This document shows positions 1 through 25,481 of a stretch of 25,481 nt of DNA, piece after piece. The DNA comes from Vermamoeba vermiformis (lineage: Eukaryota), in assembly GCA_045837725.1 (NCBI GenBank), contig JBEWZL010000080.1:62001-87481 (forward strand), given 5' to 3'. Below the pieces are notes generated by a model. That model worked only from the letters and a program-made list of their open reading frames with translations. It had not been told where the DNA came from and did not search any database. How positions within the stretch are numbered: the first letter of the stretch is position 1; the number at the start of each line of letters is the position of its first letter. The translations under genes and the position numbers were made by a program.

Positions 1-2171
1 CAATTTCATGATGTACATGTTGTCAGCAGGACTTACACTCGGGACAGTAGAGATCAGGGGTGATTGTGAATGTTAGCACGTAGTCTTCAAGCACCCAAGT
101 GTACGAGTCACTTGCATTCAGCAGTACTTGCGAAGAGAATGGGAAGTTCGGACCAAGACCCACTGAGAAGACTTCAACTGGTGCCACGTTCTAGGTCACA
201 ACCATAAGATTAGAACTGCATTGACTACATCGATCACTTACGATTGGTGAAAGGTTATTTCTGTCATCGACTTGTGGAATGGAGAAGGAAAGAGAGCCAG
301 TATTGTTGTAAGTGAATTATCCTATTCTCGTGTTGCGATCAACGCACTCGAGAATCGGAACAACGTTTTGGATGGGCATTGGCGCCAAAGTATAAAGCAC
401 GTGGTTTATGCTAACGTGCACCCTGCAATTGTCACCAAGCACGACACTTCCCTAATTAAGATTATCGACCGTTAATACCAATGTGGTACTATTAGTCTCA
501 AGTACTATTAACTTACATAAGTCGAGTCGAATCCGCCATCGGGAAGGCGAGCGCGAACGTTGACGTTGAACGAGTTCCAATCCAGTCCCGTAATCTCAAA
601 GTACCGCGTTCTTGTTGACGTTCCCAATGACAGCACCGTTTGATCAACTATATATGATATTATTAGCAGATGCTATGAAGGTAACATGGAGTTTGAGGTG
701 TACGTACCGTTAGAAAAAGTTAACATGCGGTTTTCAGGACTGAAGTTGTTTGTAGGGATCAATTGGCCAGAGACTAACTCCACGAAATATGCCTAATTGG
801 CGAAACATTAAGCAAAAACGATTATGATACCATCGCTTCTCTTACCTGATTGTTGAGGTAGACATGAGTTAACGCTTTACCGTTGTGATAGATCAACGAT
901 TTGTCGTTAAGATAGAAAGTCTGGCCGTTCAAATCGGTATACGTTTTGTTCAACGTAATGGCTCCAGTGGCCTGCTCCCAAGTTAGTTTTCACTGAAATT
1001 TCACGAGACCGTTTGGCGGATCCCATGACTTGCTTAAACTACTTACGGCGTCAAGTTTGAGCAATCCACCAACACCATTGACTGACGATTGATGCATCAA
1101 GATGACTTCATCGTCGACAATTTGGTGGTTAAAGATATTAACATTCAAAGTGTTGAAGTACGTTGGAGACGCCACGATAGAAGAGCCACCGAGTTCGGTA
1201 GGTCCCGCAACGATAATCGGAAATTCCGTGGAGCTGGTGGTTGATTTGTACACCAACACTTCGGGCTTGATGGTCGTGCCGGTGAAGTCTCCGTTGATGT
1301 TTGGCTGCTGGTCGTCAGGAACAGAAGTTGAATCTTGGAAGTACAGCAGGGGGTCCGTTCTCGCGAGGTTGGTCTCAGGTCTGACTTTGACCAGCCAATC
1401 ATTTTTGTAGGGTACCATGGGTACCACACCAAAGCTGAACGGATCGCTGTAACTTGTAGTTTGGGCCAGGGTGATGGTGTTGATGACATTTGTTGAAGAT
1501 GTTCCAGAAAAATAGAACTTGTTCTCTTCAAGCATTGTTAGCAGAGGCTGTTCTTCGGGGACGAAACTAACAAAAAGTGCGATCAGATGCGATCCTAATT
1601 TTTGGCTAGGTACGTACTACAACAATGGATCATATGTGCCATCCGATGTATTAACTTTGAATATTTTAGGGCCTGAATCATAGATCAGAACGTAACCGAC
1701 CCCCTATTTTTAAGAAAGGTAAGATGCGGATTAGACTTAATTTTCATACCTTGCTATCCTGAATAAGGTCGTATGAGCTCTGCTGGACCTGCATAGAGCT
1801 ATTCGGGTCTGAAGGGAAGCGCCAAATTACGTTTAAGACCGTTGTCTTGCCATTTGAAACCGCAGAGCAACGAACCTGAAGGCAAATTAATTTATTTTCT
1901 CGGCCATTAAAAAAAATAAATTTAAAGGTTGCGATTGCTCAAATGACAATGGGGAGCAGAATACTTTTAAGATCTTCGAAAATTACAATAAAAAAATATG
2001 ACCCGCAATTCAACAATTGCCAATTGTCGTATGACCTACCGGTTTGTCTACTTTGGAATTACGTTGAGGATTTGCTCCAGGCATTGGATAGCCAGAGTTA
2101 GCTAGAGTAATCGTTGCAGTGATCCAACCGACGACGCCGAATAGAATTATCAAAACAATTAAAGGCTTCAT
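1..2171 (-). pseudogene. Surface protein paralog A (secreted beta-propeller-like protein); in-frame TAA in exon 8; 3' end runs off the window
   Basis: Exons 2171-2040, 1875-1750, 1703-1618, 1566-1047, 971-846, 792-708, 647-517, 451-242, 190-37, all GT-AG and phase-consistent. N-terminus MKPLIVLIILFGVVGWITATITLANSGYPMPGANPQRN is signal peptide plus the family motif. Codon 319-317 reads TAA where paralog B has TAC (Tyr). A sequencing error cannot be excluded. Confidence 0.7.
30..378. repeat. Near-identical copy of ~2975-3330 (exons 8-9 plus the intervening intron, paralogs A and B)
   Basis: Long identical runs, e.g. gtagtcttcaagcacccaagtgtacgagtcacttgcattcagcag and cctattctcgtgttgcgatcaacgcactcgagaatcggaacaacgttttg, occur in both copies. 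The intron is also alignable. Confidence 0.9.
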
Positions 2172-2406
2172 TTGGTATTACCAACGAACCGTTTGTTTGT
2201 TTGTAAGTTTAAGGTACAATAAAAAATAAGCGCACGAAGTATTTTCTCGTAGCCGAAATGCTAAAAATAGAAAGTGTGATTTCATGAGAGCCGGCTAATT
2301 ATCGCTATAATGCCATTATGCGAAACGAATTCGTTTTGAAATATTCACCGTCATACGATTTATCACAGAAATATTGGTTAAAATTACTTTTTTTTCAAAT
2401 CCAAAC

Positions 2407-5070
2407 TTAAAACACAAACATAACAGTTACCAGGGTGATAATGCTCGATACTACTTGCAAGGCATTTGCCGCAGAGGTGGGGTTAGTGACTACTGGCTCC
2501 GAAGTACTCGTTGGGGGTGCAACCGGTTGAGGCGGGATCTGACCTTGAACAGCGGTTGGCTGTTGTTTGCCGGAAAGACTAGTTTGAATACCACTCGGTG
2601 CTCCTGGTTGATTTTGAAGTTGTTGATTGAATTCAGTTTGTTGATTCTGGAATTGTTGCACAACTTGCGCTGGGTCTGGCTCTTGATTGGTCGGATCTGT
2701 TGTGAGGGACCAGTTAGCATTGAACGTATGAAGGCACATTGATCAACTTACCAGGAGCGACGTTAAGATCTGTTTCGAGGCTGGTCTGTTGTTGCTCTAC
2801 CGCTCGTTTCTTGGCCACTATCATCACACGACTGCCGCTGATGCCAGTCACATTGACGAATGCATCACGTACAAGAAGATCGAAGCCTGCAGGGAATGTA
2901 CCATTGGCGGTCAAGAGAATTCCGAAAGAAATCGCTGCGACAATTAGTTTCATACTTATATGCAATATACTTGAGACTTACACTCGGGACAATAGAGAGC
3001 AGGGGTGATTGTAAATGACAGTATGTAGTCTTCAAGCACCCAAGTGTACGAGTCACTTGCATTCAGCAGCACTTGCGAAGAGAATGGGAAGTTCGAACCG
3101 AGACCCACTGAGAAGACTTCAACTGGTGCCACGTTCTAGGTCACAACCATGAGATTAGAACATTGACTTTCATCAACATCGATCACTTACGATTGGTGAA
3201 AGATTATTCCTGTCATCGACTTGTGGGATGGAGAAGGAAAGAGAGCCAGTATTGTTGTAAGTGAAGTATCCTATTCTCGTGTTGCGATCAACGCACTCGA
3301 GAATCGGAACAACGTTTTGAAGGGGCAAAGGTGCTAAGGTATGAAACCTTTGAGCAATGCCTACGTGAACCCTGCAATTGTCGCCAATCACAACAGTGCC
3401 CTAGAATACGTCAGATATGTAATTATAGATGCTAATAGGTTCACTTACGTAAGATACATCTGCGTTGTAGTCAGTGGGCAGTCTGGCGCGAACGTTGACT
3501 TTCCACGTGTCCCACTCAAATCCCATGATTTCAAAGTATTGGCTATTAAGGTTGTATCCCAATGACAGCACAGTCTGGTCAACTATATAACGCCAATTAA
3601 TACTGGCATGCTTATGGAGTTACTGTATGATAGGTCTAATTCTTACCGTTAGAAAAGGCGAAGTTTCGATCAAGTGCACGGAAGGTTGTCGAAGAAGCCA
3701 AAGTTTGACCGCTAACTAGGTCCACAAAGTGTATCTAACATCATCAAGTTAGGAAAGGAAGTACTTAGAACGACATGTCTTACTCCAGAGCTCGAGATAA
3801 GATGAGCAAACGCCTTTCCGTTATGATACATAAGCGGAGAGTACAAAATGAATGCATTTCCGTTCCATGTAGCATAAGTCTGGTTTAGCGTGACCGCTCC
3901 AGTTGCCTATATTGAAAGTCAATACTTTTCTCCGTTAAACTCTTTGACTTACCGCATCGAGCTTGTAGAATCCAGCTCCATAAGCGTTCGCATAATGTGA
4001 GACTAAAATTTCATCGCCTACGATCATGACGTTCTTCGCGTATGCATTGGGCAAGCCGACAGTGTAGCTCGGCGACGCAATGATTGTAGTGCCTCCTACG
4101 GACATGGCGTACCCAGCCACAACAGGAAATTCCACTGATGAAGTCGTAGATTTGTACACTAAGACGTCTCTAATGCTCGTGCCGGTGAAGTCTCCAGTGA
4201 TGTTCGCGAGGGTCGTGTCAATGCTGGAAGTAGCGTCTTTGAAGTACATGATCACATCACCAATGAGGTTAGTCTGATACATCGATTTGACCATCCACTC
4301 GTTATTGAACGGAGCCATAGAAGTCTGAGCTCCGAAAGTTGCTGGGTCGGTAAAGTTGACCTGGATGTTGAAATTTGATGTGTCAAGTCTATTGGTCGTA
4401 GAAGCTCCGGAATAATATAACACGCCTCCTGCCAGCAGGGTAAGCCTTGGATCATCGAGTCCTGTCGAATGGCTTGAAATGAAAAGTTACAAGATCCGAT
4501 AAATAAATTTAATTTTGCCGAAACTTACTTATCTGTAACGCTATAGGAACCATCTGTAGTATTGAATCTAAAGATAGTATTCCATGAATTGTAAGTAGCT
4601 AAAATATACGCCCATCCCTGAAAATAAAGTGTCAAAATTACCAAATCCAATAAAAATAGATTGTATACCTTATCGTCTAAAGAGACCTCTCTTCCCACAG
4701 TGTGTGGATAAAATGTTGCAGGGAGATTCGGAAAGCTATGAATTACATTCAAAACAGTCGTTTTGCCGTTGGAAACAGATGCGCAACGAATCTGAAAAAT
4801 TAACCGTCAGAACTAAAAAGTTTAATTATTTAAATATTTAACAATCATTAAAAAGCTAGGATCTTGTCTGTTACATTTGTAAAGTTATTGAAATTCTTGT
4901 CTAAAAAAAGAGATCGATTGACAGAAGGTACTTACAGGTCTGTTGGATTTATAATTGCGCTGAGGATTTGCACCCGACATTGGATAGCCTGAGTCTGCTA
5001 AAGTAACTGCAGCGTGCATCCAGCCAACCAGGCACGCAACAATAATAGTGAAAACTACAATGCGCTTCAT
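2407..5070 (-). CDS. Surface protein paralog B, 682 aa: signal peptide, beta-propeller-like region, PILECV domain, SEA-like KKR domain, P/T/S stalk, GPI-like tail
   Basis: 11 exons: 5070-4936, 4791-4669, 4617-4529, 4472-3953, 3906-3784, 3734-3647, 3582-3449, 3400-3191, 3135-2982, 2934-2752, 2696-2407 (2049 nt, open). Starts MKRIVVFTIIVACLVGWMHA and ends with hydrophobic SAANALQVVSSIITLVTVMFVF, with no cytoplasmic tail. Confidence 0.88.
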
Positions 5071-5338
5071 TGCAATAGCTGCGTACCACAACCGTGAAGC
5101 TTTGAAATAAAATAATTTTTGATTAAAATCCTGGTTTAAAAACAGTTCGGAATCACATCCGTAATTATCCGGTTCACCGAATAAATTCTAGGATAGGGAA
5201 CCTTTTAAATGATTCCGATTCTTGTATCGCTAAAAATACGACATACGTTACTATTGTGAGTTTGTTCTACAAGCCAACGAACGCATCTGGCTTCGATAGA
5301 TAAAGAAAAAATCACACTAAACCAAAATTACGGTTAGT

Positions 5339-8059
5339 TTAATTAAGAATTGAATACAAAATAGTTGCAATAATTAATGTTACGCTGGCCTTGACACTCG
5401 AAGTCACGCTTTTGACCGCTATTGGCGTAGGTGCAGCTACCGGGACAGTAGGAGGACTCACAGGAGGAGCTTGAGGTGGCAATACACCTTGTACTTCCGT
5501 GTCGGTCTTTTTTCCAGTAATGGCTAAAAGAATATTAGAAACATGCGCCAAGAGATCCAGATCTGAGTTACGTACAGTCAACTTTGACGCCAGCTGGAGC
5601 GCCATCAGAATTAGCTACTAGGACTGAAAATGACTCTTGTTCATTATTTACGAAGTTTCTAACGACATCGGAAGACGAAGACTCACTTCCGGAAGGATCT
5701 AAAAAAACGTCAAACAAAACATCCGCTCATTTTGCACGTTCAGATCCTTACCAGGAGCAACTTGAAGTTCCGTCTCTAAAGTGTCTGATTGAGCTACTGA
5801 GCGTTTTTTGGCAATGATTGTCACGCGGCTGTCAGTGACACCTGTCAGCATAACGAACGCTTTTCGAACGGTCTCTTGGAAGCCTTGAGGGAAAGGTGCA
5901 TTTGCTGTCAATCTAATCGTGATCGTTGCCGCTAATAGAAGGTATCAGTATAAGCTCGTATACTACGTGAAAACTAGTACTGTAACCTACTTGTCGGGCA
6001 GGCCAGTGACGAGCCAACAGCGAACGTCAAAGTGTAGTCTTCCAAAATCCACGTGTGCGTGCTAGCGTTGGTATTCAAAAGGACTTTGTGCGATAACGGG
6101 TACAACGGTCCTTCTCCAGCAGTGAAGTCAGTCAATGGTGCGAGGCCCTAAAGCCAACAGAATTAGTTCCGTTGTCCGCAAAAACCAGCCTGTAGAGAAT
6201 TCACACGTACTTCAGGGGTTAGTTCGTTTCGATCAGCGACGTGAGGGATAACAAAGTCCTTCGAACCAGCTCCCAAGTAATTGTACGAGAAGTACGCTTC
6301 GTTAGTCGCCAAATCCACGCATTGTAATGTCGGCACGAGATTTTGAATAGGCAATGGTGCAAAAGAGTAAACTCTGTCGTTAAGAATAGTGTACATGCGG
6401 CAATTTTCACCAACGATAGGGATGCCCTACATTTTCGTTAGACCTCGCTGAAGAGTTAGCCGTGTAACTTACGTAGTTATTATCGTACATATAAGATCCG
6501 TTGAACTGAGCCACCATTTTTGTTTTCCAGGTACCCCATTCAAGACCTTTCATTTGCAAAATGCCCGTGTCATACGTGTGCGTGTACATCAGTACCGTGT
6601 TGTCCCCTAAAATGTAATCATTTACCGTTAGTGAAATCGTAGCGTATTAGCAGTGTGCTTCTTACTTTTCAGGAAGATCGGATGCGATACTAGAGTAGAT
6701 TGTGGCCCTGGTTGCGGGACGACAGTTCCTCCGAGTAAATCAACAAATTGCAGGTCTCCGTTCTAACATTATCTTTAGTGCTAAGTTCAACGCGATTCAT
6801 TTGTATACGTACTTGTCCAGTAATTTGTGTGAATAGAACGTTATTGTGGTACACAGATCTGAGAGTTGTAAAATCCCACGTGTATGAGTTACCTTGGAAA
6901 GTACTAATGTCGGTACTAACGACATCAGTATTATCAGTCTATAATTAAGATCGTTAGTACTGCGTTGCAATGAAAGAATTGTTTTGGGCTCGTACCATGT
7001 TAATGCGGATCAGTGCCGACGATGGATAGTTACTCAAATAGAACAAGTAATCACCATCAAGCCAAGCCTTTCTTGCATTGCCAGGAAAAGATTTAGTCCA
7101 ATCCTTAGTGAACACATTCGTGGGACTGGCGCTTGGATTGACCAACACGGGGGTGGTACCAGATCCGGACGTCCAAACTAAGACTGGCAACGATTCATAG
7201 CCAACATTAGCATTAGGAGCGTTAATATTCACGTTGCCTGACGCATCAATGTACGTCAAAGAGTTGCCGACGTCAACACCGGTGTTGGACTTGACCATCA
7301 AGGTGGTTCCGTACGGTGCAAAGGATGAAGGTCCCACAATAGCAGAAGGGTTAGGGTTCTCTGTTGTGGCGATAGCTAGCATAGTAGTAGTATCTACGAT
7401 TACAGATTGCCCATCTGGAGCCAAGTAAAATTTGTTGTTCTTAACGTGCGTTGGATGCGCATCTTGATCCGAAGAACCCGGCAACGTAAACCTGCAATAT
7501 TAAAATGAGACCTATTAAAAAATATTTACTTTACTTCGTACCCTGTATCCTGAGCATTATAGCTTCCATCGGTTGCGTTCACTTTGAAAATACTGATGCT
7601 CACCTCGTTGTACGATCCAGCCACGTACAAAAAACCCTAAAAAATAAATTAAAAAATCGGAGAAATGTCGGAGAACGTACGTTTTCATCCAGAGTAAGTT
7701 GTGTGGAGGTGATCTGAAATGTACCAGCGAATTGCTGTGGAGGAAAAAACCAATCAGCACTCAGTACGGTTGTTCGGCCCGGAGCTACTTGTGGGCAAAG
7801 CACCTATTAAATAGGGATGTTAGTTTATTAAGGACTCATTTGCCGAAAAACCTTCAAAATAACGGTTAATTTCGGAAAAATTATATAATTTATATTTCGT
7901 CGATTAAAAGCCGTTACTAACCGATCGATCGATTTTATAGTTTCTTTCAGGATTTCCTCCTAGCATAGGATAGCCAGAGTTTGCAAGAACCTCTGCTACA
8001 ACTACGGTGGAGCAAATCCAAAAGCCAAAAATTGCTATTAAAAGCGTTCTGGAACTCAT
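5339..8059 (-). CDS. Surface protein paralog C, 689 aa, same architecture as B
   Basis: 12 exons: 8059-7922, 7803-7681, 7636-7542, 7491-6996, 6938-6813, 6762-6666, 6606-6473, 6426-6211, 6147-5991, 5931-5752, 5698-5576, 5523-5339 (2070 nt, open). Motifs LANSGYPMLGGNPERN, FAPLPIQNLVPTLQCV, HTWILEDY and IIAKKRS. Hydrophobic C-terminus. Confidence 0.88.
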
Positions 8060-9362
8060 TTTGGTACGCAGATGTTCCCCTATGATGTAAAGATCTAAAA
8101 AGAATGTTTTAGAAAAATTTTCGTTACCCGAACGAATTCCAAATTTAGATTAATGCAGCAGCTCCCGAAGTCCGACGAGATATTCCCTGGGAATTTTCTT
8201 TGATGTTAATGCCTTGGAGCTATCAATCTATGATGATCTGGCATTTTAATCCGGAGTTGTTAGTTAGATCCGGATCTTCGTGGCAAATCCTTTCTTCTGT
8301 ACGTCTGATAGTCAACCATTCATAGAATATTCGAGTTATTCATCCAACGTATGAAGGCACAGCTCAGCAATCGCGTGGTTGTTGACTCGTCACATCCGGA
8401 TTGACTTGCAAGACCAGAATTTTTTGCTAAGAACCGAAATAAATCTAAAAATAATTTCAATAATTAGCCTAATATATGGGATATCTAATTTGGCTATTAA
8501 AGCTGGAGAATGCGCTTGGCGAATATTTTAAAATTAAAACCAAATTTGTCAAGAACACTTACTTCGTTATGTTTAACATTCCTCGCATTGTTATTAAACG
8601 ATACCACTTAATCTTTGGGAGGATGTTGAGTCTGAAAAATGATCTTTTGTGTTTCTTCGACGCCGAAGTTTAGCCCGTGCAAAATCCCGCACAATAAACT
8701 TTAACGTTCACATTAACTTTTATTGTTTTGTTTTTTTTCAGGCAGGCCACCACCTGTTGGTTAGCAACAGTATTTACCGCGCACAATGACCATTTATTAT
8801 TGATTTACGCAAGCAAATATTGAATCTAGTTCGTAATGTGATCTAGATCGGTCAAATCAACATTGCAACTGTAGAATAATTATAAATTCGTCCATGAATA
8901 TCATTCGTATTTGTAGTCTTGGAGTTGCACGTTTTGGTAAGTCGAATCAGCTTTAGATCGATTTTGATTTTATTATTATTTGGACTACAAAGTCGTTAGC
9001 ATTATAATAACAACGGCATTAGTTTATTCATTGCATTAAGAATATTTATTATAAATTTTAACAATTAAACGAAATTTATTTTAGGCACTCGTGGATGTGG
9101 CTGGTTGGCACGATACGTTTACCGAACCCACACTTCTTTCGGGTATTTAGAACACCTCTATGGCATATAAGTATCAGTAACTGAGCATATACGGGCTCTT
9201 TTTGTTTTGCAAAAATCACAGTATTTGCACGATCCAGATCCCGTGCAACCAGATCGTACTTTTCTCCAAATAGGCAGTCTAAATTTGGAAATGTCATATT
9301 TTAAACCCACGGACCCGACATGTCAAACAAGCTATTTGTCGGAATACAGAGACCACACGAGG

Positions 9363-12300
9363 ATGTATTCTCGGTACTGCGTCATACTACTAATTGGTTT
9401 AGTCTTAAGTTCCTGCGCTGGATCTGTCGCAGGACAGAAGAACTGTACAAGCTTTGACAGCGTTCGAATTCAATTGCAATGGGTCTTACAAGCACAGTTT
9501 GCAGGTACCTTATCGTTTATTTTCAATAAGGAATCAGTGACTCGATTACAGTCATTCATCATCGACTGGTTACCGAATATTTGTAAATTGATTTTAAATC
9601 TGGTCCAATACTGTAGGAAAATGAATGCTTAATTTATTTTTGTTAACAGGATATGTCATTGCACAAGAATTAGGTTATTTTACCGACGAGTGCTTGAATG
9701 TGGTTGTTTTGTCAGGTGGACCAGGAGTGGATTCTGCCGAATGGGTAAGCTTAGCGTTGCTCATGGAAGTTTGAATCATTTGCTGCGGGGGTTCCGCTTC
9801 GATTTAAAGTATTGAAGCAATTTTTGGAAACTCCGAACCGATCGGATCCTGCTCCATAAATCCCGTTTTAAATAACGTAATAATATTAAATTAATATTTG
9901 ACTAGGTGATTAAAGACATTGCTCAATTTGGCGTTGCTTGGTCTCAAGTCAGTTTGAAATCGAAACTGGCGGGATCAGACATTGTCATCATTTCTCAGGT
10001 ACGTACAATACGAATGATATAGATAGACAGTCCTAGACAGATACATATACGAAATTGTGAATCTGCGATTGTCAGATCAAGCAATTTACACTTTTCTTCA
10101 AATAGGTTTTTCAACGTAGCGCGACTCTCGCGGTTGCGCGCGCAGACGAAGATATAAAAACTCTTAGAGATTTAAAAGGTAAAACAGTGGCTATGTGGGA
10201 CAATTTGGATGAAGGTAAGGATCGCGATGGATTTCAGATTCATTTTGGCTTAGAAACGTGCTTCTGAAAACATTTGATATTTGAGGGGCAGTACCATTGT
10301 TTGACATCGTTTTTAGAGTTCCGAGCGGCCCTTATTAAAGAAGGAATAAACATCGACACCGACATCAACCGCATCTCGCAAAATTTCAGTCCTTTAGGCT
10401 TGCTCCAAGGTAGATCAGATTGCGTAAGTGTAATTTTAAAATTTCCGAATTAAGAACCAAACCTGGCTTGTGTGGAGAACGGATCCCAAGCCAATTTACT
10501 GTAAATTATGATGTTTATTAAGTCGACGATTGAATGCAGGTCATGGCCACGACATACAACGAGCTCCCACAGTTATTGGGATACATCGAGCCCAATGCTA
10601 CGCAATTGTACAAACTCGATAATTTCACTATTTTTAGCTTCGAAGATCTCGGTACGTATTTTGATCCGTGTATTATCTGTTCGATTTATGTCGAAACTTA
10701 CCTTGATATCATTTCCGGTAAAGATTCAACGATGTGAAGTCATTAAATTTATCGGTATCGAGACTAATTCGGCCGAAAACGGAAATTTTGTTCAAGTTCC
10801 GAATTTCCATTTTTGTAATTGATGGATCGGGCAGCTTGCGTACTGTTTAAATATACCTAACTTCATCACTTAGGCACTGCTACGTTACAAGACAGTTTAT
10901 TCGTATCACGTGCTTGGCTCAACAACACTGCAAACCAAGATATTGCCAAGCGATTTTTAAGGTATTTTATAACGAACACAATTGAAAATCGATCCAGATC
11001 TAATTATGGCATTAGAGCAATGACGCGAGGTTGGATGCATTGCCGCGATTATATGGAAGATTGTGTCAACTTGATTTGGAGTGGCAATGATTATCAGCGG
11101 TGGATGATGAATGAAGTCAACAAGCTGATCTGGTATTTTGATCCGGATCGATTATTATTTTTCATGAAATACTAATAATGTATCGACAGGACCACAGATG
11201 AGACTTTTGGCCTGATGAACAGCTCGAAGTGGGCGAATACCGTTAATGTATTGAGCAAGGCTGGTATTATTCCTCCAGGAAATTACAGCGATACGTACGA
11301 GTAAGTGTTTTTTTTCCCTTATTAGGCAAGACACGTTAATAAATTCATCTCAGCATGACACTGATGTCAGAAGTCGTGGCTGAATTACAAGCGGCAGGTT
11401 CAACACTGCGCGTGAGTAATTTCGGTGCGTCGAACTTCAGCTGGTGTTTGCGAAGTGCGAGCTGTCCTGGCGCGAGCAGCACGGCGTACATTTGCACGGG
11501 CAACGAGAGAAGTAAGTCGTCTCTCTTTCTTGTCAATTATTCTGACAGCTATGTGAGGCCCTGCTTACTTGTACATCACCAACAACTTCACACTTCCAAT
11601 GCTCGTTATTGCTGCTGCGCTCGTGGCTCTTACGCTTGCTGTAGGCGGGATAGTGCTGTACAAGTACGTCAACGTAATGACCACGCATTGCTTATTGTTG
11701 GACGCATTCAAATTCATACAACCCAATTTTTTCGCGCTAACAACAAAAATGTCGGCACTCGTCACGCGACCCCATAGTCACGTGGGACTTTCCTAATAAG
11801 GCATAACCGGAGCCATCCCCAATGGCATTGTTGCCATATGGGGTTGATATAGATGCAATGCCTAGGGAGGTCGGGAGAGTGCGCAACATTATGGTTGTTT
11901 TCGCGAAAAAATCGAGTTGAATTTGAATGCGTCCAACAATAATGCATTTACTAACACTTGTCAGACGCGAGTCAGTTGTGATGAAGAGTGCCACCGTGTT
12001 GTTCATGTTGGTAATGCTCGTGGGCATCATCTTCATTTACGTGTCTGTCATCATGTACTCGCTTGACCACTCCACTGTCGTACGTTTAATATACATTTTC
12101 AGCATTGATGATGCATTACTAATGTTGTCAATCAGACGTGCTCGCTCTTCATCTGGTTGCTCTCGATCGGATTTTCGTTGCTATTTGTGTATGTAGACTT
12201 GCTTTATCGTTACGCTGCTTCTCCTGCTAATTATGTGGCGGACTGCAGGAGCTTATTCGTAAAGACGATTCGTGTTCATCGCATTTTCAAGAAAAATCTG

Positions 12301-13151
12301 TTGCTCAAGGTCTGGACGAACAACGACCTTGGCAAAGCAATGGCTGTGTTCTTGTCAATCGACGTCGTACGTAACAATCACCTCCCGGATAAGACCTCGC
12401 TAACATATAAATATGAATAGGTTCTATTGGTGCTGTTACAAGCTCTGTATCCGATCAGCATTCAGTGGATTCAGAACCCTGGCGACACGTTTGACAATTA
12501 CGCCCAATGTTATTTCTTCCCACCCATTCTATATGTTATCATTGGTTACAAGGTAGACTATCAGCACGAGTGTTTCGAGTATAATTCTAATTAATTTCAC
12601 CTTCAGGGCTTGACGGTGCTGTCTGGTGTCATCGTTGCCATCATGACGCGCAATGTCCCGTACAGTTTCTTCAATGAAGCGCGCTACATTGCTATCTCGG
12701 TAAGTTCAATACGATACGTTGCTGTAATCAATGCGTTGACCACTATATTATTCAGATTTACAATTTTGCGTTTGTCGCGGTCGTGATTTTAATTCCGATG
12801 GTCGTCGTTGCCAACGTTGTGGCCAATTTTTTGGTGCTTTGTTTGGCTATAATATTCACGACAAGTATTGCGCTGAGCTTGTTGTTTGTTCCTAAGATCT
12901 GGTAAGCCATATTTAGACATTCAAAGCCCTTCATATCTTACTCACATCCGCTCACCAGGTTGGTCACTCGTCGCTCTGAAGATGAATTAAAGGCCATGTA
13001 TGAAGCAGAAAAACGCCGATTCGTCAATGGTGGCAGCATGTCGAGCAGCGCCCATTCTCAACGGCAAAACGGACCTTCCACCACCGACGGATCCGTACGC
13101 ACCTCCTCAGTGATGGATACCGCGTCAGTCAAAGTGGACTCAAGGACATAA
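9363..13151 (+). CDS. Class C (GABA-B/Grl-like) GPCR with an N-terminal NMT1/THI5-like solute-binding domain, 695 aa
   Basis: 18 exons: 9363-9504, 9650-9744, 9906-9998, 10106-10214, 10317-10423, 10540-10651, 10874-10961, 11016-11132, 11190-11300, 11354-11511, 11558-11663, 11965-12079, 12136-12188, 12249-12366, 12421-12552, 12607-12699, 12756-12901, 12959-13151 (2088 nt, open). Signal peptide. NMT1/THI5 motifs: QLQWVLQAQFAGYVIAQELGYF, GGPG, IKTLRDLKGKTV, TYNE, QDSLF, MMNEVNKLIW. 7tm_3 motifs: VKTIRVHRIF, TRNVP..FNEARYIAISIYN, LFVPK. Confidence 0.9.
11692..11942. mobile_element. MITE-like non-autonomous DNA transposon in GPCR intron 11
   Basis: Inverted arms 11692-11760 and 11877-11942; the outer 25 bp (TTATTGTTGGACGCATTCAAATTCA) are perfectly inverted. 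Flanked by TGC...TGC, or alternatively a TA duplication with ends 11695/11939. Removing it reduces the 301-bp intron to ~47 bp, the typical local size. Confidence 0.88.
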
Positions 13152-13490
13152 TAAGAATTATTAAATTATTCATTGTAAAGTTAAATCGTTGTAGACGTGC
13201 TGTAAAATATTTATAAATTTACTAATTTAGGATTTGCTAGTTTAAAGGTAGCAAGGATCCGCTTTCACGGTACCGAGAGATCTCTTGGGCTCCCTACTCC
13301 TACGCTAGTCCATTGACATATTTCGTTGTACGTGTGACACAAGGGAACTAAACTGGAAAATTCGCGGACGACACCAACGGAGGCATGTTCTTCTTATTTT
13401 TTCAAAGAGAAATTGAGATTTTTAACAGAAAACGGTTTTTAAAATCATTCAAAACAACCGGTAATTATTTCAATTCGTAACATTCTCATA

Positions 13491-14084
13491 ATGTCAGCGT
13501 CAACTAAACAAAATCAATTTGTACTACCTGAATTAATAGGCGATAAATGCTGCTTAAAGGCGTGGAGTTTGGAGTTTGTTCAATCCATCACCAAACACGC
13601 AAACAACGAAAAAGTGGCAGGCAATCTATTGGCTCTTCCTTATCCTTATAAAGAAGAAGATGCCATCAACTTTATAACAACCGTTTTAAATGATGAAATA
13701 ATGGCTAAGAGATTTTTCGCTATTTGCGTGGATGTGGACGGCAAGTTAGAAGCAATAGGAGGAATTGGCGTGGACTTAAATTGCGGTTATAAACGACATC
13801 GCGTGGAGATTGGTTATTGGATTGGCGAAGAATATTGGGGCAGAGGAATAGTGCCCGAAGCAATACGATTGATGATCAGTTATTTATATTCAAATGACTT
13901 TAAAACACATGTCAATGAAGGACAAGAAGTGAAGAGAATAGACGCGTGCATATTCGCGTGGAACGCTAACTCTGGAAAGGTACTTGAGAAATGCGGATTC
14001 GTTTGCGAAGGATTGCAGAAGAGTGCTTATTTAAAGAATGGAAAATATGTTGATGGATTAATGTACACTCTCGTGAGAGAATAA
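13491..14084 (+). CDS. GNAT N-acetyltransferase, RimJ/RimL (Acetyltransf_3) type, intronless, 197 aa
   Basis: Motifs LPYPYKEEDAINFI, VEIGYWIGEEYWGRGIVPEAI (acetyl-CoA binding) and NANSGKVLEKCGFVCEG. Confidence 0.93.
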   Translation: MSASTKQNQFVLPELIGDKCCLKAWSLEFVQSITKHANNEKVAGNLLALPYPYKEEDAINFITTVLNDEIMAKRFFAICVDVDGKLEAIGGIGVDLNCGYKRHRVEIGYWIGEEYWGRGIVPEAIRLMISYLYSNDFKTHVNEGQEVKRIDACIFAWNANSGKVLEKCGFVCEGLQKSAYLKNGKYVDGLMYTLVRE

Positions 14085-14377
14085 TTGCAGTACTCAATTA
14101 CTCGTTAGGCGATATTGAAAATAAAAATACTAATAATTTATTTTATATTTTCCCCTTTATTACATTCTAATACTGTCCAAGAATCTAAAACTTCAAAGTA
14201 TTCAAAATTAATGCCGTGCGTTTGCATAATACCCTTTTTAATCCAAATTGGTCACCACAAGATCCGCGAAGATTCGCGAACAATCTTTAGCACGTGGTCT
14301 GCAAAATTGTCGTTGACACGTGTCAAAAAAAAATTGACGACATGACGATAGTAACTGACTCTTATTATTGCTACTAG

Positions 14378-14742
14378 ATTATTACTTCGCAGCAGTGCAA
14401 GCGATCAATCCAAAGTATGTTTTATCACTGAGGTGAAACAGCCGCACAACATCGCGCCTTTGGTGCCGGTATACGAGTTCATGTTCTGTCGCCCTTTGTT
14501 TAACGCCGAGCCCGTAAGTCACGTTACATTACAGTTATATTCGTTGGATATAACACTGGTCTGATTGCGTCTGGGAAAAACAAGGCGAGATTTTGAACCA
14601 GTTGGCGGATCTGCTGGACTCGGGCGTGTTCCAGAGCAGATTGACGAAGACATACCAATTGTGGACTGACATCAAACAAGCACATATGGAAGTGCAGAGT
14701 GGCACTCTCATCGGAAAAGCGGCGTTAACTTGTAAAAAATAA
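14378..14742 (+). pseudogene. 3' remnant of an MDR-superfamily zinc-type ADH-like/quinone oxidoreductase gene
   Basis: Translates as YYFAAVQAINP / frameshift / KVCFITEVKQPHNIAPLVPVYEFMFCRPLFNAEP / intron from 14514 / EKQGEILNQLADLLDSGVFQSRLTKTYQLWTDIKQAHMEVQSGTLIGKAALTCKK*. This matches the recalled C-terminal pattern (E.MF.R, Q.EILN..ADL.D.G, AH....SG..IGK). Frameshift near 14410, acceptor reads TGG at 14572-14574, and no N-terminal part was found. Confidence 0.72.
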
Positions 14743-14818
14743 GTTGCAAAAGAACCAATAAAAGCAAGTTTAAGCGTTACTATATAGTAACCTGGCACTT
14801 TCTCTGAAGGAAGAGAAA

Positions 14819-15178
14819 TGACGTCAAAGGGCCTCTATATACAGTAGTATAGTAAATTATTTTCACGCGTAGCCGCGGCAAACAACATCTTCTAGAAGAA
14901 CGAAGCAAGAATTGATGTTACTGCACAACAGAGTGTAAGAACAACCTCTTTTTACTCGTAAGTTACTATGACGTCAAAATTATGTAATTTTTTTAACGGT
15001 GACTAGTGAGGAAGTGGATGTAGTTCGATCTTGCTGAAAGATCTAGAAGTGATGAATACAAATTATCCACTTCTTTCTATATTCGGTTTTTCGGTTAGTC
15101 TCCCTAGCCGCGCCCTCTAGAATTCCGAACGCCGAAAAATTCGAATCTCGGAGAAGGTTCCGGGAACAAAATCACGTG
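14819..15178 (+). promoter_or_regulatory. Candidate bZIP/bHLH sites upstream of the NmrA-like gene
   Basis: CRE/ATF palindrome TGACGTCA at 14819 and 14969 (both in ATGACGTCAAA) and G-box CACGTG at 15173. Function is inferred only. Confidence 0.35.
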
Positions 15179-15279
15179 GCCTCAAACACTTTAAATTCGA
15201 ACCGGATGTGAGAGTAGTATTCAATTCAAAATCAATCAAGAACCAACAACAACTAACCTAATCAACATCAGTATTTAAA

Positions 15280-16453
15280 ATGAGCAAGCCTGTAAGTTTT
15301 TCCGAGATCTAAGCGCTTTGATCCGATTGCTAATTCATTTTCTACAGATCGTCGTAGTCATTGGCATTACTGGTCAACAAGGTGGCGCTACCGCTCGTCA
15401 CTTGTTATCAGGAGGCAAATTTGAAGGTAAGCTTTTCCTTATATTATAATAATTCGGGAATTACCTCCGATAAACCGAAATTTCAACTCTTGCAAGATCC
15501 ACATAATTGAATTAAACAGAAGTTGGCGCATAATGTACAAACATTCATTCATGCCAAAGTTCTAATTGCTTGACATTGTTTTAGTACACGCCCTCGTTCG
15601 AGATCCGTCGTCAGAAAAAGCCAAACCATGGGCAAGCAAAGGTATGAAATACGTATTCCATTTTTAAAGAATAAAATTAAGAAGCTGTCAGTTCTATTCT
15701 TTGCACGTGACTTTTCGGGTTTGAACTGAAATTTATGCATAAATTTACACATTTTTTTTCACAGGAGTAAAGCTCGTCAAGGGAGACTTAGAAGACGTTG
15801 CCACTCTGGATTCAGCCTTCAAAGGTGCATATGGTGTCTATTTAGTGGTCAACTACTGGGGTATCGGTGCTGAGCGCGAGATCCAGCAAGGCAAAAATGC
15901 GATCGACGCCGCCAAGCGCGCCAGAGTGAAGCACTTGGTCTACACATCTGTCGGAGCTGCTGATAAGAAGACTGGCGTGCCGCTTTTCGACAGCAAGTGG
16001 GTTACTGAAGAATACCTGCGCGAATCCGGCTTGCACTACTCGATCCTTCGACCTGTTTTCTTCATGGAAAATTTCAACTTCTTTTTCGCAGACAAGCTCA
16101 AAGACGGAATTTTCAGCCAACCTTTGCGATCGACAGATCGTCTCCGAGTCATCGCTGTTGACGACATTGGTGCTTTTGGCGCACTAGCTTTTGAAAAAGA
16201 CATTTTGCCTAATAAGGCACTCGAAATTGCCGGCGACAATCCTACGATAGCAGAAGTCACCAAGATCCTCGGCGCTGACAAGTTCGAAGAAACGCCATTG
16301 GAAGGGATCTCCGATTCCGACACCAAAGTCATGTTCAAGTTCTTGCAAGACGTCGGGTTTACCGCCGATATTGCTGACTGCAAGAAAATTTATCCGAACT
16401 TGACTGACACAAAGACTTGGGCCGCAAAGGACTTTATTTACAAACGAAAATAA
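15280..16453 (+). CDS. NmrA/HSCARG-like NAD(P)-binding protein, 278 aa
   Basis: Exons 15280-15291, 15348-15426, 15585-15641, 15765-16453. Translation MSKPIVVVIGITGQQGGATARHLL...VHALVRDPSSEKA...GVKLVKGDL...AFKGAYGVY...VPLFDSK...ILRPVFFMENF has the atypical-SDR Rossmann motifs. Confidence 0.94.
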
Positions 16454-16782
16454 TTACATGTGCTACCAGCCCCGCAATCACTAGAACAATACTAGATATT
16501 TACTCGTAAATACCATGTACCTGTAAATAAAGTATCGTAAGGCTTACCAATATAACAGACTTCGATTCGGCTTCGACCAAATAAAGTGCCCTTCGTGGCA
16601 GATTTAACGCACGGTTCGCACTCGTAATAAAACATACCGTTTTATTACTTACAGCTAAAAATTTTGTTTCTATCTTTTCTGCAAATTCAAAGCAAGTTTA
16701 GTTTTCCATTCCGTGAGGAAATCATCATCGATCTAACGATAAAATTTTATTTGAGAAGTTAATGGGACATCGAACGGTACTG

Positions 16783-18593
16783 TTAATCATCGGAGCGTTT
16801 TTGTACCTCGGAAAAGTGTTTTTGTATCAACGTGTCTAAATGTTGAACCATTTCTTGCTGGCCTGTATTTAACGCAATTCTACGCCATTGTGCAATCATT
16901 TTAAACATCTTTGTAGTAAACTTTTCTTTCTTCTTCCGCTTCGCGAGTGCGGGAGATTCTTCGGCTAATTTTAGAACAATGTTCATCGTACTAAAGCATA
17001 CTAAATTGAGCTCAAAGTTCGCTCCAAAATTCTGCTGGATCTGCACATCTTTTGCCTTCAAGAAAAGCTTGAACAACAACTGATAAAGACCGATTGCGCT
17101 TGTCTCTGTTGACATCATTTTGGCAACCAAACCACGCTTTGATATTTGTTTGATTCTTTTCTTCAATGTTGCGCTGTTCTCTAGGAGTTGAGTCAAAAAT
17201 TCAATTATAGAATGTCTCCGCAGCTGCTCCAACAGACGCATTGAGTCCAAAATCTCTTCAATATGAAGCCGATCTGCCATCAAGGGATCGTACTTGAGAA
17301 TTTCCTTGAAAAACAAAAACACTTCGTCTTGGTACGGCAACAAACTAGAACGATTAAACTGCGTTAGTCAAATTATATTTAAAGATTGGAATAATATTTG
17401 TATAAAAAAGAAATACTTGCGTGATTCCTTGCCGAATTACAGCGTCATTTAAGGTCAACTGAACAATGGATGGATGATTATGCGAGATGGCTACCATATA
17501 AGCGAAAAGCTCGAAAGGAAGTCCGATGTCCACCAACGAACCGTCCATTGGTAGCATCAACTCAATAATTCGGGGAATAATTCTCGCGAACTTTTGCGGA
17601 TCTGCCTCTCTGGATCGTTTGACACACGCCGTCAAAAGGTTGGTTACATAGACCTCGAGTGAACGATTAGGTGAACTTAGAACACCTTGTATGGGCTCGA
17701 TGATTGCTCTAAAAATGGTATCGGCGACCTGTCAAATGTTGGTTTTGGTGTTGAATGAATATAAGAATTTTGGCGGAAGGAACTTACAGCCGGACAATTC
17801 TTAATAATCCGCCCAAGAGAATCGACTGCAAGATTTCCATATTTAGATAGAATCGCATTGCTTAGCGCGTCAATTCCGTTTTCTCGAACGACAGCGGTTG
17901 AATAGAGAAAATCCGCCTCGGACAATCTTTTGAGCATTAACACTGCCAGTAGCTGAAATTGTTAAGACATTCTAATATATAATAGGAGGGCTTACCGGAA
18001 TTGGATGCTTGAATTGATTAGACATGAACTGGATGTACCTGGGAACCAATCCACTAAACACGATTTTGTACAAGGGAGAAGAATCACAAAATAAGCAACA
18101 AAAGCCTTCATCAATTAAATTTAGACCATTTTCGATTTCTGTCATGTCGTTGGACGTATGCAGTTTGGGGATCAGATCCGGGAAGATTTTGTCCAGTTTG
18201 ATCGTACATTCGCATTGCACTTCCTTGATGTTCTTAGAATGTATGATAATAGGAATGATATATGAGGGCAGTCGATCACCCAGATGAGCAGCGTATTTTT
18301 TGAACCTGTCACCTCCGTGCTGCTGCCAAAACTTTTTGCTGTGAAGTTGCGAATTAAACCTAATAATATTTTTAATATGTAGAATAAGACCTTAGGTAAC
18401 ATATTAATTGGTTTAAATCTGGAATAAGTTTGATGGTTAATTTAGACAAATATTTTTCGAATAATACTTGCTTCTTTGACGTAGACGCAAAGTTTAGTAC
18501 GGTCTGAGCAACATCGATGAAAGAAATAATAAGAGATAGTAATTCATTAGGGAGTGCTTCTAGGTATTCATAACGGTCGCAAGTGTTCTCCAT
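16783..18593 (-). CDS. F-box protein with ARM/HEAT-like helical repeats, ~506 aa
   Basis: Exons 18593-18472, 18359-17996, 17952-17788, 17728-17421, 17344-16783. F-box pattern LEALPNELLSLIISFID...SKKFNSQLHSKKFW. ARM-like segments IVFSGLVPRYIQFM and VVRENGIDAL. Introns 1 and 4 are best modelled with GC donors. Confidence 0.78.
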
Positions 18594-18627
18594 TTTTTCT
18601 GCTTCGGATTTGAATGATTTGTTTATT

Positions 18628-20934
18628 TTAAATCAAAGCAACGATCGGTGCCAATAAAGCGATAATAGACAAGCTAATTACATACGATGATGAAGTTTTT
18701 GTAAATGGGGAGTTAGTCGTTTGAGGCGTCAGTGGGGCATTTGGCTCAACAAACGGTGAGGTGACAGGAGGCTGAGACGGAATTACTCCTCTGATCTCCG
18801 TGGATAGTGGCATGCCATCGACATCTTAAGGAAAAAAGAATTAGTTAAATCGAACTGGTTCTCGCTAGGACTTGCCTTTTGTAAGCACATCCGCGGGTGC
18901 ATCCGGAAGGGTTGGAAGCTGATTAGTAAAAGAATTTAATTGTTGCTCGGCAAACTTTTGAACAGCCTCTTCGGGCGATAACTCGGTCTGGGTCTCATCA
19001 GGAGCAACTTGCAAGTCTAATTCAAGCTCTGTCGGAGATTGTTCCGTGGATCGCTTGCCAGTCAAAAATGTCACACGAGTCTCGTTAATTCCTGCAACTG
19101 AAGCGAACAGTAAACGCACTGATTCGCGGAAACTGATTGGGAAATTGCCATTAGCCGTTAAGACAATCTTAAACCGGACGTCTGAATAGAGTTAGGATTA
19201 ATAGAGACGAGTTAAATTTGAACGTACTCTGAGGGCAAAGAAGGTTCGAACTAACGTTGAATTTCAAAACATAATCCTCTAACTGCCAAGTAAACGTGCC
19301 AGAGTTACCAACGTTGGTTCTAAATGACAACGGAAAATATTTGCCTCGTCGATTAGCTCCAAAGTCGGTGCCAGGAGCGACATTCTAAAAAAGGAAAAGA
19401 TGAGGAAAAAGGTTCATGAATGAGTGACCGACAAGCCTTACCAGCGGCGACAAGTTATTTCGATCCGAGAATTGAGGAATGACCGCGTCAATGTCACCAA
19501 GATTGTCGTACGAGAAGTACGCCAAGCCATTTTGATTGACGCACTCGAGAATAGGAACGATGTTTTGAATAGGCAGCGGTGCGAAGGCAAATAATTTGTT
19601 GTTTAAAGTCGAGTACACGTGGCAATCCTCTCCGATAACAGGTGGACTCTAAAAGAATTTAAAAATTTAAAATTTGTGGATCTACCAACCATTTAATATT
19701 ACTTACTATAATAATATCAGAAAAGACATTATCCCTCGGAAAAGACCCTTTAGTATTAATCTCTAAAGTGTCCCAATCTAATCCAATCACATCAATGCGT
19801 TCAAACCCCAACGCCGAGTGCATCAACAATGTGTTATCAGCTGGTCAACAAAAAGTCAACAAGATGATATTTTTTGTCTAATTACTCACGTTTGGAAAAA
19901 ATCGGGGCTGAAGGAAGAGTATTGTAAGTTGAGTCAGGAAGTAATGTTCGATTGTTCAACAAATCCACGACTTGTGTCTAAATAAGGCAATTTATGTTAA
20001 TCGCTCTTTTAGTGCCATCAGCGCATTGAATTTAAATTTCTTTACCTTGAGAGCACCAGTATTGTAGATTTGAGCGATGGATCTGTTGTTGAACGCGTAA
20101 ATGCCAGCTTGAGGATTGAACGAACTGCCGCCGAATTTATCGATAGCCTTTGTTAAGAGAGACTCTCCAGTTGCCTATTAAATGAAATTTCGGTTAGTTA
20201 CCACTCATTCGTCGAAAAAACTTTGACGGGGTCATTATTAGGTGAAAATACTTACCGCATGAAAGACGTAAAATTTAAGTGAATTCGCGTTCACTGCTCC
20301 CTTTGTAAACATTTGCAAGTAGTCGCCTTCTATCCAAGCGAGAGCCGCTAATTCGCCGGTAAAAGAGTGCTCGTATTGAGGGGACTTGACGATTGTAATG
20401 TAATCTGGATAACTTCCAGTGTAACTAACAATAATCGGCATTTCATTCGTAGTATTTTTGTAAATCAATACACGCGACGGATCACCACCCACAAAATTGA
20501 ATTTTGTCGAATCCACTGTTCGATCCGAGACTTTGATGTAAGTCATAATATTGTCTGAAATCGTTGTAGAAGACACGCCTTCATTACTGGTGACCATATG
20601 AGTGCCCAAATAAGGAGCGAAGGAGAACTGAGGGTAAGGATAATTAGGCATCGGGATCGGATCTCCGATAAAACTCATTGTCGTCGTATCAACAGTGTAG
20701 GCACTTTGCGCTGTTGCGTAATAAAACTTGTTGCCCTGGACAATCGTTATGTACGCGATTGACAAGTCCTCTATGGTCGAAACGCTACATCCAGCATATT
20801 AAAAATTAAACTTTAAAAAAAGACCATTATTATAAGTATACTTACTTATTTAATACGGTCCCATCAACTCCATTTAACTTGAATATGTAATTTGTCGAAT
20901 CAACGAAACCCAAGGCCACAACATACACATTACC
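18628..20934 (-). CDS. Surface protein paralog D; exon 3 onward only, exons 1-2 displaced beyond the inserted element
   Basis: Exons 20934-20846, 20784-20256, 20174-20046, 19977-19890, 19840-19707, 19648-19442, 19384-19228, 19181-18876, 18824-18628, phase-consistent and mostly matching paralog exon boundaries. Motifs FAPLPIQNIVPILECV, FTWQLEDY and TGKRS. GPI-like tail. Confidence 0.85.
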
Positions 20935-20957
20935 CTATAAAAAATAAAGTTGTATTA

Positions 20958-20982
20958 AATAAATTGAGAGGTATCTCATTTT
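20958..20982. repeat. Left terminal near-palindromic repeat of the element
   Basis: AATAAATTGAGAGGTATCTCATTTT; 22/25 identical in direct orientation to 25446-25470. Confidence 0.75.
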
Positions 20983-20996
20983 TTATTTGTTTGACT

Positions 20997-23334
20997 TCAA
21001 TCGTCATATCGCTTGTTTGGTTTTTTGTTTCGCTTTGTTCTTCCATAGTCAGTTGTGTTTATATTTCGGTATTCACGTGCAATCCACTCAGTACTTGTCA
21101 CTGGCTGTATCAACACTGGGGCATCATAGTCATTTTCATCTAATTCATCTTCATCTGGATAAGTCTCTGGTATGACAGCATCAACATCAGGGTGCACTGC
21201 CTCGTGCACCACTTTCACTGAGGTTGTGGACTGGTCATGGTGACGCTGCTGTGGTGGCAAGAACATCAATTCATAATTTGTTGTTGGGCTGTCAAACTCA
21301 ATATCTAGTAGATCAATTGCAGTTGTGTCGTCTTCTGCAGGCTGATCGGCATTGAATAATTCTTCAAAGTATTGTTGCTGTTCCTCAGATAGTTTGTCGT
21401 AAGTTTTTCTGGTCGCTTCAATCACTTTGTCGTCAATTGGCTTTGGTTCAATCTTGATTGGTTTGTCCGCTGGAATATTGTGAAGGATAACAATATCGTC
21501 ACCATCTGCACCCCCTTTCCACTCCTCATCTGTTGCCGTGTAATTGCGCCAATGCATTACAACGCTTCCTTGTGCATTGACAGTGAATCGAAAAACATGG
21601 GGCTTTGTGTGCCCAGTGAGCTTTGGTAGATATGGGGCAAGCCAGCCACGATAATCATAGATAGTTTTTACCAATCGCACTTCTGGCGGCGAATTGTAGC
21701 AACTCTTAATGTACTCTTTGACATCTTCATCGTCGCCCGTAAGGAGATTATGTGACTTGAGTCCAATAGCCACTGGCACGTTCTCTTGGTCAATGTCTGT
21801 ATGAGTGTGTCCTTGAGGAAGGCAAATGAAATAGATGGTATTGGTAAACTTTTTGAGCAGCAAAACCGCAAAAAAGCCAAAAACGTAGGTATTTTTGTTC
21901 TCTCGCCAGCAGTTGTCGCTTTGAAATACCATTGTTGGTGGCAGAGCCTGACCATCTCTGATTTGCGAAACTATGTGAATGGCTAGTAGATTGATGCTGT
22001 AATTGCTGTCGTGACTATACTGTTGTGCAATTGAGACAAACAGAGTACGTCGCTTGGTGTTGTGGTTGATAAGTCCGGATATTTGCAATCGCAAACGTGC
22101 AAGACGGAGCCAAGATTTTGGGAACTGAGACCAGGCAATGTGCGGAATCAAAATCCCTGAATAGCCATCCCATATCATTTGCCAAATCAAAAAGCTAGCG
22201 ATTAGCTTTCGGTTAGAATATGTCAGCCGTTCTAACTTTTGCAATGCGTTGTGCTTTGCCACTTGCTTTTGAACGTTGGTAACTTGAGTTTGGGACACTG
22301 CAGCAGCTTGTTGCAACTTCCTACGCAAGATTAGCTTCACTGTGAGTATGGAAGAAACTTACATTCTGAGCTCCACACATTCGTCACATTTGCCCAACCG
22401 CGTAGTCTTTGGGAATTTGATCCATGCGTACTGAGAAATTGTCGTATAGAAAGTACTCAGCGATGCTATGCGATGCGTTTCCTCAAATTCTGAAGCATAT
22501 TGAGCGTAAAGAAGCTTTTTGTTAAGCGCAATAGGGCAGTGCCATTGATCACTATCAGGTTGTTCATCGAAAAATATGGACATCAAGCTGAGCACAAAAC
22601 TTTGCACCGACTGTAATTGAGCTGATGAATACAATCTGAGGGCATTACCATGTGGAATGACAGAGCAACTAGACTCTTGTTTGATTTGTTGTAGCAGAGG
22701 TGCAAGCTTGTTTGTACTGATTCCAAGCAGTTTGATGAAAGCGCGTTGACAGACTTCAAGACCGTCAAGCTTGTAACAAATCGTCGGAGGCTTGTCACTT
22801 CCTTGATCAACTTTCATCGCATTAAGGGAATCAAGTAGCCATCTTGACCTGCCATCGTGTCAGGCATTTAGCAGAAACATGAGGTACGTACCTTTCGCGC
22901 TCAGATTTCTCAGAGTATGGCAGTCGTAAGCGTTCAATCTTCTGGACATTAAATTGCCTCATACACAGTTGTTTGCAGCACTTGTATTGCAACAGCTTTT
23001 CATTGAAATTACATAGCTTAAGCTGCTTTCGTGATGGTGACGCGACGCGCAACTTTCGAGTCTCGGATTTGTAAGTGCGTTTTGGGGAGGGGTCATAGAT
23101 TGAGGATACTCGTCTATTAATATCTATTATGTGTAAGCAATGCAGCTAATTGTAGAACGATACGTACCGTCAAAAATTTTATTGCTATCAACCTCGTAAA
23201 TCCACGACCGCCGATCATCGCTCGTGCTTGTTGTCTCATCTTCATCTACATATATTAATGAAATGCAGATAGATATAAATGCCCATACCCTTATTGAAGA
23301 CTTTTGTTGTGTCAAAATCGCAGATCCAGTCCAT
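20997..23334 (-). CDS. DDE/RNase H-fold transposase, Sola1-like/DUF7869-type, ~721 aa
   Basis: Exons 23334-23289, 23245-23168, 23123-22892, 22848-22363, 22320-20997 (2166 nt, open). Motifs CCKQLC, YKLDGLEVCQRAFIKLLGIS, KCDEC, H..LQ..ER..Y, MIWDG (first Asp, ~22168), FQSDNCWRENKN (second Asp, ~21915), LPQGHTHTDIDQ and PHVFRF. The start codon is the least certain part. Confidence 0.82.
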
Positions 23335-23675
23335 TCGACAATTATTAAATTAATTATTGCGTTATCGGCACGTGACGGCTTCAGCAATTTATCTACAATG
23401 ATGGGTGTTATTGCACATATTATTACTGTTACTATTGTAATTATTCATAATACAATCACTCGATTAAATAGCCAAACACATCTGGTCGCTTGGATTTAAA
23501 AAAAAATTAACCAAACTGATTACCTTCAAAGTGAGATAGCTGCGACCCTATATAGTGCCTATTGTGGTGCTTATATCATGTTATATATTGTAAATACGAT
23601 AAAATTCGAGTTGGTTTTCTCAGGGTCTGAAACTCTGTTTTTAGTTTATTTTATTTTTGTTATTGAACACCACAC
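23335..23675. promoter_or_regulatory. Putative bidirectional promoter of the element
   Basis: 341-bp AT-rich gap between divergent ATGs, with a palindromic TATA-like CTATATAG at 23548-23555. Confidence 0.4.
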
Positions 23676-25422
23676 ATGTCGGCAGCCACTCTGGACCCTG
23701 TTCTTATACGAATTTATCAAGGGGAGTCTATTGATAATATTACATTGCAAGTACGAGATATTGTCCCGCCATCCACTCCCGGATCGAAGCTCAAACATTA
23801 TTGGTAAATATTATTAATTAACTACGAGATAATTATATCTATTGTTCTCATTCATAAATCAACCTTGTAAATAATATTTAATAATTATTACTGGTAATTA
23901 ATTTATTGCAACGTATGAAAATTAAATCTCCGTTATTGGCGGGTCGTTACGTAAATTACTTCACTACTTCGACACTTGATAATTTGCATTTGTTTACTGC
24001 TTTCATTTATTATTTTAACTGATGATTCATAGTTTGTTATTATCTGACGCGCATGTGATGATACCGTGCATTTTGCACGAGTCGCTGAATGACAAGATTG
24101 CAAATGGTGCAATCAAAACGGGATCAATACTACGTCTTTCGAAATGGAGCTGGCATAACCATAATGATCGGTACGCCCCTCAGCATCAATTTACATGATC
24201 TAACTACTTGCAATAGTCGTGTGCTCTCTGTCGTTGCATCGGGGCTTACCGTTACTGGGCACATGAAGCAGATCAATTTTAGTGCTGTGCGTGACATCTA
24301 TGAAGCAGTGAATGATTTTGAAGGTGAGTGTTATCGATGCCACGCTGTTCTTATAAATTGCTAGATGACGGACTTGACATGCCCACACCTACACACGCTA
24401 CACAAGCCACTGAACGTGAAGCCGATGAAAGAACTCTGCGTAGGTGACCAACTGTACACAGCATAATTGTCTTGATTGCTGATCATAATTTAGAATTGTG
24501 GATAGACAAAGGCATGAAGCTCATTGATGAAGGCATCGATCACAAATTTTACGACCACGATCAAGGACTGCAAATCAAGTACAAGAGTCGCTTATACGTT
24601 GAATTTGATGCTCTCATCTACAAAGAGGCGTTCCACGAGAAGGGCGATGATTGCTTTGCAAAGAAATACGGTGTGTGTACAATTGCCGCATGTTTAAAGG
24701 CAAAATCCACCTCAAAACCGTTAATCGCCCTGCATATCAACAGTGATGGTGAAGATCATTTTGCTTTGGTTCAACCAGGATCAGTAACCAATAATGGGTA
24801 TAAAAACAACGACGATGAGCCTATGCACATTGAACAATTGTGGAGAGAGCACGTGACCAACAACGGAACTACTGCACGCCCAAAGAAACAAAGACCAGCC
24901 AGTGATGACTCGGAACTGCCATCAAAAAGCACTCGATCTCGTACACGCGAGGACTCTGATAGTGAAGATGACCGCGCCCGTAAGCGTCATAAATCAGACA
25001 ACAATCTGTCGAATCAGGTCTCACCACAGCTCACCGAATTGCTTGCTGATGTTGCAAGCATTGGACAGAATATCTCTGCTTTATCAGCAACCATCAGTTC
25101 ACAGCATGATAAAACATCTCGTCAGCTCGTACTCTTGAACAACACAACCAACGCAAAGCATACTGCCATCGAAGAACGATTGAAGTCTTTGTCTGACGAG
25201 ATAAAGGCAGTCAATAGTTCAATCAAGACATTGGATGAAGTTGTGCAACGCATATTGTCGCACGTGAAAGCTGACGCGAAAGAGAAGGAAAAGGTTGTTG
25301 TCGTACAAGCACCAATACCTCAGATGCGCCAAGAGCCTCACTATGTTGTGCCACCAAACTACTACTCGGGAACACCCTCATACAATGGCCCATACAATAG
25401 TCCTTCATCACGTTTTTTCTAA
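23676..25422 (+). CDS. Element accessory protein, 458 aa: RPA70N-like OB fold, unknown middle domain, basic/acidic linker with NLS-like motifs, coiled coil, P/Y-rich tail
   Basis: Exons 23676-23803, 24033-24170, 24217-24323, 24365-24439, 24494-25422 (1377 nt, open). Spliced N-terminus MSAATLDPVLIRIYQGESIDNITLQVRDIVPPSTPGSKLKHYCLLLSDAHVMIPCILHESLNDKIANGAIKTGSILRLSKWSWHNHNDRRVLSVVASGLTVTG follows the Rep-A_N pattern (LQV..I, Y.L.LSD, LN..I..G....GSI.RL). This frame is absent from the ORF track. Confidence 0.8.
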
Positions 25423-25445
25423 GACGATTTGTCATAGCAAATTTC

Positions 25446-25470
25446 AATAAAACGAGAGATATCTCATTTT
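25446..25470. repeat. Right terminal near-palindromic repeat of the element
   Basis: AATAAAACGAGAGATATCTCATTTT; arms AAAACGAGA/TCTCATTTT around a 4-nt GATA core. Confidence 0.75.
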
Positions 25471-25481
25471 ATCTAATTTAA

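Follow-up and report, generated by a model that had tools for sequence, protein, structure and literature searches.

Class C receptors are the classic example of a bacterial binding protein that became a eukaryotic sensor; to our knowledge, ligands have been assigned to almost none of their non-animal members. A locus at positions 9363–13151 of the window (the whole stretch of 25,481 nucleotides analyzed here) raises the question of whether a bacterial-type solute-binding domain and a GABA-B-like seven-helix (7TM) domain are parts of one receptor, and what such a receptor would sense.

Structure and transcription of the receptor gene

The gene model, built from coordinates only, comprises 18 exons on the + strand. 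The coding sequence of 2088 nt forms a single frame of 695 codons followed by the stop codon TAA at 13149–13151, and all 17 introns (46–301 nt) have GT..AG borders. Start, end, and exon number agree with the sequence-only reading, which had joined the same exons in one frame. A contiguous ORF of 696 amino acids from another source (P0004, on a 2145-nt contig) is 74% identical to the window protein; the two are colinear, with 512 of 690 columns identical and all 17 junctions free of gaps. A tblastn search with P0004 matched the 9363–13151 interval only.

Transcription was followed in a 2187-nt intron-less contig from the public run X7 (depth 11). Its 15 listed GT..AG joints correspond exactly to introns 3–17; one further joint lies beyond these 15. 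The contig extends from exon 3 to 6 nt short of the stop codon. Because it skips exactly introns 3–17, a single transcript covers both halves, and the possibility of two separate genes, raised earlier, is answered: one gene and one spliced transcript join the binding domain and the 7TM domain. The 5′ end of the receptor (exons 1–2) is provisional. Introns 1 and 2 have no listed joint in the X7 contig, which is missing exons 1–2; ahead of exon 3 it has 92 nt of intron 2, and 248 unmatched letters precede these. Exon 1 (9363–9504) contains the start codon, a hydrophobic signal-like segment, and the binding domain's first beta strand; a 151-nt record covers 9379–9501. The splice of exon 2 (9650–9744) is absent among the listed joints, and the exon 1/exon 2 junction is backed solely by the gapless alignment to P0004. 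Three RNA runs labeled as the same species as the best-matching DNA source contained 0, 0, and 2 matching reads, too few to weigh.

The bilobed NMT1/SsuA-type binding domain occupies 9435–11429 including introns (residues about 25–350). Joint 9998/10106, which ends exon 3 (9906–9998), and the joints of exon 4 (10106–10214) are found in the transcript contig. Exons 5 (10317–10423), 6 (10540–10651), 7 (10874–10961), 8 (11016–11132), and 9 (11190–11300) are given by both the model and the contig, as is exon 10 (11354–11511), in which the binding domain ends and the three linker cysteines are located. The linker (11430–11580, residues about 351–385) leads into the class C seven-helix domain, which spans 11581–12959 including introns (residues about 386–632). 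TM1 lies in exon 11 (11558–11663; model and contig). The remaining exons are likewise present in the contig: exon 12 (11965–12079) encodes TM2; exon 13 (12136–12188) the start of TM3 with the conserved Cys453; exon 14 (12249–12366) the end of TM3 with the K..R motif, and TM4; exon 15 (12421–12552) the second extracellular loop with Cys538, and TM5; exon 16 (12607–12699) the end of TM5, the third intracellular loop, and the sequence N-E-A-R-Y; exon 17 (12756–12901) TM6 and TM7 with F-V-P-K; and exon 18 (12959–13151) a Ser/Thr-rich cytoplasmic tail and the stop codon. The corresponding tail has low pLDDT in the model of the P0004 ortholog. A 251-bp element (11692–11942, no strand assigned), whose 25-nt terminal inverted repeats match perfectly, lies inside intron 11, outside the protein; it is missing from the source of P0001, a 96–97%-identical ORF.

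The sensor and seven-helix domains

The two domains named in the sequence-only reading were recovered in profile searches. P0004 matched NMT1 (PF09084; 1e-28, 101.2 bits) and 7tm_3 (PF00003; 5.6e-45, 154.4 bits), above the curated cut-offs of 20.5 and 33.5 bits, respectively. For the window protein, scores were taken exon by exon and not on the joined protein. NMT1 was matched in two of ten N-terminal exons, namely exon 2 (E 0.0073, profile 7–35) and exon 4, whose 25.6 bits alone exceed the cut-off. Four of seven C-terminal exons matched 7tm_3 in colinear profile order, each singly under the cut-off: exon 12 (profile 34–69, 17 bits), exon 14 (89–130, 15.3 bits), exon 16 (174–203, 24.5 bits, E 2.5e-5), and exon 17 (204–251, 14.7 bits). 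The N-terminus is hydrophobic and signal-like, and the proposed signal peptide is thus putative, predicted from hydropathy.

Profile matches and the model identify the sensor as a solute-binding domain of the NMT1/SsuA family, type II and bacterial in descent, with the ThiY/Thi5 fold. The P0004 model has a mean pLDDT of 87.9, and blocks of the ectodomain (residues 31–340) reach mostly 95–98; how the ectodomain and the 7TM are placed with respect to each other is uncertain (pTM 0.67, linker pLDDT 53–78). The best Foldseek matches were 4nmy_A, a binding protein with bound thiamin (E 1.4e-15, TM 0.81), and 3ix1_A, the ThiY that binds FAMP (E 1.2e-14, TM 0.81); each of the two binds a pyrimidine ring. 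Thi5 (4esx_A, TM 0.83), SsuA (2x26_A, TM 0.69), 3uif, and the PQQ binder 9ooz were matched as well. ThiY, the Clostridium difficile thiamin-binding protein (4nmy), and Thi5 (4h67, 4esx) share the ectodomain fold (TM 0.76–0.83 on the target) and the Pfam family, but they are soluble transport or enzyme proteins and only 13–19% identical. CCCxC is the enzymatic motif of Thi5. No two cysteines are adjacent anywhere in the 695-residue product, confirming the noted absence of this motif, and the protein is therefore not classed as a Thi5-type HMP-P synthase. Nor is the domain a component of an ABC importer standing alone beside a permease and an ATPase, being fused to the 7TM in one transcript. Nine N-x-S/T sequons are present in the ectodomain. 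The short three-cysteine linker is also as described: two of the residues Cys356, Cys362, and Cys372 are invariant in all four fused proteins compared, and the P0004 model places two short strands here.

The assignment of the C-terminal half as GABA-B-like held as well. The closest solved relative of the P0004 7TM is GABA-B2 (E 2e-23), and their alignment retains the TM3 and second-loop cysteines, the TM3 K..R motif, an acidic residue just ahead of TM6 (in N-E-A-R-Y), and F-V-P-K in TM7. The window protein is identical at these sites (Cys453, Cys538, K-T-I-R, N-E-A-R-Y, F-V-P-K). In the available text of PMC3727952, the cysteine pair, K..R, the pre-TM6 acidic residue, and P-K of TM7 are described as class C/GABA-B activation and disulfide residues. 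Metazoan GABA-B subunits share with the window protein these TM3, pre-TM6, and TM7 residues, a short link between ectodomain and TM1, and the lack of a cysteine-rich domain. They differ in having an ANF-type flytrap, obligate heterodimerization, and a coiled-coil tail, none of which is seen in the receptor described here. In place of the type I (ANF/LIVBP) extracellular fold of class C receptors, an NMT1 domain of type II fold is found. A type I ectodomain is not universal in class C, since the OpuAC and SBP_bac_1 receptors published for fungi are also type II.

Bacterial relatives and candidate ligands

In the ectodomain search, 114 of the 120 listed matches were NMT1-only proteins of about 380–470 amino acids (36–45% identity, E 1e-64 to 1e-72). 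The identity to these bacterial ABC substrate-binding proteins spans about 300 residues. At 76 positions the bacterial proteins are at least 85% conserved, and the window protein is identical at 53 of them. The nearest sequence relatives, with common motifs, are uncharacterized binding proteins of the NitT/TauT type, found in Actinomycetota and Chloroflexota and encoded beside genes of reductive pyrimidine catabolism; they differ in being stand-alone lipoprotein or secreted-type parts of ABC importers, and their own ligand is putative. Judged by titles and abstract starts, no paper on these binding proteins was found.

Gene neighborhoods were compared in 58 bacterial loci, each 9 kb or longer. 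In 56 of them the binding-protein gene has an ATPase and two permeases for neighbors. Other neighbors were dihydropyrimidinase (34 loci), class III aminotransferase (27), the TIGR03842 F420 oxidoreductase (26), methylmalonate-semialdehyde dehydrogenase (21), and a CN-hydrolase (19), which scores under the cut-off of every curated model and which we infer to be beta-ureidopropionase-like. At least one of these five families, assigned to reductive pyrimidine catabolism, occurs in 51 loci, and none of the five in the other 7. No riboswitch, of TPP or any other type, was found in the 11 bacterial loci scanned (143,658 bases). Because the relatives adjoin pyrimidine-catabolic genes and these 11 loci contain no TPP riboswitch, a ligand like uracil, thymine, or a dihydropyrimidine is favored over HMP or thiamine. 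By this analogy, drawn from the gene neighborhood of bacteria at only 36–45% identity, a pyrimidine nucleobase or close derivative is tentatively put forward as the ligand. Of the two ligand classes suggested earlier, the nucleobases thus gain from the neighborhood, and HMP/thiamine keeps support at the level of the fold only.

A functional GABA-B-like class C GPCR with a type II NMT1/SsuA sensor of bacterial descent, with a pyrimidine-like compound as the leading candidate ligand, is the reading that we consider likely. A small heterocyclic metabolite, with uracil, thymine, or a dihydropyrimidine-like compound as first candidates, would bind in the interlobe cleft and draw the lobes together. 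The movement would pass via the short, disulfide-stabilized linker to the 7TM domain, which has kept the class C activation residues and may switch a heterotrimeric G protein. The receptor probably works as a dimer.

Other explanations were weighed against this one. That the fusion is an artefact, made of two adjacent genes or of bacterial contamination beside a eukaryotic GPCR gene, is hardly credible: the unexplained 5′ end of the X7 contig and the unlisted joints of introns 1 and 2 would fit it, but it is refuted for exons 3–18, which one contig, spliced free of 15 canonical introns, joins over the domain boundary. Moreover, the binding-domain part itself has nine spliceosomal introns, and contiguous two-domain ORFs are found in other sources. 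A relic ectodomain, structural or adhesive, is also very improbable, as is a receptor that is constitutive or regulated solely through its 7TM, with no flytrap closing on a ligand. Class C orphans without a working flytrap do exist, such as GPR158 (PMC8611064, as far as the available text goes) and GPR156, the latter among the fold matches to the P0004 model. Yet the ectodomain is highly conserved, both between the window protein and P0004 (77% identity over 360 columns) and throughout the fused family; it keeps conserved motif positions of the bacterial proteins; and the same ectodomain occurs on four kinds of output, as expected of a sensor and not of a relic.

The remaining alternatives concern the ligand. 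A receptor for thiamine or its pyrimidine moiety (HMP, FAMP) would agree with the matched NMT1/THI5 family and with the order of the fold matches, in which 4nmy_A and ThiY come first and then Thi5. Identity to the 4nmy and 3ix1 structures is only 16–19%, however, and an ectodomain fragment (P0006) had no sequence match among all solved chains at E up to 1. No curated NCBIfam ThiY-type model was matched, SsuA_fam alone appearing far under its cut-off. With pyrimidine-catabolic and not thiamine genes beside the close bacterial relatives, and no TPP riboswitch in the 11 loci, we regard this ligand as improbable. Less remote, if still unlikely, is a working class C receptor for a different heterocycle or small anion (for example a sulfonate, hydantoin, N-carbamoyl-beta-alanine, or beta-alanine) or one whose specificity drifted after capture. 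Ligands of the NMT1/SsuA family are chemically varied, as the fold matches to SsuA (2x26, 3uif) and the PQQ binder (9ooz) recall, and any of the pathway's intermediates could be the cargo of the bacterial transporter. The window protein differs at 23 of the 76 conserved bacterial positions, including 143–144 (G-N to N-L), 171–172 (D-M to S-P), and 275 (H to Y), and the eukaryote and bacterial consensus sequences differ at 144, 171, and 172; ligand specificity may therefore have shifted relative to the bacterial proteins. Against this, many polar and aromatic bacterial positions are kept (Q37, W40, Q43, Q45, F46, Q110, R114, K136, W141, Q168, D181, Y188, N189, E190, D226, W255, R259, Q276, W278, E282, N284, and W288), which argues for a related ligand.

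A wider sensor family and its significance

The combination of PF09084 and PF00003, whose spread had been proposed as a check, was found in P0004 and in other proteins, including those of Rhizamoeba saxonica and Platysulcus tardus. Seven of the ten top matches scanned carried NMT1 with 7tm_3. The same ectodomain clan is found on 7tm_3 in at least nine further clusters (P0007, P0008, P0009, P0124–P0128, P0130, P0138); these, together with P0004 and P0003, are contiguous ORFs from other sources with both Pfam domains. Ten other scanned matches all contained NMT1, with a cyclase added in four, a phosphodiesterase in two, and a kinase in one; the output of one NMT1 fusion is a kinase-cyclase. In the ectodomain tree, a branch with support of 99/98 separates 23 multi-domain rows from 32 bacterial-type rows and recurs in 98% of 200 bootstrap trees; the tree is unrooted and compatible both with a position sister to the bacterial clade and with one nested in it. 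All 23 multi-domain rows thus form one clan, lying across this branch from the bacterial pyrimidine-operon clade. The proteins appear to represent a presumably eukaryotic family using one captured bacterial domain as a portable extracellular sensor for GPCR, cyclase, phosphodiesterase, and kinase outputs. A recorded eukaryotic origin is limited to the intron-bearing gene of the window and three named proteins.

Judged by these sequences, recruitment of NMT1 is not private to this genome. Of the independent recruitment proposed earlier, the distinct NMT1 sensor stands; it is not specific to this genome, and its principle is already in print. Receptors with 7tm_3 and OpuAC, LysR_substrate, SBP_bac_1, or PBP_like_2 domains were reported in Allomyces macrogynus and Spizellomyces punctatus by Krishnan et al. 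(2012; PMC3251606). Since type II bacterial domains on class C receptors of chytrids and Allomyces are described there, the principle is not new. These uncharacterized receptors, described from sequence only, likewise combine a class C 7TM with a non-ANF domain of the binding-protein superfamily and do without the nine-cysteine domain. In contrast to them, the NMT1 family has 36–45% bacterial identity, a single multi-domain clan, and reuse on cyclases, phosphodiesterases, and kinases. The available text of PMC3251606 names no NMT1 domain, nor did one turn up on class C receptors in the literature searched. Swapped bacterial-type sensors on class C are thus already known in protists and early fungi; the NMT1 type is undescribed as far as found.

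Dictyostelium fAR1 (GrlL) and the Grl receptors have BMP- or ANF-type ectodomains, according to the available parts of PMC5969738 and PMC3251606, and the sensor family here differs from both, as had been noted. They are amoebozoan class C receptors with a bilobed bacterial-type ectodomain, and fAR1 senses bacterial products (folate and lipopolysaccharide). Their ectodomains are of type I fold and another family, and the ligands of fAR1 are known experimentally, whereas that of the present receptor is predicted. By analogy, fAR1 might be a model for what this receptor does.

We know of no receptor identified for uracil in Drosophila. Bacterial uracil reportedly serves as a cue sensed by the host in the gut of Drosophila (PMC4862428, available text). 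It is conceivable, if doubtful, that the protein is a eukaryotic cell-surface receptor for free pyrimidine bases (uracil, thymine, or dihydro forms), part of a wider protist sensing system whose binding domain, taken from bacteria that scavenge pyrimidines, serves GPCR, cyclic-nucleotide cyclase, phosphodiesterase, and kinase outputs. Phagotrophs would detect bacteria with it, as Dictyostelium does with folate; the receptor would then be the first identified uracil-type GPCR. The bacterial neighborhood suggests a concrete set of candidate ligands that are inexpensive to test: uracil, thymine, dihydropyrimidines, and intermediates of the pathway. Because the same domain is found on cyclases, phosphodiesterases, and a kinase-cyclase, a single ligand assignment would annotate the whole protist receptor family. 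The family would then also be a naturally occurring case of a modular extracellular sensor wired to varied signaling outputs. Should the organism feed on bacteria, the ligand would join folate as a second chemical cue for prey finding by amoeboid cells.

Gene structure and transcript of the receptor

The coding sequence was built by coordinate, joining the three forward frames of 9300-13200 at GT..AG sites. Its 18 exons give a single open frame, 2088 nt on the forward strand, from an ATG at 9363 to a TAA at 13149-13151. The 17 introns range from 46 to 301 nt and have the 5' ends GTAAGT, GTACGT, GTATGT or similar. An earlier sequence-only reading had placed here, with the same coordinates and exon number, a class C G protein-coupled receptor with an NMT1/THI5-type binding domain as its sensor; the coordinate-built model reproduced both. 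No match outside the receptor interval was found when P0004, a 696-aa ortholog, was searched against the window with tblastn. The N-terminus of the window protein is hydrophobic (residues 6-24), and nine N-x-S/T sequons precede residue 390. The protein has five ectodomain cysteines (28, 62, 182, 258, and 265), three linker cysteines (356, 362, and 372), and hydrophobic helices from residue 393 on. Since its 695 residues include no adjacent cysteine pair, the CCCxC motif of Thi5 is absent, as had been stated.

None of the sequencing runs matching the stretch was recorded as RNA, and four of them were compared. One of them, X7, whose RNA status is a guess on record, yielded a contig of 2187 nt at depth 11 with at least 15 joints relative to the window, each of those listed skipping one GT..AG interval. 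The 15 listed joints are exactly introns 3-17 of the model on the forward strand: 9998/10106, 10214/10317, 10423/10540, 10651/10874, and 10961/11016 (introns 3-7); 11132/11190, 11300/11354, 11511/11558, 11663/11965, and 12079/12136 (introns 8-12); 12188/12249, 12366/12421, 12552/12607, 12699/12756, and 12901/12959 (introns 13-17). Because it lacks these introns, the contig represents a spliced transcript that runs from the binding domain into the seven-transmembrane (7TM) region. For exons 3-18 this rules out two separate genes, which the sequence-only reading had named as a refuting outcome. Over these exons the receptor architecture is certain. The contig ends at 13145, six bases short of the stop, and its ten single-letter differences from the window indicate another strain.

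The 5' end is less simple. Introns 1 and 2 had no match among the X7 joints listed, and exon 1 is covered by a separate record of 151 nt. The contig begins with 248 letters off the stretch and then enters the last 92 nt of intron 2 (9814-9905), with no AG before 9814 at the point of entry; by eye, the final 30 of these off-stretch letters look like the window at 9116-9140, upstream of the gene. Such an end could come from the use of a different first exon, from unspliced RNA, from variation between strains or from a chimeric assembly. Three raw-read RNA runs bearing the species label of the best DNA match gave 0, 0, and 2 reads, too few to gauge expression.

Ortholog support came from a search with exon 10 for longer proteins, which found six among 19 candidates, P0002-P0004 carrying both PF00003 and PF09084. 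The P0004 frame lies on a contig of 2145 nt and is thus likewise intron-less. It aligned with the window model over its full length, with 512 of 690 columns identical and all 17 junctions free of gaps. Pfam assigned residues 391-633 of P0004 to 7tm_3 (5.6e-45) and residues 46-262 to NMT1 (1e-28). Among the first ten window exons, 2 and 4 matched NMT1 (exon 4 with 25.6 bits against a cut-off of 20.5); among seven exons tested for 7tm_3, exons 12, 14, 16, and 17 matched profile positions 34-69, 89-130, 174-203, and 204-251. P0004 was used in place of the joined window protein for the homology and fold searches.

Intron 11 contains an element of 251 bp (11692-11942) with perfect terminal inverted repeats of 25 nt; no other copy of the repeat was found in the window. 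P0001, a 96-97% identical ORF from another source, maps to 11355-11693 and 11947-12417 with two residues between, so its source lacks about 247 bp here. The element has the look of a polymorphic insertion of MITE type. The receptor gene is immediately followed by an ORF for a GNAT acetyltransferase (Acetyltransf_3, 7.4e-19; 13443-14084, forward strand). Further on, an NmrA/HSCARG-like ORF (15743-16453, forward strand) has its best matches at 63-70% identity, while the relatives that carry names come from bacterial MAGs and share about 41-47%. Four paralogue-like ORFs of 181-208 aa on the reverse strand (990-1616, 3935-4486, 6954-7499, and 20238-20798) share stretches such as V-L-V-Y-K-S-T-T-S-S; none of the four had a Pfam family. 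They look like a dispersed local gene family around the receptor gene. At 20997-22859 on the reverse strand, a DUF7869 ORF of 453 aa (E 1.8e-47), preceded in the same direction by a family-less ORF of 166 aa, is possibly transposon-derived.

Ectodomain fold and the GABA-B-like transmembrane domain

A search with P0004 gave 627 proteins at E ≤1e-5 among 8000 scored candidates. Among the 120 matches listed, six carried both Pfam domains (P0002-P0004, P0007, P0008, and P0009). The other 114 were NMT1-only proteins of about 380-470 aa with 36-45% identity (E 1e-64 to 1e-72), and those with names were ABC substrate-binding proteins from Actinobacteria, Acidimicrobiia, Nanopelagicales, and others. 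Together with the Pfam matches in P0004 and in window exon 4, this similarity upheld the proposed NMT1-type ectodomain. No curated NCBIfam model fits the ectodomain, SsuA_fam appearing alone and far under its cut-off. A PDB sequence search with an ectodomain fragment (P0006) returned no solved chain at E ≤1, and an alignment profile (A2) run against solved structures was dominated by 7TM matches and gave no ectodomain alignment.

The fold was approached through AlphaFold2, which modelled P0004 from an alignment of 116 sequences (mean pLDDT 87.9, pTM 0.67); the ectodomain blocks (residues 31-340) were mostly at pLDDT 95-98 and the linker at 53-78. Foldseek ranked a thiamin-bound binding protein first (4nmy_A, E 1.4e-15, TM 0.81, 19% identity) and the FAMP-binding ThiY next (3ix1_A, TM 0.81, 16% identity). 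Thi5, 3qsl, SsuA, 3un6, and a PQQ binder followed at lower ranks, and GABA-B chains appeared from rank 19. For the predicted structure, this ranking confirms an NMT1/ThiY-type fold at low sequence identity.

The closest solved relatives of P0004 were GABA-B2 (2e-23), then GABA-B1, metabotropic glutamate receptors, and GPR158 (84 distinct chains at E ≤0.01). P0004 shares with GABA-B2 a cysteine and K..R in TM3, a cysteine in the second loop, N-E/D preceding TM6, and F-V-P-K in TM7, and all of these recur in the window protein. According to PMC3727952, they correspond to a disulfide pair, to basic and acidic residues without which GABA-B is not activated, and to the P-K motif of class C. The description of the 7TM region as GABA-B-like thus held. 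The nine-cysteine domain is not present in the receptor. Three cysteines, of which two are invariant in four fused proteins, lie in the linker of about 35 residues that leads to TM1. A dimer prediction with two copies of the P0004 ectodomain (residues 27-380) scored 0.40 against a mark of 0.42 and counts neither for nor against dimerisation.

In a 7TM tree of 36 rows, NMT1-bearing receptors were interleaved with fragments and other receptors; with 9 of 33 forks unresolved, this tree does not settle the number of 7TM fusion events. The nearest clusters in an atlas search scored 0.81 (diatom 7tm_3, with OpuAC in 13% of members) and 0.79 (oomycete 7tm_3), below the 0.9 level, and serve as leads only.

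Bacterial gene neighbourhoods and the ligand

A genome scan with the query protein P0040 matched at least 585 stretches, 579 of those listed encoding a relative. Eighty loci were kept, mostly from Actinomycetota and Chloroflexota; neighbourhood counts come from the 58 that were 9 kb or longer, whose ORFs were all clustered and annotated through representatives. Permease, ATPase, and permease genes followed by the binding-protein gene occurred in 56 of the 58. Five catabolic families were recorded: dihydropyrimidinase in 34 loci (TIGR02033, 541.8 bits against a cut-off of 393), class III aminotransferase in 27, the F420-dependent oxidoreductase TIGR03842 in 26 (577.5 bits against 295), CoA-acylating methylmalonate-semialdehyde dehydrogenase in 21 (TIGR01722, 706.8 bits against 448), and CN-hydrolase in 19 (PF00795, under every curated NCBIfam cut-off). 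At least one was present in 51 loci and none in seven. In the reductive pyrimidine degradation pathway, as summarised in PMC7332683 and PMC2713857, the first reduction is followed by the steps of dihydropyrimidinase, a carbamoyl-amidase, a beta-alanine-type aminotransferase, and a semialdehyde dehydrogenase, which the genes of these loci would supply.

The TIGR03842 protein is luciferase-like and accompanies dihydropyrimidinase in its 26 loci (L077, L029, L014, and others). Its gene occupies the place expected for dihydropyrimidine dehydrogenase, and the enzyme may be an F420-dependent first pyrimidine-reduction step in Actinomycetota.

An Rfam search of 11 loci (143,658 bases) found no riboswitch and three tRNAs only, which argues against thiamine or flavin control. 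Taken with the catabolic neighbours, this makes a pyrimidine or a pathway intermediate the most likely cargo of the bacterial transporter; our literature search found no paper characterising it. The suggested ligands had been HMP/thiamine-like compounds or nucleobases. The nucleobase side gained from the pyrimidine-catabolic genes; the HMP/thiamine side has the nearest folds, 4nmy and ThiY, but lacks a riboswitch in the 11 loci.

Conservation was read from an alignment of 81 bacterial-type, 12 7tm_3, and 13 other long rows. Conservation among the bacterial rows reaches 85% or more at 76 positions, and at 53 of these the window protein has the identical residue. Those kept include most of the conserved polar and aromatic positions: Q37, W40, Q43, Q45, F46, Q110, R114, K136, W141, Q168, D181, Y188, N189, E190, D226, W255, R259, Q276, W278, E282, N284, and W288. 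The 23 differences include 143-144, 171-172, and 275, and at 144, 171, and 172 the eukaryote consensus itself departs from the bacterial one. A fair reading of this conservation is that the receptor's ligand would be related, not necessarily identical, to that of the bacterial proteins. The protein is likely a working small-molecule receptor. That it binds a pyrimidine is a tentative lead, to which we give somewhat less than even chances.

Origin, spread and precedents

A profile of four fused proteins matched 24,058 of 1.84 billion cluster representatives at E ≤0.001 and 1,216 at E ≤1e-30. Of ten top full-length matches scanned, seven combined NMT1 with 7tm_3 (P0124-P0128, P0130, and P0138) and three had 7tm_3 only by Pfam. 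Ten further long matches all contained NMT1, with an added nucleotide cyclase in four, a 3'5'-cyclic nucleotide phosphodiesterase in two, a protein kinase plus cyclase in one, and nothing else recognised in four. Named sources were obtained for three of 15 proteins looked up: Rhizamoeba saxonica (P0007), Platysulcus tardus (P0125), and Pelomyxa schiedti (P0137, KAH3762201.1; NMT1 plus phosphodiesterase).

A quick ectodomain tree of 107 rows placed 25 multi-domain rows on one side of a branch with support 97 and one long row (P0208) among the bacterial rows. A more careful tree (LG+C20+F+G4) used 55 rows, leaving out P0208, P0250, P0251, every second locus row, and two of three short rows. Unrooted, it separated 23 multi-domain from 32 bacterial-type rows (support 99/98; 98% of 200 bootstrap trees), the locus rows alone being from named bacteria and the other short rows presumed bacterial. 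The window protein paired with P0004 (100/100), and the Rhizamoeba protein joined this pair (100/87). At least three changes of the 7tm_3 label were required on this tree, where it was mixed among cyclase and phosphodiesterase forms, which indicates that output domains were exchanged. As the stand-alone operon form is overwhelmingly bacterial, one capture of the ectodomain from bacteria is the economical, though not proven, reading of this unrooted tree.

Receptors of this general kind have been described. According to Krishnan et al. 2012 (PMC3251606), Glutamate-family receptors carry BMP domains in Dictyostelium and type II binding domains (LysR_substrate, PBP_like_2, OpuAC, and SBP_bac_1) in Allomyces and Spizellomyces. 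PBP1-type domains are described in a diatom survey (PMC3727952), and the main text of a choanoflagellate survey (PMC12716839) contains none of the terms NMT1, periplasmic or solute-binding. Our literature searches did not find NMT1/PF09084 with 7tm_3/PF00003, nor THI5 or SsuA together with GPCR terms; the supplements of PMC3251606 and PMC12716839 could list the architecture. The automatic JGI name of the fused proteins, 'NitT/TauT family transport system substrate-binding protein', indicates that it is unrecognised in public data. The sequence-only reading was confirmed in its observation and in part in its interpretation, the principle being already known from the published type II-domain receptors. 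Prey sensing, also suggested there, is speculation; a functional precedent is set by Dictyostelium fAR1 (PMC5969738), a class C receptor with which an amoeba senses products of bacteria. The novelty lies in the NMT1 form of the sensor, in its close relatives among bacterial proteins, in its appearance on several kinds of output, and in a lead to the ligand.

Follow-up and report, generated by a model that had tools for sequence, protein, structure and literature searches.

The window, by which we mean the whole stretch of 25,481 nucleotides analysed here, is eukaryotic in look, with short introns, and carries towards its right end two intron-bearing genes that are arranged head-to-head on opposite strands (Table 1). 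One encodes a transposase-like protein, and the other encodes a second protein, which we refer to as the accessory protein. The spacer between their divergent start codons is presumably a shared promoter region. Elsewhere in the window are ordinary host genes, including those for a GNAT acetyltransferase (13443-14081, + strand; PF13302, E 7.4e-19) and an NmrA-like protein (15743-16450, + strand; PF05368, E 1.8e-32). Helicase and Rep families were found in none of the 11 other large window frames scanned with Pfam.

When its five exons are joined, the accessory gene is intact and stays open for 458 codons, starting with the ATG at 23676, and its exon borders are canonical GT..AG throughout. The four introns measure 229, 46, 41, and 54 nt. 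The first intron is long both here (23804-24032) and in the one related locus that we found, L001 (positions 660-917 of that contig, 258 nt), whereas the remaining introns of the window gene span 41-54 nt. The initial annotation had joined the first three exons, two of which it described as lying in frames missed by the open reading frame track, and both points hold: the borders are GT..AG, the frame stays open across the junctions, and introns 1 and 2 recur in L001 at the same position and phase. The stop-to-stop frames around exons 1 and 2 comprise just 46 and 59 codons, so a track with a 60-aa threshold is blind to them. We infer the splicing of this gene from its sequence and from conservation.

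Table 1. Features of the two-gene locus, its flanks, and the related accessory gene of L001. Coordinates are window positions unless marked L001.
Feature	Position	Strand	Remarks
Family paralogs	around 990-2096, 3935-4992, 6954-7978	-	complete
Flanking host gene	20238..20934	-	fourth member of the local family; no 5' exons in the window
Left end motif	20954..20987	.	AT-rich, partly palindromic; 10-43 nt past the transposase stop
Transposase-like gene	20997..23334	-	721 aa, five exons, GT..AG borders, open frame
Transposase exons	23334-23289, 23245-23168, 23123-22892, 22848-22363, 22320-20997	-	
DUF7869 core	about 21537-22103	-	PF25273, E 1.8e-47
Spacer	23335..23675	.	341 bp between divergent start codons; head-to-head layout as in L001
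Accessory exon 1	23676..23803	+	residues 1-43; GT donor at 23804; L001 counterpart in the same phase
Accessory exon 2	24033..24170	+	residues 44-89; core of the RPA70N-like domain; Rep-A_N match
Accessory exon 3	24217..24323	+	residues 90-124; AG/GT borders; first 25 residues conserved in L001
Accessory exon 4	24365..24439	+	acidic, Thr-rich linker; frame maintained
Accessory exon 5	24494..25422	+	308 aa, stop codon included; covered by homologs P0005 and P0006
Family-specific middle domain	about 24496-24870	+	shared with P0005 and P0006
Basic cluster RPKKQR	24877-24894	+	in a Ser/Asp/Glu-rich stretch
Basic cluster RKRHK	24979-24993	+	in a Ser/Asp/Glu-rich stretch
Heptad region	about 25000-25293	+	exon-5 residues 169-266; heptad scan
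Right end motif	25446..25477	.	24-55 nt past the accessory-gene stop
L001 accessory exons	L001 1024-918, 659-519, 472-255, 211 to contig end		all GT..AG

The transposase-like protein has four homologs (P0001-P0004) with 57-65% identity, and an aspartate is invariant in each of the motifs WDGYSG, FQSDNC, and HTHTDIDQ. Three invariant Asp motifs are compatible with a DDD enzyme. The AlphaFold2 model of the core is of low confidence (pLDDT 52.8), and a Foldseek search with this model gave no match at E ≤ 0.001. Family resemblance suggests that the DUF7869 gene encodes an active transposase. In the C-terminal tail, DYDAPV(L/I) comes directly after an acidic run, and P0001 shares this motif (47% identity over 189 residues). 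Both the tail (20997-21140, - strand) and the C terminus of P0001 continue after this motif with WIAREYRN and a basic C-terminal cluster, which makes the tail a candidate region for docking and nuclear import. The N-terminal exons have no Pfam family; part of them (22892-23123, - strand) encodes a Cys-rich motif (C..CC..C) and a stretch that looks like a helix-turn-helix.

L001, a 2,894-bp locus with a transposase 66% identical to that of the window, was found by scanning metagenomes with the transposase alignment, and it is the only related locus in the collections scanned. Pattern matches to this alignment were confirmed for 1/124 in metagenomes, 0/61 in genomes, and 0/40 in viral sequences; the corresponding numbers for the accessory alignment were 0/121, 0/43, and 0/103, and none of the 149 pattern matches to the exon-2 alignment in viral contigs was confirmed. 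L001 also encodes an accessory gene, on the opposite strand and head-to-head with the transposase gene, as in the window. Introns 1 and 2 of the two accessory genes are identical in codon position and phase. Window intron 3 (24324-24364) is absent from L001, in which the counterparts of exons 3 and 4 form a single exon (255-472) and the linker is longer; this difference is an intron gain or loss inside the transposon family. DNA similarity between the loci is restricted to the transposase exons, and they are thus diverged, intact family members and not recent copies.

The N-terminal parts of the two accessory proteins are related. Exons 1-3 share 37 identical residues among 105 aligned, and the observed score was reached by 1, 0, and 4 of 2,000 shuffles for exons 1, 2, and 3, respectively. 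The linker is not conserved, as 688 of 2,000 shuffles reached its score. Because the exon pieces beat their shuffles and the linker does not, we delimit a conserved block of about 105-110 residues starting at the initiator methionine, a length that corresponds to that of the 101-position Pfam model of Rep-A_N (PF04057).

Pfam scoring was done on contiguous single-exon pieces, and the curated Rep-A_N cutoff is 26.7 bits. Exon 2 of the window alone (45 residues) matches Rep-A_N as its sole Pfam family, with a score below that cutoff (E 8.7e-5, 22.9 bits), and covers profile positions 42-80 of 101 (39/101). Exon 2 of L001 is just 40% identical to it, and again has Rep-A_N as the top match below the cutoff (E 5.2e-5, 23.6 bits) in the same register (positions 42-79), followed by BRCA2 OB1 as a weak second. 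Exons 1 and 3 scored singly gave no Pfam family at E ≤ 1 (0/4 pieces from the window and L001). In the register set by exon 2, the 43 residues of exon 1 would correspond to profile positions 1-41, and positions 81-101 would be covered by about 20 residues of exon 3. The three exons would thus span the whole model, from which we derive a domain of about 105 aa. Exon 1 is presumed to be the first third of this RPA70N-like domain, and exon 3 is presumed to contribute the last strand or strands before the linker starts. The domain begins at the initiator methionine, and the non-conserved linker follows the end of the conserved block near residue 110.

A language-model feature search of the Atlas with exon 2 ranked Rep-A_N clusters first to third (0.92, 0.86, and 0.85; 198/256 features; 12/30 hits), followed by the other OB families TEBP_beta/TPP1 and BRCA2 OB1; this ranking is support and not proof, because by the tool's own figures shuffled proteins reach a first score of ≥0.9 in 4 to 10 per 100. 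When compared by eye with the cleft of human RPA70N, the accessory protein seems to keep the basic positions (arginines) only in part. The N-terminal domain probably adopts a real RPA70N-type fold. The Rep-A_N-type domain of about 105 aa claimed in the initial annotation is supported by exon 2 in both loci and by the Atlas ranks; in its proposed Pfam check, exon 2 gave a match with a score under the cutoff, and exons 1 and 3 had no match on their own.

The remainder of the accessory protein is unlike RPA70. A HMMER search with the last exon against 1.84 billion representatives returned three matches, and the true relatives are P0005 (E 5.6e-14) and P0006 (E 2.8e-11), both single-exon predictions without an N terminus. 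P0007, a repeat protein with 50 matched residues, was dropped as a relative. A word-indexed search with the last exon scored 0/915 candidates, and the Atlas search with it gave no usable match. The middle domain, in which GDDC and IAAC motifs are invariant in the window protein, P0005, and P0006, has no Pfam family and no relative among solved structures, and its AlphaFold2 model is all-beta at very low confidence (pLDDT 38.8). The two basic clusters look like nuclear-import signals, and the heptad region, with a/d occupancies of 0.88-1.0 over exon-5 residues 169-203 and 218-260, probably makes the protein dimeric or oligomeric. P0005 and P0006 retain comparable basic clusters and heptads. A Pro/Tyr-rich tail ends the protein. 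Pfam found weak coiled-coil-type matches and nothing else in the 308-aa last exon, and the RPA DNA-binding OB families and zinc ribbon were matched in neither this exon nor P0005 and P0006. This agrees with the earlier description of an unrelated domain, RPKKQR/RKRHK motifs, and a heptad-rich region in place of the DNA-binding OB folds and zinc ribbon of RPA70.

Several features argue that the gene pair is a two-gene insertion interrupting a gene of a local family. A related motif lies just past each stop codon; the two motifs are each other's best match window-wide and in both orientations, and 0/2,000 shuffles reached their score. The window ends at 25481, which is 4 nt past the right motif and 59 nt past the accessory-gene stop. 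Should the contig also end here, a repeated element may be what interrupted the assembly, and this would be a hint that several copies exist. At the left, the transposase stop codon is 60 nt upstream of the exon of the fourth family gene. Two upstream exons with conserved motifs are present in all three other paralogs, and none was found in the window for this copy. The flanking gene therefore marks the insertion site, which is AT-rich, as its 5' exons are missing where the gene pair sits. Together with the shared end motifs past both stops, this replacement leads us to propose a 4.5-kb two-gene insertion. The four paralogous genes have no Pfam family; the three complete ones open with a hydrophobic exon, carry a conserved SGYPM motif after it, and look like a secreted-protein family. 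The accessory/transposase pairing is kept in the only related locus found (1/1). With the pair present in both loci available, the initial label of a transposon accessory gene is probably correct.

On balance, we favour the interpretation that the first three exons begin the accessory gene of a DUF7869-type cut-and-paste transposon with two genes, and that this gene encodes a modular nuclear adaptor. The protein would begin with a diverged RPA70N-type OB fold (about residues 1-105), continue with a poorly conserved acidic linker and a family-specific beta-rich domain, and end with a C-terminal part comprising two basic clusters, the heptad region, and the Pro/Tyr-rich tail. RPA70N is a docking groove for acidic amphipathic peptides, and the OB head of the accessory protein would likewise receive such a peptide and not ssDNA. 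Its preferred ligand may be the conserved acidic C-terminal tail of the transposase itself (the acidic run plus DYDAPV(L/I)); host damage-response proteins would be the alternative ligand. The accessory protein could then link transposase molecules to one another and deliver them to the nucleus or the element ends, with the basic clusters taking the complex into the nucleus, the heptad region conferring multivalency, and the beta-rich middle domain as a candidate binder of element ends or chromatin. The mechanism in this full form is tentative, and we place it somewhat below an even chance.

ATRIP/Ddc2, RAD9, MRE11, and similar proteins normally dock on RPA70N, and cut-and-paste excision leaves double-strand breaks. 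The RPA70N-like head could dock host proteins of these types, with the oligomer recruiting repair or acting as a checkpoint decoy. This fits the excision breaks, the Rep-A_N evidence from two loci with the Atlas ranking behind it, and the nuclear-import-like clusters and heptads expected of a nuclear oligomer. Against it, the cleft residues look only partly conserved in the by-eye comparison with the human sequence, and the conserved acidic motif on the transposase offers a nearer ligand. Host damage-response docking and transposase-tail docking are equally compatible with the sequence; as a complete account, we regard the former as unlikely. The part of the earlier interpretation that stands is the hidden RPA70N-like head without RPA70 DNA-binding modules; the suggested recruitment or dampening of host repair or checkpoint factors would be a candidate role. 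A stronger version, in which a cut-and-paste lineage captured the checkpoint-recruitment head of RPA in an oligomeric nuclear protein and thereby plugs its complex into, or shields it from, an ATR/MRE11-type response, is decidedly doubtful. If true, the transposon would encode a mimic of the signalling surface of RPA and not of its DNA-binding surface.

It is improbable that the N-terminal domain has a family-specific fold other than an OB fold, with the 45-residue likeness to Rep-A_N arising by chance or from a shared beta-hairpin pattern. Both exon-2 scores are under the curated cutoff, RPA70N was not found when solved structures were searched by sequence with exon 2 or a two-sequence exon-2 profile, a word-indexed search with the exon-2 alignment and longer proteins scored 0/41 candidates, and high first scores in the Atlas are also reached by some shuffled proteins. 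Yet two sequences as diverged as the two exons 2 match Rep-A_N in the same register, an independent method ranks Rep-A_N first and other OB folds next, and the conserved block has the size and N-terminal place expected from the 101-position model.

The accessory gene has a slim chance of being a host gene, ordinary or domesticated, that happens to lie beside a transposase-derived gene in a pair that is not mobile. Both genes are intact and intron-bearing, neither exact termini nor a target-site duplication could be read from the two ends, and terminal inverted repeats and extra copies are not demonstrated. However, the pair stands in place of the 5' exons in one family gene while the three neighbouring paralogs are complete, both stop codons are closely followed by the shared motif, the transposase retains its invariant Asp residues, and the head-to-head pair occurs again in L001, where the DNA is alike only inside the transposase exons.

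OB folds commonly bind ssDNA, but DDD/DDE cut-and-paste transposition is not known to need a long ssDNA intermediate. Protection of transposition intermediates by ssDNA binding, as proposed for the RPA-like proteins of plant Helitrons (PMC4683698), is the least likely of the readings and has a very slight chance, given that exon 2 matches the N-terminal docking domain, that DNA-binding OB families are not matched, and that a single OB fold is present.

The favoured adaptor combines elements that are each already known: RPA70N, transposon accessory genes, and Helitron-borne RPA genes. Like RPA70N (DBD-F, PF04057), the head of the accessory protein takes up about 100 residues at the very start of the chain, with a flexible linker after it. 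In contrast to RPA70, the accessory protein has no detected DBD-A, DBD-B, DBD-C, or zinc ribbon, it is encoded beside a transposase, and its single-exon scores are below the Pfam cutoff. Stand-alone Rep-A_N proteins of plants and rotifers (Atlas clusters) likewise lack the rest of RPA70, but their cluster representatives comprise 60-109 aa, and the accessory protein adds a middle domain, basic clusters, a coiled coil, and the link to a transposon.

The working model for the accessory gene is PIF/Harbinger, a two-gene cut-and-paste element with a non-catalytic protein. Its second (Myb-like) protein is thought to bind the transposase, aid nuclear import, and target the element ends. The accessory protein differs in having no Myb/SANT domain and in belonging with another transposase superfamily, and its interaction with the transposase is proposed. 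Plant Helitrons reportedly encode RPA-like single-strand-binding proteins (PMC4683698), and they resemble the window element in that a second gene of the transposon comes from the large subunit of RPA. They are, however, rolling-circle elements that use RepHel, whereas here the partner is of the DUF7869 cut-and-paste type and the docking domain of RPA70 is the only part present. The PF25273 match, the three invariant Asp motifs of the window transposase, which fit a DDD enzyme, and the AT-rich insertion site are compatible with Sola1. The hallmark of Sola1 is a 4-bp AWWT duplication, and the right flank of the window element lies beyond the window end. An autonomous Sola1 element has a single ORF of 630 aa, and the part of the source available mentions no accessory gene (PMC3845634); such a gene is also not mentioned in the available part of an account in which Sola elements are described as rare in fungi (PMC5751038).

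Our literature search found no report of a cut-and-paste element in which the docking head of RPA70 alone is joined to other modules, and nothing on DUF7869. The RPA70N-like head of a gene beside a transposase-like gene suggests that a transposon family borrowed a module of a repair protein as an adaptor. If the docking groove works, the element would be a natural test of how DNA breakage is coupled to host repair signalling or, alternatively, of an element assembling its own complex with a borrowed module. The poorly known DUF7869 elements would then also gain their first described accessory protein.
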